From assembly GCA_018364155.1 (NCBI GenBank), contig JAGZMM010000003.1:100225-164224 (forward strand): a DNA stretch of 64,000 nt, read 5' to 3'. The notes under the pieces were generated by a model. The model searched no databases, was not told the DNA's origin, and saw only the letters and a program-made list of their open reading frames with translations. Shown one piece after another: positions 1-64,000 of this stretch. A program made the position numbers and the translations under genes. Origin of the DNA: Clostridiales bacterium (GTDB lineage Bacteria; Bacillota; Clostridia; Oscillospirales; Acutalibacteraceae). Position 1 is the stretch's first letter. Every line of letters starts with the position of its first letter.

Positions 1-233
1 ATGAGGACATTGACGTGATCGACCGCATCGGCAGCGGCGACGCTTATGTGGCAGGGGTACTGTTCGGATTGGTTAAGTATAACTCGGTGGTGGAAGCCAT
101 CGAATTCGGAAACGCTTCCTCTGCGGTTAAGAACACCATTTTGGGTGACATGCCGGCCAGCGAGTTTGGGGAAATCAAGCGGGTGATCGACCTTCACAAT
201 TCCGATCACGATACCGGCGAGCTCAACCGCTGA
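1..233 (+). CDS. PfkB-family carbohydrate kinase (2-dehydro-3-deoxygluconokinase-like), C-terminal fragment; 5' end lies outside the window
   Basis: In-frame ORF to stop at 233. C-terminal PfkB signature GSGDAYVAGVLFGL...ASSAVKNT (the DTxGAGD-type catalytic region is upstream, out of view). Confidence 0.7.
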   Translation, partial: EDIDVIDRIGSGDAYVAGVLFGLVKYNSVVEAIEFGNASSAVKNTILGDMPASEFGEIKRVIDLHNSDHDTGELNR

Positions 234-375
234 GGTCGTTTTGCGCTGGAAAACGTGTAGCACCTGCCCTGTGGTTCTCCTCTTTATCCACAGCGGGATT
301 TTCCCGGTTGTGTTTAGGCAGTCCAAAGGACATGGTAACCTTTATTTCAGTAAATGCAGCCGCCATACAGAAGAA

Positions 376-409
376 AGTCCCTAGGTAGAATCTAGGGACT
401 TTTTCTTTT
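376..409 (+). terminator. Rho-independent terminator candidate downstream of the kinase gene
   Basis: Hairpin agtccctag/ctagggact (376-400) followed by ttttctttt. Confidence 0.5.
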
Positions 410-522
410 GCCTATCCTATTTTTAGTAAAACCAAGGAGTTATGATCCCAGGCTTATGAAACATCAGAGAGATTTCGCAAGGAACCGTCCTCAAACTCGC
501 CTGGTGCATCTACGGTTTGGCA

Positions 523-558
523 CATCAAAAGGGAGCCGGCACAGATGCGCCGGCTCCC
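523..558 (-). terminator. Rho-independent terminator candidate for the minus-strand polysaccharide operon
   Basis: 10-bp stem gggagccggc/gccggctccc (531-558). On the minus strand it is followed by a U-run (plus atcaaaa, 524-530). Confidence 0.5.
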
Positions 559-571
559 TGGATCGGATTTT

Positions 572-2164
572 TTATACGGTAAAATCATCCCGCTGCAAAG
601 AAAAGTTCGGGTTATAATAGGGATCGCCTTTTTCGATGAAAGCCTTCCATTTGGTCTGAAACCGGGCTTCATCCTTCTGAAATTGGGCCGAATCCTCTGT
701 GGCAGCCTTACCTTTTGCCTTGGGCACGTAATGGTAGAGCTCGGCATAGGGGGTAAACACGATCAATTGACCCTGTTCCCGCAGACGCAGGCAAAGGTCC
801 ACATCGTGAAAGGCAACCGCATAGTCTTCGCAAAAGCCGCCCGTTTGCTCAAATTTCTCCTTGGAAATCATCATGCACGCACCGGATACGGCGCTGAAAT
901 TCTGCGCGTACATCAGCCGGCCCATATAACCGGCGTCTCCCCGTGCCGCCCGGTAATGAACATGGCCGACGCTTCCTCGGATGCCGATGAGAAGTCCCGC
1001 GTGCTCAATGGTATTGTTCGGAAAATAGAGCTTAGCGCCCACTGCGCCCACGTCGTCACGCTGGGCGTACATGAGCATCTCCTCCAGCCATTTCGCAGAA
1101 ATCACCTTAGTATCGTCATCCAAAAAGACCAGATATTTTCCCTTTGCCTGACCTGCGGCAAAATTAAGCATCTTCGCGCGGTGAAAAGGATATTCCCAGG
1201 GAAGCAGACGAAGATTGGAGTGGTTATCCTTCTCTGCGCCATCCGTTCCCACCAGGAGAAGCTCGAAATTTTGATAGGTCGAATTCTGGTAGATGGAATC
1301 GATGCACCGCCGTCTCGCTGCCGCACTGCCGGCGCTGAGCATCACAATGGAAATCAGAGGCGTTTCTTTGAGCGCATATTCAATCCGGTAAAGCAGCGGA
1401 GCATTGGGCGCCTCCATGGCTCTGCCTTCGATGCCTTCCCGCTTAAGATAGTCGTTAAGCGCCCGAATTCCGGATGTAATGCAATAGGGCTTGACGCTAA
1501 TGTCTCCCGCCGTGGACCCCGCATGGCTGCGCCAGAAATAGAGAAGCTTTGGAATATGCACCACATGCTTTGCCTTTTGCGTCAGGCGCAATATGATGTC
1601 AAAATCCTGACTACCGTCATAATCGCCGGAGAAATAACCTACCTGATCAAGCAGCGCCCGGCTGAACACCGAAAAATGACAGATATAATTGTTGGCACGC
1701 AAATTATCCAACGCAAAATCCGGCTTGAAATGGGTTGCCACCGGGTTTTGGATGGTGCCGGAGAAGGTCATTTCATCGGTATAGATAAAGTCGGCGTCCT
1801 GTTCGGTAATCGCCTTCATCACTTCATAGAGCGCCGCCGGGTGAAGCAAATCATCGTGGTCAAATAAGCCGATGTAATCGCCTGTGGCCATCGCAATGCA
1901 CTGATTCGTGTTCCCGGAAATCCCCAGGTTCTCTGTAAGCACCTGATACCGTACACGCGCGTCCTGTTGCACATACCTGCGGCAGATGTCTCCCACATAG
2001 GCATGGGCCTCGTCGCTGCCGTCCGCCAGGCAAAGCTCCCATTTCCCATAGGTCTGTGCTCTCACCGAATCGATCATTTCGGTGAGAAAGTTTTCCGGGG
2101 TATTGTAAAGCGGGACTAAGATGCTGAAGGTGATGTTCCGGTCAAAGACCGTATTCTCCTGCAT
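572..2164 (-). CDS. Two-domain family-2 glycosyltransferase (RgpF/WbbL-like rhamnosyltransferase)
   Basis: Two GT2 signatures: SILVPLYN...DGSDE...DHDD and SIVMLSAG...DDDT. Start placed at ATG 2162-2164 (MQENTVF..), which has a GAGGAA RBS 6 nt upstream. The track ORF runs to 2425, but its first ~88 codons are basic low-complexity sequence. Confidence 0.75.
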   Translation of the reverse strand: MQENTVFDRNITFSILVPLYNTPENFLTEMIDSVRAQTYGKWELCLADGSDEAHAYVGDICRRYVQQDARVRYQVLTENLGISGNTNQCIAMATGDYIGLFDHDDLLHPAALYEVMKAITEQDADFIYTDEMTFSGTIQNPVATHFKPDFALDNLRANNYICHFSVFSRALLDQVGYFSGDYDGSQDFDIILRLTQKAKHVVHIPKLLYFWRSHAGSTAGDISVKPYCITSGIRALNDYLKREGIEGRAMEAPNAPLLYRIEYALKETPLISIVMLSAGSAAARRRCIDSIYQNSTYQNFELLLVGTDGAEKDNHSNLRLLPWEYPFHRAKMLNFAAGQAKGKYLVFLDDDTKVISAKWLEEMLMYAQRDDVGAVGAKLYFPNNTIEHAGLLIGIRGSVGHVHYRAARGDAGYMGRLMYAQNFSAVSGACMMISKEKFEQTGGFCEDYAVAFHDVDLCLRLREQGQLIVFTPYAELYHYVPKAKGKAATEDSAQFQKDEARFQTKWKAFIEKGDPYYNPNFSLQRDDFTV

Positions 2165-2463
2165 CCGCCGTTCCTCAGGGGAAAACACATAGTGCGCCAT
2201 AAACTCTCGTTCCCGCATCCGGCGGAATCTGCGCCGGCGTACCTTTTGCCAGGTGGCGCGGATGCCGTAGTTCTGAATGCTGAAAAATCCCTTGCAAAGG
2301 ATTTTTCCGTACCGGCTGTTTTTCAGGCCGCCCTTCTTTGCACGCGCAGGTTTCCCCATTTCCGAATCAGGCGCTGGATGGGGCGTGCGGTCTTTTGTCT
2401 TATATGTCTGTTCGTCCCTTTTCAACGGTGTATGATTCCTCCCGAGCCATCTCTGTCCTTCGT

Positions 2464-3192
2464 CTACATGCTTTTATAGGCATCACAGACGGTTTTCATA
2501 TCCCCAAGCATCTTAACATGCCCGTGGTCGAGCCACATCACATGCTTACAAAGCCGTTCAATCTGCTCAATCGAATGGGAGACAATCAGTACCGTCGTGT
2601 CGTTGGCCATCAATTCCTTGATGCGCTCTTCGCACTTTTGCTGAAATAAATAATCGCCCACCGATAAAATCTCATCCACAATCAGGATATCTGGTTTCGT
2701 AATGGTCGCCACGGCAAACCCCAGGCGCGCTACCATACCGGAGGAAAAGTTCTTGAGCGCCACATCCACAAAGTCCTGCAGCTCGGCAAATTCAATGATT
2801 TCGTCGAACTTTTCCTTCATATGCTTTTTCGTGTATCCCAGTACCAGTCCGTTTAAGATCACGTTCTCCCGTGCGGTCAGGTCCATGTCAAAACCCGCGC
2901 CCAACTCAATCAGCGGAGAAATCGTCCCGTGGGTTTTCGCCCAACCCTCGGTGGGCTTTAAAATCCCGGAAACCACCTTTAAAAACGTACTCTTTCCAGA
3001 GCCGTTGAGACCCACGATTCCAAACACATCGCCCTTTTCAATGTTGACGCTGACGTTTTGCAGCGCCGTGAATTCCTCAAAGCGCAACTGGCGCTTACAA
3101 AGCTTGATAAAGTATTCCTTAATGGAGTCCACCTTGTCCTTGGACATGTTGAACTTCATGGTAACATTGCTCACTTCAATCGCATTGGGCAC
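2464..3192 (-). CDS. ABC transporter ATP-binding protein for polysaccharide/teichoic acid export (Wzt/TagH/RgpD-like)
   Basis: Walker A GLNGSGKST, ABC signature and Walker B. N-terminus IEVSNVTMKF aligns with TagH-type proteins. GTG start at 3190-3192 is preceded by AAGAGGAGGGG. The track ORF is extended to 3294, overlapping the permease. Confidence 0.85.
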   Translation of the reverse strand: MPNAIEVSNVTMKFNMSKDKVDSIKEYFIKLCKRQLRFEEFTALQNVSVNIEKGDVFGIVGLNGSGKSTFLKVVSGILKPTEGWAKTHGTISPLIELGAGFDMDLTARENVILNGLVLGYTKKHMKEKFDEIIEFAELQDFVDVALKNFSSGMVARLGFAVATITKPDILIVDEILSVGDYLFQQKCEERIKELMANDTTVLIVSHSIEQIERLCKHVMWLDHGHVKMLGDMKTVCDAYKSM

Positions 3193-3209
3193 CCCGAATC
3201 CCCTCCTCT

Positions 3210-4004
3210 TTACACATACAGAATAAACTTGTCCTGCTTGCGCTTGAACGCCCATACGCCAAGCACCAAAAAGAACAGGGAACAGGCGGCGCATATAAGG
3301 TTCACCTCAAGCCCCGGAATCACGCCGTCCATCACGACCCGTCTGAAATAGGTCACATAGTAATACATGGGATTAAACTGTACAATGGACATGAGTGTCA
3401 AGCCTCCAAACTTGGTATCAGTCAGCAGGCTTTCCGGGTAAATGAGAGGGGTCAGGTACATCCACGCGGTGATGAAAACCGAATAGAGATGACCTACGTC
3501 CCGGAAAAATACGTTTAAGGTAGCCAGCAGCAGGCTCAGACCCACGGTAAAAACAAAAACATAGATCATCGGAATCGGGAAAAGCAAAATCGTCCAGTGA
3601 AAAGGCACCCCGTCAATGAGCATCATGACGAGCACCGCCACCAGAGAAAACAGCATGTTGACAAAGGCAAATACGGTTTTCTGAAGCGGAAAAATGTACT
3701 TGGGCAGATACACCTTTTTGATGAGCGACGCTCCGCTGATTACCGATGTTAGAGAATTGGAGGTGGCTTCCGACATAAAATTGAAAATCAACGCGCCGGT
3801 GAGGTAATAAGAAGCGAAGTATTCCTGTTTAAACCGGAACATCTGGCTGAACACGACCGAAATGACCAGCGCCATTAGAATCGGGTTGAGGATGCTCCAC
3901 AAAAATCCCAAAGCCGACCGTCGATATTTTACCTTCAAGTCCCTGGCCACCAAATCCATCAGCAGATGGCGGTACCGGGTGAATGTCTGCAAATACGCTT
4001 TCAA
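3210..4004 (-). CDS. ABC-2 type polysaccharide export permease (Wzm/TagG/RgpC-like)
   Basis: 264 aa, six predicted TM segments, ABC-2 family pattern. Sits immediately upstream of the ATPase. Confidence 0.85.
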   Translation of the reverse strand: MKAYLQTFTRYRHLLMDLVARDLKVKYRRSALGFLWSILNPILMALVISVVFSQMFRFKQEYFASYYLTGALIFNFMSEATSNSLTSVISGASLIKKVYLPKYIFPLQKTVFAFVNMLFSLVAVLVMMLIDGVPFHWTILLFPIPMIYVFVFTVGLSLLLATLNVFFRDVGHLYSVFITAWMYLTPLIYPESLLTDTKFGGLTLMSIVQFNPMYYYVTYFRRVVMDGVIPGLEVNLICAACSLFFLVLGVWAFKRKQDKFILYV

Positions 4005-4017
4005 ATCGTTTTCACCC

Positions 4018-4569
4018 TCATCTATTCAAGTCTTTGAACGCCCCGTTCTTTTTATCCTTCTCGCTTAAAAGGATTTCCATCCCTTCTGCAATCGGCCAAT
4101 CGATGCCGATGTCCGGGTCTGCGTAATAAAGAGCGCCCTCGTCGGTTGGATCGTAGAAACGGGTGCACTTATACACAAATTCCGCCACGTCCGACAGCAC
4201 CAAAAACCCGTGGGCAAACCCTTCGGGTACGTAAAACTGGCGCTTGTTCTCCTTGGAAAGAAGAACGCCGTGCCATTTGCCGTAGGTCTTGCTGCCAGGG
4301 CGGATGTCCACCGCCACGTCATAGACCTCTCCTTCGATGACCCGCACCAGCTTTCCCTGGGGGTTTTTTTTCTGGAAATGAAGGCCTCGCAGCACGCCCT
4401 TCTTGGAACGGGACTGGTTGTCCTGCACAAAGACCATGTCAAGACCGGCGGCCTTAAAGTCGTTGTAGTTGTAGGTCTCCATAAAATAGCCCCGGTTGTC
4501 GCCGAATACCTTCGGTTCAATGATATATAAGTCCTCAATGTCGGTTTTGATAAAGGTAAACTGTCCCAT
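4018..4569 (-). CDS. rfbC: dTDP-4-dehydrorhamnose 3,5-epimerase
   Basis: 183 aa with RmlC motifs: FGDNRGYF, RGLHFQ, DVAVDIR. Confidence 0.95.
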   Translation of the reverse strand: MGQFTFIKTDIEDLYIIEPKVFGDNRGYFMETYNYNDFKAAGLDMVFVQDNQSRSKKGVLRGLHFQKKNPQGKLVRVIEGEVYDVAVDIRPGSKTYGKWHGVLLSKENKRQFYVPEGFAHGFLVLSDVAEFVYKCTRFYDPTDEGALYYADPDIGIDWPIAEGMEILLSEKDKKNGAFKDLNR

Positions 4570-4687
4570 ATGTTTTCTTTCTCACCTTTCCATGGAAATC
4601 ATGCCCTGGCGGCGAAACCGCCGTGATATGGATATGTTTGGCTTCTGCCTGCCTTCGCATACAAAAGCCAAACATCAAATACACCGC

Positions 4688-5749
4688 TTATTTATCCGCG
4701 TACATCTTCTGGTAATACTTCTGATATTCGCCGCTGGTGACGTTCTTCATCCAGTCCATATGGTCCAGATACCACTGGATGGTCAGCTTGATGCCGTCCT
4801 CAAAGCAGGTCTCCGGGTACCAGCCCAGATCCTTCTTGATCTTTTCGGGATCGATGCCGTAACGGCGGTCGTGGCCCTTGCGGTCCTCCACATGCTTCAT
4901 CATGTGCTCGCCCACCGCCGGGTCCACATGCTCCTTGATGTAGGCAAGAATGGTCTTGACAATGAAAATATTGGGCCGCTCGTTGTGGCCGCCCACGTTA
5001 TACACCTCGCCCACCTTGCCATCGCGCACCACCATGTCGATGGCCTTGCAATGGTCCTCCACATACAGCCAGTCACGCACCTGCATGCCGTCGCCGTAGA
5101 TGGGCAGGTCCTTATGGGCCAAGGTATTGTTGATGATGAGGGGAATGAGCTTCTCCGGGAACTGGAAGGGGCCGTAGTTGTTCGAGCAGCGGGTGATGTT
5201 CACCGGGAATTTATAAGTATCGTGATACGCTTTCACGAACAGGTCGGCGCTGGCTTTGCTGGAAGAATAGGGACTGTGGGGGTCAAGCGGGGTCGTTTCC
5301 ATGAAATACCCGGTTTCGCCCAAAGAGCCGTACACCTCGTCAGTGGATACCTGCAAAAACTTACATCCGTCCTTATACTGGTCGTCGCCGGTCTGCCAGG
5401 CGAGCTTTGCGTTGTTTAACAGGTTGACCGTGCCGAGGACATTGGTCTTAACAAAGATTTCCGGGTCGGCAATGGAGCGGTCCACATGGCTTTCCGCAGC
5501 AAAGTTGACCACATAATCAAAGTCAAACTCTTGGAACAACGCCGCTACCGCTGCCTGGTCGCAAATGTCCACCTGCCGAAACACATAGTTCGGGTGGTTC
5601 TCCACCTCTTTGAGGTTTTCGAGGTTGCCTGCATAGGTCAGCTTATCGATGTTGACGATTTTCACATCGTCGTACTTTTTGAGCATGTACAGCACAAAAT
5701 TCGAGCCGATAAAGCCCGCGCCTCCGGTTACCAGATAGGTTTTCATCAT
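4688..5749 (-). CDS. rfbB: dTDP-glucose 4,6-dehydratase
   Basis: 353 aa with GGAGFIGSNF Rossmann motif, YSSSKAS catalytic motif, and RmlB-like C-terminus. Confidence 0.95.
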   Translation of the reverse strand: MMKTYLVTGGAGFIGSNFVLYMLKKYDDVKIVNIDKLTYAGNLENLKEVENHPNYVFRQVDICDQAAVAALFQEFDFDYVVNFAAESHVDRSIADPEIFVKTNVLGTVNLLNNAKLAWQTGDDQYKDGCKFLQVSTDEVYGSLGETGYFMETTPLDPHSPYSSSKASADLFVKAYHDTYKFPVNITRCSNNYGPFQFPEKLIPLIINNTLAHKDLPIYGDGMQVRDWLYVEDHCKAIDMVVRDGKVGEVYNVGGHNERPNIFIVKTILAYIKEHVDPAVGEHMMKHVEDRKGHDRRYGIDPEKIKKDLGWYPETCFEDGIKLTIQWYLDHMDWMKNVTSGEYQKYYQKMYADK

Positions 5750-5764
5750 CCTTGTCCGCCTTTC

Positions 5765-6649
5765 TTACATGTCCTTGAGGTTTTTCAGATAGCATTTCAG
5801 AGCTTCCTGCCAGTCGCGCATTTCGTCCCCCACCGTGCAACGCAGCATCCGGTTGTCCAGCGACGAGAAGGCGGGCCGCTTGGCCTTCTGCACATATTCC
5901 TGGGAGGTGACGGGACGGACCTTGCAGTCAATCCCCGCGTATTCCACGATCTTGCAGGCGAAATCGTACCAGGTGCATTCTCCTGTCCCCGTACAGTGGT
6001 ACACGCCGTACTGCTCGGTAGCCGCAGCCTTTAAGATATGATGGGCAAGGTCGGCGGCGTTGGTGGGATTGCCCCGCTGGTCGTTAACCACGGTGATTTC
6101 CTCATTTGCCTTGGCGATGCGCAGGATGGTCTTGACAAAGTTCTTCCCCACATAACCATAAAGCCAGGAAGTGCGCAGGATGAAATACTTTTTGCACAAT
6201 TCCCGTACGTACTGCTCGCCAAGGTATTTGCTCTTTCCGTAAATACTTTGCGGGTTGCACAGATCCCATTCCACGTAGGGAACACTTCCGTCCCCGGAGA
6301 ACACATAGTCGGTGGATACGTGCACAAGCTTCGCACCCATTTTGTCAGCAGCCAAGGCCATGTTCCGAGCCCCCAGGGCGTTTGCCTTAAATGCCACGTC
6401 CTGATTGTCCTCACAGCCTTCTACATTGGTCATGGCGGCGCAGTTGATCAGCAAATCAAAGGGATTTCCCTCAAAGAAACGGTTGACCGCCTCCTGATCC
6501 GCAATGTCCAGTTCATCTAAGTCCACACCAGTAACCTGGGCGTCTCGATAACATGCTGGGATGGCTCCCAGCTCCGACCGTCCCTCTTTTAAGATTTTCG
6601 CCAACTCATTTCCAAGCTGACCGTTTCGGCCCGTAATCAGTATTTTCAC
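5765..6649 (-). CDS. rfbD: dTDP-4-dehydrorhamnose reductase
   Basis: 294 aa RmlD pattern: MKILITGRNGQLG...YGKSKYLGE. Confidence 0.95.
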   Translation of the reverse strand: MKILITGRNGQLGNELAKILKEGRSELGAIPACYRDAQVTGVDLDELDIADQEAVNRFFEGNPFDLLINCAAMTNVEGCEDNQDVAFKANALGARNMALAADKMGAKLVHVSTDYVFSGDGSVPYVEWDLCNPQSIYGKSKYLGEQYVRELCKKYFILRTSWLYGYVGKNFVKTILRIAKANEEITVVNDQRGNPTNAADLAHHILKAAATEQYGVYHCTGTGECTWYDFACKIVEYAGIDCKVRPVTSQEYVQKAKRPAFSSLDNRMLRCTVGDEMRDWQEALKCYLKNLKDM

Positions 6650-6669
6650 GAAAACGTCTCCGTCCTTCC

Positions 6670-7545
6670 TTATACCTCGATGGTGTTAGCAATGTGGAAC
6701 AGGTAATCGCCGTACTCGCTCTTTTTAAACCGCTCGGCCTGCACGAGAAGCTGCTCCTTGTTGATAAAGCCGCGGCGGTAGGCGATTTCCTCAATGCAGG
6801 AAATATACAGTCCCTGCCTCGTCTGCACCGCTTCGACGAAATTGGCCGCGTCCAGCATGGCCCGGTGGGTTCCCGTATCCAGCCATGCCATTCCTCTACC
6901 GAAGAGCTCCACCTTCAGCTTGCCTTGTTCAAGATAGGCGTTGTTGACGGCGGTGATTTCCAGCTCGCCCCGGGCGGAAGGCTTGATGGACTTGGCAATC
7001 TCCACCACCTGGTTGTCGTAGAAATAAAGGCCGGGCACCGCATAGTTGGACTTGGGATGCTCCGGCTTTTCCTCAATGGAAAGAACCGTGCCGTTCTTAT
7101 CGAACTCCACCACACCGAAGGCTCTCGGTTCGCTGACATGGTAGCCGAAGATGGTAGCGCCTTCCTTGCGGCCCGCCGCCGCGGCCAGCCGGCCGGAGAA
7201 GCCGTAGCCGTAAAAGATGTTGTCCCCCAGCACCAGGCAGACATTGTCGTCTCCAATAAAGTCCGCCCCCAGGATGAAGGCTTCGGCCAGGCCGCGGGGC
7301 GCTTCCTGCACCACGTAGGAGAACTTGAGCCCCAAATGGCTTCCGTCTCCAAACAACTCCTGAAACACCGGCAGGTCTCTCGGAGTGGAGATGATCAGGA
7401 TTTCCTGAATTCCAGCCAGCATCAGGGTGGACAGGGGATAATAAATCATCGGCTTATCGTAGACGGTCAGAATCTGCTTGGAGCAGGCGATGGTCGACGG
7501 ATAAAGCCGGGTTCCCGCGCCGCCCGCAAGAATAATGCCTTTCAT
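6670..7545 (-). CDS. rfbA: Glucose-1-phosphate thymidylyltransferase
   Basis: 291 aa. [16 protein letters not shown] nucleotidyltransferase motif and the RmlA C-terminal tetramerisation region. Confidence 0.95.
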
Positions 7546-7572
7546 ACAAAAACCTCATTTCCTATCGTTTCT

Positions 7573-8499
7573 TTATGCAAACAAGAGCTGCCCGGCCTTG
7601 CGGACCAGCCCATTCTTACCGTGTCCGTTGCGCAGAAGATGCGCCATGCGGTGAAGCTTGCCGTACTCCGGCATCCTCGCGTAACCCAGCACCAGCTCAG
7701 CTTGTTCTTTGGAAAGCCTGCCTTGATAACGCTCGTAGAAACCATCCGCCTGCCGGTAAGTATCGGTCAGCACCTTATGAATCTGTTCGGTTTTCGACAG
7801 CCTTGCCGCCACATATTTGGGATCCCGGACGTTCTTGGCTCCCACCTCATTGTTCCCATGCTGCCGATAGCGGATGGTGGGCTCGTCAACAAATCCGATC
7901 TTCCCAAAAGCCGCCGCCACCAGCGCCAACCACCAGTCGTGCATGATGGCGCTGGCGGGCGGATCCTTGGCTAAGTCGAGCAACGGGCGGTTTGCCAGCA
8001 TCGTGCAGCCGGTAACCACATTTTGCGCCAGCAGCTTTGAAAGGGAAACCCGGCGGCTGTCCAGGTTTTGCAGCCGGAACATGGACGGTGCGATGGTACG
8101 CAGGTTCTCGTCCACCACCTCAAGGTCGGTATGGACCAAAATCGGCGTTCCCGGCGGGTTCTCCCCCTCCAGGCGCTCCATCTCCCTCATGGTTTTTTCC
8201 ACCTTGTCGGGCAGCCACACGTCGTCGTGGTCACAGGTCATGGCGTAGGCGCTCTCGCTTAGGGAAAGAAGACGGAAGAAGTTCGCCTGGGCGCTGCCGG
8301 AATTTTCTGTATTTGGAATGACCCGTATTTTGGACGGGTATTTCGCTTCATATGCCAAAAGGATTTCCATAGTGCGGTCCTTGGAACCGTCGTCCCCAAT
8401 AAACAGCGTCCAATCGGTGTACGTTTGCTTTAGAATGGATTCGATCTGCTCGGCGACATAGGCTTCCCCTTGATAGACCGCCATCAAAATGTCAATCAT
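7573..8499 (-). CDS. Family-2 glycosyltransferase (putative rhamnosyltransferase)
   Basis: GT2 N-terminal DXD pattern (FIGDDGS ... DHDD). 4-nt overlap with the upstream gene. Confidence 0.85.
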   Translation of the reverse strand: MIDILMAVYQGEAYVAEQIESILKQTYTDWTLFIGDDGSKDRTMEILLAYEAKYPSKIRVIPNTENSGSAQANFFRLLSLSESAYAMTCDHDDVWLPDKVEKTMREMERLEGENPPGTPILVHTDLEVVDENLRTIAPSMFRLQNLDSRRVSLSKLLAQNVVTGCTMLANRPLLDLAKDPPASAIMHDWWLALVAAAFGKIGFVDEPTIRYRQHGNNEVGAKNVRDPKYVAARLSKTEQIHKVLTDTYRQADGFYERYQGRLSKEQAELVLGYARMPEYGKLHRMAHLLRNGHGKNGLVRKAGQLLFA

Positions 8500-9380
8500 G
8501 CCCCGGCCGTCCCTCCTTTTTCCCGGCTCATCTTCCCTTTTAAAAGGGTCAGCCCGTACTTGGCGTAAATCCCGGTATACACAAGTCCGGTAACAAAGGG
8601 GTTATATTGCTTTCGATAATGCTTTTGATAGAAAAGCAGCATGGCGTGATGAAAGTGATAAATAATGGGCTTCGACTTCTGGTGCAGGCCGCTTTGCCCT
8701 TTCAAATGGGTAATGGCCCCATCGGCAAAGTATACCACCCGGTACCCTTTTTCCTTGATGCGATAGCAAAGGTCCAGGTCCTCTCCGTACATAAAGAAGT
8801 CCTCATCGAACCCGCCCACCTGCTCATACACGGCTTTGGGCACCAGCATGCACGCGCCGGACACCGCGTCCACGTCGCTGTTCTTTTCAGGGTCGATAAA
8901 CGTTTGGTGATAGGCGCCGTATTTGGGATTGTCAGGATGCTTTTTGTCCATCCCCATAAAGTAATAAAGGGCGGCTAAGGGCGTGGGAAATCCCCGTTTG
9001 CAGCCGCTGTCCAGCGTCCCGTCCGGCAGCACGGTACGAAGGCCCAGCACGCCGATGGACGGATTCTCCTTTAGATAGGCAGCGCCTGCGTCGATGGCGC
9101 CATCGTGCACGATGGTATCCGAGTTTAAAAACAAGAGAAAATCGCCCCGTGCCTTCTTTGCTCCCAGATTGCACGCATGGCCGAATCCGTGGTTTTCTAC
9201 ACCGGAAAACACCCGCACCCGCCCGTCCTTCATCCCCAGATAGCGCTGGGCTTCGTTGCTGGAATTGTCCATCACCAGCACCTCAAAGGACACTTTATGG
9301 GTAGCGGCAAGCACCGACTCCACCGTCTGGGCCGTCAGGTCTTTCGTATTGTGATTGATGATGATTACCGATACGTCCAC
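8496..9380 (-). CDS. Family-2 glycosyltransferase
   Basis: SVIIINHN...DNSS...NSD GT2 pattern. GTG start at 9378-9380 has AGGAG 8 nt upstream. The track start at 9413 is TTG. Confidence 0.8.
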   Translation of the reverse strand: MDVSVIIINHNTKDLTAQTVESVLAATHKVSFEVLVMDNSSNEAQRYLGMKDGRVRVFSGVENHGFGHACNLGAKKARGDFLLFLNSDTIVHDGAIDAGAAYLKENPSIGVLGLRTVLPDGTLDSGCKRGFPTPLAALYYFMGMDKKHPDNPKYGAYHQTFIDPEKNSDVDAVSGACMLVPKAVYEQVGGFDEDFFMYGEDLDLCYRIKEKGYRVVYFADGAITHLKGQSGLHQKSKPIIYHFHHAMLLFYQKHYRKQYNPFVTGLVYTGIYAKYGLTLLKGKMSREKGGTAGA

Positions 9381-9415
9381 ATGGCACACTCCTGCTCGCA
9401 AATTTCGGCGCAAGG

Positions 9416-10780
9416 CTATTCCTCGGTGGTTTTCTTCGTCTGCGCCATCCGTTCTCCCTGCTGGATGCCTTCGGTTTTATCCGGCATCATCACCACGCGC
9501 AGGGTCAGGATCATCAGCTTCAAATCCAGCAGGAAGGAATAGTTTTCAATATAGATCAGGTCCATCAGGAGCTTGTCGTAGGCGGTGGTGTTGTATTTTC
9601 CATAAACCTGGGCATAGCCGGTCAGGCCCGCCTTGGCTTTGAGGCGATAGGCGAACTCCGGCATGGACTTTTCATATTCCGCAGCGATCTCCGGCCGTTC
9701 CGGGCGGGGACCCACCAGCGACATGTCCCCTTTTAAGACATTAAAAAGCTGTGGAATTTCATCGATACGTAGCTTGCGTATGATTTTTCCCACAGGCGTA
9801 ATCCGGTCGTCGTCCACCGTAGCCAGCTGCGCACCGTTTCGCTCCGCGTCCACGATCATGGAGCGAAACTTCAGCACCTTGAACACCTTTCCGTCAATGG
9901 TCAGGCGTTCTTGAGTGTAGAACACGTTTTTACGGTCGTAAGCCCAGATGGCCAGCGCCGTCACCAAAAAGATAGGCGACAGCACCAAAATGCCGCAAAG
10001 CGAACCTACAATGTCCAAAAGCCGCTTATAGAGCCGCTTTTCATTGGTCAGGCCCTGGTTGCGCAGAAAGAGCATGGGGGTATCCACCACCCGGATATCG
10101 GTGGCGCCGTTGACCAGAATGTTCGTAATGGAAGGGACCACATAAAGCCGCTTGGCTTTCTGATAGCACAAATTGATCATCCATTGCCTCAGCTCCGTGC
10201 TGTTGACAGAGAGAACAATGGAATCAAAGGGTTCCATGGCCGCCTCAATGGCCTCCCGGCCCTCGCTCACGTTGATTTCCTTCAAAATCCGGTATTTATC
10301 CACAATCCGGTTGAGCTTTTTCTTAATGGCGTGGTTGATCTCATCATCATAGATAAGAAGCATATCGTGAGGCGGATAAATCTGATAATAAACCCGGTTT
10401 GCAATGCAGGCCCAGAAGGTGACGATGATCATTTGAATCACCGTCAGCCAGATAAAGCCCACAAAATTCACGAACTCGTAGGAAAGCAGGGATGCGAGCA
10501 AAAACATGATCGTATTGCATAAGCCCAGCGCAATGGCATGGGACAAAAGAATTTCGGTAATCCGGTTCTGCCCTACCTGATGGCCCTTCATCAGGATGAC
10601 CGTCACCGTCACAATCAGCGCATATACGATGGTCAGCAGATAGTTCCCATTGCGGAAAAAGGGGTTTGGAATATCGCTGTTATAAAGGCTGATCCACAAA
10701 AAGTAAAACGCGCCGGACAAGATTACGATATCGAACAGCACCATAATGGTACGGATCGTCTGTTTAAACTGAAATCTCAT
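9416..10780 (-). CDS. Polyprenyl-phosphate hexose-1-phosphate transferase (WbaP/CpsE-type 'bacterial sugar transferase'), the initiating enzyme
   Basis: N-terminal TM segments and a C-terminal catalytic domain (KFRSM...DEIPQL...VGPRP). Start at ATG 10778-10780 (MRFQFK), which has a GAGGA RBS; alternative start at 10801. Confidence 0.85.
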   Translation of the reverse strand: MRFQFKQTIRTIMVLFDIVILSGAFYFLWISLYNSDIPNPFFRNGNYLLTIVYALIVTVTVILMKGHQVGQNRITEILLSHAIALGLCNTIMFLLASLLSYEFVNFVGFIWLTVIQMIIVTFWACIANRVYYQIYPPHDMLLIYDDEINHAIKKKLNRIVDKYRILKEINVSEGREAIEAAMEPFDSIVLSVNSTELRQWMINLCYQKAKRLYVVPSITNILVNGATDIRVVDTPMLFLRNQGLTNEKRLYKRLLDIVGSLCGILVLSPIFLVTALAIWAYDRKNVFYTQERLTIDGKVFKVLKFRSMIVDAERNGAQLATVDDDRITPVGKIIRKLRIDEIPQLFNVLKGDMSLVGPRPERPEIAAEYEKSMPEFAYRLKAKAGLTGYAQVYGKYNTTAYDKLLMDLIYIENYSFLLDLKLMILTLRVVMMPDKTEGIQQGERMAQTKKTTEE

Positions 10781-11048
10781 ATTGTCCTCACTACTACACA
10801 TATTCTGGCCGTCATTCTAGATGGCGGTCCATCGCGTTCAAACGTCCCATCTTGCAGAGGGTGAAATTTGGGATAATTTGTATATTCGCGCATTCCATAA
10901 ATATTATCATACAACATTGCCGCCCTGAATTCAACCTCATCCGCCATTTCCCCGGAGAAAAACCTTCCAGCTCTCTCCTTATTGTCCCGTAAGACAGGCA
11001 AATTATGAGTGGAAATTGGAAAAACTCTCCTCGCCTGCTTTGCTTCTG

Positions 11049-12464
11049 TCAGGAAGGCAGCCCATCGAAATCGCTCGCGCTGAGTACCAGCCGGTCTCCC
11101 GGCAAAATCACCGTGGAGCCCTTGGGCACCACCACCTCGTCTCCCCTCTTGATCATCACCACCAGGATTTCCTCGGGAATGTCTGCCTCGGCGATGGCTT
11201 TGTCCGCCCAGATGCTGTCCGGTTCAATGAGATATTCCTTGAGCACGGCGCCGGTTTCTTCCTGGTAGTCGGTAAAGGTCTTGAGAACCGGGGAGGATTC
11301 CTCCACCAAGTCGAGCTTTTTGGCAAAGAACGGAATCAGAGTTCCCTGGACGGCCACTGAGAACAAGGCCACAAAAAAGACCATATGGAACAAATCGTTT
11401 TCCATCCCGGACGCATTGGTTACCGCGAAGATGGCAAACACGATGGACGCCGCCCCCCGCAGCCCCACCCAGGAAACGAACAGTTGCTGCTTCACCGGGC
11501 GCTTAAACCAGCACAGAATGCCGAAAACCGCCACCGGCCGCGCCACCAGGATAAGAAAGAGAGAAACCAGAATGCCGGGCAGCAGGACGCTTGGCAGGTG
11601 GGACGGGAAAGAGAGAAGACCCAGCGTAAAAAAGAGCATGATCTGCATCAGCCAGGAAATTCCGTCGAAGAAATGCACCAGGCTGCGCTTGTGGACGATT
11701 TTGCTGTTGCCCACCACAATGCCCACGATGTACACGCACAAATATCCGTTGCCGCCGATGAATTCACACAGGGAATAACCTAAGATCGCCACAGCGGCCA
11801 CAAAAATCAGATAATAGCTCTCAATCTCGAATTTGACCCGGCGCAGAATCCATACCGCCAGCTTTGCAAGGCCAAAGCCCAGCCCCAGGCCGAATACCAG
11901 CTGGCACACCACCATCAGCACGATGGAGTTCCCGCCTCCGGCGGACATGAGGGACAAAATCACCATCGTCATCATGTAGGCGATGGGATCGTTGCTTCCG
12001 CTTTCCACCTCCAGCATGGAGGCAAGGCCGCCCTTTAGGTTGAGCTTGCGGGAACGAAGGATGGAAAAGACGGACGCAGCGTCGGTGGAGCCCACCACCG
12101 AGCCCACCAAAAGGCCTTCCAGCAACGTGGTTCCCAAAACAAAATGGCAGAAAAGCCCGGTCAGCACCGCCGTGACCACCACGCCCACCGTGGACAGCAG
12201 GATAGACGGTACCGCTACGGGTTTGGCCATCTTCCAATTGGTGCCCAAGCCGCCGTAAAACATGATGAATACCAGGCCAAAGGAGCAAAGCTGCCGGGCC
12301 AGATCGAAATTGTCAAAATAAATACCGCCCGGTCCGTCCGAACCAAAGAACATACCCAGCACCAAAAAAATAAGCAGCGCTGGTACGCCGAACCGGTACA
12401 AAAGCTTGCTGGACGTGACACACACCAGCAGAATCAACGACCCAACCAACATCATTGTGATCAA
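11049..12464 (-). CDS. K+/H+ antiporter, CPA1 family with C-terminal TrkA-C (RCK_C) domain (NhaP2/CvrA-like)
   Basis: About 12 TM segments, then a soluble TrkA-C-like tail. TTG start has GGAGG 8 nt upstream. Confidence 0.85.
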   Translation of the reverse strand: MITMMLVGSLILLVCVTSSKLLYRFGVPALLIFLVLGMFFGSDGPGGIYFDNFDLARQLCSFGLVFIMFYGGLGTNWKMAKPVAVPSILLSTVGVVVTAVLTGLFCHFVLGTTLLEGLLVGSVVGSTDAASVFSILRSRKLNLKGGLASMLEVESGSNDPIAYMMTMVILSLMSAGGGNSIVLMVVCQLVFGLGLGFGLAKLAVWILRRVKFEIESYYLIFVAAVAILGYSLCEFIGGNGYLCVYIVGIVVGNSKIVHKRSLVHFFDGISWLMQIMLFFTLGLLSFPSHLPSVLLPGILVSLFLILVARPVAVFGILCWFKRPVKQQLFVSWVGLRGAASIVFAIFAVTNASGMENDLFHMVFFVALFSVAVQGTLIPFFAKKLDLVEESSPVLKTFTDYQEETGAVLKEYLIEPDSIWADKAIAEADIPEEILVVMIKRGDEVVVPKGSTVILPGDRLVLSASDFDGLPS

Positions 12465-12949
12465 ACCGCAGTCCCTCCTTCACCTGTTTTTCTTCGAAAT
12501 CGCACCCTTCCCATTCTGTATGAAAATGCAGATATTTATTATTATTTTACCATATTTTTTTGACCATCTCAATGCGACGAAAGCAATTGTTCGAAAAAGT
12601 TTACATAATGGTCATTTGTACTTTATTTTACGCAAAAGAAGGCCAATTTGTTCCAAAAAACGTCTATCCAAACTAAAAAAGGCGGCCGGCAAATCCACCA
12701 AAAAGGAAAAGGAGAGCGGAAAACCAGCTTGAAACACCGCTGTTCCATCCGGCTTGTCCCGGCGAAAGCCGTCTTTTGTTTTCATAAAACGCGGCCTACG
12801 CTGCTTTTCTGCATGCACCATTCAATCCATTTCTGATTTTCCGGTCGGGCACCGCCCGCTTTGGCTTGGATGGAACTCGCCCTACCGTTACGTTTGCATG
12901 CCGCAGGTATACAGGGAAAGAAACGGCGGGTAACCTTAGTCGGACGACA

Positions 12950-12993
12950 AAATCCCCCTGGTTTTGCATAGATATGCAAAACCAGGGGGATTT
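12950..12993. repeat. Perfect 44-nt palindrome (20-bp stem, 4-nt loop) downstream of cysK
   Basis: aaatccccctggttttgcat-agat-atgcaaaaccagggggattt. No flanking U-run on either strand. Confidence 0.6.
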
Positions 12994-13042
12994 ATGAACA
13001 TTTGGTTTCGATCAGGCACAAAGCCGCCCAACCGGCACCGGA

Positions 13043-13975
13043 TTATGCATCAAAGAGGCCGGTAGAAAGGTAACGCTCTCCGGTATCGGGCAGGAGCACC
13101 ACAATGCGTTTGCCCGCGTTTTCCTCCCGCTTTGCCACCTGAGTGGCTGCGAACAGAGCCGCTCCTGAAGAAATGCCGCACAGAAGGCCTTCCGCTGCCG
13201 CCAGCTTACGGGCGGTTGCAAAGGCGTCCTCATTGCTTACGGGGAGGATCTCATCGAGCAGATCCCTTCTCAGAAGCGCGGGGACAAAACCGGTACCAAT
13301 GCCCTGAATTTTGTGAGGGCCCGGCTGCCCGCCGGACAGCACCGGCGACGCGGCCGGCTCCACCGCTACGATCTGAATCGACGGGTTCTTCTCCTTGAGA
13401 GCCTCAGCCACACCGGTGATGGTGCCGCCGGTGCCGACGCCTGCCACGAAGAAATCCACTTTTCCGTCAGTGTCCCGCCAGATTTCCTGACCGGTGGTAT
13501 GATAGTGCATGCGGACATTGGCGGCATTGGTAAACTGGCCGAGAATCACCGCGCCTTTGATTTCCTCTTTCAGCTCCTGGGCCTTTTCGATGGCGCCCTT
13601 GATGCCCTTGGCCCCTTCGGTGAGCACCAGCTCGGCGCCCAAAGCTTTGAGCAGGCTGCGCCGTTCCAGGCTCATGGTTTCGGGCATGGTGAGAATGACG
13701 CGGTAGCCCTTGGCGGCCGCCACGAAGGAAAGGGCGATGCCGGTATTTCCGCTGGTGGGTTCAAGGATGGTGGAGCCGGGGCCTAATATTCCCTTCGCTT
13801 CCGCGTCGGCAATCAAGGCGTAGCCCAAGCGGTCCTTAACCGAAGAGAGAGGGTTGAAGCTTTCGAGCTTCCCTATCAGCTCTCCCCGCACCCCTTCCTG
13901 TTCCCCATAACGGGACAGCTTGAGAAGGGGCGTATTTCCGATTAACTGGGTCAAATCCTGTGCGATGTTTGGCAT
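13043..13975 (-). CDS. cysK: Cysteine synthase A (O-acetylserine sulfhydrylase)
   Basis: PLP-fold motifs SVKDR and GNTG. 310 aa. AGGAGG RBS. Confidence 0.95.
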
Positions 13976-13986
13976 AAAAGCGCCTC

Positions 13987-15267
13987 CTAGTCGAGTTTTG
14001 AAAAAGCTTCCTCCAAATCGGCGATCAGGTCGTCAATGTGCTCAAGGCCCACAGAAAGGCGGATCATATCCTTCGTGACCCCGGCCTTCTCCTGGTCGCT
14101 TGAGGAAAGCTGCTGGTGGGTGGTGGACGACGGATGAATGACCAAAGACTTTGCGTCTGCCACGTTTGCAAGCTGGGAAAAAATGTGCAGGCTGTCGATC
14201 AGCTTGCGGGCGGCAGGCTCGCCTCCCTTGACGCCGAAGGTGAAGATGGAGCCGGCGCCTTTGGGCAGGTACTTCTCCGCCAAAGCATGATAAGGGTTCC
14301 CCGGAAGGCCCGGATAATTCACCCAAGCTACCTTTTCGTGTCCTTGGAGATACCGGGCGAGCTTCTGCGCGTTCTCCACATGCCGCTCCACCCGTAAGGA
14401 CAAGGTTTCTAAACCCTGCAAAAGCAAAAAGGCGTTGAAGGGGCTTAAGCACGCGCCCGTGTTTCGAAGAAGCTGAACCCGGGCTTTGGTGATATAAGCC
14501 GCATCCCCCGTGTCCGGCACGTAGCGGATGCCGTGATAATCCTCGTCCGGCTCGGTGAAATCCGGGAATCTCCCGCTTCCCGCCCAATCAAACCGGCCCG
14601 CGTCCACAATAACGCCGCCGATGGAGGTGCCGTGACCGCCGATGAACTTGGTGGCCGAATGCACCACCACGTCCGCGCCGAACTCGATGGGACGAAGCAG
14701 ATACGGAGTGGCAAAGGTATTGTCCACAATTAAGGGAATGCCGTGCTTGTGAGCGATATTGGCCACCGCTTCGATGTCAATGAGGTTGATGCCGGGATTC
14801 CCAATAGACTCGATATACAAGGCCTTGGTCCGTTCGGTAATGGCGGCTTCAAAGTTATTCGGATTGTCAGGGTTCACAAAGGTGGTATGAATGCCCAGTT
14901 TCGGGAAGGTGGAGTGGAACAAAGCGAAGGTCCCTCCGTACAAGGTGGAGGCGGCGACGATCTCATCCCCTGCCGAAGCTAGGTTCAGAATGGAATAGGT
15001 GATGGCGGCCGACCCGGACGCCGCCGCCAGCGCTCCCACGCCCCCTTCCAGCGCAGCGATGCGCTTTTCGAACACGTCGGTGGTGGGGTTCATAATGCGG
15101 GTATAAATGTTGCCGGGTTCTTTTAGGCCGAACAGGTTCTCCGCTTGGTTGGTGTCGTCAAAAACATAGGACGTGGTCTGATAGATGGGCACCGCACGGG
15201 ACTTGGTCACCGGATCTGGCGTCTGGCCTGCGTGCAGCTGATTGGTTTCAAAACGAAATTGGCTCAT
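13987..15267 (-). CDS. metY: O-acetylhomoserine aminocarboxypropyltransferase / O-acetylhomoserine sulfhydrylase
   Basis: Cys/Met-metabolism PLP family (TKFIGGHG lysine motif). Start at ATG 15265-15267 (MSQFRF), which has AGGAGG 9 nt upstream. The track ORF is over-extended to 15342. Confidence 0.9.
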
Positions 15268-15423
15268 GTTTCTTTGCCTCCTGTGTAGTTCATTTCTATT
15301 CCTTCTAAAACAAACACAGACACATTCGCCGGCTGGTGACATGCACGAGGCGGGTAAAGGCAGCGGTTGTTTTTTCCACGGCCGGTCACCCCTTTCCCTG
15401 TATTTCCTATCGATTTAATAAGG

Positions 15424-15452
15424 ATTATAACCTTCAATCTTTACTATGTCAA
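15424..15452 (-). promoter_or_regulatory. Sigma-A type promoter for metY-cysK
   Basis: Minus-strand TTGACA, 17 nt spacer, TATAAT (plus 15447-15452 and 15424-15429). Confidence 0.5.
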
Positions 15453-15472
15453 TAGGAATTATAAAATTTCTC

Positions 15473-15501
15473 TTGCGCCGCTGTCCTTTTTGCGTTATCA
15501 T
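15473..15501 (+). promoter_or_regulatory. Candidate promoter for the Rrf2 regulator pair
   Basis: TTGCGC, 17 nt spacer, TATCAT, upstream of an AGGAGGG RBS. Confidence 0.35.
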
Positions 15502-15532
15502 AGCAGCAGGAACCTAGGAAGGAGGGTGCTGG

Positions 15533-15961
15533 ATGAAGCTGTCCACCAAGGGAAAATACGCAGTCGAGGCCATGTGCTGCCTGGCGGTCAATTGCGAGGA
15601 AGGGCCAAAAAAAGTCCGGGAACTGAGTGATAAGACCGGGATTACCGAAGGGTATTTGGAGCAGCTTTTCTTCCGGCTGCGCAAGGCGGGGCTTTTGACC
15701 ACGGTGCGCGGGCAAAAGGGCGGCTACCTGCTGGCCCGCCCAGCAGGCGAGATCACGGTGGGTGAGATTCTGCGGGCAGTGGAGGGGGAGCTGGTCCCTG
15801 TGGCCTGCATCCGGGACCCTTCTCTGTGCCAAAGCGCCATGGCCCCACGGTGCGCCACCCGTCCGGTCTGGACCAAGCTCGCCGGTGCCATCGACGCGGT
15901 GGCGGACGGAGTGACGCTTTCCAGCCTGGCACAGTCCTTTTTAAAGGAGGAAGTGGAATGA
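15533..15961 (+). CDS. Rrf2-family transcriptional regulator (IscR/CymR-like) with a three-cysteine cluster
   Basis: N-terminal wHTH KGKYAVEAMCCLA...SDKTGI. Carries C-x6-C-x7-C (ACIRDPSLCQSAMAPRC). Confidence 0.9.
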   Translation: MKLSTKGKYAVEAMCCLAVNCEEGPKKVRELSDKTGITEGYLEQLFFRLRKAGLLTTVRGQKGGYLLARPAGEITVGEILRAVEGELVPVACIRDPSLCQSAMAPRCATRPVWTKLAGAIDAVADGVTLSSLAQSFLKEEVE

Positions 15962-16398
15962 AGTTATCCACCCGGGGCCGGTACGGCCTGCGCGCCATGA
16001 TTGACCTGGCCATTCACGACCAAGGGGATTACGTGACCTTAGGAAGCATCGCCCAGCGGCAGAAGATTTCCTTAAACTATCTCGAACACAGCTTTGCGGC
16101 TTTAAAAAATGCGGGGCTGATACGGGGAATGTCCGGCTCTCAGGGAGGCTACCGGCTGGCGGCCCCGCCTTCGGATATCACCATCCGGCAGGTGCTGGAG
16201 GTTCTGGAAGGGGATTTGTCCATCGTAGGCTCGCACGGGGGGCAGGAGGAATCCCCGTATGCCAGGCACGTGCGGAAAATGGTGTGGGACAAAATGGACG
16301 AAAAGATCGATGAGGTGCTGTCCGGTTTGACGCTGGCGGACATGGCCGTAGAGTTTTCCCGCCTACAGGAGCACGGGAAAACCATACACTCCCAGTAA
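15958..16398 (+). CDS. Rrf2-family transcriptional regulator (CymR-like, no cysteine cluster)
   Basis: MKLSTRGRYGLRAMIDLA wHTH. 4-nt ATGA overlap with the upstream paralog. No Cys in the cluster region. Confidence 0.9.
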   Translation: MKLSTRGRYGLRAMIDLAIHDQGDYVTLGSIAQRQKISLNYLEHSFAALKNAGLIRGMSGSQGGYRLAAPPSDITIRQVLEVLEGDLSIVGSHGGQEESPYARHVRKMVWDKMDEKIDEVLSGLTLADMAVEFSRLQEHGKTIHSQ

Positions 16399-16456
16399 AC
16401 AACCTCTTTCTTTCCCACAGGCGCTTCTTTTTCTTTTTTCCTGGCAGAAAAAAAGG

Positions 16457-16485
16457 TTGACAAATGGATTTTGAGCGCATATAAT
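16457..16485 (+). promoter_or_regulatory. Sigma-A promoter of the trp operon
   Basis: TTGACA (16457-62), 17 nt spacer, TATAAT (16480-85). Confidence 0.6.
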
Positions 16486-16486
16486 A

Positions 16487-16817
16487 GCAACAAAATCTGA
16501 TAGAAAAAATCCGTTGAGCAAAAGTAAGTACTCCGCAACACGGTGTTCAGAGAGCCGGCGGCTGGTGGAAAGCCGGTACATACGCTGCTTTGGAGGAATG
16601 GGTTTGTGAGGAGCAAGGGGAAACGGCCTCAAAAGAAAGGGTCGGAGTAGCTGATGCCGTGATCCGCACGTTACGCGGAGGGGGTATCCTGCATTTGACG
16701 CAATGTACCTTGCAAAATTGCCGCGTACCCTTGTAAAGAAGGAAAGCTTTCTAAGCTTTCGAATTTGGGTGGCACCACGAGTCGATCGTCCCATGGTTTG
16801 GACGACCGGCTTTTTTT
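16487..16817 (+). promoter_or_regulatory. T-box riboswitch leader (probable Trp specifier) with a terminator/antiterminator
   Basis: T-box sequence AATTTGGGTGGCACCACGAG (16762-16781). AGAGA box and a UGG-containing candidate specifier loop (ggcTGGtggaaa, about 16570). Terminator helix 16781-16810 followed by TTTTTTT. Confidence 0.65.
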
Positions 16818-16894
16818 GTTGCCTTTCTCCGCTCTGTGCCCGCGCAAGGAGCGGAGACTTGGGAAATCTTAAGCGCGGAGAGAAGGAGCTTTTT

Positions 16895-18361
16895 ATGTAT
16901 CCGACCAAACACGAAATTAGGGAACTTCTCATGGATTATGACTTAGCGCCGGTTTTTTACGAGGTTCTTTCCGATACCTACACCCCGGTGCACCTCTTTA
17001 ACGCCTTAAAAGCGGGCAACGAAACCTGCTTTATCTTAGAAAGCGTGGACAATTCCCAGCAGTGGGGCCGGTATTCCTTCATCGGCATCTGTCCCAAGCT
17101 GGAAGTGCGGATCGAACAGGGCGAGGGCGTCACAGTTCGAGACGGCAAGGCTTCGAGACAGCCGGTAAGCAATCCCATTGGGTTTTTGCAAGGCATTCTC
17201 GAGCGCACCCATTCCCCCAGCGTTCCCAACCGGCCCAAATTCACCGGCGGGCTTGTGGGCTTCTTCGGTTACGATACGGTGCGGTATCTGGAAAAGAAAT
17301 TAACTAGTGTCCCCGAAGACGATCTGCATCTGCCCGACTGCCATCTGTTTTTGTTTGACGAGGTGGTGGCTTTCGATCATTTGAGCAACAAAACGGTGAT
17401 CATCCTCAACGTGTATAAGAACGGGGATTTGGACGCCCAGTACGCTGCCTGCGAAGCACGGGCAAAGGAGCTTGCCGAGCAGATTCGCACCTTTGTCCCC
17501 GCCCCTGCCCAGGAAAAGCCCTCCCGCCCCTGCCGCATCACCTCCAACTTGACGAAAGAGGAATTCCTCTCCAATGTAGAAAAGGCCAAGGAATACATCC
17601 GCGCGGGCGACATTTTCCAGGTAGTGCTCTCCCAGCGGTTCGAGGCGGAGAATCCCCCGGATCCCTTCGACGTCTACCGGGTTCTGCGGGCAACGAATCC
17701 GTCCCCTTATCTCTATTACCTGCAATGCCCTTCCTATCAGATTGTGGGCGCGTCCCCGGAAATGCTGGTAAACGTCACCAAAGGGGTGGTCACCACCCGT
17801 CCCATCGCCGGCACGAGCCCGAGAGGGGTCACTCCGGAGCTGGACGCCCAGAATGAGAACGCTCTCTTAAACGATCCGAAGGAAAAAGCAGAGCACACCA
17901 TGCTCGTAGACTTAGGCCGCAACGACGTGGGCAAGGTCAGTAAATTCGGCACGGTGGAGGTCACCCGGCTGATGCAGGTAGAGCGGTTTTCCAAGGTGAT
18001 GCACCTGGTCAGCGACGTCAAGGGCATTCTACAGGAGGGCAAAACCGCCGTGGACGCGCTCATGGCGGTGCTTCCTGCGGGAACCCTCTCGGGTGCGCCC
18101 AAGGTGCGGGCCATGGAGATCATCGACGAGCTGGAAAATAAGAAACGGTGCCTGTACGGCGGCACGGTGGGATACTTAGGGTTTGATGGGAACATCGATA
18201 CCTGCATCGCTATCCGCACGGCGCTTTTTAAGGACAACAAGGCCTATATCCAGGCGGGAGGCGGCATTGTAGCCGACTCGGTGCCGGAAAAAGAGTTCGA
18301 AGAATCGAGAAACAAGGCCCAGGCAGTTATCCATGCCATTGAGGAGGCGGCGAAGCTATGA
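16895..18361 (+). CDS. trpE: Anthranilate synthase component I
   Basis: Chorismate-binding family. RBS GAAGGAG. Track ORF is over-extended upstream to 16703. Confidence 0.95.
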   Translation: MYPTKHEIRELLMDYDLAPVFYEVLSDTYTPVHLFNALKAGNETCFILESVDNSQQWGRYSFIGICPKLEVRIEQGEGVTVRDGKASRQPVSNPIGFLQGILERTHSPSVPNRPKFTGGLVGFFGYDTVRYLEKKLTSVPEDDLHLPDCHLFLFDEVVAFDHLSNKTVIILNVYKNGDLDAQYAACEARAKELAEQIRTFVPAPAQEKPSRPCRITSNLTKEEFLSNVEKAKEYIRAGDIFQVVLSQRFEAENPPDPFDVYRVLRATNPSPYLYYLQCPSYQIVGASPEMLVNVTKGVVTTRPIAGTSPRGVTPELDAQNENALLNDPKEKAEHTMLVDLGRNDVGKVSKFGTVEVTRLMQVERFSKVMHLVSDVKGILQEGKTAVDALMAVLPAGTLSGAPKVRAMEIIDELENKKRCLYGGTVGYLGFDGNIDTCIAIRTALFKDNKAYIQAGGGIVADSVPEKEFEESRNKAQAVIHAIEEAAKL

Positions 18362-20019
18362 TCTTACTCATCGACAATTACGATTCCTTTACCTATAATC
18401 TTTATCAGATTGTCGGCCAGCTTTACAGCGACGTAAAAGTGGTGCGAAACGACGAGATTACCTTGGACGACATCGAGAGGCTCAAACCCGAGGCTCTCCT
18501 TCTCTCCCCCGGCCCCGGCTATCCCAAAACAGCGGGCGTCACCATCGACGCGGTGAAGCGTTTTTCCGGGCGCATCCCGATTCTGGGCGTGTGCCTGGGG
18601 CACCAGGCCATCGGGGAAGCCTTCGGCGGCAAAACAGTCCCAGCGAAAACGCTGATGCATGGCAAGGCGAGCACGGTAAACCTGGACCCTCGCTGCCCGC
18701 TCTTTTCCGGCCTGCCCGAAAGCACCCCCGTCGCCCGGTACCATTCCCTGATTACCGACGAGCAGAGCCTTCCGTCCTGCCTAAAGGTCACCGCCACCGA
18801 TGAGGACGGACAGATTATGGCGGTGATGCACAAAGAGCATCCCACCTTCGGCGTGCAGTTTCACCCTGAATCCATTTTGACTGGCTGCGGCAAGCAGCTT
18901 CTGGAAAACTTCTTAGGAAAGGTGGCCGGCCTTCCCGTCACCTCCTTCGGCACCCCCAGGGCGGAAATCCCCCCTGCCAAACGAAACGCCTTAAAGCCTT
19001 ACATTTTTAAGGCCATCGACGGGGAAAACCTCAGCCAGGAGGAAGCCTTCGAGGCAATGGACTGCATCATGAGCGGCGGCGCTACCGACGCGCAGATCGC
19101 CTCCTTTCTGACCGCCCTTCGCATGAAAGGGGAAACCACCGATGAAATCACCGGGTTTGCCCGGGTCATGCGCAAAAATGCCGTGCAGGTGGGGCATTCC
19201 ACCTCGGTTATCGACATTGTGGGCACCGGCGGGGACATGGCCAACACCTTTAACATCTCCACCACTGCTTCCTTTGTCATCGCCGGGGCCAACCTGAAGG
19301 TGGCAAAGCACGGCAACCGGAGTGTCTCCAGCAAAAGCGGCGCGGCGGACGTGCTGGAAGCCTTAGGGGTCAACATCAATATGACTGCATCCCAGGCGGA
19401 GAAATGCATCAAAAAATGCGGCCTTTCCTTCCTCTTCGCCCCTTGTTTTCACAGCTCCATGCGCTTTGCCGCCGGGCCCCGGCGGGAAATAGGGGTGCGC
19501 AGCGTCTTTAACATTTTAGGCCCGCTGGCAAATCCGGCGTTTGCTCAGTATATCATCCTGGGCGTGTACGACGAAGGGCTGATGGAGACCATGGCCCGGG
19601 TTCTGATGAACTTAGGTATCAAGGGCGCTATGATCGTCCATGGCTGCGACGGGCTCGATGAGATCACTGTTTCCGACAAAACCCGCATCTGCGAAATCCG
19701 CGACGGCAAGATCATTAAGTACGACTTGGATCCGCGGGACTACGGCATCGCCTTCGCGGACAAATCGACTATTGTAGGCGGCACAGCTGAAGACAATGCG
19801 AAGATTACCCTAGACGTGCTTTCCGGCAAGGAAGGCCCTCAGCGGGACATTGTGGTGCTAAACGCGGCCTGCGCCCTTTACATTGCCCGCCGGGCGGACA
19901 GCATTGAAGACGGGGTAGCCATGGCAAAGCGCTCCATCGACTCGGGCGCGGCCATGCAAAAGCTCGACGCGCTCAAAGAACTGACCGGTTCCTTCGCAAA
20001 GGAGGGCAAACGCGTATGA
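18358..20019 (+). CDS. trpGD: Bifunctional anthranilate synthase glutamine amidotransferase / anthranilate phosphoribosyltransferase
   Basis: N-terminal class-I GATase (GVCLGHQ). C-terminal TrpD motifs GTGGD and KHGNRSVSSKSGAADVLEALG. Confidence 0.95.
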   Translation: MILLIDNYDSFTYNLYQIVGQLYSDVKVVRNDEITLDDIERLKPEALLLSPGPGYPKTAGVTIDAVKRFSGRIPILGVCLGHQAIGEAFGGKTVPAKTLMHGKASTVNLDPRCPLFSGLPESTPVARYHSLITDEQSLPSCLKVTATDEDGQIMAVMHKEHPTFGVQFHPESILTGCGKQLLENFLGKVAGLPVTSFGTPRAEIPPAKRNALKPYIFKAIDGENLSQEEAFEAMDCIMSGGATDAQIASFLTALRMKGETTDEITGFARVMRKNAVQVGHSTSVIDIVGTGGDMANTFNISTTASFVIAGANLKVAKHGNRSVSSKSGAADVLEALGVNINMTASQAEKCIKKCGLSFLFAPCFHSSMRFAAGPRREIGVRSVFNILGPLANPAFAQYIILGVYDEGLMETMARVLMNLGIKGAMIVHGCDGLDEITVSDKTRICEIRDGKIIKYDLDPRDYGIAFADKSTIVGGTAEDNAKITLDVLSGKEGPQRDIVVLNAACALYIARRADSIEDGVAMAKRSIDSGAAMQKLDALKELTGSFAKEGKRV

Positions 20020-20795
20020 TTTTGGACGACATTGTAGCCGCCCGCAAGGAGCAGCTGGCGCGGGAACAGGCCAAGCGGCCTTTTCACGAAGTCCGGACAA
20101 AAGCCGAAGGGATGGCCGGCGCTACGAGGGACTTTGCGGGTGCACTGCGCGCAGACCGGCTGGCCGTCATCGCGGAGGTAAAAAAAGCCTCCCCCTCCAA
20201 GGGCCTCATACAGCCGGACTTTGACCCGGTCGCCACCGCCAAGGCCTACGAAGCGGCGGGAGCCGACGCCGTATCGGTTTTGACGGAGGAACGGTACTTT
20301 CAGGGAAGCAGCGCATATCTGTCCGCCATCCGCAAAGCCGTATCCCTCCCCTTGCTGCGAAAGGATTTCATTTTTGATCCTTACCAAATTTACGAGGCCA
20401 GGGTGTTGGGAGCGGACGCGGTTTTGCTCATCGCCGCGCTGCTTTCCACCGAAGCCATCCGGGAATTTCTCGCCGTTGCCAAATCGGTGGGCCTTGCCTG
20501 CCTGACGGAAGTGCATAACGAGGAGGAACTAGAACGGGTTTTGTCCGCCGGGTGCCCCATCGTGGGGATCAACAACCGAAATCTGAAAACCTTTGCGGTA
20601 GATTTGAACATCACCGCCCGGCTTTCCAAAAGCCTGCCGGCGGATACCATCCTTGTGGCAGAGAGCGGCATGCAAAAGAGTGCAGATCTGCACATGGTCC
20701 GAAAGCAGGGCGCTGACGCGGTTCTCATCGGGGAAACGCTCATGCGAAGCGCAGACATCAGGGCCGCCCTTTCTTCTCTGCGGGAGGGGCTATGA
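20016..20795 (+). CDS. trpC: Indole-3-glycerol phosphate synthase
   Basis: IAEVKKASPSKG motif. 259 aa. Confidence 0.95.
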   Translation: MILDDIVAARKEQLAREQAKRPFHEVRTKAEGMAGATRDFAGALRADRLAVIAEVKKASPSKGLIQPDFDPVATAKAYEAAGADAVSVLTEERYFQGSSAYLSAIRKAVSLPLLRKDFIFDPYQIYEARVLGADAVLLIAALLSTEAIREFLAVAKSVGLACLTEVHNEEELERVLSAGCPIVGINNRNLKTFAVDLNITARLSKSLPADTILVAESGMQKSADLHMVRKQGADAVLIGETLMRSADIRAALSSLREGL

Positions 20796-21412
20796 AAGTA
20801 AAGCTCTGCGGCCTGAGCCGCATGGAAGACATCCGGTACGTAAACGAGTTTGGACCCGACTATGTGGGCTTCGTTTTTGCCAAAAGCCGCCGGCAGGTAA
20901 CACCCTCTAAGGCGGCCGCTCTGCGAAAGGCTTTGGCCGCATCCATCCAGGCGGTGGGCGTTTTCGTCAACGAACCGCCCGAAACGGTAGCCCGGATTGC
21001 AAAGGATGTTTCTCTAAACGCGGTACAGCTGCACGGGGATGAGGATGCGGCGTACATCGCCCGCCTGCGCGCGCTTTTGCCGACGGGCACCAGCCTGTGG
21101 AAGGCGGTGCGGGTGCAAACGGAATCCGACCTGCAACGCGCCCAAAGCTATGGGGCGGACCTGGTTTTGTTCGACGCTTTTTCCAAGGACGCTTACGGCG
21201 GCACCGGGAAAACTGCGGACTGGAGCCTATTTGGGCATGTTTCCCCGCCCAGGCCCTTTTTCCTGGCGGGAGGCCTGCACGCAGGTAACCTCCGGGAAGC
21301 CGCCCGGCAAGTCCGTCCAGACGGGGTGGACCTGTCCGGCGGAATTGAGACAAACGGTATCAAGGACCGGGAAAAAATCAAACAGATTCTATCAATCATA
21401 AGAGGGGTTTGA
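20792..21412 (+). CDS. trpF: Phosphoribosylanthranilate isomerase
   Basis: MKVKLCG...YVGFVF. 206 aa. Confidence 0.9.
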
Positions 21413-22602
21413 CTATGAATAAAATCGGAAGATTCGGCGAGTTCGGCGGGCAGTACGTCCCCGAAACCGTCATGGCCGCCGTGCAGGAGCTGCAGGCGGC
21501 ATACGACCACTACCGGGAGGACCCGGCCTTTTTGGAGGAGCTGCACACGTATTACCGGGACTATGCGGGCCGCCCCTCCATGCTGTACTATGCCGAGAAA
21601 ATGACCAAGGACCTGGGCGGCGCGGCTGTGTACATCAAGCGGGAGGATCTAAACCACACCGGCTCCCATAAGATCAACAATGTGCTCGGGCAGGCGCTGC
21701 TGGCAAAGAAGATGGGCAAGCGCCGCCTGATCGCGGAAACAGGCGCCGGCCAGCACGGGGTGGCCACCGCCACCGCCGCGGCGCTCTTCGGCATGGAATG
21801 CGAGGTGTTCATGGGCGAGGAGGACATGGAGCGCCAGTCTCTCAACGTATACCGCATGGAGCTTCTGGGGGCGAAGGTCACCGGTGTGTCCAGCGGCACG
21901 CGCACCTTAAAGGATGCCATCAACGAAGCCATGCGGGACTGGGCCACAAATGTAGGGCACACCTATTACCTGATCGGCTCGGTGATGGGTCCTCACCCTT
22001 ATCCCACCATGGTCCGGGACTTTCAGAAAATCATCGGCGAGGAGACCAAACGGGAAATGCTCGAGAAAACCGGGAAGCTGCCTGACTGTGTGGTGGCCTG
22101 CGTAGGCGGCGGCTCCAACGCCATGGGCATGTTTTACGACTTTATCAACGAGCCGTCGGTGCGGCTGGTGGGCGCGGAGGCGGCCGGCAAAGGGGTGGAC
22201 ACCGCCCTGCACGCCGCCACCATCACCAAGGGCTCCAAGGGAATTTTTCACGGAATGAAGTCCCTGTTTTTGCAAAACGAAGAGGGGCAAATCGACCCGG
22301 TTTATTCCATTTCCGCCGGGCTCGACTATCCCGGCATCGGCCCGGAGCACGCCCATCTCTTTGAAACCGGCCGGGCGGACTATGTGGACATCACCGACGA
22401 GGAAGCGGTGAGCGCGTTCGAATACCTGTCGAAAACCGAGGGCATCATTCCGGCCATCGAGTCGGCCCACGCGGTGGCGGCGGCAAGAAAGCTCGCGCCG
22501 CGGATGGGCAAGGACCAGAGCATGGTCATCTGCCTGTCCGGCCGGGGGGATAAGGACGTTTATCAGGTAGCACGATACAGAGGGGTGACCATCCATGAAT
22601 AG
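21409..22602 (+). CDS. trpB: Tryptophan synthase beta chain
   Basis: [14 protein letters not shown]-lysine motif. 397 aa. Confidence 0.95.
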
Positions 22603-23392
22603 AATCGACCAAAAATTCGCAGAGCTCAAAAAGCAGGGGCGCAAGGCCCTCATCACCTTTATCACCGCCGGGGACCCGAACCTTTCGGTGACACAAGAAG
22701 CGGTTCTGGCGATGGACCGGGCGGGGGCAGACCTGATTGAACTGGGCGTTCCTTTCTCCGATCCGGTGGCGGAGGGCCCGGTCATCCAGGAGGCATCCCA
22801 GCGGGCGCTGGCGGCGGGTACAACGCTGGTAGCCATTTTCGACTTGGTCAAGCGTCTGCGCCAAACCACCCAGAAGCCACTCCTGCTCATGCTTTATTTA
22901 AACAGCATCTACCGGTTCGGCAAAGAGCGGTTTTTCTCTTTGTGCGAACAGTGCGGGGTGGACGGGGTTATTGTTCCCGATATGCCCTATGAGGAAAAGG
23001 ACGAGATCGAAGGCGTGGCCGAAGCGCACGGGGTCTATTCCATCCGCCTGGTGGCCCCCACCTCCCACGAACGGGCGGCCAAAATTGCAAAAGGTGCCAA
23101 GGGCTTTCTTTACTGTGTGTCCTCCACCGGGGTCACCGGGATGCGTTCCGGCTTTTCTACCGACTTTGACGAGTTCTTCGGCCAAATTCGGCCCTACGCC
23201 ACTATTCCCTGTGCCGTAGGCTTCGGTATTTCCGGGCCAGAACAGGCAAAAGAAATGCAGCGCTACTGCGACGGGGTGATCGTGGGCAGCGCCGTTGTGA
23301 AGGTGGCTGCCGAGCATGGGGAATGCTGTGCTGGCCCCGTGTATGACTTTGTTCGTTCCCTGCGGGAGGGAATGGATGAAGCCACAAAATAA
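22595..23392 (+). CDS. trpA: Tryptophan synthase alpha chain
   Basis: 265 aa TIM barrel. [10 protein letters not shown] motif. Confidence 0.95.
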
Positions 23393-23413
23393 AAAAACAT
23401 CCCCTATTAACCA

Positions 23414-23456
23414 GGAAGAGGCCTGCGGACTGAGTCCGCAGGCCTCTTCCTTTATT
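23414..23456 (+). terminator. Rho-independent terminator of the trp operon
   Basis: Perfect 17-bp stem ggaagaggcctgcggac / gtccgcaggcctcttcc, then TTTATT. Confidence 0.8.
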
Positions 23457-23707
23457 CAATGATAAAAAACTACCGGTAGAGGTCCTATATTGCAAAAAGG
23501 TCCATCCGCCGATTCCTGGCTGAGGAAACGCCACGGAAATAAACCCGATTCCCGTACGTTTGAAAGACGTCAGCCGCTCCTTTTCCCGTATCAAGTTAAA
23601 ACCACCGGCATAACCGGTGGTTTTAACTACACATGTACAAATGCCTTTTTCTCCAGCGTAATAAGGAGCGATACCTCCTTCTCTCGCATTCGAAAAGGTG
23701 CCGTCCC

Positions 23708-24070
23708 TTACGCTTTTTCCGGTACGATTTCAATCCAGTAGCCGTCCGGGTCGGCAATGAAATAGATCCCCATAGAAGGGTTTTCGTAGCAGATCACACC
23801 CATTTGTTCGTGCAGGCTGTGCAGCTTTTCGTACTGGTCGGTGGTAAAAGCCAGGTGGTATTCCTTTTCGCCCAGGTCGTAAGGCTTCTCCCGGTCCTTA
23901 AGCCAGGTAAGCTCCAGGGAAAAGGGGCTTTTCCCGTCACCTAGGAATACAATGCGAAAGTCCTCCTCCACATGCTCGCGCACTGGATGCAGATCCAACG
24001 CATCCGCATAAAACCGCAAGGATTTCTCCAGGTCGAGTACATTGAAATTCACATGGTCAAACCGAATCAT
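23708..24070 (-). CDS. VOC-family (glyoxalase/bleomycin-resistance fold) protein
   Basis: 120 aa. MIRFDHVNFNV...YWIEIV pattern. Confidence 0.8.
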   Translation of the reverse strand: MIRFDHVNFNVLDLEKSLRFYADALDLHPVREHVEEDFRIVFLGDGKSPFSLELTWLKDREKPYDLGEKEYHLAFTTDQYEKLHSLHEQMGVICYENPSMGIYFIADPDGYWIEIVPEKA

Positions 24071-24126
24071 AACGGTCTCCTTTCTGTTTTCTAAAAAGCG
24101 TATTTATTCCGTCTCTACACTGCCGG

Positions 24127-24795
24127 TCACCGGTTTGGTAGGACATAGAACAGGATGGAAAAGAAATGCAGAATACTTCCCGCCAGCACGAACAGGTGCC
24201 ACACCGCATGCATGTACCTGATCTTTTTTCCCAGCCCGTAGAGCACCGCGCCTACCGTGTAGCACACGCCGCCTACAATCATCAGCGTAAGCCCCGGACC
24301 GGAAAACACCTCGATGAGCGGCACGAACGCCACTACCACCGACCAGCCCATGCACAAATAAAAGATCATGGAAATCACCTTAAACCGGTGCATATCCACC
24401 GCGTTTAAGACGATGCCGCCGATGGCCGCTGCCCACACCACGCCAAAGAGCACCCAGCCCCACGCTCCTTCCCGCCGCAGCGTCACCAAAGTATATGGCG
24501 TATAGGTCCCGGCGATGAGCAGGAAAATGGAGCAATGGTCGATGATCTGAAAGACGCGCTTGGCCTTTTCGATGCGAAGGGCATGGTAGATGGTGGACAT
24601 CACGTAAAGCAGAAGAAGCATAGCCCCATAGACGCTGCAGCTGACGATGCTCCATACGTCTCCGTAAAAGGCGGACCACACGATCATAATAGGCAGGGCC
24701 GCCAGCGCCAAAAGCGCGCCGACTCCATGGGAAATGGCATTGAACAGCTCTTCCCCTTTGGTATAGGTGGGAAGAGGCTTGACGATCCGAGGCAT
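24127..24795 (-). CDS. Hemolysin-III / PAQR family membrane protein
   Basis: 222 aa, 7 TM segments, conserved HxxGxxxA and HxxxH motifs. Confidence 0.85.
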   Translation of the reverse strand: MPRIVKPLPTYTKGEELFNAISHGVGALLALAALPIMIVWSAFYGDVWSIVSCSVYGAMLLLLYVMSTIYHALRIEKAKRVFQIIDHCSIFLLIAGTYTPYTLVTLRREGAWGWVLFGVVWAAAIGGIVLNAVDMHRFKVISMIFYLCMGWSVVVAFVPLIEVFSGPGLTLMIVGGVCYTVGAVLYGLGKKIRYMHAVWHLFVLAGSILHFFSILFYVLPNR

Positions 24796-24815
24796 GGCTT
24801 GTCCCTTCTTTCGGT

Positions 24816-25727
24816 TTATTTTCGTTCCCGATCCTCTCCCGGCACGCCGGTCAGGTCAAAGGCGGGGATGAACTTAGCGGCGGCGGATGCCCGCTCCTGC
24901 ACGAAGCCGTTTTCCAGCCCCAGGGCGAACAGCCGGTCGAGCACCTTGTCGTACTCACGCTTCGTCACCTTGCGGGAAAGCTCCGGGTACCGGTCCGCCC
25001 GCCCGCAGGGGGTATACTGGCACATAAGGCTCACGTAGGTTCCCTTGGGCAGCTCGGCCTTGATCCATTCGAGCACCCGGATGGAATCCTTTGTGTGCCC
25101 TGGCAGCATAAGATGGCGCACGATCAGGCCCTTTTTCATCAGCCCGTCCTCTCCGAGCTGCACAGAACCCACCTGTTTCGCCATCTCCAAAATGGCCTTA
25201 GAGGCAACTGCAAAATAGTCGGGTGCGGCGGAATACCGGGCGGACGCATCCTGGTCCACGTATTTGAGATCGGGCAGGTAGATGTCCACCATGCCTTCCA
25301 ACGTGCGCAAGGTCTCTGGCAGCTCATACCCGCCGCAGTTATAGACCACCGGCACGGCCGGCTTGTGCCGGGCGAGGACCTCGCGAATCACATGGGTAAA
25401 ATGGGTGGGAGTGACCAGGTTGAGATTATGGACTCCTTGTCTGACTAAGCCTTCTAAACAGGCGGCAAACTCCTCTAGGGTGAGCGTCTTGCCAAAGCCG
25501 CCTGCGGAAATCTCCGTGTTCTGGCAAAAGCAGCACTGGAGCACGCAGCCGGAGAAAAAGACCGCGCCCGATCCTTTTGTCCCGCTTAAAACCGGTTCCT
25601 CCCAGAAATGAGGGGCCGCCCGGGCCACCACCGGCCCGGCGGGCATGCTGCAAAAGCCCTCGCCGGCCGTGGAGGTGCGCACAGCCCGACACTTTCTCGG
25701 GCACTGCTCACAGAAAAACGCTTCCAT
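24816..25727 (-). CDS. Radical SAM protein, PflX-like (COG1313; homolog of PFL-activating enzymes)
   Basis: CVLQCCFC (CxxxCxxC) radical-SAM motif plus N-terminal CEQCPRKC. Confidence 0.8.
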   Translation of the reverse strand: MEAFFCEQCPRKCRAVRTSTAGEGFCSMPAGPVVARAAPHFWEEPVLSGTKGSGAVFFSGCVLQCCFCQNTEISAGGFGKTLTLEEFAACLEGLVRQGVHNLNLVTPTHFTHVIREVLARHKPAVPVVYNCGGYELPETLRTLEGMVDIYLPDLKYVDQDASARYSAAPDYFAVASKAILEMAKQVGSVQLGEDGLMKKGLIVRHLMLPGHTKDSIRVLEWIKAELPKGTYVSLMCQYTPCGRADRYPELSRKVTKREYDKVLDRLFALGLENGFVQERASAAAKFIPAFDLTGVPGEDRERK

Positions 25728-27143
25728 TTATCTTCGCATCCTTTGCTTTTTTCGCTCCCATTTCTGAGCCTCCTCGGCCCGCCGCCCGGGGAACTCTTCC
25801 TTTGTCAGCTTAAATACCATTCCGCTCAACGCAAATAAACCGATCAGGTTTGGAATCGCCATCAGGCCGTTTAACGTGTCCGACAGGTCCCACACCAGCG
25901 TCAGCTCCAGCACCGCGCCCACCGCCGTCATCAGCACGTACACCACTTTATAGGGCATCAAAAACTTCGCGCCGAACAGGTACTCGCCGCACCGTTCCCC
26001 GTAATAGGACCAGCCGATGATGGTGGCGAAGGCGAAGAAAATGATGGACACGGCGAGAAACGCCCCGCCGAAGGGACCGAACACGCTTTCAAAGGTTTTC
26101 TGGGTCAGGGTTACGCCGGTGATCTCCGGGTTTTCCCACAGCCCGCAGGACAGCACCGCCAGCGCCGTGATGGTGCAGACCACCAGCGTATCGGCGAACA
26201 CTTCGAAGGCACCCCAAAGCCCCTGCCGGGCCGGATGAGGAGTGTCCGCCGCCGCGTGGACGATGGACGCGCTGCCAAGGCCCGCTTCGTTGGAAAAGAC
26301 ACCCTTGGAGATGCCCACCTGGATGGCTCGGGCCATGGCGCTGCCTGCTATCCCTCCAGCCAGTGGCTCAAAGGCGAAGGCGCCGGAAAAAATGGCGCTC
26401 AACGCATCCGGCACGGCCTTATAATGCACCACGATCACCGCGCCCGCGCCCACAATATAGAGAATCGCCATAAAAGGGACAATTTTTTCCGTCACTCCGG
26501 CGATGCGCTTGATGCCGCCGATGATGACAAGGCCGGTGATGACGGCGATTACCACACCGGTCACAGCGGTGGGGACGCCAAAAACGTTTTGCGAATAGGA
26601 GGAAATGGCGTTTGCCTGGGTCATGTTGCCGATGCCGAAGGAGGCGCAGACCCCAAAGACCGCAAACGCTCCGGCTAGAAACTTGGAATGCAAGCCGTTT
26701 TTCAGATAGTACATAGGGCCGCCCACCCATTCGCCCCGGCCGTTTCGTTCCCGGTAATGGACCGCCAGCACCACTTCCGCGTACTTGGTCATCATCCCGA
26801 AGAAGGCGGACACCCACATCCAGAAGACCGCGCCTGGGCCGCCGATGGTGATGGCGGTGGCCACCCCCACGATGTTGCCCACGCCGAGCGTTCCCGCCAG
26901 CGCCGCCGACACCGCCTGAAACGGCGAAATGGCCCCTGCGTCCCGGTCCTTTTTGCGTTTAAAGACGCTGCCTAAGGTGCCGCAGATGGCGCCGATTTTG
27001 CGCACCTGAAAAAAACGCGTCCCGATGGTAAACCAAATGCCGGCTCCCACCAGGATGCAGATCATCACCGGTCCCCACACAAAGGAGTGGACCGCGCTGT
27101 TGACTTGTTCGATCCATTGTTCCAACCCGTCCAATGGCGACAC
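25728..27143 (-). CDS. Alanine/glycine:cation symporter (AGCS family)
   Basis: 471 aa, about 11 TM segments, AGCS consensus GGPGAVFWMW. GTG start. Confidence 0.9.
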   Translation of the reverse strand: MSPLDGLEQWIEQVNSAVHSFVWGPVMICILVGAGIWFTIGTRFFQVRKIGAICGTLGSVFKRKKDRDAGAISPFQAVSAALAGTLGVGNIVGVATAITIGGPGAVFWMWVSAFFGMMTKYAEVVLAVHYRERNGRGEWVGGPMYYLKNGLHSKFLAGAFAVFGVCASFGIGNMTQANAISSYSQNVFGVPTAVTGVVIAVITGLVIIGGIKRIAGVTEKIVPFMAILYIVGAGAVIVVHYKAVPDALSAIFSGAFAFEPLAGGIAGSAMARAIQVGISKGVFSNEAGLGSASIVHAAADTPHPARQGLWGAFEVFADTLVVCTITALAVLSCGLWENPEITGVTLTQKTFESVFGPFGGAFLAVSIIFFAFATIIGWSYYGERCGEYLFGAKFLMPYKVVYVLMTAVGAVLELTLVWDLSDTLNGLMAIPNLIGLFALSGMVFKLTKEEFPGRRAEEAQKWERKKQRMRR

Positions 27144-27179
27144 CTCCGCACCGGATTCTTATCCAATCTATATGCCGTC

Positions 27180-27308
27180 TTGGGCGGCAAATATCCGGGA
27201 ATATCGGACATTCGCCATGATTTTGTCCAAAAGAGAGACAAAAAGGCCGCCCGGCGGACCGTTTCGCGCCGTCTGCCGCGCGGTCAAACCGATGCCCTCT
27301 CTTCCCGC
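27180..27308 (-). promoter_or_regulatory. Candidate glycine-riboswitch-like leader of the AGCS gene (weak match)
   Basis: Minus-strand leader contains GGGAAGAGAGGGC ... GCAGACGGCGCGAAAC ... GUCUCUCUUUUGGAC. This resembles the P1/P3 conserved cores of the glycine aptamer (GGAGAG ... GCCGAAGGAGCAA ... CUCUCAGGCAAAAGGAC) but is degenerate. Confidence 0.3.
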
Positions 27309-28190
27309 TTATTCCTTTGCCGTGACCTTTTCCGGTTTCTGCGCTGGAGGCAGCTTTTCCTCTATGATCCGCTTGGTCACCACCCCGTCAAACTCCTGCT
27401 TAAACTGCAGCCGGGCAGTATATTCCTTCTGGCAGCTGCGGCAGACAAACGAGGCTCTAAAAAACCGGCCCCGGAAAGTCCATTTTCCCTTGCGGCGCAT
27501 GCGCTTTTGGCAGGCGGGGCAGCGCACCACCAGCTCCTGGCGCTCGATGAGGGGGGACTGGATGTCGCTGATGACCTTATTTTTAAAGGTCAGCCGCCGG
27601 TAAAACTCTTCGGTCAGGGCGTTTTGGATAAAGGGTGCGAGCCGTTTTTCGTCATAAAGCCGGTCAAACACCTTGGCAGACAGGCGGCTATCGTCCAGCG
27701 CCCGGTGAAGGCTATCCTCATCCACAGAGATTTCCAGCATCTGGGCTGCCTTTAAAAGCCCCAGATGATTGCCGCCGCCCATCTGCATCTCGCTCTGGCA
27801 ATACTTTTGCAGGTCGGCGTACCAGCTTAAAAACCGGATCCGGCCGCTCCCGTAATAAAAACGGAAATTTTCGATGAGCACCAGCAGGTCGGTGTTCCCC
27901 CAGGTCATCACCACGTTTTCCTTGCCGCCTACCCACCGGCCGAACCGCTCCATGGCCCGGCAGAAGGTGGTGCCGTTTTGCAACTCCTGGTCGGTGATGC
28001 TGGTCAGGTCGCTGACCAAGCTCGTAAGCTTTCCGCTGACCCGCGGGCGGATTAAAGCTTTGAATTCGTCGGCAACAATGCGATTTTCCGTCAGACGCAC
28101 CGCGCCGATTTCAATGATTTCATTGAAGTATTTTCCCGTGCGTTTGGACCACGCCCCGTTCCACTCCAAATCCAAAATAATATATTCCAT
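27309..28190 (-). CDS. DEDDh 3'-5' exonuclease domain protein with C-terminal double-CxxC zinc ribbon
   Basis: ILDLEWNG...EIIEIGAV (Exo I motif) and H-x4-D in Exo III. C-terminal CPACQ...CRSCQ. Start at ATG 28188-28190, which has a GGAG RBS. Confidence 0.75.
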   Translation of the reverse strand: MEYIILDLEWNGAWSKRTGKYFNEIIEIGAVRLTENRIVADEFKALIRPRVSGKLTSLVSDLTSITDQELQNGTTFCRAMERFGRWVGGKENVVMTWGNTDLLVLIENFRFYYGSGRIRFLSWYADLQKYCQSEMQMGGGNHLGLLKAAQMLEISVDEDSLHRALDDSRLSAKVFDRLYDEKRLAPFIQNALTEEFYRRLTFKNKVISDIQSPLIERQELVVRCPACQKRMRRKGKWTFRGRFFRASFVCRSCQKEYTARLQFKQEFDGVVTKRIIEEKLPPAQKPEKVTAKE

Positions 28191-28232
28191 CCATCTATCT
28201 CCAAACCCCGCGGACATCCGCGGCAACGGCGT

Positions 28233-29573
28233 TTACCAGGGGTATTCCCTGCCGTCGAAACTATGTAACGTGAGGGTATCCTCGTCGGGAAGGTCAAAGA
28301 GAAAATAGCCGAGGGCCAGCTTTGCCCCTTCCTCCGGCTCTAAATCCGCCGCCAGGTTCTTTTCTCCCAGCATATAGGTGCGCAGATACCCCGGATGGTA
28401 GAGACGGAAGGTGTATCCCTTAGGGCGCAGGCAGTGAAACCAAATCTGCACGCCCATGTTCACCGCCGCCTTAGACATGCTATAGCCAAAGGCATTTTGC
28501 CGCCAGCAGGCCCCGATGCTCCCCGCTTCGGAGGACACCACACAAATCCGCCGGCACCCGCTTTTCTCCATCAACGGGGCAAACGCCTCAATGAGCAGGA
28601 CCGGCCCTAAGGCGTTGACCTGATAATCGCGCAGCATCTCGTCAGGATGAAGGCCCTTTTCATAAGAATCGTCCTCGTGACGGCTGTAAATACCGGCGTT
28701 GCTGATGAGCAGGTCCAGCGTTCCTGCGGTGCGGGCGGTAAACGCCTTCGCCGCTTGCAGGCTTTCGGGGCTGGTCACGTCTAAAGGCGTCACCCAGAGG
28801 CGACTTTCAAATTCTTTCGAAAGCTTGGGCAAAAACGAAACCTCAGGATCGTATTCTCCGGCGATGACCTGCCAGTTATGCCGCAAAAGGGCTTCGGTCA
28901 GGCTAAAGCCCAGGCCCCTTCCCGCGCCGGTTACCAGCGCTGTGCCCACCGGCTTCGTGCAAAACCGGATGGCGTTTTCAAGGAGCCTTGTAAAGGCGGG
29001 AACGTTCCAGGACTTCGGGTTATGAGCCGGGGTAATACAGCACACCCGTCCAAACCCCACCCGTTTGGTCCACACCGCAGGCTGGCTGCCGTGCTCGCTT
29101 TCGAGAGTGGCGTGAATCTTCACCTGTGGGTCCGAAAGGCGCATGGTGTAAAACTCGTCGGTGACGGTGAACGGGGAGACGCCGGCGGTCAGCTCGTCCT
29201 CCCCACAGGGGGTCAGCGTCACCGGGCACTGCTTCGGATGGGTCAAAAACACGCCGCCCAACAGCCGTTCCATGCGCTCATTTCCGTCATAGCAGGTACC
29301 CGAATGGACCGCAAGCAGTCCTCCGCCCTCCATTACATAGGTTTCCAGCGCGTCCAGACTTTCCTTGGTCAGCCAAGGCCGTTCATCCTCTATAGACCGC
29401 TGGTCCGACTTGGAGAGCAGCACCAGCTCATAGGACGCAAGCTCCTCTGCGGTGAGCCCTTGTCCATCTTCACAAAACACAAAGGAAACCCCGTCCCTTT
29501 CCAGGGGCAGCAGCCCCTCGCGGACGGTTTCTCCCGCATGATAGGTATCGTCGCAAAGCACTAGGATGCGCAT
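28233..29573 (-). CDS. Fusion protein: ThuA-like (class-I glutamine amidotransferase-like) N-domain plus short-chain dehydrogenase/reductase C-domain
   Basis: N-terminal RILVLCDD...GGLLAVHSG. C-terminal TGAGRGLG Rossmann motif and Y-x3-K (YSMSK). Start at ATG 29571-29573, which has GGAAGG. Confidence 0.75.
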   Translation of the reverse strand: MRILVLCDDTYHAGETVREGLLPLERDGVSFVFCEDGQGLTAEELASYELVLLSKSDQRSIEDERPWLTKESLDALETYVMEGGGLLAVHSGTCYDGNERMERLLGGVFLTHPKQCPVTLTPCGEDELTAGVSPFTVTDEFYTMRLSDPQVKIHATLESEHGSQPAVWTKRVGFGRVCCITPAHNPKSWNVPAFTRLLENAIRFCTKPVGTALVTGAGRGLGFSLTEALLRHNWQVIAGEYDPEVSFLPKLSKEFESRLWVTPLDVTSPESLQAAKAFTARTAGTLDLLISNAGIYSRHEDDSYEKGLHPDEMLRDYQVNALGPVLLIEAFAPLMEKSGCRRICVVSSEAGSIGACWRQNAFGYSMSKAAVNMGVQIWFHCLRPKGYTFRLYHPGYLRTYMLGEKNLAADLEPEEGAKLALGYFLFDLPDEDTLTLHSFDGREYPW

Positions 29574-29739
29574 CAAAACCCTTCCTTTTCCTTCAATTGG
29601 TCTTATTTTATCACCTCGTCGGCTCCAAGGCAATCCTTTTCCGTCGGCGCGTCGGGAAGGCCCATTTTTTCCAGCCTGCTCCTTCTCAGAAAATTCACAG
29701 TTTTTTCACAGACAAGCAATATTAAATGCACGTTCAATA

Positions 29740-29768
29740 TTGACACCATTCCTTCCCAGTGGTATCAT
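29740..29768 (+). promoter_or_regulatory. Promoter of the TetR-MMPL operon with an overlapping palindromic operator candidate
   Basis: TTGACA (29740-45), 17 nt spacer, TATCAT (29763-68). Self-complementary CAATATTG at 29735-29742 and an upstream CAATATT copy at 29717. Confidence 0.4.
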
Positions 29769-29828
29769 AAAGGCGGAAAAATAAACGCTTGTTTAACTTT
29801 CAAATCCACTTTGCCGGAGGTGAATTCT

Positions 29829-30407
29829 ATGCAGGTACAAAAGGACGATGTGCGTAATAAAATCATTGCCGCGGCTACGGAGGAGTTTCTAAACGCCGGC
29901 TATCAGCAGTCGTCCATGCGAAACATCGCCGCCCAGGCCGGCATTACGGTGGGCAACGTCTACGCTTATTTCGGCGGAAAGGACGCGCTTTTTGAGAGCA
30001 TCATCTCTCCGGTGTGGCAGTCTCTCAACCGGCTGATTTCCATCCCGGTGGACACCCAGGACCTGATGACTCTCCCCACCATCAACCAGATCACCGATCT
30101 GATTACTGAAACCTTCCTGGAAAACCGGCCTCAGTTTCTGATTCTGATGAACAAAAGCGCGGGCAGCCCCTATAAGAACGCCCGGGCAGAACTGTCGGCC
30201 CTGGTCAGCGGGCGGCTTTCCCGGGATATTCTTCCCCAGTGCGACCCGCTTCTGGCCGACGCTATGGCAGGCGCCATTCTGGAAGGGATTTTCACGGTGT
30301 TTAACCACTACGGCGGAGATGCAAACCGCCTTCGTACGCTGATCAGTGAGCTTCTGGGCCTTTTGCTCGGAAGCATTCCCTGCAAGTACCCGCCCAAACA
30401 CGAATAG
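29829..30407 (+). CDS. TetR/AcrR-family transcriptional regulator
   Basis: N-terminal HTH AATEEFLNAGYQQSSMRNIAAQAGITVGNVYAYF. GGAGG RBS 8 nt before the ATG. Confidence 0.9.
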   Translation: MQVQKDDVRNKIIAAATEEFLNAGYQQSSMRNIAAQAGITVGNVYAYFGGKDALFESIISPVWQSLNRLISIPVDTQDLMTLPTINQITDLITETFLENRPQFLILMNKSAGSPYKNARAELSALVSGRLSRDILPQCDPLLADAMAGAILEGIFTVFNHYGGDANRLRTLISELLGLLLGSIPCKYPPKHE

Positions 30408-30419
30408 GAGGTGGTCTGA

Positions 30420-32531
30420 TTGGACCGGGTCCTACATTTCATTCTCCACCACCGCATTCTCGTCTGCTCCATTTTTCTGGTGCTGGTGGTGGCAAGTCTC
30501 GTGATGATTCCTCTGGTACAGGTCAATTACGATTTGGCGGAATATCTGCCGGAAGAATCCACCACCAAACAAGCCATTACCGTGCTGGAAGAGGAGTTTA
30601 GCTATCCCGGCACTGCCTCGGTGATGGTGGAAGACGTATCCCTGCGGGAAGCGGCGGACCTGAAAACGAAAATAGAAGGGGTGGAAAACGTATCGGCCGT
30701 GCTTTGGCTCGACTCGGTGGCCGATATTAGTAAGCCCTTGGAATTTATCGACCAAAGCTATCTCGACAGCTACTATAAGGATGGGGCAGCTCTCTATACC
30801 GTCCAGTTCATCGAAGGAAGCTATTCGCCCAAATCGGGCGCCGCCTTAGAGGAAATCCGCACCCTGACCGACAAGCCGCTCTACATTACTGGCGCCGCGG
30901 AGGAAAACCGCAACATGAACAGCGTGATGAACAGGGAAATCACCACCATCGTGCTGGTGGTCATCCCCTTGTGCATCTTGATCCTGATGCTGGCTTCCTC
31001 CACGTGGATTGAGCCGTTCATTCTTTTGTTTGTCATCGGCGTGTCCATCGTCATCAACATGGGCACCAATCTGTTCTTCGGCGAGGTCTCCTTCATTACC
31101 CACGGCATGGCATCCATTTTGCAGCTGGCCATGTCTATGGACTATTCTCTGTTCCTGATGCACCGGTACCTGGAGGAACGAAAGAAAACCGACAGCGTTT
31201 ACGACGCGGTAGTGACCGCTACCAAAGCATCCATCTCCTCCATCGCCGCCTCCAGCCTGACCACGGTGGCGGGCTTTTTGGCGCTGGTGTTCATGCAGTA
31301 TTCCATCGGGACGGACTTAGGATTGGTCCTCGCCAAGGGCATCGTCATCAGCTTTTTGAGCGTCATCATCCTGACCCCCATCATCATCCTGACCATGCAC
31401 AAGGTCATTGAGAAAAGCGCCCACCGCCAGCTGATGCCTCAATTCGGCAAGCTGGGGCGAGGGGTTCTCAAATCCCGGTGGATAATTTTAGGAGTGGTAC
31501 TGGTGTTGCTGGTTCCCTGCTTCCTGGCGCAGAACAGCAATTCCTTCCTCTATGGCGATTCGTCGGGCAGCTCGGCCCAGGGTGAGGTAGCCGTGGCCAA
31601 GCAGAAGGTAGAGGACCGGTTTGGTGTCAGCAATCCTGTCATCCTGCTGGTTCCCAACGACAGCGTGGCCAAGGAAACCCAGCTGGCAAACGAACTATCC
31701 GACATGAATGCAGTGGGAAGCGTGCAGGCTTTGTCCACCATGGCGGATCCGGCGATTCCCCGGGACATGATGCCCCAGGCGGTCCGGGATATGTTCATCT
31801 CCGAGGATTACAGCCGCATGATCGTGTCGCTGAACATCGAAGGGGAATCGGACGCGGTCTTTGCCGCCGTGGAGGACATTAAGGCCGCCGCCCAGCGGTA
31901 CTATCCCGACCAGTGGCTGGCAGCGGGAACCCCCACCAGCGTCCTGGACATCAAGGACACGGTATCGCAGGACATTATGGTGGTCAATCTCTTTTCCATC
32001 CTGGCGGTGGGGCTTATCATCCTGCTGATCCAGCGGTCCCTGTCCATCCCGATCATCCTGATTTTCGCCATTGAAGCGTCCATTTGGATCAACATGAGCG
32101 TACCTTATTTCTCCGGGTCGAAGCTGTTGTTCATCGGGTATCTGGTGGTAAGCTCCCTGCAGCTGGGCGCCACCATTGACTATGCGATTTTGCTCACCAC
32201 CCGCTATACGGAATTCCGGCGCATCCAGCCGCCTCGGGAGGCAGCCGTGTCCGCCATTAAGACGGCCGGGCCCTCGGTGGTCATTTCCGCCCTCATTCTG
32301 GCAACGGCCGGCTTCTCCTACGGGCTTGTGTCCCAAATTGGGTCCATTAGCGAAATCGGCACGCTGCTCGGGCGCGGCGCCGCCCTCTCGGGCGTGCTGG
32401 TCCTCACCCTGCTTCCCATCCTATTGACTCTCCTAGACCCGGTCATCCGGGTGACCACCCTTGGAACGAAGCACTTTTTTAAAGCGCCCTCGCCCCAAAA
32501 ACAAAGCAAAACCAATAAAAAAACGCCATAA
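30420..32531 (+). CDS. MMPL/RND-superfamily transporter
   Basis: 703 aa, 12 TM segments in a 6+6 arrangement, two extracytoplasmic loops. TTG start has GGAGG 9 nt upstream. Confidence 0.85.
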   Translation: MDRVLHFILHHRILVCSIFLVLVVASLVMIPLVQVNYDLAEYLPEESTTKQAITVLEEEFSYPGTASVMVEDVSLREAADLKTKIEGVENVSAVLWLDSVADISKPLEFIDQSYLDSYYKDGAALYTVQFIEGSYSPKSGAALEEIRTLTDKPLYITGAAEENRNMNSVMNREITTIVLVVIPLCILILMLASSTWIEPFILLFVIGVSIVINMGTNLFFGEVSFITHGMASILQLAMSMDYSLFLMHRYLEERKKTDSVYDAVVTATKASISSIAASSLTTVAGFLALVFMQYSIGTDLGLVLAKGIVISFLSVIILTPIIILTMHKVIEKSAHRQLMPQFGKLGRGVLKSRWIILGVVLVLLVPCFLAQNSNSFLYGDSSGSSAQGEVAVAKQKVEDRFGVSNPVILLVPNDSVAKETQLANELSDMNAVGSVQALSTMADPAIPRDMMPQAVRDMFISEDYSRMIVSLNIEGESDAVFAAVEDIKAAAQRYYPDQWLAAGTPTSVLDIKDTVSQDIMVVNLFSILAVGLIILLIQRSLSIPIILIFAIEASIWINMSVPYFSGSKLLFIGYLVVSSLQLGATIDYAILLTTRYTEFRRIQPPREAAVSAIKTAGPSVVISALILATAGFSYGLVSQIGSISEIGTLLGRGAALSGVLVLTLLPILLTLLDPVIRVTTLGTKHFFKAPSPQKQSKTNKKTP

Positions 32532-32576
32532 AGTGAACCATCCGGTAACGCTATCCACACGAAAGGAGCGATTGCG

Positions 32577-34196
32577 ATGAAACGGGTTCTTTCCATCTTG
32601 CTCACCGCGGTGCTGCTGATTACCACCGCTACCTTTGCCTCGGCTTCCACTCCCGCCATAATGCCTGCGGCAGAAACCCAGGCCACCGGCGAAGAGCCGG
32701 CAGCCGATCGCGAGGCTCAAGCCTTGGCGAAGGACGAAACCGTGTACGTCACCCTCAACGCCGACGGAAGTATGGCTTCCATGTATGTGGTCAACCATCT
32801 GGAAACTCCGGCCGACGGGATATACACCGATTACGGCAATTATACCGATATCCAGAATCTGACCGATTCTCAGGAGCCGACGGTAAAGGGGGACGAAATT
32901 TCCTTCACCCGGTCCAAAAGTGAAAAGGGACTTTACTATCAGGGCACCCCGGTTGGCGGCGCGCTTCCCTTTACCTATGCGTTCGAATACGCGCTCGACG
33001 GCAAGCCCATGGATGCGCAGGAGTTGATCGGCAAGTCCGGCAAAGTGGAAATCACCATTAAGGTGCACCCAAATCCGGACGCAAAGCCCTATTTTGCAGA
33101 GAATTATCTGTCCCAGATCCAGCTGCCCTTAAATCTGGACGTCTGCTCGAAGATCAGCGCCCCGGGCGCCACCACCGTCATTGTAGGACGCACCGCCACC
33201 CTCGCCTATATGGCCATGGCTGGGCGGGAAGGCGAATACCACCTTTCCTTTGAAGCCAAGGACTTCTCCATGGACGCCATCAGCATCACCTGCTCGTACT
33301 TCGACATCAACAGCTTTGTGGATGTGGATACCCAGGAAATCAAGGACGCGGTGGGACAGATGTCCGACGCCACCGGCCAGCTTTATGACGGAACTCTCCA
33401 GCTCAAGAAGGGGCTGACCGCTCTGTCCGGCGGGCTCGATCAGCTGGCGGACGGCGCTGCCAAGGCAAAGGATGGAGCCGGGGCCCTCACCGGCGGCATC
33501 GACGAATACACAAACGCGGTGAACGCCCTGTCCGACGGGTGCGACGACATCACCGCTGCAGTCAATTCCTTTGCCGAGCAGGGAGAAAAAATGCTAAGCC
33601 ATTATCGGGACATCAAGGCCCGGGTGGAAGAAGCCCTTTCCTGCGTCCGGGAACTCATTACCACCCTGGTTCCCGAGGAATACCAGCAAAAAGCCATGGA
33701 ACTGCTGCAAAAGGCAGAGGACCAGCTTGCAAGCGTGGATAAAAAGATCAACGAGCTGTCCGACGGCATTCAACAGCTGGTAGGCGGTATTCGTTCTTTA
33801 AACGACGGACTCGCCCAGCTCAAGGCCAACAGCGGTTCGCTTAAAGAGGGCGCTGCTCAGATGCGCGAAGGCTTGACCGCTCTTTCAAACGGGCTCGACC
33901 AGATTTCCTCCCAGAGCGCGGCCATTCCCTCCGAGGTGCAGAAGCTGGCGGACGGCCAGCAGCAGCTGCACGAAGGAATCGGGGAATCCTCTTCTTATTT
34001 GGAGCAGTTCGATTTTCTGGAAAAAAGCGAGGAAGGGAGCACGCCGGTTTCCTTTGTGTCAGATAAAATAGTGCCCAATTCCGTGCAGTTTGTCATCCAG
34101 ACGCCTGCTTTGACCAAGGAAACTCCTAAAGAGGAGGTCCAGGAAGAGGTGGAGGACAAGAACTTTTTCGACCGGCTTTGGGATCTGTTCCGGTAA
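32577..34196 (+). CDS. Secreted protein with an N-terminal beta-rich domain and C-terminal x-x-x-Leu-x-x-Gly heptad repeats
   Basis: Signal peptide MKRVLSILLTAVLLITTATFASAST. Repeats LQLKKGLTALSGGLDQLADGAAKAKDGAGALTGGIDEY... AAGGAG RBS. Confidence 0.7.
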   Translation: MKRVLSILLTAVLLITTATFASASTPAIMPAAETQATGEEPAADREAQALAKDETVYVTLNADGSMASMYVVNHLETPADGIYTDYGNYTDIQNLTDSQEPTVKGDEISFTRSKSEKGLYYQGTPVGGALPFTYAFEYALDGKPMDAQELIGKSGKVEITIKVHPNPDAKPYFAENYLSQIQLPLNLDVCSKISAPGATTVIVGRTATLAYMAMAGREGEYHLSFEAKDFSMDAISITCSYFDINSFVDVDTQEIKDAVGQMSDATGQLYDGTLQLKKGLTALSGGLDQLADGAAKAKDGAGALTGGIDEYTNAVNALSDGCDDITAAVNSFAEQGEKMLSHYRDIKARVEEALSCVRELITTLVPEEYQQKAMELLQKAEDQLASVDKKINELSDGIQQLVGGIRSLNDGLAQLKANSGSLKEGAAQMREGLTALSNGLDQISSQSAAIPSEVQKLADGQQQLHEGIGESSSYLEQFDFLEKSEEGSTPVSFVSDKIVPNSVQFVIQTPALTKETPKEEVQEEVEDKNFFDRLWDLFR

Positions 34197-34330
34197 CCGA
34201 AAGGCTCGGCTAAAGCCGCACGGATAAGCACCCCTTTCGACCAATTTCCAGGCCCGGCTGCAAAGCATTTTCGCAATCCTTCCATTTTGGCGGTAGCTGC
34301 TTGTTCCTTTGACGTTCTACTAAAGAAAAA

Positions 34331-34366
34331 GCTGCGGGCTTTCTTCTTAAGAAGAAAGCCCGCAGC
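34331..34366. terminator. Bidirectional terminator between convergent genes
   Basis: Perfect 16-bp stem gctgcgggctttcttc / gaagaaagcccgcagc with a ttaa loop, flanked by A-rich and T-rich runs. Confidence 0.75.
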
Positions 34367-34384
34367 GCATATTTTCACCCGCTG

Positions 34385-35788
34385 TCAAATGATGGATTCT
34401 AGCTTTGCAAGATAACTCTTTTCCTGCGCGGCAAAGGCATAGTTCATCACCAGCACATCGTCAATCTGATGCTCCCGGACAAAGTCGGTCAGATCGAAGC
34501 TATTGCCGAACACCTTGGATACGTGGCGGGGGTCCACCACATATACCTCGGAATAATGGTCGAGCAGGAAGGGGATGAAGGCATTGCCAAAGGAATCCTT
34601 GGTCATGATGAGCTTCTTGCCGGTGCCGCAGTCGCTGGTAAACTTGATGAGGGCGGCGTCCCCGCAGAAGCAGTCATAGGCGTAGGTGGGATTGTTAAGC
34701 CCAGTCTTCACCGCTTGGATATTATACTGGACGGTATAATTGGCGTCGCCGTAGATTTCTCCATTGTGGGTGCTCAGGGGCACGTAATAATCCAGGTAAT
34801 CCGGGTTATCCCGCACCTTGTCCGACTGAGGATAATTCTTCGCCGCCCGGTAAAGAGTCCCCAGGAAGTTCTCATACCGCCCGGTCTGGTATTCGCTCAA
34901 ATCGTGGGCCTTGAACCCGGCCGATTCGCAGAAAGCCGTGTAGGCATAATAAGCGCCCAGCTGAGTCCAGTGATGGTCGGAGCGGAAATAGATGTATTCG
35001 TCGGTATGGTTTCGAAGCTTGCCGTAGGCGTTGACCTGGATGACATCGTCCGACAGGTTTTCCTTGAGAATTTCCAGCGTACGAAGCTGGGACTTGTTTC
35101 CGGTGTGATACTGATTGGGCGAGTAGAACTCCACCGACGTAGGCGCGGTTAAGGAGAACACCCTGCATTCCGGAAGCTGTTCTTTGATGGAATTGACCAG
35201 CTGCGCATGGATGGGTAAATAGGTGGGGCTGACGGTATACTGCTCCATAATCCGGTCTTTCAGGATGATGGTGTAGTTTTCCTTCACTTCTGCGTCCGCG
35301 TTTCCGTCGATATCCACGGGGGTGTTGTTGTCCGGCTCGGAGGATGCCTCCGAGGAGGAAGGACTTTCCGGGGAGCTGGACGGGTCGCTTTCAGAGGACA
35401 CCTGGGAGGAAGACGGTGCTTCACTTTCCTCATCGCCGCCGATGCCGGCCTGGTTTCCTTTGATGATGGTCATATCGTCCCCGGTGGGCACGAAATAAAG
35501 GTTATTGAGAAACTTATTGACCGACAAGAACATGTTGCGGAAAGGAAACTGGTCGGTATAATACGCGTCGAGCTTCTGAAAGTATTCGCCGGAGAAGAGG
35601 GAGGAAAAGGAGAAGGACGGCCATTGGGCCAGCTCCCGGTTCTCATCCTGCGAAACCTCGGCTTTCCCGTCCACCAAAGATACGGCGCCGAGGAAAATCA
35701 GCGGGACCACAAAGGTCAGGCACAAAATGCTGGTGAATAGGTTGCGGCGCTGCCGCCGGGCTTCTTTTTCAAGCTGTAAATCACGCAT
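34385..35788 (-). CDS. DHHW-family protein (AlgX/AlgJ-like SGNH partner of MBOAT O-acyltransferases)
   Basis: N-terminal TM anchor, Ser/Pro/Glu-rich linker, and FRSDHHWTQLGAYYAY (DHHW motif). Confidence 0.8.
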   Translation of the reverse strand: MRDLQLEKEARRQRRNLFTSILCLTFVVPLIFLGAVSLVDGKAEVSQDENRELAQWPSFSFSSLFSGEYFQKLDAYYTDQFPFRNMFLSVNKFLNNLYFVPTGDDMTIIKGNQAGIGGDEESEAPSSSQVSSESDPSSSPESPSSSEASSEPDNNTPVDIDGNADAEVKENYTIILKDRIMEQYTVSPTYLPIHAQLVNSIKEQLPECRVFSLTAPTSVEFYSPNQYHTGNKSQLRTLEILKENLSDDVIQVNAYGKLRNHTDEYIYFRSDHHWTQLGAYYAYTAFCESAGFKAHDLSEYQTGRYENFLGTLYRAAKNYPQSDKVRDNPDYLDYYVPLSTHNGEIYGDANYTVQYNIQAVKTGLNNPTYAYDCFCGDAALIKFTSDCGTGKKLIMTKDSFGNAFIPFLLDHYSEVYVVDPRHVSKVFGNSFDLTDFVREHQIDDVLVMNYAFAAQEKSYLAKLESII

Positions 35789-35803
35789 ATGCTCCTTCCC
35801 TCC

Positions 35804-37234
35804 TTAAAACCGAAAATAGAGAAACGGGTTGTAGCTCTGCCCCACCAGGGACGCGGTGCAGAAGAAGAGCACGCCCGCCATATACACAAAGTTCAGCGAA
35901 AACTGCACCGCCATACCGGCGTTGCCCTTTTGCTGTCCCACATAATTGACCAGCTTCTTGACGTACTTGGATAGCGGCAGGCAGGCGATCACCGCAATGA
36001 CTGCAAACAGGGAATTGTTGATAATGATCGTCTGAGAGGTGGTGTCGATCAGTCCGTTGGGGCTTGCAAAGAAGAAACTTTGGAAGAAGGTCCCCAGCTG
36101 GCCAAGATCGGTGAAATAGAAGAAGGCCCAGCCGATCAGGACCACCAAAAGCGAATAAGGCCGCTTGACATACCAAGGCATCTGCTCCATCTTCCCCTTG
36201 AGGATCACCTTTTCAAAGAAGAGGAACACAAAGTAGTAAAGCCCCCAGAGGACAAAGTTCCAGCTGGCCCCGTGCCACAGGCCTGTCAGCGACCAGACGA
36301 TCAAAAGGTTTAACACCAGATGCCTGCGGTTGCCGCCCAAGGGAATGTACACGTAATCCCGGAAAAAGGAACTCAGGGAAATGTGCCAGCGTCTCCAGAA
36401 ATCGGTGATGGATGTGCAGATATAGGGATAATTGAAGTTCTCCGGATAGGTAAACCCGAAGATTTTGCCAAGGCCGATGGCCATGTCGGAATAGCCGGAG
36501 AAATCAAAGTAGATCTGGATGGCGAAGAGAAAAATGCCAAACCAAGCGCCCGCCGTGGTCAGCTCAGACAGGTTGCTCGAAAGCAGCTGCTGGCACACCG
36601 ATCCGGCGTAGTTGGCGATGAGCACCTTTTTGGCAAGGCCGGTCAAAAACCGGATGGCTCCGTTTTTAAAGCCGGAAAGAGTGGTGGTACGGTTATCGAT
36701 CTGCTCGGCTACGTCCGTGTATCGCACAATAGGACCCGCGATCAACTGCGGAAACAGCGAAACATAGAGCAGAAAGCTGGAAAACTTCTTCTGTGCTTTG
36801 GTATTCCCGCGGTAGACGTCGATGGTGTAGCTCAAGGTCTGGAAGGTATAGAAAGAAATGCCGATGGGCAGCGCGAACTCGGCAAAGGGCAGGTGTGCGG
36901 AAAAGAGCCCATTGATGCTCTGAATGAAAAAGGCCGAGTATTTAAACACGCCCAAAAGCCCCAAGTTGATCACAATGGAAGCAATCAGGGCCATTTTCGC
37001 ATACTTCGTGCCCCGGTTTGCTTCGATGATGCGGCCGTTAAAGTAATCCACAAAGCCGGAAAAGATCAGCAGGGTCACCCATACCGGTTCGCCCCAGGCG
37101 TAAAAGAGCAGGGAAAGGACCAGAAGGATGATATTTTTGACCTTCATTTTTCTTGCCAAAAAATACAAGATCAGGCAAACAGGCAAAAACAGGTAGAGGA
37201 AAATCAAGCTGGAAAAGACCATGGAAACATCCAT
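35804..37234 (-). CDS. MBOAT-family membrane-bound O-acyltransferase (AlgI/DltB-like)
   Basis: Multi-TM protein with conserved MBOAT His region (WRRWHISLS). Start is uncertain: ATG at 37234 or 37222. The track start at 37399 is an over-extended TTG. Confidence 0.8.
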   Translation of the reverse strand: MDVSMVFSSLIFLYLFLPVCLILYFLARKMKVKNIILLVLSLLFYAWGEPVWVTLLIFSGFVDYFNGRIIEANRGTKYAKMALIASIVINLGLLGVFKYSAFFIQSINGLFSAHLPFAEFALPIGISFYTFQTLSYTIDVYRGNTKAQKKFSSFLLYVSLFPQLIAGPIVRYTDVAEQIDNRTTTLSGFKNGAIRFLTGLAKKVLIANYAGSVCQQLLSSNLSELTTAGAWFGIFLFAIQIYFDFSGYSDMAIGLGKIFGFTYPENFNYPYICTSITDFWRRWHISLSSFFRDYVYIPLGGNRRHLVLNLLIVWSLTGLWHGASWNFVLWGLYYFVFLFFEKVILKGKMEQMPWYVKRPYSLLVVLIGWAFFYFTDLGQLGTFFQSFFFASPNGLIDTTSQTIIINNSLFAVIAVIACLPLSKYVKKLVNYVGQQKGNAGMAVQFSLNFVYMAGVLFFCTASLVGQSYNPFLYFRF

Positions 37235-37553
37235 TCTGCCGCTGCCGCAGGCGGCAAATGTGCGAGCGGTTTTCTCGGCCGGATTAAAAAACCGCCAGTT
37301 CTTCCGCCTGGTTTCAACTCTCCACCTGAAACTCAATAAAAGAATCTTGCAGACAGGGGATTCTCGAAGCCTGGAGCAAAAAAACGACACATGACTCAAT
37401 CATTAAAACATGCCTGCGCTGTATTTTCAATAGCTTGTCCGGTTAAAAAAGAATTACAAAACAAGTATTACAAGTCGGATGCAAACCACAGGCCATTCAC
37501 TTTTTTTCTTACCGATTGCAACCCAGAAAAAATTCGTGAAAGTGTGAAGCCAT

Positions 37554-39719
37554 ATGAAAAACATTCTTTCCATTTTTGTCACCGATCTTAGGCGTCTTGC
37601 CACCAACTGGATTGCACTGGTGGTGGCCGTCGGTATCATCGTCATTCCCTCCCTCTATGCTTGGTTCAACATTGCTGCCAACTGGGATCCCTATTCCAAT
37701 ACTCAAGGCATCCGGGTGGCAGTTGCCAGCCAGGACGAGGGTACCACCCTGGAAGGAACTGAGTTGAACATCGGACGCATGATTGTCGAAAAGCTCGCTA
37801 CCAATCGCCAAATTGGTTGGGAAATTATGGACAACGCCGATGAGGCCATGGAAGGGGTGAAAAGCGGAGAGTATTACGCCACCATCCTCATTCCCGCCGA
37901 TTTCAGCGAAAAAATCTCCAGCTTTCTCACAAGCGACATTCGTCGTCCTACCATTGAGTACTATGTCAATGAAAAGAAAAACGCCATTGCTCCCAAAATC
38001 ACCGACAAGGGGGTGGGCGTGGTACAGCAGGAGGTCAACAAGACCTTTATTGCTACCGTGACCGAAGTGGCCGGCAAAGCCCTCAACCTGACCGATGAAA
38101 CGCTCCAAAGCGGCGGACGCTCGGCCATGGATGCCCTCCTTTCTTCCCTGGAACAGGCAAGTGGAAACCTTGACGAGATTTCCGTCACCCTCGGTTCTTT
38201 GGAAAGTGCAGCTCTCTCGGTATCCGATGCTGCCGACCTGCTTTCCCTGGCTCTTCCTGACGGAAACGCTCTCCTGGCCGACGGACAGCAGACCGTCACC
38301 GATATAAAAGGGGTCATCACCTCCTCGCGCCAGCTTTCCCGGCTTCTCTCTTCTTCCCTAGACACGGTGAGTTCCTCCGCCTCTACGCTTGTCCAGTCGT
38401 CCGGGCGGGAACTCGACGCCGCGCTCGACCGCTTGGATACGGGACGGGAAGGTGCAGTGGAATCGCTTACCTCTGCCAAAACCGCCAGCGACCGGGTACT
38501 GCTCTTATGCCGTTCTCTCTCCTCCGCCCTTGAGTCTTTGCATGAACGGTTCCCCGACCTGCAGCTTCTCTCGAAAGCCTGTGACCAGATCGCCACCCTG
38601 ATCCAAAAGCAGCAACAGCTGAGCGACCGGCTTTCCTCGGCCATCGCCGACCTAAACGCCTCCGGCGAACTTTCCGCGCAAAAGCGTCAGGAGCTCAAGG
38701 CTTTGGCAGCAACGCTTTCATCGGATTGGCAGGCTTTTGATTCGCTTCTTCACTCTCAGCTGGCTCCCCAGCTCACCTCCACTATGGATGGGGTCTTCGA
38801 TACGCTCACCGATTTCTCTGGGCTTTTGTCCTCCACCAGCCGCTCCACTTCCCTGCTGGCAGATTCGACGGACAGTCTCAAAAGCGCTCTGTCTCACGGG
38901 GTAGACGCGTTGCACGGCACTCAGTCTTTGATTGACAGTGCCAAAGGACGGCTCGACCAGGTACTCGGGGAACTGCGGGGCGTATCTGAGGGTGAAGCCA
39001 TTCAAAAACTCGAAACGCTTATGCAAAACGATCCCTCTCTGATGGCAAACTTTCTGTCCGAGCCAGTAGAGGTGGAGTCCACCTCCCTCTACCCCACTGG
39101 CAACTACGGCTCCGCCATGGCGCCCTTCTACACCATCCTGGCCATCTGGGTGGGTGGTCTGGTGCTCGTGGCAATTCTCAAGGCCCGGGTAAAGGAAGAA
39201 GAGAAATACGCTCACTTTAAGCCCTACCAGCTTTACTTCGGCCGCTACCTGCTCTTCATGCTTTGCGGCATTCTCCAGGCTCTTATCGTCTGCCTGGGCG
39301 ACTTGTATCTTCTGCACATTCAATGCCAGAATCCGGGTCTATTTATACTGGCCGGTGTCTGCTCGAGCGTGGTGTTCACCCTGCTTATCTATACTCTGAC
39401 CGTTTCCTTCGGAGACGTGGGCAAAGCCATCGCCGTCATTCTTCTGGTCATCCAGGTGGCGGGGGCTGGCGGCACCTTTCCCATCGAGGTCACACCGGAC
39501 TTTTTCAAGGCCGTCAACCCCTTCCTTCCCTTCACCGCCGGCATTAACGCCATGCGGGAAACCATTGCCGGGATGTACGGCAATCACTATCTGCTCAATC
39601 TGCTGGGGCTGTTCGCCCATATACCTGTAGCGCTGGTCATTGGCCTAGTACTTCGAAAGCCTTTGATCCGGATGAACGAATTCTTCGAGCGGCGGCTGGA
39701 AGAAACCAAGCTAATGTAA
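37554..39719 (+). CDS. YhgE/Pip domain-containing membrane protein
   Basis: N-terminal TM, large extracytoplasmic domain with heptad repeats, and a C-terminal ABC-2-like five-TM domain. Typical YhgE N-terminus NIAANWDPYSNTQGIRVAV. Confidence 0.85.
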   Translation: MKNILSIFVTDLRRLATNWIALVVAVGIIVIPSLYAWFNIAANWDPYSNTQGIRVAVASQDEGTTLEGTELNIGRMIVEKLATNRQIGWEIMDNADEAMEGVKSGEYYATILIPADFSEKISSFLTSDIRRPTIEYYVNEKKNAIAPKITDKGVGVVQQEVNKTFIATVTEVAGKALNLTDETLQSGGRSAMDALLSSLEQASGNLDEISVTLGSLESAALSVSDAADLLSLALPDGNALLADGQQTVTDIKGVITSSRQLSRLLSSSLDTVSSSASTLVQSSGRELDAALDRLDTGREGAVESLTSAKTASDRVLLLCRSLSSALESLHERFPDLQLLSKACDQIATLIQKQQQLSDRLSSAIADLNASGELSAQKRQELKALAATLSSDWQAFDSLLHSQLAPQLTSTMDGVFDTLTDFSGLLSSTSRSTSLLADSTDSLKSALSHGVDALHGTQSLIDSAKGRLDQVLGELRGVSEGEAIQKLETLMQNDPSLMANFLSEPVEVESTSLYPTGNYGSAMAPFYTILAIWVGGLVLVAILKARVKEEEKYAHFKPYQLYFGRYLLFMLCGILQALIVCLGDLYLLHIQCQNPGLFILAGVCSSVVFTLLIYTLTVSFGDVGKAIAVILLVIQVAGAGGTFPIEVTPDFFKAVNPFLPFTAGINAMRETIAGMYGNHYLLNLLGLFAHIPVALVIGLVLRKPLIRMNEFFERRLEETKLM

Positions 39720-39751
39720 GCTATTGGCCGGAACGGATATTCCAAACGCCA

Positions 39752-39800
39752 AGGGAGGCGCGGCGAAACTTCGCCGCACCTCCCTTGTTTGCGTGGTATT
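39752..39800. terminator. Terminator hairpin between the convergent YhgE and gerB genes
   Basis: gggaggcgcggcgaa / ttcgccgcacctccc stem with one mismatch, followed by a T-rich run. Confidence 0.6.
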
Positions 39801-39863
39801 TTGCGTCCGGCTCGCCTCGGGCTTTCCTTCTTCTACCACCTGCTAAAAACAAGCACAACGCAT

Positions 39864-40949
39864 TTACAGCTTTTTGCGCAGCTTTCCCGTTAACAGCAAC
39901 AGAATTGGGATTCCCACTCCCATCACCAGATTTACCGGTAAAATCAACTGGGTGTACAGCCGGCGCAGCTCCAGCGTATTGCTGCCGATTGCCAGGGAAA
40001 GCACAAACACCAGGATGGCGAAAACGTTTGCATAAGCATTGGACTTATGGGCACCGGAAAGAAAGCTGGTAAGCTTGAGACACAAGAAAGCCAGAAGGGT
40101 GACGATGACAAAATCTCCCACCGTCAGCGCCGCCACCACGGCCGCCTCCACCCGCTCGATGGTACCGAACAGAGATACGCTCTTTGCTGCGGCAAAGAAT
40201 GGGAAGCTCATCTTGGAAACCGTGTCATGTCCGAACAGCCCCACCGGAATCGCTACCGCCAGCACTAGAAAGGCAGAAAGAACGCCGACGGTGATCAGGC
40301 CCCCTTTTTGGAACCGATGCCGGTCCCGCAGATTGTCCGAGAAAAAGAGGAAAATCACCATGTAACAAAGGATGGCGGTAAAAATCACACCGCCGCCCAG
40401 GACCGGCAGGGTATCCTGCCAGGAAACCGGAGTTAGGTTCTTTGTCTCCACCGATTGGCTCAGCGCTCCATAACAGATCACATAAACCGCCACAATGGCA
40501 AAGAAGAAAAGCGTGCCCGCACGGGCGATGGATTTGAGTCCCAGCTTGACTGTATAAAGGACCGCAAAGAGCATGACCACCAGAAAGACAGCGATGCTCG
40601 TTTCGGTAAAAATGGTGGTGATGATGCGTTCGCCGAACTGACGCAGGTAAAAGGCGCACAGCAAGGTTCCCCACAGCAGATAGAGGACGTTGACCGCCAT
40701 GCCTACCGGCTTGCCAAACACCTGGCAAAACACCTCCGACAGCCCTCGTTCTCCCATGCGCCGTACCAGGTACCCATACAGGAAAAAAAGGGGCAGAAAA
40801 AGAAGGCCGCCTGCCAATGGGATGAGCCAGGAGGCCGTTTTTCCGATGTGCGCGGCTTCCGGTACCAGCAGCGGCAGGGACGGTACCCCCAGAAACAGCA
40901 AAAACAGCACGAACATCTGCCGCACCGACAGGGTATTTTTCTCATTCAT
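39864..40949 (-). CDS. Spore germination protein, GerAB/GerKB family (APC-like permease subunit)
   Basis: 361 aa, about 10 TM segments. N-terminus LSVRQMFVLFLLFLG is typical of B subunits. Confidence 0.85.
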   Translation of the reverse strand: MNEKNTLSVRQMFVLFLLFLGVPSLPLLVPEAAHIGKTASWLIPLAGGLLFLPLFFLYGYLVRRMGERGLSEVFCQVFGKPVGMAVNVLYLLWGTLLCAFYLRQFGERIITTIFTETSIAVFLVVMLFAVLYTVKLGLKSIARAGTLFFFAIVAVYVICYGALSQSVETKNLTPVSWQDTLPVLGGGVIFTAILCYMVIFLFFSDNLRDRHRFQKGGLITVGVLSAFLVLAVAIPVGLFGHDTVSKMSFPFFAAAKSVSLFGTIERVEAAVVAALTVGDFVIVTLLAFLCLKLTSFLSGAHKSNAYANVFAILVFVLSLAIGSNTLELRRLYTQLILPVNLVMGVGIPILLLLTGKLRKKL

Positions 40950-40984
40950 TTCAGCTCACACCTTTATTGAAGCAATGGGGGCAT

Positions 40985-41163
40985 TAGCCCAGCAGCAGAC
41001 GGGTCAGGCTCATTTGCGTGGGGTTGAGGAAATAGGCGACGCCGAGTCCCAGCGCCAGCAAGGCAAAAACCAGATAGGTGATTACCGCCCGCTTTTCCTT
41101 GCCGCAATCCTTCCACAGGTCAAAGGCGGTCACCGCTGCGAGGGTCAACAAAAATATGGTCAT
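40985..41163 (-). CDS. Small two-TM membrane protein, 59 aa, embedded in the germinant receptor operon; not in the ORF track
   Basis: ATG preceded by AGGAGG with a 7-nt spacer. Sequence MTIFLLTLAAVTAFDLWKDCGKEKRAVITYLVFALLALGLGVAYFLNPTQMSLTRLLLG, with two hydrophobic helices. Sits between gerC and gerB. Confidence 0.5.
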
Positions 41164-41183
41164 GGGGTGTTCCTCCTATTTGC

Positions 41184-42389
41184 TCATTCTTCCATGCCGA
41201 GGCCCTGGTTGACCGTATAAAAGCTCAGAATCTGGGATTTCATCTCCACCTTTACCGTCAATGTGGGATAGAGCGTTTCCCACCGGTCTTTCACCCGGTC
41301 CCACCAATCCGGATCGCTGCGGTAGAGATGGTCCGCAAGGCCCAGATAATCCATCCCGTCCGCCTGAGCCTGGGCGATCACTCGTTGCATCTCGTCCTTT
41401 AGCTGGCTGGAAAGATTGTCCTCCAGCTGCTGCATGGTATCCTCGGTAAAGCGCAGCTCCTGGGCCTTGGCGGTTCCATCCAGGCCGACCCGTTCGGTGA
41501 TATTGGCCGCCAGGTCGACTCGGAAGGTGAACGCAGGCTTTCCATCCTCCTCTTGGACGGAAAGGTCCACGCTTGCATTGAGCAACTGGGCCGACAGTTT
41601 TCCGATGTCCTCCACCGACAATACCGCCACTGAGTTTTGAAACCGGCCGGTCAGCAGATTATAGGCCTTTGCCGCGTCCTTTTCCAGGTAGCGCAGCAGC
41701 TTGGTATCTTGGAAGACACCGTACCCCTCTATAGAGATGGTGGCGGCCCCGCCGGTGCCTTCTTCCTTTTTGGCAATGGTCACGGCTGGTAAAATCGGAT
41801 CGAGCGTTTCCTCTTCCGTGGCCTGCACCACCTGGCGCAGTTGGATTTCACTCGAGTAGGACATTTCTCCTGCGTCCAGCAGGAGGGACTGAATGGTTTC
41901 AAAAGAAGTGGCGCCGTCGTCGCTGTTGCAGCGCAGGACTTCTTCCGCTGTCGTCCCCTTGGCCACCACGATATGAAGATTCATACGCATATCCTGGTCA
42001 CGGGTGACAAAATCAATGTATTTGCCCAGATCGTCCCGGGCCGCTTCTTCGCCTACAATGATCAGATCCACCTGCCCCAAGTAAACGGTGTTGCTCATGT
42101 AGGTCTGCGCCTTTTTGAGCGCTTCAAAAAAGGTCCGTCCGTCGCCGATAACCACGTTGTTGATCTCCTCGGTGGATCCTTGCAGGCTTTCCTGGTCCCG
42201 GCTCATGGCCGGGGCAAACGTCACGCGCATGGCATCGTCGGAAAGCTTATCCACTCCGATGGCCTGAACCAGGGTTTTGCGGGTCAGTTCCTCCCGCTGA
42301 GGCAAATTTGTCTTGCTGCCGGCATTTACGGAAAACACCAGGGCAAAGAGGAACAGGCTGCCGATGAGTGCCTTGGTATTTCGTTTCAT
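41184..42389 (-). CDS. Spore germination protein, Ger(x)C family
   Basis: Signal peptide followed by a GerAC-like domain. Start ATG 42387-42389 overlaps the gerA stop (ATGA). Confidence 0.85.
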   Translation of the reverse strand: MKRNTKALIGSLFLFALVFSVNAGSKTNLPQREELTRKTLVQAIGVDKLSDDAMRVTFAPAMSRDQESLQGSTEEINNVVIGDGRTFFEALKKAQTYMSNTVYLGQVDLIIVGEEAARDDLGKYIDFVTRDQDMRMNLHIVVAKGTTAEEVLRCNSDDGATSFETIQSLLLDAGEMSYSSEIQLRQVVQATEEETLDPILPAVTIAKKEEGTGGAATISIEGYGVFQDTKLLRYLEKDAAKAYNLLTGRFQNSVAVLSVEDIGKLSAQLLNASVDLSVQEEDGKPAFTFRVDLAANITERVGLDGTAKAQELRFTEDTMQQLEDNLSSQLKDEMQRVIAQAQADGMDYLGLADHLYRSDPDWWDRVKDRWETLYPTLTVKVEMKSQILSFYTVNQGLGMEE

Positions 42390-43870
42390 CCTTTTGTCCT
42401 CCGCCTTGTCTTGTTCTGATTTCCCAAGAATTCCGGCCGCTTTTGATCCTGCAGGAAGGGGCGGCGGAAATAACTGTCCTTGGTTTTGGTGTGGCCGCCG
42501 ATAATCGGCGCCATATAGGGCACGCCCAGCACCTCCAGGCTGCAAATGCGCAGGGTGAGTAAAATAGCGCCCAGTACCAAGCCCACCAAGCCCAGCACCC
42601 CGCTAAACAGCAACAGCACGAACCGCCATACCCGTACAGCGTTGCTCAAGTCCTGGCTGGGAAGGGTAAAGGACGCGATGGCAGTAATGGCCACCACGAT
42701 GACCACTGCCGGAGAGATGAGCTTTGCGCTGACCGCTGCTTCCCCCACAATCAGCGCCCCCACAATGGACACCGCCTGCCCGATGTTTTTTGGCATGCGA
42801 AGGCCCGCCTCGATAAGCACTTCAAAGGCCACCAGCATGACCACCATTTCAATGAGCTCGTCGAAAGGAACTTCCAGCCGCGCCTTCATAATCGACTGCA
42901 CCAGCCGTGAAGGCAGCATTTCCTGGTGAAAGGACAAAATAGAAACGTAAAAGCCGGGGAGCAACAGCGTCACTCCCATAAGCAAGAACCGCAGCACTCG
43001 GATGGCGGAGGCAAACACCGGATGGCGCGCATAATCCTCAGGTGCCTGCATCTGCTGCAAAATGCTCCCGGGCACCAGCAAAGCGAAGGGGAACCCGTCG
43101 ATGATGATGCCGATGTAGCCTTCGTTGATGTCGGCGCAGAAGGAGTCGGGGCGTTCGGTGTTGGTGACCTGAGGGAAAATGGAATTGTCGTCCCCGCACA
43201 GTGCTTCCTCCACGATGCCCAGGGAAGCGATGGAATCCACGTCCATGCCCAAAAGGCAGTCCTTGGCTTTCTGGACCAAATCCGGATTCGCGGTGTTTTG
43301 CAGATAAACCACAGCGATGTTGGTGTTGGACTGGCGCCCCACCGTCACGGTTTCCACCACGATGTCCGGCGAATGCAGGCGGCTGCGCACTAAGGCGGTG
43401 TTGATGAGCCAGCGTTCTACAAACGCGTCCTTGCCGCCTTTTGTGATGTTTTCATTGGTGGGCTCGGACACGCTTCGCACAAAGGTAGACTTGATTTCAA
43501 AGGTATAGGCTTCGGCGGCGCCGTCGAAAAACAGGGCCGCGCTGCCGGTGAGCATCTGCTTAATAATAACGTCGGCTTCGGTCTGTTTTTTCTGGTCCGG
43601 GCAGTAGATGCCGCCCGAATCGATGTAGGCGTACAGGTCCTCCACCGTAGCATCCGCCTCGAACCGGTGCTCCACCAAAGAACGCATCACCAGCTCGCTC
43701 AATTGCCCGGAATTGATCATCCCGTCGAGAAACACGAACGCGCCCTGAAACCGCTGCCCGATGAGAATGGGCCGCACGCGAAAGTCGCTGTTCTTCTGAA
43801 GCTTTGCGCAGACCTGGTCAAACAGCGGCGTTTTCTTTTGAAAGTGGGCCTTTTTCTGCATATCTTCCAT
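42386..43870 (-). CDS. Spore germination protein, GerAA/GerKA family
   Basis: Soluble N-domain plus a C-terminal 5-6 TM segment block. Start at ATG 43868-43870, which has AGGAAGGG. Track ORF is over-extended to 44077. Confidence 0.85.
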   Translation of the reverse strand: MEDMQKKAHFQKKTPLFDQVCAKLQKNSDFRVRPILIGQRFQGAFVFLDGMINSGQLSELVMRSLVEHRFEADATVEDLYAYIDSGGIYCPDQKKQTEADVIIKQMLTGSAALFFDGAAEAYTFEIKSTFVRSVSEPTNENITKGGKDAFVERWLINTALVRSRLHSPDIVVETVTVGRQSNTNIAVVYLQNTANPDLVQKAKDCLLGMDVDSIASLGIVEEALCGDDNSIFPQVTNTERPDSFCADINEGYIGIIIDGFPFALLVPGSILQQMQAPEDYARHPVFASAIRVLRFLLMGVTLLLPGFYVSILSFHQEMLPSRLVQSIMKARLEVPFDELIEMVVMLVAFEVLIEAGLRMPKNIGQAVSIVGALIVGEAAVSAKLISPAVVIVVAITAIASFTLPSQDLSNAVRVWRFVLLLFSGVLGLVGLVLGAILLTLRICSLEVLGVPYMAPIIGGHTKTKDSYFRRPFLQDQKRPEFLGNQNKTRRRTKG

Positions 43871-44104
43871 GGCCGTCCCTTCCTTTCTATAAAAAAGCGC
43901 CCGCAACCTTTTCCCATTGGCGCATTCTGGTTTTATTGTGCGCGGCTTTCCGGGAAAACATGCATGTTCTTTTACCAAAGCCCCTCCTTTCGGAGCGCGA
44001 AAACTCATTTTTGTGTCCGTTCCTTCCGGCGGCAGTTTCCCGGGAAAACTGGGTCCGACGCTTTTTGCCCTTTTCACAAGCGCCGTCGGCCCCCTAATTT
44101 TGCG

Positions 44105-44138
44105 GACAAAAACGCCCGGCAGCCATGACTGCCGGGCG
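44105..44138 (-). terminator. Rho-independent terminator of the aldo/keto reductase gene
   Basis: 10-bp stem cgcccggcag / ctgccgggcg, followed on the minus strand by UUUUUGU. Confidence 0.7.
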
Positions 44139-44212
44139 TATATAAAAACACCGGGCGGAGAACTCTGCTGTCACACAGGGTTTTCCGCCCGGTCGTCGTT
44201 CGGTTTCGCGGC

Positions 44213-45223
44213 TTATACCACGCCGTTTAAAATATCGTCAATGCTCTTGAGCTCTTCCTCGGTAAAGGTGAGGTTTTCAATCGCCTTGACGTTTTCCTCA
44301 ATCTGGGAAACCCGGCTCGCGCCGATGATCACCGAGGTCATCCGGCTGTCCCGCAGGTCCCACGCAAGCGCCATCTGCGCCAGACTCTGGCCCCGCTCGG
44401 CGGCAATGACGTTTAGCTTTCTCGACTTCTCGATAAGCTCCTCTGTGACCACGTTCTGCCCGATGGAACCGTTCATCGGATGGGTAATGCGCGAATCGGC
44501 AGGCACGCCGCCCAGGTACCGGCTGGTAAGCACGCCCTGGAACAGCGGGCAAAACGCCACCAGGCCCATGCCTTCCTCTTCCACCACATCCAGCAGCCCG
44601 TTCTCAATGTCCCGGTAATGCATGTGATAGCGCTGCTGCTGAATGGTCAGCGGCACGCCCATCGACCGAATGACGCGGGAGGCTTCCTTGGTCTGCTCCG
44701 GCGTATAGTTGGAAACGCCCACATACAGCGCCTTGCCGGACTTGACGATGTCCGCCAGCGCCCCCATGGTTTCCTCAATAGGCGTGTCCGGATCGGGACG
44801 GTGGTGATAGAAAATATCCACATAGTCAAGGCCCATCCGCTTTAAGCTCTGGTCCAGAGAGGAAATCAGGTACTTGCGGGAGCCGTGGTCCCCGTAAGGG
44901 CCGTCCCAACCCTTGTAACCGGCCTTGGTGGTAATCACCATCTCGTCCCGGTGAGGCTTAAAGTCCTCCCGGAGCACCTTTCCGAACAGCTCTTCCGCGC
45001 CGCCGGAAGGGGGGCCGTAGTTGTTCGCCAGATCGAACTGGGTAACACCCAGGTCAAACGCGCGCAGAAGCATCTGGCGGCAGTTGTCGTAATTGTTGAC
45101 GGTGCCGAAATTCTGCCACAGGCCGAAGGAAATCACCGGCAGCATCAGCCCGCTGCGTCCGCAGCGGCGAAAGGGCATGGTGTCGTACCGTGCCGGGTCG
45201 GCTTTATAAACCTCGTAAGGCAT
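44213..45223 (-). CDS. Aldo/keto reductase (YghZ/Tas-like)
   Basis: AKR family motifs (GLWQNFG, DLANNYG, ITTKAG). Start at ATG 45221-45223, which has AGGAGG. Track ORF is over-extended to 45343. Confidence 0.9.
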   Translation of the reverse strand: MPYEVYKADPARYDTMPFRRCGRSGLMLPVISFGLWQNFGTVNNYDNCRQMLLRAFDLGVTQFDLANNYGPPSGGAEELFGKVLREDFKPHRDEMVITTKAGYKGWDGPYGDHGSRKYLISSLDQSLKRMGLDYVDIFYHHRPDPDTPIEETMGALADIVKSGKALYVGVSNYTPEQTKEASRVIRSMGVPLTIQQQRYHMHYRDIENGLLDVVEEEGMGLVAFCPLFQGVLTSRYLGGVPADSRITHPMNGSIGQNVVTEELIEKSRKLNVIAAERGQSLAQMALAWDLRDSRMTSVIIGASRVSQIEENVKAIENLTFTEEELKSIDDILNGVV

Positions 45224-45492
45224 GGGGTTTCTCCTCCTTCTCTCGATTACAGGTGGATAAGGGTTCGCTGTTACTATACCATAATCAAAATAAAATTGCC
45301 AGTGTTCGTCAAAACAAGTGTATGGAAATATCGTGCCTATCACGGAATTTCGAACAGATAGACGCTACCGCTCGATTGCAAATCCGGGCTTCCTAATGGA
45401 ATTCTGCGTCATCTTTGCGTCAACACTTCGTCAATTTTCCACAAGGGCTGCTCCATATGGTACGATGCAGACAGAAAAGGAGGTGAACCAGG

Positions 45493-45702
45493 ATGCAAAC
45501 GCGGCTCAAAGAACTGCGGCAGGAGCGGGGGCTGACACCCTCCCAGGCAGCCCTTGCCGCCGGGATTACACGGAAAACCTACCTGCGGTACGAAGAAGGG
45601 ACCGGGCGGGTCAAGCTGGCAGCCTTGGTACGCTTAGCTGATTTCTATGCATGCAGCATGGAATACCTGCTTGGGCATACGGATATCCGGGAGCTGCCCT
45701 AG
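45493..45702 (+). CDS. XRE-family helix-turn-helix transcriptional regulator (69 aa)
   Basis: LKELRQERGLTPSQAALAAGITRKTYLRYEEG HTH. AAAGGAGG RBS. Confidence 0.8.
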   Translation: MQTRLKELRQERGLTPSQAALAAGITRKTYLRYEEGTGRVKLAALVRLADFYACSMEYLLGHTDIRELP

Positions 45703-45734
45703 CCACTATTTCTTGTCTGATCGCCCTTCTCAAG

Positions 45735-45778
45735 CAAAAAAGGGTTGCCGTACGAGTACGGCAACCCTTTTCTTTTGT
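45735..45778. terminator. Bidirectional terminator between the XRE gene (+) and ispH-rpsA (-)
   Basis: aagggttgccgta-cgag-tacggcaaccctt, flanked by AAAAA and TTCTTTTG. Confidence 0.75.
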
Positions 45779-45781
45779 CTC

Positions 45782-47854
45782 TTATTCCTCGGTCGCAGCC
45801 GGTTCCTCAGCGGCAGGCGCTTCCTCAGCCGGAGCCTCCTCATCCGCGAACGGGGACGGTGCAAGGCCTTCCTCGATCAGCACGCGGGTGGAGAGGGAAA
45901 TGCGCTTCTTTTCGAAGTCAATCTCCGTGATGCGCGCGCGGACCACCTGGCCCACCTTGAGCACATCCTGGGGCTTTTCAATGCGGCGGTCGGCGATCTG
46001 AGAAATGTGAATCAGACCGTCAATGCCCGGAATGATGCGGGCAAAAGCGCCGAAGGTGGTCAGGCCCACGATGGTCACATCGCAGTCGGTTCCCACCGGG
46101 TAATCCTTCTTGAGGATTTCCCACGGATTGTCCTCTTCCTTGCGGTAGCCCAGAGAAATGCGCTTCTTCTCCGGATCGATTTCCTTAATATACACCTCCA
46201 CCGTGTCGCCGATGTTGACAACCTCGGAGGGGTGCTTGACGCGGCTCCAAGAGAGCTCGGAAACGTGAATCATACCGTCCACGCCGCCGATGTCCACAAA
46301 TGCGCCGTAAGAGGTCAGGGACTTGACGACGCCGGTGTACTTCTGACCGACCTCCGCCGTCTCCCAGAACTTCTCTTCCAGCTTCTTGCGCTCTTCGCTT
46401 GCTACCTTGCGGATGGAACCCACCGCACGGCGGCGGCCGCGGTTGACCTCGATGATCTTAAACTTGACTTCCTTATTCAGCAGGCCGTCCAGCGGTTCGT
46501 TGCGGGACAGGGTAGCCTGGGATGCCGGGATGAACACGCGCACACCATTGGAAACGGCAAGCACGCCGCCCTTGATGATCTCCACGACCTTGCCGTCCAC
46601 TACCGTATCGTCCTCGCTGGCCTTGACAATTTCTTCCCAGCCCTTGATGGCGTCGAAACGGCGCTTAGAAAGCATGATGGTGCCTTCCTGGTCGTTGGTG
46701 CGCATGATGAGAAGATCCAACTCGTCGCCGACCTTCACAAGATCCTCGGGCTTGGCGTTGGGGTCGTTGGAAAGCTCGTCCGCCGGGATGTAACCAGCCT
46801 GCTTCCTGCCGACATCGACCTGCACCTCGTTGGGCGCAATGGAAACGACAACGCCGTGCACCTTTTCACCTGTATTATAATTTTTGAAAGACGCTTCCAG
46901 CGCTTCCTCAAAGGTCATCTCGTCGAAGGATTTCTCGGGCGTTTCCACGGTCTCCTCCACCTTAACCTCAGGGGTCTGTTCGAGCTCCTTCTCGGGCTCG
47001 TTGTTGAGAATTTCGGACATGGCGAATAGTACCTCCTTTATGATGCTGGCAGGCGTAGACGCGCCCGCCGTAACGCCGATGCTTTTCGCCTTCCGGATGG
47101 ATTCGGGCGGCAGTTCGTCCGCAGTTTCCACCAGGATGGTATCGCAGTTGGCCGCGCATACGTCGCGCAGCTTTGCTGTGTTAGAGCTTTGGCGGCCGCC
47201 AATAATGACCATCAAATCAGAGCGGGAAGACAGCTCCTCCGCCTCATTTTGACGTCTGGACGTGGCACTACATATTGTATCAAAAATCTTGGCGTTTGTA
47301 TAGACCTTTTTTGCACTTTTGATGCAATTTCTCCATTCATTTAACGAAAAAGTGGTCTGCGCCACGATAGAAACGCGATTTTTTTCTTCTGTTGACATGG
47401 AAATGGCCAATTGTTCCAGTTCTCCGGCGTTTTTGAACACGTAGGAATGTCCCGTGCAATGGCCCCGGATACCCTCTACCTCGGGGTGGTTTTTGTCCCC
47501 CGCGATCAAAACCAGCCGCCCGTGCGCCGATTCCTCTGCCACGATCCGGTGAATCTTCGCCACAAACGGGCAGGTAGCGTCAGCGCAGGCCACGCCCGCT
47601 TTCTCCACCCGGCGCAGCACCTGAGCAGGAACCCCGTGGGAACGGATGACCACCGTGCTTCCCGCCGGCGCTTCCTCCGGGTGCTTTACGATACGCACAC
47701 CCCGGCGTTCCAGTTCCTCCACCAGCTGGGGATTGTGGATGATCGGGCCCAGGGTCACCACCCGCTTGCCCTCGTTTAGCAGCTCATAAACCAGATTGAC
47801 CGCCCGGTTCACGCCAAAGCAGAACCCGGCGGTTTTTGCTACGGTAATACTCAA
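45782..47854 (-). CDS. ispH: Bifunctional 4-hydroxy-3-methylbut-2-enyl diphosphate reductase / ribosomal protein S1 domain protein
   Basis: N-terminal IspH/LytB (three conserved Cys, HNP motif). C-terminal four S1 domains and an acidic tail. Confidence 0.95.
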   Translation of the reverse strand: MSITVAKTAGFCFGVNRAVNLVYELLNEGKRVVTLGPIIHNPQLVEELERRGVRIVKHPEEAPAGSTVVIRSHGVPAQVLRRVEKAGVACADATCPFVAKIHRIVAEESAHGRLVLIAGDKNHPEVEGIRGHCTGHSYVFKNAGELEQLAISMSTEEKNRVSIVAQTTFSLNEWRNCIKSAKKVYTNAKIFDTICSATSRRQNEAEELSSRSDLMVIIGGRQSSNTAKLRDVCAANCDTILVETADELPPESIRKAKSIGVTAGASTPASIIKEVLFAMSEILNNEPEKELEQTPEVKVEETVETPEKSFDEMTFEEALEASFKNYNTGEKVHGVVVSIAPNEVQVDVGRKQAGYIPADELSNDPNAKPEDLVKVGDELDLLIMRTNDQEGTIMLSKRRFDAIKGWEEIVKASEDDTVVDGKVVEIIKGGVLAVSNGVRVFIPASQATLSRNEPLDGLLNKEVKFKIIEVNRGRRRAVGSIRKVASEERKKLEEKFWETAEVGQKYTGVVKSLTSYGAFVDIGGVDGMIHVSELSWSRVKHPSEVVNIGDTVEVYIKEIDPEKKRISLGYRKEEDNPWEILKKDYPVGTDCDVTIVGLTTFGAFARIIPGIDGLIHISQIADRRIEKPQDVLKVGQVVRARITEIDFEKKRISLSTRVLIEEGLAPSPFADEEAPAEEAPAAEEPAATEE

Positions 47855-48447
47855 AATCCTTCCTCCATCAGCTCGCTAATAAGACGCATCAGCTCCCGGC
47901 TGGCATTTCGGATTTCCGTGCCCGAACCGGTGGTGATCCCCAGCTCCTGGGGAGTGACCGGCTTTCCATACCGCACGGTGTGCTTTTTAAACGGGCGCAC
48001 CTTCCCTTTCGCAATGATAGCGGCGGGCAGGATGGGACAGTTGGCCCGGTAGGCGATCATCACCGCACCTGCCTTGGCTTTCAGGAGCGTACCGTCCTTC
48101 GAGCGGGTCCCTTCCGGGAAAATGCCCATAACCTCCCCGTTTTCCAGCACGTCGAAGGCGCTTCGCACCGATTTGGTGCCGGTGGATTCCCGGTTGACCG
48201 GGAATGCGCCCAAAGCGGTAATCAGCTTGCCGAACCAGCCGTGAAACAGCTTGTCGTACGCCATGAAATGCACCTGGCGTTTGAGCCCCACCCCCACGAA
48301 CACCGGGTCACAGTAGCTGCGGTGGTTGGCGCACAGCATCAAAGCGCCCGATTCGGGAATATTTTCCCTGCCAACCAAGCGCAGCCGGAAAAAAAGGAAA
48401 GCCAGCGGCTTTACCACACAAAAAGCAAACCGGTAAAACGGCGTCAT
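47851..48447 (-). CDS. plsC: 1-acyl-sn-glycerol-3-phosphate acyltransferase
   Basis: NHRSYCD (HxxxxD) acyltransferase motif and FPEGTR. Confidence 0.9.
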   Translation of the reverse strand: MTPFYRFAFCVVKPLAFLFFRLRLVGRENIPESGALMLCANHRSYCDPVFVGVGLKRQVHFMAYDKLFHGWFGKLITALGAFPVNRESTGTKSVRSAFDVLENGEVMGIFPEGTRSKDGTLLKAKAGAVMIAYRANCPILPAAIIAKGKVRPFKKHTVRYGKPVTPQELGITTGSGTEIRNASRELMRLISELMEEGF

Positions 48448-49109
48448 TTCAGCTTCCCCCTTATAATACCCAGCAACAGCTGGATGGATTGCTGCAAGTT
48501 TAACGTAGTGGTATTGACCACCACCGCGTCCGGCGCAGGCTTTAAGGGCGCAATGGCCCGGTGGGAATCGTCGTAATCCCGTTTCTGTAAATCGGCAAGG
48601 ACTTCCCCGTAGGAAACCTGTGCTCCCTTTTCCAAAAGCTCCCGGTGGCGCCGTCTCGCACGCTCCTGGGGGGTAGCGGTTAGAAAAATCTTCACTTGGG
48701 CGTCCGGAAGCACCACCGTGCCGATGTCCCGCCCGTCCATAACCACGTTGTTTTCCTTTGCTATCGACTGCTGCAGCTCAAACAAAAATTCCCGCACGCT
48801 TTTCAGTGCCGACACGCCCGACGCCGCCATGGAAACCTCCGGTGTGCGAATCTGTTCACTCACATCCTCGCCGTTTAGAAGCACCCTCTGCTCCGAGTCC
48901 ACAAAGCACAGACGCACCGAAAGCCCGCAAAGAAGCGGCCCGACCTCTTCCTGCACCTTCGGGTCCGCCCCGTTTTGCAGCGCGTGCAGCCCGATGGCCC
49001 GGTACAGCGCGCCCGTATCCACATAAATAAATCCCAGCTCCTTCGCCACCGACCGGGCGATGGTACTTTTGCCCGCGCCTGCGGGCCCGTCGATTGCAAC
49101 CGCTGTCAT
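48444..49109 (-). CDS. cmk: Cytidylate kinase
   Basis: IAIDGPAGAGKST P-loop. Start at ATG 49107-49109. Track ORF is over-extended to 49250. Confidence 0.9.
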   Translation of the reverse strand: MTAVAIDGPAGAGKSTIARSVAKELGFIYVDTGALYRAIGLHALQNGADPKVQEEVGPLLCGLSVRLCFVDSEQRVLLNGEDVSEQIRTPEVSMAASGVSALKSVREFLFELQQSIAKENNVVMDGRDIGTVVLPDAQVKIFLTATPQERARRRHRELLEKGAQVSYGEVLADLQKRDYDDSHRAIAPLKPAPDAVVVNTTTLNLQQSIQLLLGIIRGKLK

Positions 49110-49125
49110 ATCTTCGGCTCTCTCC

Positions 49126-50385
49126 TTACTTCGTGGGATTTTTCCCCTTGCGTTCGAGGATTTCCTTTGCCGCCAGACGGCCGGTGGAAAAAGCAATCTG
49201 CAAATTGAACCCACCGGTGTACCCGTCCACGTCCAGCACCTCGCCTGCAAAAAACAGCCCCCGCACCAGCTTGGATTCCATGGTCTTGGGGCTGACTTCT
49301 TTGGTATTTACCCCGCCGGAGGTGACAATGGCTTCCTCAATGGGACGAAAGTCCTCGACCGTCACCGTCAGGTTTTTCAGAAGCTCCGCCAGCTGCAACC
49401 GCTGCCCGCGGGTAATCTGGTGCACCTTCTCCTCCGGAGGAATTAAACTCAGCTTTATGATAACCGAAATTAAGCTTTTGGGCAAGAGGTCGCCCAAGGC
49501 GTTGGCAAAATCTCGGTTGGAATATTTCTCGAAATCCCGCTGCAGCCGGGCGTCCAGCTGCTGAAGAGTCAGGGCGGGCTTTAAGTCGATGATGACGCTG
49601 TACCGCCCCGATTCCATCTCCCGCATGTGAGAGCTGGCGCTGAGAATCACCGGCCCGGACAGGCCGAAATGGGTAAAGAGCAGCTCGCCGAAGTCCTCAT
49701 ATACCGTGCGGCCTTTGGTGTTGTCGAACACCCGCACCGCTATGTTTTTTAACGCAAGGCCTTGGGCCTTTCTGCACCAGTCGTTCTTTGCCACCAAAGG
49801 CACCAAAGAGGGCTTTAACTTGGTAACCGTGTGTCCCGCCTGTTTGGCCAGCTGATAACCGTCGCCGGTGGAGCCGGTAGCCGGGTAGGACAGGCCGCCC
49901 GTACTCACAAGCACCGCGTCGGCATGGTATTTCTCCCCGTTTTCGGTCTGCACCCCGCAGACGCCTACCCGGTCAAAAAGCAGCTTTTGGACCCTGCCCT
50001 GCTTGATTTCCCCGCCGTTTTTGATTACAAACCGGGTCAGCGTATCCACCACGTCCACCGCTCGGTCAGACTGGGGGAACACCCGGTTTCCCCGTTCGAT
50101 TTTTAGAGGAAGTCCCTCGCTTTCAAAGAACTGCATGGTATCCTGAGGCGTAAAATTCGCCACCGCGCTATAAAGAAAGCGGCCGTTGACCGGCACGGAC
50201 TTGATAAAATCCTGAGCGTCGCAGTCATTTGTTACGTTGCACCGGCCCTTGCCGGTAATCATCACTTTTCTAGCCGGGCGCTCGTTTCGCTCGAGTACCA
50301 GCGTGCGAAGGCCGCCCTTTGCACAGGTCCCCGCTGCCATGAGCCCGGCAGCGCCCCCGCCAATGACGATCACATCGTATTCCAT
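49126..50385 (-). CDS. HI0933-like NAD(P)/FAD-dependent oxidoreductase (aminoacetone oxidase family)
   Basis: YDVIVIGGGAAGLMAA dinucleotide fold. Start at ATG 50383-50385, which has GAGGAGG. Confidence 0.85.
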   Translation of the reverse strand: MEYDVIVIGGGAAGLMAAGTCAKGGLRTLVLERNERPARKVMITGKGRCNVTNDCDAQDFIKSVPVNGRFLYSAVANFTPQDTMQFFESEGLPLKIERGNRVFPQSDRAVDVVDTLTRFVIKNGGEIKQGRVQKLLFDRVGVCGVQTENGEKYHADAVLVSTGGLSYPATGSTGDGYQLAKQAGHTVTKLKPSLVPLVAKNDWCRKAQGLALKNIAVRVFDNTKGRTVYEDFGELLFTHFGLSGPVILSASSHMREMESGRYSVIIDLKPALTLQQLDARLQRDFEKYSNRDFANALGDLLPKSLISVIIKLSLIPPEEKVHQITRGQRLQLAELLKNLTVTVEDFRPIEEAIVTSGGVNTKEVSPKTMESKLVRGLFFAGEVLDVDGYTGGFNLQIAFSTGRLAAKEILERKGKNPTK

Positions 50386-50426
50386 TCTCATTCCTCCTCG
50401 TTCCAAGGAAACCGCCGCGGCCTCGC

Positions 50427-51284
50427 TCACCGTTTTTCGTATACCTGGTATTCCTCCCACAGCCGTTCGAGCTCTTCAAACGTGTCGCTGACCTCCTGCC
50501 GGCGGGACATGGCCACTCCTGCAATGACGGCGTTCAATAAGCTAAGCGGCGCCACCAGGGAATCCACAAAGGAAACCATGTCGCTTCGTGCCAGCAGCAC
50601 CTGCCCTGCCCCCTGGGCCAAGGGCGAGCGGCGGGAATCGGTGATGGCGATGACGTGCGCCCCCCGGTCGGCCGCGAAGCGCAACGCCTTGGTGGCGCGC
50701 TTGGAATACCGCGGGAAGCTGATACCGATGACTGCATCCTGTTCGCTGATGCGCAGCATCTGCTCAAAAATCGCCGTTTCGCTGGTGGTGTCCACCTGCA
50801 CCACGTTATCGAACATCAAATTGAAATAATAACTCAAGAACACCGCCAGCGCCTTCGAGCTCTTGACCCCGATGATATAAATCCGTCTCGCTCCCGCAAT
50901 GGTTTCCACCGCCTTGGCGAACTCCTCCCGGGAGGTTTCCTCCATGGTGTGCTTGAGGTTCTCCATATCCTGGGCCAAAACACTGGAAATGATGTCTTCC
51001 GACCCAATGCGCGTATCGGTCACCTCGATGCGCTGCAAAGAGGTGAGCTTGGAACGGATCATTTCCTGCATGGCCTTTTGCAAATGGGGATATCCGTCGA
51101 ACCCCAGCTCCATGGCAAAGCGAACCACCGTCGATTCACTGACTCCAACGGTGGCGCCCAGCTTGGCCGCCGTCATAAAGGCCGCCTTGTCGTAATGCTC
51201 GGTAATATAGGTTGCAATCCGCCGCTGTCCTTTGGAAAAGGTGGGCGAACGCTGTTCCAGTGTGGTAAGCAAACCGCCGTCCAT
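50427..51284 (-). CDS. MurR/RpiR-family transcriptional regulator (HTH plus SIS domain)
   Basis: N-terminal HTH_6 (IATYITEHY..) and a C-terminal SIS domain. Confidence 0.85.
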   Translation of the reverse strand: MDGGLLTTLEQRSPTFSKGQRRIATYITEHYDKAAFMTAAKLGATVGVSESTVVRFAMELGFDGYPHLQKAMQEMIRSKLTSLQRIEVTDTRIGSEDIISSVLAQDMENLKHTMEETSREEFAKAVETIAGARRIYIIGVKSSKALAVFLSYYFNLMFDNVVQVDTTSETAIFEQMLRISEQDAVIGISFPRYSKRATKALRFAADRGAHVIAITDSRRSPLAQGAGQVLLARSDMVSFVDSLVAPLSLLNAVIAGVAMSRRQEVSDTFEELERLWEEYQVYEKR

Positions 51285-51415
51285 CCAAACCGCCTTCCTA
51301 TCTGCCGGGCCGGCCTTTTCTTGTGTAAAGCCGGACCCCTGATTGGGTTTCGATCAAAAGAGAAAAAGGCAGCCGCGCCCGCATAAATAGGGGTTTGTGC
51401 GAGCCGGTTGCTGCT

Positions 51416-51994
51416 TTATCGCGATGCAAAAAAAGTGTGGCCTGCCTCTTTGGCCGCCAAAAGAGCGGCCTTCTTCCGCTCAGCCGCGTCCGCCATATCG
51501 GTCCCCACAAAGGGAACGCATGCGGTCAGGCGGCAGTGAAGAACGCTCATGAGCATACGGGTTTGGCGCTCCAGAACGTCCGCTCCGCTTTTCTCCACCG
51601 AGCCCGCCGCCAGCAAAAGCGCTCCCACCTTCGGCTTCTCCACCGGCGGGCGCATCCCCAGCGAAAACCGGCGGCTCCAATAGCACTGCATTCGGTCCAC
51701 CACCGCCTTGAGAGGGGCGGGAAAGGAAAGGTTATACGCCGGGGTGGCGATTACAAATCCATCCGCTGCCTCCATGGCTTCGTACACCTCATCCATATCG
51801 TCATGCAGCACGCAGTTGCCGGTTTTTTCGCAGCCGCCGCACCCGCTACAGGGGGCAATCTTCATGGAAAACGCGTCGAACACCCGCACCCGGGCACCGC
51901 CGGGCAGCGCCTGTGTAAACGCGTCGAAAAGCCGGCCGGTAGGCCCGGTTTTCCTAGGCGAGCCGAACAGCGCCAAAACCAGTTTTTCGTTCAT
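51416..51994 (-). CDS. Iron-sulfur flavoprotein (Isf-like NADPH-dependent FMN reductase family)
   Basis: Flavodoxin-like fold (LALFGSPRK) and compact CSGCGGCEKTGNC (C-x2-C-x2-C-x5-C) cluster motif. ATGA overlap with pyrB. Confidence 0.8.
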   Translation of the reverse strand: MNEKLVLALFGSPRKTGPTGRLFDAFTQALPGGARVRVFDAFSMKIAPCSGCGGCEKTGNCVLHDDMDEVYEAMEAADGFVIATPAYNLSFPAPLKAVVDRMQCYWSRRFSLGMRPPVEKPKVGALLLAAGSVEKSGADVLERQTRMLMSVLHCRLTACVPFVGTDMADAAERKKAALLAAKEAGHTFFASR

Positions 51995-53064
51995 TCCACC
52001 AGCATCCGTTCGTCGCAGAAGTCACAGGTGAGCATGTCCCCGCTGCCGGAGAACAGCCGGGGCAGATATTCCTCCTGCCCGGTGATGCAGTTGGGGTTCT
52101 GACAGCGATGGTCATGGGTGGACTTGGGGCAAGGCTCCAGCCGGCGCTCGCTTCCTTCGAGCATGGTGAGAATCAGCGCCATGCGGGCGTACATGCCGTA
52201 TTCCGTCTGCTCAAAATAGATGGCGCGGGGATCGTCGTCCACCTCCACGGTGATTTCGTCCACCCGGGGCAGGGGATGGAGAATGCGCAGGCTTTTTTTG
52301 CCCTTTTTGAGCTTGCGCTGGTCGAGCACATATACGCCCTTCTGCCGCTCATACTCCTGGGCCGAAGAAAACCGCTCCCGCTGGATGCGGGTCATGTACA
52401 GCACGTCCAGCAGAGGCATGGCCTCCTCCAGGGTAGGCAGCTCTGTGTATTTGACGCCGCGTGCGTCCATATAATCCTTCAAATAACTAGGAATTCCCAG
52501 CTGGGGAGTGGAAATGAGCACAAAAGAATTACCCGGGTACCGGGACATCTGTTTTATGAGAGAATGAACCGTGCGTCCGTTTTTCAGGTCCCCGCAGCAG
52601 CCGATGCACAAATCGGTCAGCCGTCCGGTTTCCTCGTTGAGGGTAACCAAATCGGTGAGGGTCTGGGTGGGATGCAGATGCCCGCCGTCCCCGGCGTTGA
52701 CCACCGGCACCCTAGAATACAAAGACGCGGCCTTGGCGGCGCCCGCCTTGGGATGACGCATAACAATGATGTCGCTGTAGCCGCTGACTACCCGGACCGT
52801 GTCCTTTAAGCTCTCTCCTTTGGCAACCGAGGAGCTGTTGGGGTCGTCAAACCCGATGATGCGCCCGCCCAGCCGCAGCATCGCCGCCTGGAAGGACATC
52901 TGGGTGCGGGTGGAGGGCTCATAAAATAAGGTGGCCATGATTTTTCCATGACAGGTTTCTGCAAACCGCCCCGGTACCCGGCGGATTTCCCCCGCCAGAT
53001 TCAAAAGCTCGGACAGCTCTGCTTGGGACATGCTGTTCAGATCGATCAAATGTCTGTTTGTCAA
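51991..53064 (-). CDS. pyrB: Aspartate carbamoyltransferase catalytic chain with a fused C-terminal PyrI-type zinc domain
   Basis: STRTQ and HPTQ ATCase motifs. C-terminal CQNPNCITGQEE...CDFCDER is comparable to the E. coli PyrI zinc domain CPNSNCISH...CKYCEKE. TTG start with a GAGGTGA RBS. Confidence 0.85.
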   Translation of the reverse strand: MTNRHLIDLNSMSQAELSELLNLAGEIRRVPGRFAETCHGKIMATLFYEPSTRTQMSFQAAMLRLGGRIIGFDDPNSSSVAKGESLKDTVRVVSGYSDIIVMRHPKAGAAKAASLYSRVPVVNAGDGGHLHPTQTLTDLVTLNEETGRLTDLCIGCCGDLKNGRTVHSLIKQMSRYPGNSFVLISTPQLGIPSYLKDYMDARGVKYTELPTLEEAMPLLDVLYMTRIQRERFSSAQEYERQKGVYVLDQRKLKKGKKSLRILHPLPRVDEITVEVDDDPRAIYFEQTEYGMYARMALILTMLEGSERRLEPCPKSTHDHRCQNPNCITGQEEYLPRLFSGSGDMLTCDFCDERMLVE

Positions 53065-53175
53065 GACCGCTCACCTCAAATTTCATTTTCGACGTCTGCC
53101 GTGTTTTGGCCCCTGTCTTTCGATTTTGGGCGCAAGTCCGCCAAAGAACGTCCTTTTTCACCCCATATTTCCAAT

Positions 53176-53204
53176 ATCATAGCATTTTCTCACGCTTCTA
53201 GCAA
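53176..53204 (-). promoter_or_regulatory. Candidate sigma-A promoter for pyrB
   Basis: Minus-strand TTGCTA, 17 nt spacer, TATGAT. Confidence 0.45.
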
Positions 53205-53316
53205 GACCAAATTATGAAGCGGCGGCTTTTTCTCCCTGCAAGCGAAGCGTCTTTTCTTATGGACAAAATGTCTCTTGCCGAAAGGTTTTTTCTGTTTTGA
53301 CCCTAGGTGCGGCCGG

Positions 53317-53355
53317 ACAAAAAAACGGCGGGGACAACACCAGATTGTCCCCGCG
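53317..53355 (-). terminator. Rho-independent terminator of the SASP gene
   Basis: cggcggggacaa / ttgtccccgc hairpin, followed on the minus strand by UUUUUUUG. Confidence 0.7.
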
Positions 53356-53402
53356 CATTTATTTCGGATTCATGCGAATCCTAGATTTCAGAAAACAGCA
53401 AG

Positions 53403-53609
53403 TTAGCCGTTGTTCTTAATGCCATCCTCGTAAGCCTTGATCATTTTCTTGACCATCTGGCCGCCGACGGAACCAGCCTGACGGGAGGTCAGGTCGCCGT
53501 TGTAACCCTGCTTCAGGTTAACGCCCACTTCGCTGGCGGATTCCATCTTAAACTTGTTGAGAGCCTCGCGGCACTCCGGCACTACTAAGCGATTAGAACG
53601 GTTAGACAT
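53403..53609 (-). CDS. Alpha/beta-type small acid-soluble spore protein
   Basis: 68 aa with the SASP signature ...KFKMESASEVGVNL...GDLTSRQAGSVGGQMVKKMI. Confidence 0.9.
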   Translation of the reverse strand: MSNRSNRLVVPECREALNKFKMESASEVGVNLKQGYNGDLTSRQAGSVGGQMVKKMIKAYEDGIKNNG

Positions 53610-53729
53610 AATCGTAATACACTCCTTAACTTGATTTGAAAATTTTCTTTTGCGTTTGCAGTCATAGTGTACGCCGATCGTCCAAAGATATAAGAAGAAA
53701 TTTTTAGATTTATTGGCAAATGTGGGAAC

Positions 53730-54509
53730 TTAGAGGTCCCGAGCAATGTCTCCGACTCCATTTAAAATATGCTTGGGCCGGTACGGGAAGGTGCGGATGG
53801 TGTCCCGGTTGGTGACACCGGAAAGAACCAGAATGGTGTCGATCTCCGACTCGATGCCTGCAACGATATCGGTATCCATCCGGTCTCCGATGATGGCCGC
53901 ATCCTCCGGCTCGCAGCCCAAAAGCCGCAGACCGGTTTTCATCATCAGAGGATTGGGCTTACCAATATAATAGGCGTTGTACCCGGTCACCATTTCCACC
54001 GGGGACATTAGCGCCCGGCAGGCGGGAATGATCCCGTTTTCCACCGGCCCGGACAGGTCGGGATTGGTGCCGATGAGCTTTGCGCCGCCCCGTACCAGTT
54101 CCACCGCCTTGACGATGCTCTCAAAATTATAGCTGCGTGTTTCCCCCACCACCACATAATCGGGATTGACCTCGTTCATGGTGATGCCCGCTTCGTAAAG
54201 GGCGTTGAGCAGGCCCGCCGCACCGATACAGTAAGCGCTGCAGCCAGGCATCTGGTTGCTCAAAAACTCTGCCGTAGCCAGAGCACTGGTGTAAAAATGG
54301 CTTTCATCCACATTGAGGTTCATCCGGGACAGCTTTTGGGACAGTTCTCGGGGCGTGCGCTCGGAACTGTTGGTCAAAAATAAAAAGTTTTTATTTTCCC
54401 GGTAAAGCCAATCGATAAAATCCGTCACGCCCGGCAGCACCTGGTCGCCGTGGTAGATGACGCCGTCCATATCGCAGAGAAACCCTTTCTTCTCTCTTAT
54501 TTTGCCCAT
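53730..54509 (-). CDS. HAD-superfamily subfamily IIA hydrolase (NagD-like)
   Basis: FLCDMDGVIY (DxD), LTNSS, and C-terminal GD..TDI motifs. Start at ATG 54507-54509. Confidence 0.8.
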   Translation of the reverse strand: MGKIREKKGFLCDMDGVIYHGDQVLPGVTDFIDWLYRENKNFLFLTNSSERTPRELSQKLSRMNLNVDESHFYTSALATAEFLSNQMPGCSAYCIGAAGLLNALYEAGITMNEVNPDYVVVGETRSYNFESIVKAVELVRGGAKLIGTNPDLSGPVENGIIPACRALMSPVEMVTGYNAYYIGKPNPLMMKTGLRLLGCEPEDAAIIGDRMDTDIVAGIESEIDTILVLSGVTNRDTIRTFPYRPKHILNGVGDIARDL

Positions 54510-54766
54510 GCCGCTTTTCTCCATACCGTGCTCCATTCCTCCCATGCCGTTCCCATGGGAATGCTTTTTTCCTTATTATATCGGCCGCGGCCGCAAACAT
54601 CAACCCGTCAAACCCACAAACCGCAACGTTGTCGATGATTCACAACTTGTGGAAAAATACCGTTTTTATGCTTAAAACAACAACTTTTTTGCTTGTATCC
54701 CATCGGATACTCTTTTATACTAAACATATAAATTTGTTCCTTGGAACAGAAAAAAGAGGGGTTTTT

Positions 54767-55597
54767 ATGAAAAAGAAACGATTTGGCCTGCTTCTTCTGG
54801 CGCTGGTGCTTTGCCTTTGCATGAGTTCGCTCAGCGGCTGCACCCCGGACGTCTATGAACAGTATGCGCAGGCTGCGGCAAAAACCAATGCGCTCGGGCA
54901 AATAGACGCGGATGTAAACATGGAAATGTCCATGGGTATTGCCGGCTCCACCTTCCAAACCACCGTATCCGGTACCATGAAGGCGGACAATTCCGGCCCT
55001 TCCCCGGTGATGGACATGGCGCTGAACATGGCTCTATTAGGCCAATCCATTGATATGCATGTCTATTACGCCGACGGCGTCGCCTATTACGACACACAGG
55101 GAACCAAATACAAAATGACGCTTCCCATTGACCAGCTGAAGGAACAAATGGACCAGGTCAGCACCCAAGTTCTGCAGTTTGAGGAAACCGCCATTCAGAA
55201 ATCCGTGGTCACCTCCGAGAAAGAGGGTAGCCGGTATCGGGTGACCGTTTCCGCCGACGCGATTGAAAGCTACTTAAAGGACGCCATGGGAAACACCATG
55301 CAAAACAGCGACAGCAGCTCTCCGGTGGATCTCAACAGCATGAACCTGCAATTTTCTGATGTGGACGTGTCCTTCCTCATCGGCAAGGACGGCTACATCC
55401 ACGAGCAGACGCTCCAATTCACCTGCACAGCGGACATGAACGCCATGAGCAGCGGCATCATGACTGGGGAAATGGAAATGACGTATGACGCAACGGTTTC
55501 CTACAAAAACCCGGGCCAGCCGGTGACCATCACCGCGCCCAACCTAAACGAGTATCCCGCTTATGATGCCTTTGCCTCCGATGCCACTCTCAGCTAA
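54767..55597 (+). CDS. Putative lipoprotein of unknown function
   Basis: Signal peptide with lipobox LSGC. GAGGGG RBS. Track ORF is over-extended upstream to 54629. Confidence 0.75.
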   Translation: MKKKRFGLLLLALVLCLCMSSLSGCTPDVYEQYAQAAAKTNALGQIDADVNMEMSMGIAGSTFQTTVSGTMKADNSGPSPVMDMALNMALLGQSIDMHVYYADGVAYYDTQGTKYKMTLPIDQLKEQMDQVSTQVLQFEETAIQKSVVTSEKEGSRYRVTVSADAIESYLKDAMGNTMQNSDSSSPVDLNSMNLQFSDVDVSFLIGKDGYIHEQTLQFTCTADMNAMSSGIMTGEMEMTYDATVSYKNPGQPVTITAPNLNEYPAYDAFASDATLS

Positions 55598-55613
55598 GTT
55601 TATCTCTGTCAGT

Positions 55614-55644
55614 CCCCGGCGCAGCAAGCGCCGGGGGTTTTTTT
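55614..55644 (+). terminator. Rho-independent terminator of the lipoprotein gene
   Basis: ccccggcgc-agcaa-gcgccgggg, followed by GTTTTTTT. Confidence 0.8.
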
Positions 55645-55807
55645 GCCGTTTTGCTTTCCTTCCCTGCCAGGCGAAGGCCTTGTCTGTCCATGTCCTTGGT
55701 CCCTTGTAATAGAAAGCCGTTTTTTTCAGCTTTCCCTCTTTTTCGGGAAAAATCTGCATGTGGAGCTGTTTTTCTCCCATTTTGGCCTTTTAACGAGGAA
55801 AAGAATC

Positions 55808-55859
55808 TGCTATAATAAAAAATAACCGCCGTGGCCGCAACCGCATTGCCACGGCGGTT
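55808..55859 (+). promoter_or_regulatory. Extended -10 promoter (TGcTATAAT) followed by a 12-bp-stem hairpin in the 5' UTR of the HTH-cupin regulator gene
   Basis: TGCTATAAT at 55808-55816. Hairpin aaccgccgtggc / gccacggcggtt at 55824-55859 with no following U-run. Confidence 0.4.
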
Positions 55860-55892
55860 GGCAAGTCAAAATTTATGAAGGGATGTGGTCTT

Positions 55893-56441
55893 GTGCATGA
55901 GGAGCTCAAACAGATTCCCGCAAGAATCCGGGAGCTGCGCGAAATTTTAAACATCGGGGTTTCCGATATGGCCCGTATGGTAGACGTTCCGCTGGAAACC
56001 TATGAGAAATACGAGAGCGGCGAACAGGATATTCCCATCAGCATGCTTTATAAGATTGCGGCGGTGCTCCATACCGACATGACGGTGCTCATTACGGGCG
56101 ATTCGCCACGCATGGAGCAGGCGTCGGTGGTGCGCGCCGGCACGGGCGTGGATGTGGAACGGTTCCCAGGCTACGACTTTTCTTCCCTGGCCTACAATTT
56201 CAAGGGCCGTGTGATGGAGCCGCTGCTTGTGAACATTGATCCGTCCAACGAAACGCCGCCTCTGGCTGTTCATGGCGGTCAGGAGTTCAACTATGTGCTC
56301 AAAGGCACCGTCAAGGTGGCCGTGGGCTCGCGCGAGTATGTTCTGAATGAAGGAGACTGCATCTATTTTGACCCGCAGCTTCCCCATTCCCAAACCGCGG
56401 TGGGGGCTCCGGCAACCTTTCTGACAGTAATCCAAGAATAA
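55893..56441 (+). CDS. XRE-family transcriptional regulator with C-terminal cupin domain
   Basis: HTH (IRELREILNIGVSDMARMVDV) plus a cupin domain. GTG start at 55893 preferred because it has an AGGGA RBS; alternative ATG at 55875. Confidence 0.8.
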   Translation: MHEELKQIPARIRELREILNIGVSDMARMVDVPLETYEKYESGEQDIPISMLYKIAAVLHTDMTVLITGDSPRMEQASVVRAGTGVDVERFPGYDFSSLAYNFKGRVMEPLLVNIDPSNETPPLAVHGGQEFNYVLKGTVKVAVGSREYVLNEGDCIYFDPQLPHSQTAVGAPATFLTVIQE

Positions 56442-56456
56442 TTGTGGGGAACGAAT

Positions 56457-58136
56457 ATGAGTGAATTATTAAAGCGGTACTGTCCTCGTACCGAGTTCGA
56501 TTCGTATGAGGACTTTTATGAAAACTACACCTGCAATGTCCCGGAGAACTTCAATTTCGCCTATGACATTGTGGACGAATGGGCCCGGCTGGACCCGCAA
56601 AAGCCGGCGCTTGTGTGGACAAATGACGCGGGTGACATAAAGCGCTTCACCTTCGGGGACATGAAACGCCACAGTGACCAGGCGGCCAATGTGTTCGCCG
56701 CCCACGGCATTAAAAAGGGCGACGTGGTCATGCTCATTTTAAAGCAGCGCCCGGAGGTGTGGATGTGCATGGTGGCTCTGATGAAGCTGGGCGCCAAATG
56801 CATCCCCGCCACCTATCAGCTCACTCCCAAGGACATTGTCTATCGCTGCAACCGAGCACAGGTAAAGATGATCGTGTGTGTGGACGACGACGTGGTTCTC
56901 GACCACATTAAGAATTCCGTGGACGAATGTGAAACACTGGAAACCATCGCGACGGTGGGCACCCATCCACATGAGGGCCTGGTGGACTTCTGCAAGGAGC
57001 TCTACGCCGCCAGCGATGTGTTTGCCCGGCCTACCGGGGCCGAGGCCACTCAGAACAGCGATCCCATGCTCATCTATTTTTCTTCCGGCACCACCGGCAT
57101 GCCCAAGATGGTGTGGCACGATTACGCCTATCCGCTGGGACACATTGTAACGGCAAAATACTGGCAGTGCGTGCAGGACGGCAAAATTCACATGACCCAG
57201 ACCGATTCCGGATGGGCGAAGTTCGCATGGGGAAAGATTTACGGCCAGTGGATCTGCGGCGCCTGCATCGGCGCTTACGACACGGAGAAGTTCAAACCTC
57301 ATTCCATGCTGGAAGCCATTCAGCGCATTAAGCCCACCACCTTCTGCGCCCCGGCCACCATTTACCGCTTCTTAATCAAGGAAGACCTGTCCGGGTACGA
57401 TTTCAGCTTTATTGAGCATGCAAGCATCGCGGGCGAGCCGTTAAACCCCGAGGTCTATAAAAAAATCCAGGAGCTTACGGGATTGGAGCTGCACGAGGGC
57501 TTTGGCCAGTCGGAATCCTCCGTGCTTCTGGCAAACTTTCCCTGGATCAAAGTGCGTCCCGGCTCCATGGGCAAGCCTGCTCCCCTTTACGGCATCAAGC
57601 TTCTCGACGAGGACGGCAACGAATGTGAGGACGGGGTGACCGGCGCCATCAGCATCACCGGCACGGACAAAAAGCATCCCACCGGCCTCTTCCGGGGCTA
57701 TTGGAAGGACCCGGAGATCACCGAAGCCTGCTGGCACGACGGGGTGTACTGCACCGGTGACATGGCCTGGCGGGACGAGGACGGATATTATTGGTTTGTT
57801 GGGCGCAACGACGACGTGATCAAATGTTCCGGCTACCGCATCGGTCCGTTCGAGGTGGAAAGCGCGCTTTTAGAGCACCCGTCGGTGCTCGAATGCGCGA
57901 TCACGGCGGTACCCGACCCCATTCGCGGCCAGATCGTCAAGGCCACGGTGGTGCTGGCCCGGGGCTTTACCCCTTCCGATGCGCTGACAAAGGAGCTTCA
58001 GGACCATGTCAAAAAGGTCACCGCTCCTTATAAATATCCCCGTGTAGTGGAATACGTGGACGAGCTTCCCAAAACCATCAGCGGCAAAATCCAGCGAAAC
58101 GTTATCCGCAGAAACGATATGCAAAAGCAAAGCTAA
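56457..58136 (+). CDS. AMP-forming acyl-CoA synthetase (medium-chain / aromatic acid CoA ligase-like)
   Basis: AMP-binding motif [10 protein letters not shown], core motifs YGQWICGAC..., and conserved C-terminal Lys (ISGKIQR). Confidence 0.9.
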
Positions 58137-58150
58137 TCAGATCAGCAAAA

Positions 58151-58186
58151 GGCCCGGCAGCGACCAAATCGCTGCCGGGCCTTTTT
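58151..58186 (+). terminator. Rho-independent terminator
   Basis: ggcccggcagcg-accaaat-cgctgccgggcc, followed by TTTTT. Confidence 0.8.
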
Positions 58187-58253
58187 GATACAAAGAAAGC
58201 GGACAAGGCAAACCACAGCGGTCTTTTCCGTGTGCCTTCCCTTGCCGCCGGGC

Positions 58254-59546
58254 TTATTCAGCCGGCTTCTCCTTTCTTGGCTGATGAAACCGCTTTTCCA
58301 TCAGCCGCACCGCTTCCTCGGGCTTTGCGGGGAACCGGCTGGGTTCTCCCTTCTCCGTCACGCAGATGCGCTCCCCGTCCCACGCGGCCTGCCAAATCCA
58401 CCGCAGCCCCTTTTGTTCACACAGCCATCCGGCCGCGTTTTCCACCGTCGCCTGTGCGTGCAGCACGGTGAGAAAACAAAGGCCTTCATGGGCCGGATCG
58501 GGGCGCACAAAAACACGGATCTTTTGTGCAACCTCTGTCTCCTGAAGCCGCCTGCGCAGCCGGGCTGTGTTTTCCCTGGTGTCCAAGGTCACAATGCATA
58601 AGGGCGGCGCGTTTTTCGGCGGGGACCCATATACGCTGCTTTGATGCGCAAGCGTGCGCTGGGAATGATAAAAGGCCTCTTCCTCGGCGGCAGTAAAATC
58701 CCCATGAAAAATGTGCAGCACCTCATGAATCACCGTGTAAACAAAGGGGGTCCGCCCATGCTCGTCAAGAACCGAGAGGACCTTTTCAGCCGCATCCCGG
58801 TCGAGAGGGGTCAGATGTGCATAGGTTTTCGTTTTCCCATCGTACAGTGCCGCACCGGACAGGACGATGACCGGCAGCGTCAGCTCCAGCCCTGCGCTTG
58901 CTTCCAAAAGAGAAGCGGGCGTACGGGAGGTGGACAGGGTAACGGCTGCTCCCCGCCCCAGCAGCTGGTTGAGCTTTACTTTGCAGTAAGAGGGCAGCGC
59001 CCCGTCTTTTGACAAGGCCGCATCTTCCGCCATCAGCAGCACCTCTTTGTCCCGCCGCCTAGGCAGGTGAAAGGCGTTTACCCCCAATGACACGGCGATG
59101 CCGATGAGGGTGTCCACCATACGGTCCACTGCAAACAGGTACGGGTTCACGTCCGCCCCATGGGAAACGGTGATGCTCATAAAGACCACGCAGGTGATGT
59201 AGGAAGCGGTGGATTTTTTGACAAGCAGCGTCACGTAAATAAGCGGAATGATGACCAGGGAGATCACCGCATACTGCAAAACCGGCAGGTCACGCGGCAG
59301 ACAGCTTTGCTCAAAAAGCAGCACTACCATGCCGAATACGCCGCCGATCAAGGTACCCACCGTCCGGTTGAGGGCCACCTTAATGCTGTTTGACACATAC
59401 GGCTGCATACACAGCACCGCTGCGATGGCCGAATAAAAGGGCATTCCCTGCCCACGCAGCAGGTACACCCCGAAGCACAAAAAGACCGCCACCGCCGACT
59501 TGATGATCCGCATACCGATGGGCGGCAGCCTTCGTTTTTTCCTCAT
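58254..59546 (-). CDS. Membrane protein: ArAE/FUSC-like N-terminal four-TM domain fused to a HAD-like (Cof-type) domain that lacks the catalytic aspartates
   Basis: N-terminal ~165 aa with four TM segments (IKSAVAVFLCFGVY...). C-terminal domain begins VLLMAEDAALSKDG, where canonical Cof-type HADs have DxDGTL. Confidence 0.65.
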   Translation of the reverse strand: MRKKRRLPPIGMRIIKSAVAVFLCFGVYLLRGQGMPFYSAIAAVLCMQPYVSNSIKVALNRTVGTLIGGVFGMVVLLFEQSCLPRDLPVLQYAVISLVIIPLIYVTLLVKKSTASYITCVVFMSITVSHGADVNPYLFAVDRMVDTLIGIAVSLGVNAFHLPRRRDKEVLLMAEDAALSKDGALPSYCKVKLNQLLGRGAAVTLSTSRTPASLLEASAGLELTLPVIVLSGAALYDGKTKTYAHLTPLDRDAAEKVLSVLDEHGRTPFVYTVIHEVLHIFHGDFTAAEEEAFYHSQRTLAHQSSVYGSPPKNAPPLCIVTLDTRENTARLRRRLQETEVAQKIRVFVRPDPAHEGLCFLTVLHAQATVENAAGWLCEQKGLRWIWQAAWDGERICVTEKGEPSRFPAKPEEAVRLMEKRFHQPRKEKPAE

Positions 59547-60142
59547 TCGCCGTCCTCCTCTTCCTCATCCTCAAACAGAAAGCCCAGAGCATCTTCAAAG
59601 TACGCATACGTGTATTCCTTCTCAATGGACGCATGCCACAAAGAAAGTCCCGCATTGTCATACACCCGATCCACCAGCTTATCCCGCTCCCGGCGCTCGG
59701 CCCGCTGATGGGTGCTGTCGTCCAGCTCCACGCCGCACAAGGGAAGGAATGTCTTGCGGTCGCAAAGAAGGAAATCCACATGCTTGCGGTTGATGCGGTT
59801 AAAGTAGCTCAACGTCTCCTGGCCGGCCGACCGGCTCACCTTGAACACGTCCCGCAAATTCACCTTCGCAAACAGGGCAAGCCTTCCGTCGATGTAGGTT
59901 TGAAGCGCCAGGAAGAACCGCCGCTCGGCCGGGGTGAGGAAATCCCGGTTCACTTCGTAAGGCAATGTGCGAAGCCCGAGCTCATAGGCTTCCTCCTCTT
60001 CCTGCCTTCTTTCCCGCCGGCGGCGGAAAATCGGAGGCAGGGAAACCAGCAAAATCACCGCCAGCACCCCCAGCAGCAGAAAAAAGAAGAGGATCGGCAG
60101 TGCGCTGCTCAGGGTGTCCCACCAGTGTTCCAAGGTCTGCAT
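59543..60142 (-). CDS. DUF2726-like membrane-anchored protein (restriction-endonuclease-like fold)
   Basis: N-terminal TM segment, then a PD-(D/E)xK-like core (HVDFLLCD ... GVELDDSTH). 4-nt overlap with the downstream gene. Start at ATG 60140-60142; track ORF runs to 60208. Confidence 0.65.
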   Translation of the reverse strand: MQTLEHWWDTLSSALPILFFFLLLGVLAVILLVSLPPIFRRRRERRQEEEEAYELGLRTLPYEVNRDFLTPAERRFFLALQTYIDGRLALFAKVNLRDVFKVSRSAGQETLSYFNRINRKHVDFLLCDRKTFLPLCGVELDDSTHQRAERRERDKLVDRVYDNAGLSLWHASIEKEYTYAYFEDALGFLFEDEEEEDGE

Positions 60143-60519
60143 GAATCCGTTTTCCTCCGTTTCAATGGGATGCCGGCTTCTTAGGGACGTAAAGCGCCGG
60201 CCCTTCACCCACTCCTGGGCAATCGCCCCATCCGCCTCATTCGGCCTTATGCTGGCTGGTCTTACCGGGCGTTTCTGTCAGCCTTTCGCGCCATCTCTGC
60301 CCATCCCCGCACCAAGCCGCCCCTGCGCGCAGTCCCCGCTCTTTCCCAGTCACAGGCACCCATGCAAACCAGGGCCTTACGCCAGCACGTTTCGCCGAAA
60401 ACGCGGTACCAAGAATGATCCCAGGGCTTGGAAAGAGGTGGTGCGCTTTTCCGCTTGCTCGGCCTTTCTTTCTCAGGCACTTAGAAAAATCCAGGTAAGA
60501 ACGTGTTCTTACCTGGATG

Positions 60520-61242
60520 CTATCCCTGAGGCTTTTGATTGATTATAGCAATGATTTCTCCCGCCGTCAATCGAGGAACCGGCAAAACCGGTTTGGCCTC
60601 CGGCATCTGTTCGAGATAATGGGCGTCTGAATCAAACAAGATGCGCATATCCTCCAGAATGGGATGAGCCTTCAAGAGGGCGGGCGCGTCTCCCCCGGCG
60701 CTCACCTCTGCCGCCGTAAACTGAGCCTCCGGCGGAATTTCCCCCAAGGAAGCCAGAATACTGAAGCTTTGCCTGTCAATGTGAGCCGGGAAGCAGGCGC
60801 CCCCCAGGCCCCGCACAAGCTGCACCGCCTCGAGAATGGAGTACCGGCAGGAATTGACCAAGAGGATTTCTTCCTCCCCCACCTGCTCGTCGTTTTCATT
60901 GAGAATCCGCTGAGGGCCGAACACCTCCGGACGGTTTCGAATAGGCGGCATCGCCTCATGCACCATCTTTGACAGCCGGAGAGCCCGTTCCAGGTCGGGC
61001 AGCAGGCAAACCAGATGCACGTCCTCCGCCGTTTGCAGCTCCATTCCCGGGATGACCAGAACTCCCGCCTGCTCGCCCACCCTCATGGCAGCCCCGCAGT
61101 TTAAGCAGGAATTGTGGTCAGTCAGGGCGATCACATCGTATCCCTGCAAAGCCGCCATATTCACCAGGTTGTTTGGCGTCATGTCTTCGTCACCGCAGGG
61201 GGATAGAACCGAGTGAATGTGAAAATCGTATTTCGCGTTCAT
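60520..61242 (-). CDS. PHP-domain phosphoesterase
   Basis: N-terminal YDFHIHSVLSPCGD ... ALTDHN PHP metal-binding motifs. Confidence 0.8.
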   Translation of the reverse strand: MNAKYDFHIHSVLSPCGDEDMTPNNLVNMAALQGYDVIALTDHNSCLNCGAAMRVGEQAGVLVIPGMELQTAEDVHLVCLLPDLERALRLSKMVHEAMPPIRNRPEVFGPQRILNENDEQVGEEEILLVNSCRYSILEAVQLVRGLGGACFPAHIDRQSFSILASLGEIPPEAQFTAAEVSAGGDAPALLKAHPILEDMRILFDSDAHYLEQMPEAKPVLPVPRLTAGEIIAIINQKPQG

Positions 61243-61571
61243 GAAAGCAGCTTTCCAATGGCTACCGCCAGGTCATAGGTAGACCGGTCGCTTTGCAGCA
61301 CCGCCACCCCTTCTTCCTCCGCCTTTTGCCGGGCGTCCTCGTCCAGAACGGCGTTTTCCGACAGCAGGATGCACGACACGTCGGCCAGCACCGCCACCGC
61401 GATGGCGTTTAAGTTCCCCATCACGGTGATCCACACGTCGTCCTCCTTGGCCCGGCCCATTACCCAGCTGAGCAGGTCCCCGCAGTAACCTCCCGCCACC
61501 AGGCGCTCCATGCTTTGCCTCCCTGCCAGCACCTTCAGATTCAAAACCGTTGTCATCTGCGCCACCGTCAT
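61239..61571 (-). CDS. DRTGG-domain protein (110 aa)
   Basis: Stand-alone DRTGG fold (VMGRAKEDDVWITVMGNLNAIAVA). 4-nt overlaps on both sides. Confidence 0.8.
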   Translation of the reverse strand: MTVAQMTTVLNLKVLAGRQSMERLVAGGYCGDLLSWVMGRAKEDDVWITVMGNLNAIAVAVLADVSCILLSENAVLDEDARQKAEEEGVAVLQSDRSTYDLAVAIGKLLS

Positions 61572-62899
61572 GGCTCGTTCTCCTCTCCGTCCGGTTCCCG
61601 ATTTTTGGGCAAATAGCCCTCCATTTCAATGAGCTGGTCGGCGATGCGCTGAATTTTTTCCCGCATTTTGAAAATGCAGTCGCTCTCCTTCGCCTCTCCC
61701 AGCACAATGTCCTCCGCCAGCGCCCGGCAGGAGGGCGCCCCGCAGGAGCCGCAGTCAAGCCCCGGCAGCCGGTCGGTAATCTCCTCCACCATGCTCATGC
61801 GCTTCATGGCTTCCTCAATGTTGTCCGCCAGGTTGAGAACCGGCGCAAACTCCAGCTCACCGGTCCATTTCATCTCCTCCGGCACCTGTTTCCCCGGCAG
61901 ATGGTTGCAGGACACCGGCAGATATTTGCGCAACCGCTGGATGCGCGCCTGGGCCACATAAGGGTTCTCCACCGTGAACACGCCGCCCACGCAGCCGCCC
62001 GGGCAGGCATTTAGTTCGATGAAATCCAGCTCGCTTAAGCGTTCGTCCTCCAGGTCCTCAAGCACCTTGATGACGTTTTCAATGCCGTCGGCAGCCAGAT
62101 GCTTTTCGTTTAACAGGGCCGCCGCCTCGCCGCCGATGCCAGCCCAGCTGACCCCGATGATGCCGGAGTTGGAAATGGCCTCCGGCTCCTCCACCTTATT
62201 CATACAGCCCACCAGCTGCGGATAAATCTCGCTGATGGCGATAGCCCCATCCACCGACGACGTCTCAATGCCGATGGGCACCTTGATGTCGGTCACCTTG
62301 GCCGCGCAGGGGGTGATGAAAAAAATCCCGATGTCTTCCGAAGGAAGGCCAGTTTTCTCCATGGCTTCCTTGCGGGCTAAGCGCGCCGCCGTCTCCATGG
62401 GTGCCCGCAGCGGCAGCACATGGGCGCACAAATCCGGGAACCGCACCCGAATCAGGCGCACGATGGCAGGACACGCCGAACTGATGACCGGTTTTAGAAG
62501 CGTCCCCTGTGCCATCAGCCGGCGGGTGGCGTCGGACACCATTTCCGCCCCTCTGGACACCTCGAACACCTCGTCAAAGCCCACCCGCTTGAGCCCGGTG
62601 AGCACAATGTCAATGATGTCCAGATTGTTAAACTGCCCGTATAGCGCCGGGGCGGGCAGGGCGATTTTATACTTGTATGCTTTGATGATGTCCATGGGGT
62701 CGGACTTTGCCTTTTTCGCATGGTAAGGACACACCCGGATGCACACCGAGCAGTCAATGCACCGTTCGGGGGTGATGACCGCCTTGCCGTTTCGCACCCG
62801 GATGGCTTCGGTGGGACATCGCTTGATGCAGTTGGTACAGCCCTTGCATTTCTCTTTATCCAATGTCACCGAATGAAAAAATCGATCCATCGGAATCAC
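61568..62899 (-). CDS. [FeFe]-hydrogenase-like protein (two ferredoxin-type 4Fe-4S motifs, H-cluster domain, extra C-terminal Cys motif); putative sensory/regulatory type
   Basis: CKGCTNCIKRCP and CIDCSVCIRVCP. H-domain motifs SSACP (canonical TSCCP), TPCAAK (canonical MPCxxK) and ELNACPGGCVGG (canonical ExMACxGGC). C-terminal CGSCGAPSC...C. Confidence 0.85.
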   Translation of the reverse strand: MIPMDRFFHSVTLDKEKCKGCTNCIKRCPTEAIRVRNGKAVITPERCIDCSVCIRVCPYHAKKAKSDPMDIIKAYKYKIALPAPALYGQFNNLDIIDIVLTGLKRVGFDEVFEVSRGAEMVSDATRRLMAQGTLLKPVISSACPAIVRLIRVRFPDLCAHVLPLRAPMETAARLARKEAMEKTGLPSEDIGIFFITPCAAKVTDIKVPIGIETSSVDGAIAISEIYPQLVGCMNKVEEPEAISNSGIIGVSWAGIGGEAAALLNEKHLAADGIENVIKVLEDLEDERLSELDFIELNACPGGCVGGVFTVENPYVAQARIQRLRKYLPVSCNHLPGKQVPEEMKWTGELEFAPVLNLADNIEEAMKRMSMVEEITDRLPGLDCGSCGAPSCRALAEDIVLGEAKESDCIFKMREKIQRIADQLIEMEGYLPKNREPDGEENEP

Positions 62900-62924
62900 C
62901 TCGTTTCTCTGGAAAAGGCCTTGC

Positions 62925-63350
62925 TTACTGGACGAGGATCACCATAAACACCTTCGTCCCTTTGCCGATTTCGGTTTCAATGCGCATTTCGTCGGTGTAT
63001 TTCTTGATATTGGGCAGACCCATGCCCGCGCCGAACCCCAAAGAACGCACATGGTCGGGAGCGGTGGACCACCCTTCCTTCATAGCAAGCTCCACGTCCG
63101 GGATGCCCGGTCCATGGTCGGTGAGCACAATGCTGATTTTATCCGGCACGATTTCCACGTCCGCTTCTCCGCCGCCCGCGTGGATCACCATGTTGATCTC
63201 CCCTTCGTACATGGCGATGGCCACCCGCCGGATGGCAGACGGATTAAAACCCATTTGCTTTAGTTTGCGCTTGACTGCGCCGGACGCCTCTCCCGCACGG
63301 GTAAAGTCGTCCCCCGGAACGTCGTAATGCAGGTGTAACGCTTGGCTCAT
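62925..63350 (-). CDS. RsbW/SpoIIAB-like anti-sigma-factor-type serine protein kinase (HATPase_c)
   Basis: 141 aa. G1 box DHGPGI and G2 box GFGAGMG. N box EGEINMVIHAG. Confidence 0.8.
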   Translation of the reverse strand: MSQALHLHYDVPGDDFTRAGEASGAVKRKLKQMGFNPSAIRRVAIAMYEGEINMVIHAGGGEADVEIVPDKISIVLTDHGPGIPDVELAMKEGWSTAPDHVRSLGFGAGMGLPNIKKYTDEMRIETEIGKGTKVFMVILVQ

Positions 63351-63703
63351 TCCTTTTCGCAGCCTCCCCTCAGCCCCCTCTGGTAGAGGCGGCCGCAGGC
63401 GGTGAACATGCGAAACCGCGTTTTGAGCAGCACGATGTCCCGCTCCTTGGCAAGCTCGATGATGGAATCGTCCGGCACTTTGCCGCGTACAAATACAATA
63501 CAGTGCATCTCCATCATGTCCGCCGTGCGCACCACCTGGGGGTTGACCAGCCCCGTCAGCAGCACCGACTGGTCCTTGACAAAGGCCAGCACATCGCTCA
63601 TCATATCGCTGCCGCAGGCAGTATGCACCTCGGCGTCAAGCCCCGTTTCGCTGGCCCAAATAATGTCGGCCTCCAGGATTTCCATAATATCGCGAACATT
63701 CAT
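63347..63703 (-). CDS. DRTGG-domain protein (second copy)
   Basis: Start at ATG 63701-63703 (MNVRDIMEIL), which has GGGAGGAAG 7 nt upstream. Track ORF runs to 63805. Confidence 0.75.
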   Translation of the reverse strand: MNVRDIMEILEADIIWASETGLDAEVHTACGSDMMSDVLAFVKDQSVLLTGLVNPQVVRTADMMEMHCIVFVRGKVPDDSIIELAKERDIVLLKTRFRMFTACGRLYQRGLRGGCEKE

Positions 63704-63813
63704 ACAGCTTCCTCCCATTTCAGTTGCCTTGGACAAAATCGGTCGCCGGGCTCTCGTGCCGACTGGTGGCAGCAGGCCGCACAAATATTGCCAGCCTGCT
63801 TCCATATAAGTAT

Positions 63814-63843
63814 ATTTATTATAGCATTCCTTCCAGCCTTATG
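63814..63843 (-). promoter_or_regulatory. Candidate sigma-A promoter for the DRTGG/kinase/hydrogenase-like operon
   Basis: Minus-strand TTTGCA, 18 nt spacer, TATAAT. Confidence 0.4.
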
Positions 63844-64000
63844 CAAACCCCATCGCCGCCTTTCATACAAATTTCCATTTTATTTTGCAAAAATCATAGG
63901 CAAATCCTACATCTTTGTTATTTTTATGACAATAGGGCCAAAAACATTGGAAAATGGATTGACGAAAGATGCCGAAACCGATAAAATGATAAGTAATATC

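What the first reader, a model, noticed from the sequence alone, without database searches (positions are those of the whole stretch)
60520..63843. Five-gene overlapping operon: DRTGG / RsbW-like kinase / [FeFe]-hydrogenase-like / DRTGG / PHP phosphoesterase, a putative H2- or redox-sensing regulatory module
Four of the five minus-strand genes overlap their neighbour by 4 nt; the remaining junction has a 25-nt gap. This implies co-translation and strict stoichiometry. A hydrogenase-like protein sits between a partner-switching-type serine kinase and a PHP phosphatase, which looks like a signalling cassette rather than an H2-producing enzyme. It resembles the poorly characterised sensory (group C/D) [FeFe] hydrogenase neighbourhoods. 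Here, though, the hydrogenase-like protein lacks a PAS domain and is flanked by two stand-alone DRTGG proteins of unknown function. The output target and the role of the DRTGG pair are open questions.
Basis: partly seen in the sequence, partly recalled or inferred. Interest (0 to 1): 0.85.

Follow-up and report, generated by a model that had tools for sequence, protein, structure and literature searches.

The report
Group D hydrogen-sensor hydrogenase gene cassette
This is an ordinary copy of a widespread five-gene cassette built around a "group D" sensory-type iron hydrogenase; the family has been known since about 2010, but how it signals is still unknown.

Summary
Five co-directional minus-strand genes (60520-63703) encode DRTGG-A, a SpoIIAB-like GHKL kinase, an [FeFe]-hydrogenase-like protein, DRTGG-B and a PHP phosphoesterase. 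Three junctions are ATGA overlaps. The fourth is a 34-nt spacer, or 25 nt from an unlikely GTG start. A promoter-like site and a strong terminator bracket the unit.

The hydrogenase-like protein carries every published hallmark of group D (M2e) putative sensory hydrogenases such as TamHydS. Lacking PAS and being flanked by DRTGG proteins is the standard group D layout, not a deviation. All five genes occur in 74 of 80 related species loci, in the same order in 73, and also in distant Thermovenabulum.

In 48 of 59 determinable loci the bifurcating hydrogenase HydABC is adjacent. Here it is not; about a fifth of relatives are likewise unlinked.

New comparative points:
- DRTGG-A/kinase and DRTGG-B/PHP are tightly coupled gene pairs.
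- DRTGG-A is naturally fused to the kinase in Thermovenabulum, where rex precedes the operon.
- DRTGG is not STAS-like.
- The PHP profile resembles nucleotide and nucleic-acid phosphoesterases, not known PHP protein phosphatases.

Verdict: new member of a known, functionally unresolved kind. Moderate interest.

The parts
63915..63932 (.). Rex-operator-like inverted repeat TTGTCATAAAAATAACAA in the divergent serC / cassette intergenic region. A lead only.
   Evidence: Read from the sequence. Similar boxes lie within 320 nt upstream of g1 in 8 of 78 loci, against about 2 expected. Thermovenabulum has a perfect box plus a rex gene at the head of the same operon.
63818..63847 (-). Sigma-70-type promoter-like site (TTTGCA-18-TATAAT with an upstream TG).
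   Evidence: 10 of 12 matches. It lies about 110 nt upstream of the g1 ATG. Not shown experimentally.
63347..63703 (-). g1, DRTGG-A (118 aa), a stand-alone DRTGG-domain protein.
62925..63350 (-). g2, SpoIIAB-like GHKL serine-kinase-type ATPase (141 aa).
   Evidence: HATPase_c 39.1 bits and HATPase_c_2 38 bits. Best solved relative is SpoIIAB 1til, 3.6e-7. N box (E49, N53, H57), G1 (D78xGxG82) and G2 (G105-L112) are at least 90% conserved.
61568..62890 (-). g3, group D (M2e) [FeFe]-hydrogenase, a HydS orthologue (440 aa).
   Evidence: Fer4x2 + Fe_hyd_lg_C 108 bits + FeS PF04060 51 bits. Motifs SSACP, ITPCAAK, ELNACPGGCVGG and Cx2Cx4Cx16C. About 51-54% identical to TamHydS.
61239..61571 (-). g4, DRTGG-B (110 aa), a paralogue of g1.
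   Evidence: Pfam DRTGG 28.8 bits. hhalign against the g1 family gives probability 97%. AF2 pLDDT 95; Foldseek hits the CBS-PPase DRTGG domain, AF1212 and the HPrK N-terminal domain.
60520..61242 (-). g5, PHP-family metal-dependent phosphoesterase (240 aa).
   Evidence: Pfam PHP 41.1 bits. H8, H10, D42, H43, E68, H76, H154, D206 and H208 are conserved. The profile's best solved relatives are Rnm, EndoQ and TrpH-type enzymes.
60481..60518 (-). Intrinsic terminator: 13-bp stem, 4-nt loop, T-run.
   Evidence: It starts 2 nt after the g5 stop codon.

Best explanation
The locus is the regulatory cassette of a group D (M2e) [FeFe]-hydrogenase. The organism is Solibaculum intestinale or a very close relative, a human-gut member of the Oscillospiraceae.

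Proposed working:
1. HydS binds H2 at an H-cluster whose proton relay is disabled (Cys299 to Ala, Met353 to Thr). It therefore turns over slowly and dwells in reduced states. This is shown for the orthologue TamHydS, not here.
2. That state is passed by protein contact to two enzyme modules, each built on a DRTGG paralogue. One is DRTGG-A with the SpoIIAB-like kinase. The other is DRTGG-B with the PHP phosphoesterase. The pairing is inferred from gene coupling and from a natural fusion.
3. The two modules write and erase a phosphoryl mark, on a DRTGG protein or on an external target. This step is inferred.
4. The output tunes the electron-bifurcating hydrogenase HydABC and the NADH/ferredoxin redox regulon, possibly together with Rex. 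This step is inferred. In this genome the target is encoded elsewhere.
For: Identity of g3:
- All four H-cluster cysteines are present, and there are two N-terminal CxxCxxCxxxCP motifs.
- It has Ala at the Cys299 position; the best PDB hit is actually the DdHydAB C178A variant 8rxj.
- It has Thr at Met353 and Asn at Met497, a C-terminal Cx2Cx4Cx16C motif and no PAS domain.
- These are the signatures Land et al. 2020 give for M2e/group D (PMC8163306).
- It is about 51-54% identical to TamHydS.

Published behaviour of TamHydS: high H2 affinity, low turnover, CO tolerance, stabilised Hred and H2-induced structural change. This is read as sensor-like (PMC8163306 and PMC13104023).

Conservation:
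- At least 573 species loci hold a relative.
- All five genes occur in 74 of 80 loci, in order in 73, and in Thermovenabulum at 39-52% identity.
- HydC-HATPase2-Fd-HydB-HydA lies directly downstream in 38 loci and divergently upstream in 10.
- This matches the spacing of Cthe_0335, TTE0887 and Athe_1292 from HydABC in Carere 2012.

Pairing of the modules:
- g1/g2 overlap in 62/79 loci. g4/g5 overlap in 41/74, with 24 more within 40 nt. g2/g3 almost never overlap, 1 of 79.
- A DRTGG-A::kinase fusion occurs in Thermovenabulum (WP_424906316.1 and at least nine contigs) and in a second lineage.

Enzymes look active: the kinase ATP-binding boxes and the PHP metal ligands are conserved.

Rex link: rex heads the Thermovenabulum operon behind a perfect Rex box. 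A Rex-like box lies upstream here.
Against: - H2 sensing has not been demonstrated for any group D enzyme. TamHydS still catalyses reversible H2 turnover. Its C-terminal cluster does not respond to H2 (PMC13104023).
- No phosphorylation of any cassette protein is known.
- The PHP profile resembles nucleotide and nucleic-acid phosphoesterases rather than PHP protein phosphatases.
- DRTGG is not STAS-like. A fused DRTGG-A::kinase argues against DRTGG-A being a dissociable, switch-type substrate.
- No DNA-binding protein or sigma factor is conserved next to the cassette.
- In this genome no HydABC, HydEFG or rex lies within the 64-kb window, so the target is unidentified.
Confidence: 0.5

Rival explanations
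1. Nucleotide-signal model. The PHP protein hydrolyses a nucleotide or short RNA (pAp, nanoRNA, a dinucleoside polyphosphate or a cyclic nucleotide). The DRTGG proteins are nucleotide-responsive adaptors, as in CBS-DRTGG pyrophosphatases. g2 acts as an ATP-binding switch rather than a protein kinase. HydS would couple H2 or redox state to the level of a small-molecule signal.
For: The PHP family profile best matches Rnm 5'-3' exoribonuclease (7ug9, 2e-8), EndoQ, 9etk, 3e0f and the pAp phosphatase Cv1693. No CpsB/YwqE-type protein phosphatase appears. NCBIfam's nearest families are nucleoside bisphosphate phosphatase and RNase RNM. In family II pyrophosphatases, only DRTGG-containing forms respond to diadenosine polyphosphates (bioRxiv 10.1101/2020.04.07.028951).
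Against: The matches are weak, cover only the N-terminal 90 or so residues, and are far below family cut-offs. In CBS-PPases the nucleotides bind the CBS domains, not DRTGG. No nucleotide cyclase or synthase is conserved in the neighbourhood. The kinase keeps a complete SpoIIAB-like catalytic motif set.
Confidence: 0.2
2. Accessory-subunit model. The cassette does not sense H2 as a signal. Instead it is a post-translational control or electron-input module of the bifurcating hydrogenase. HydS would act as a low-rate hydrogenase or redox gauge, reading ferredoxin or NADH poise through its FeS chain. The kinase and phosphoesterase would adjust HydABC activity or assembly directly.
For: The cassette is physically contiguous with HydC-HATPase2-Fd-HydB-HydA in 48 of 59 determinable loci, with a second HATPase embedded in HydABC. 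TamHydS is catalytically competent and reversible (PMC8163306). No transcription factor is conserved in the cassette.
Against: Eleven of 59 determinable species, plus this one, keep an intact cassette with no HydABC within 6 kb on either side. Here it has its own promoter-like site and terminator. As far as I recall, the solved HydABC complexes that share this HydA (7q4v, 8a6t, 7p5h) contain no HydS, DRTGG or PHP subunits; the entries were not inspected. The disabled proton pathway is conserved in 81 of 81 sequences, which is a poor design for catalysis.
Confidence: 0.2
3. Classical anti-sigma partner switch. g2 sequesters a sigma factor encoded elsewhere, DRTGG-A plays the anti-anti-sigma role, and PHP resets it.
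For: g2's best solved and NCBIfam relatives are the anti-sigma F factor SpoIIAB and RsbW. The gene order of small partner, kinase, third protein and phosphoesterase mirrors rsbV-rsbW-sigB-rsbX (my recollection of that operon, not tested here).
Against: No sigma-factor gene is conserved in the 80 neighbourhoods, and none was found among the annotated window ORFs. DRTGG is structurally unrelated to STAS. DRTGG-A is covalently fused to the kinase in Thermovenabulum, which is incompatible with release-type switching. g2 scores far below the SpoIIAB and RsbW equivalog cut-offs, 51 against 135 bits.
Confidence: 0.05

Closest known systems
Group D (M2e) putative sensory [FeFe]-hydrogenase TamHydS of Thermoanaerobacter mathranii and its gene cluster (Land et al. 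2020, PMC8163306; Schumann et al. 2026, PMC13104023). Also Cthe_0335, TTE0887, Athe_1292, Csac_1857 and Cphy_3798 (Carere et al. 2012, PMC3561251).
   Same: Same domain architecture: 2x[4Fe-4S], H-domain, then a Cx2Cx4Cx16C domain, with no PAS. Same active-site substitutions: Cys299 to Ala and Met353 to a hydroxyl residue. About 51-54% identity. A histidine-kinase-like ATPase sits next door. The family is usually upstream of HydABC.
   Different: Here the cassette is unlinked from HydABC, with its own terminator and serC/serA divergent upstream. The host is a mesophilic gut organism. Met353 is Thr (57 of 81 relatives) rather than the Ser of TamHydS, and Met497 is Asn rather than Leu. [quoted passage not shown]
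Group C (M2f) sensory [FeFe]-hydrogenases: TmHydS of Thermotoga maritima, HydS of Ruminococcus albus, HfsB of Thermoanaerobacterium saccharolyticum.
   Same: Same N-terminal FeS domain, an H-domain with a disrupted proton pathway, and the C-terminal four-Cys cluster. They are encoded next to Ser/Thr kinase and phosphatase genes and hydrogenases. Genetic evidence for a regulatory role exists for hfsB (PMC5707799).
   Different: Group C carries a C-terminal PAS domain. From memory, it pairs with PP2C-type phosphatases; this was not checked here. This protein ends 35 residues after the last cluster cysteine, and its partners are DRTGG proteins and a PHP enzyme.
Partner-switching modules SpoIIAA-SpoIIAB-SpoIIE and RsbV-RsbW-RsbU/X.
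   Same: A small GHKL serine kinase of about 140 aa with N, G1 and G2 boxes. A small partner gene overlaps the kinase gene just upstream. A hydrolase is encoded in the same unit.
   Different: There is no STAS domain, no PP2C phosphatase and no sigma factor. The small partner has the DRTGG fold and can be fused to the kinase.
Regulatory [NiFe]-hydrogenase HoxBC with HoxJ/HoxA of Cupriavidus necator.
   Same: The concept is shared: a slow, inhibitor-tolerant hydrogenase reports H2 to a kinase that controls hydrogenase expression (summarised in PMC5707799 and PMC8163306).
   Different: It uses an unrelated metal centre and unrelated proteins. HoxJ is a PAS histidine kinase with a response regulator. 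Here no response regulator or DNA-binding output is encoded.

Membership tests
Group D (M2e) [FeFe]-hydrogenase (HydS) | H-domain with the four H-cluster-ligating cysteines (CpI C300, C355, C499, C503) | tested here: met
   Fe_hyd_lg_C scores 108 bits. C140, C195, C296 and C300 align to the ligands and are invariant in 81 of 81 orthologues.
Group D (M2e) [FeFe]-hydrogenase (HydS) | [quoted passage not shown] | tested here: met
   C15xxC18xxC21xxxC25P and C44xxC47xxC50xxxC54P are present. Multiple Fer4 families score above cut-off.
Group D (M2e) [FeFe]-hydrogenase (HydS) | Proton-relay Cys299 not conserved; Met353 replaced by Ser or Thr | tested here: met
   SSACP gives Ala139. The best PDB hit is the DdHydAB C178A variant. 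ITPCAAK gives Thr193. Among orthologues, Ala occurs in 81 of 81, Thr in 57 and Ser in 24. The criteria come from PMC8163306.
Group D (M2e) [FeFe]-hydrogenase (HydS) | C-terminal Cx2Cx4Cx16C cluster motif and no PAS domain | tested here: met
   The sequence reads DC380GSC383GAPSC388, then 16 residues, then DC405. PF04060 FeS scores 51 bits. There is no PAS hit, and the protein ends at residue 440.
Group D (M2e) [FeFe]-hydrogenase (HydS) | Sequence relationship to the characterised member TamHydS | tested here: met
   tblastn against the TamHydS coding sequence taken from the SI of PMC13104023 gives 51% identity over residues 4-309 and 54% over 381-428. The sequence was machine-read and contains frame errors, so these values are approximate. 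No phylogenetic tree was built.
Group D (M2e) [FeFe]-hydrogenase (HydS) | Often encoded upstream of a bifurcating HydABC (a frequent association, not strictly defining) | tested here: not met
   No HydA, HydB or HydC lies in the 64-kb window or in the 9 kb beyond it. The association is met in 48 of 59 determinable related loci.
Group D (M2e) [FeFe]-hydrogenase (HydS) | H-cluster incorporation, high H2 affinity, low turnover | not testable with these tools
   This needs protein biochemistry. It is known only for TamHydS (PMC8163306).
Group C (M2f) sensory [FeFe]-hydrogenase | C-terminal PAS domain after the four-Cys cluster | tested here: not met
   Pfam finds no PAS domain. Only 35 poorly conserved residues follow the last cysteine.
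SpoIIAB/RsbW partner-switching module | GHKL serine kinase with N, G1 and G2 boxes | tested here: met
   HATPase_c and HATPase_c_2 score above cut-off. SpoIIAB 1til matches at 3.6e-7. The boxes are at least 90% conserved. However, g2 scores 51 bits against the 135-bit cut-off of the SpoIIAB equivalog.
SpoIIAB/RsbW partner-switching module | STAS-domain antagonist as kinase substrate | tested here: not met
SpoIIAB/RsbW partner-switching module | PP2C phosphatase and a sigma-factor target | tested here: not met
   The hydrolase is PHP, not PP2C. No sigma gene is conserved in the 80 neighbourhoods, and none was found among the annotated window ORFs.
PHP phosphoesterase superfamily (PF02811) | Conserved His/Asp/Glu metal ligands (HxH, DH, E, H, H, DxH) | tested here: met
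   H8, H10, D42, H43, E68, H76, H154, D206 and H208 are invariant or nearly so.
PHP-type protein phosphatases (CpsB/YwqE) | Sequence affinity to that subfamily | tested here: not met
   A profile search of the PDB returns Rnm, EndoQ, TrpH-like proteins, Cv1693, TM0559 and the PolC PHP domain only. Activity on phosphoprotein is untested.
DRTGG domain (PF07085) | Pfam match above the gathering score, and the DRTGG fold | tested here: met
   The scores are 30.5 and 28.8 bits against 25.2. The two families are paralogous, with hhalign probability 97%.

The most novel reading that the evidence does not exclude
The five proteins form a previously undescribed type of H2-responsive signalling machine in which DRTGG domains take the place of STAS or PAS as coupling modules. 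DRTGG-A would tether a SpoIIAB-like kinase to the HydS sensor, and DRTGG-B would tether a PHP phosphoesterase. The invariant Ser in the conserved, flexible D-[ML]-[ML]-S loop (Ser36 in g1, Ser35 in g4), or an external protein such as Rex or a HydABC subunit, would be the phospho-switch. That would give a non-canonical partner switch that controls fermentative redox balance in hundreds of gut and rumen Clostridia.
Probability: 0.25. Interest if true: 0.7.

Novelty: new member of a known kind. Interest (0 to 1): 0.35.

Why it matters
Group D [FeFe]-hydrogenases are one of the last functionally undefined hydrogenase groups. They sit next to the electron-bifurcating hydrogenase that sets H2 output in many fermenters of the gut, the rumen and biofuel research. 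How they signal is unknown.

This locus does not change that picture, because it is a standard copy. The comparative work done here does sharpen the question:
- The unit of function is five genes, not HydS alone.
- It splits into a DRTGG-A/kinase pair and a DRTGG-B/PHP pair.
- The first pair is covalently fused in one lineage.
- Rex is co-operonic in that lineage.
- The 'phosphatase' may not be a protein phosphatase.

The host appears to be Solibaculum intestinale, whose type strain is a deposited human isolate. Its cassette is unlinked from HydABC, so trans-acting output could in principle be studied there.

Tried and rejected
- Catalytic hydrogenase or maturase genes nearby. tblastn with HydA, HydB and HydC from a relative hit only g3 in the window. 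Pfam annotation of almost all window ORFs found no HydABC, HydEFG, sigma factor or Rex.
- An Fe-S site in DRTGG-A. Three cysteines (C30, C68, C103) are near-invariant, but the fourth (C115) is not. This is unresolved and is probably core packing.
- A riboswitch or leader structure. Rfam finds nothing in 60300-64000. The leader fold is no better than shuffles, z = -0.16.
- Other conserved neighbours. All-against-all clustering of flanking ORFs found only serC/serA, in 27 loci, beyond HydABC.
- An apparent oddity, the TSCSPGW motif in the neighbouring HydA of relatives. It is the same in the solved HydA1 7q4v, so it is ordinary.
- Other long hits to the DRTGG-A profile (ArgJ, Peptidase_M3, SPOR). 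These carry truncated or unrelated DRTGG segments and were set aside as chimeras or unrelated architectures.
- Whether the host genome has HydABC, HydEFG or rex elsewhere.
- Literature. 18 open-access papers mention DRTGG, and none does so in a hydrogenase context. Searches on locus tags of the model-organism cassettes found only catalogue-type mentions.

Full report
**1. What is in the sequence**

Five co-directional genes lie on the minus strand between 60520 and 63703.

- g1: 63347-63703, 118 aa
- g2: 62925-63350, 141 aa
- g3: 61568-62890, 440 aa
- g4: 61239-61571, 110 aa
- g5: 60520-61242, 240 aa

Six metagenome assemblies that carry identical proteins call exactly these genes. That includes the 118-aa form of g1 and the 440-aa ATG-start form of g3.

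g1/g2, g3/g4 and g4/g5 share ATGA overlaps. g2 and g3 are separated by 34 nt, with GAGG 8 nt before the ATG.

A promoter-like site (TTTGCA-18-TATAAT with TG, 63847-63818) precedes g1. A 13-bp hairpin with a T-run (60518-60489) follows g5. The unit therefore looks like a self-contained operon.

All predicted Pfam domains are found above their gathering scores: DRTGG twice, HATPase_c, Fer4x2 + Fe_hyd_lg_C + FeS (PF04060), and PHP.

**2. What the hydrogenase-like protein is**

Aligned to solved [FeFe]-hydrogenases, g3 keeps the four H-cluster cysteines but reads SSACP where prototypical enzymes read TSCCP. The best PDB match is the engineered C178A variant of DdHydAB.

It has ITPCAAK, so Met353 is Thr. 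It has ELNACPGGCVGG, so Met497 is Asn. It has two N-terminal CxxCxxCxxxCP motifs, a C-terminal DCGSCGAPSC-x16-DC motif (Cx2Cx4Cx16C), and no PAS domain.

Land et al. 2020 define the M2e subclass, group D, by exactly these features (PMC8163306). The aspartates before the first and last C-terminal cysteines are the conserved ones noted by Schumann et al. 2026 (PMC13104023).

Against the machine-read TamHydS coding sequence in that paper's SI, g3 is about 51-54% identical. All these positions are fixed in 81 orthologues.

g3 is therefore a HydS orthologue of group D. This group was catalogued in 2010-2012 (Carere 2012, PMC3561251). It has been characterised biochemically since 2019. Greening's 2024 survey still calls it functionally undefined (PMC11216029).

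**3. Organism and spread**

g1 is 100% identical to a protein that NCBI assigns to Solibaculum intestinale. That species is a cultured human faecal isolate with a 2.81 Mb genome at 54.6% G+C (PMC12056005). The nearest species-representative genome locus is an uncultured Eubacteriales MAG, at 98% identity.

HydS relatives number at least 8000 clusters at E < 1e-20. They occur in at least 573 species-representative genomes.

**4. Neighbourhood comparison**

I searched the six-frame ORFs of 80 species loci with the five window proteins and with HydC, HATPase2, Fd, HydB and HydA from locus L012.

- All five cassette genes are present in 74 of 80 loci.
- The order is g1-g2-g3-g4-g5 in 73 of those; in L044 g5 lies upstream of g1.
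- Of the six loci lacking a gene, four are on truncated contigs and two (L055, L056) lack only g5.

The electron-bifurcating hydrogenase block HydC-HATPase2-Fd-HydB-HydA was placed as follows:

| Position of HydABC | Loci |
|---|---|
| Directly downstream | 38 |
| Divergent upstream | 10 |
| Absent within 6 kb on both sides | 11 |
| Undetermined | 21 |

The window belongs to the unlinked minority. No HydA, HydB or HydC lies in the 64-kb window. Upstream are divergent serC and serA, then a variable integrase-bearing element. Downstream are DUF2726, FUSC/HAD, an acyl-CoA synthetase and housekeeping genes.

The spacing in the linked loci matches the locus-tag spacing of M2e genes from HydABC in A. 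thermocellus, Caldanaerobacter, Caldicellulosiruptor and C. phytofermentans.

**5. Internal structure of the cassette**

Junction statistics:

| Junction | Overlapping | Other |
|---|---|---|
| g1/g2 | 62 of 79 (48 by exactly 4 nt) | |
| g4/g5 | 41 of 74 | 24 more lie within 40 nt |
| g2/g3 | 1 of 79 | |
| g3/g4 | 22 of 77 | variable |

The cassette thus consists of two tightly coupled pairs around HydS.

An exhaustive profile search with the g1 family found 1989 clusters at 50% identity. Two of them hold a 270-275-aa protein in which DRTGG-A is fused to the HATPase domain. One of these is present in NCBI Thermovenabulum MAGs and in at least nine independent contigs.

Its locus reads rex, fusion, HydS, DRTGG-B, PHP, HydC, HATPase2, Fd, HydB, HydA, RnfC, RnfD. 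rex overlaps the fusion gene by 4 nt, and a perfect Rex box lies upstream. The window proteins are 39-52% identical to these.

The fusion and the coupling argue that DRTGG-A is a constitutive partner of the kinase, not a releasable substrate.

**6. The individual proteins**

*g2.* It is nearest to SpoIIAB (1til, 3.6e-7) and then RsbW, but scores far below either equivalog cut-off. Its N, G1 and G2 boxes and an N-terminal G-x-DFTRAGEAS motif are conserved.

*g1 and g4.* They are paralogues, with hhalign probability 97%. AF2 models (pLDDT 82 and 95) match AF1212, the DRTGG insert of CBS-pyrophosphatase and the N-terminal domain of HPr kinase. They do not match STAS.

In g1, residues 29-75 are almost invariant across 80 species. 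Yet residues 33-41 (DMMSDVLAF) are the least confident part of the model. The equivalent GDLLS segment is also the weakest part of g4.

Ser36 in g1 and Ser35 in g4 are invariant. A conserved but flexible loop suits an interface or a modification site. It is also a general DRTGG motif, so this is only a lead.

JGI's names for these proteins are 'predicted transcriptional regulator' and 'serine kinase of HPr protein'. I take these to be annotation carry-over, since neither protein has an HTH or a kinase domain.

*g5.* It keeps all PHP metal ligands. Its family profile best matches Rnm exoribonuclease, EndoQ, TrpH-like phosphoesterases and the pAp phosphatase Cv1693. It does not match the PHP protein-tyrosine phosphatases. 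Calling it 'the phosphatase of the kinase' is therefore an assumption.

**7. Mechanism**

I commit to an H2 or redox sensor model:

1. HydS reports the signal through its reduced-state dwell. This is shown for TamHydS only.
2. The signal passes to a DRTGG-A/kinase module and a DRTGG-B/PHP module.
3. Together these set a phosphoryl mark.
4. The mark controls the bifurcating hydrogenase and the redox regulon, possibly with Rex.

Only step 1 has experimental support, and only in an orthologue. Steps 2-4 are inferred from synteny, coupling, the fusion and motif conservation.

The report sections set out three rivals with their tests:
- a nucleotide-signal version, prompted by the PHP affinities;
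- a post-translational accessory-subunit role in HydABC;
- a classical anti-sigma switch.

**8. Novelty and score**

The locus is a new member of a known kind. That family already includes genetically tractable thermophiles.

The added value here is the comparative anatomy in sections 4-6. I score interest at 0.35.

Noticed in passing
window 63915-63932: Rex-operator-like inverted repeat TTGTCATAAAAATAACAA between the cassette and the divergent serC gene. Similar boxes occur upstream of g1 in 8 of 78 related loci, against about 2 expected. No rex gene lies in the window.
   Followed up: partly
L087 9372-20813 (also L088, L089), Thermovenabulum-type contigs: A single co-directional gene array: rex, a DRTGG-A::kinase fusion, HydS, DRTGG-B, PHP, HydC, HATPase2, Fd, HydB, HydA, RnfC and RnfD. 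rex overlaps the fusion gene by 4 nt, and a perfect Rex box TTGTTAAAAATTTAACAA lies about 100 nt upstream.
   Followed up: partly
beyond the window end; L002 6514-8807 and 26 other loci: serC (Aminotran_5) and serA (2-Hacid_dh) are divergently transcribed immediately upstream of the cassette in 27 of the related loci, including this species. This may be conserved synteny or a redox (NAD+) link; it is unexplained.
   Followed up: partly
window 60542-60570 (minus strand): The strongest promoter-like match in the region (TTGACG-17-TATAAT with TG, 11 of 12) lies inside the 3' end of g5, just before the terminator. It is probably a chance match.
   Followed up: no
window g5 residue 12 (about 61207-61209): The PHP motif HSCLSPCGD has Cys at position 12 in 71 of 75 orthologues, but this species has Val. 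Cys16 and Cys79 are invariant. The role of these cysteines next to the metal site is unknown.
   Followed up: no
window g1 residues C30, C68, C103 (63347-63703): DRTGG-A has three near-invariant cysteines, and DRTGG-B has one at the equivalent of C68. A fourth, C-terminal Cys (C115) is variable. They could be core packing or a redox or metal site.
   Followed up: partly
L001-L005, about 5-10 kb beyond the window end: An integrase with ParB, NikA-like and relaxase or AAA_25 genes lies upstream of comEA. The gene content varies between metagenome samples of the same species, which suggests an integrated mobile element.
   Followed up: no
L012 13601-14167 and the equivalent position in 48 loci: A second, roughly 185-aa HATPase_c protein is embedded between HydC and the small 2Fe-2S ferredoxin of the HydABC block. 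Its relation to the cassette kinase g2 was not examined.
   Followed up: no
window 39864-44077: A spore-germination receptor operon (GerA, GerAC and Spore_permease families). A SASP gene is called in the part of the related contigs that corresponds to the window. Both suggest a spore-forming host.
   Followed up: no
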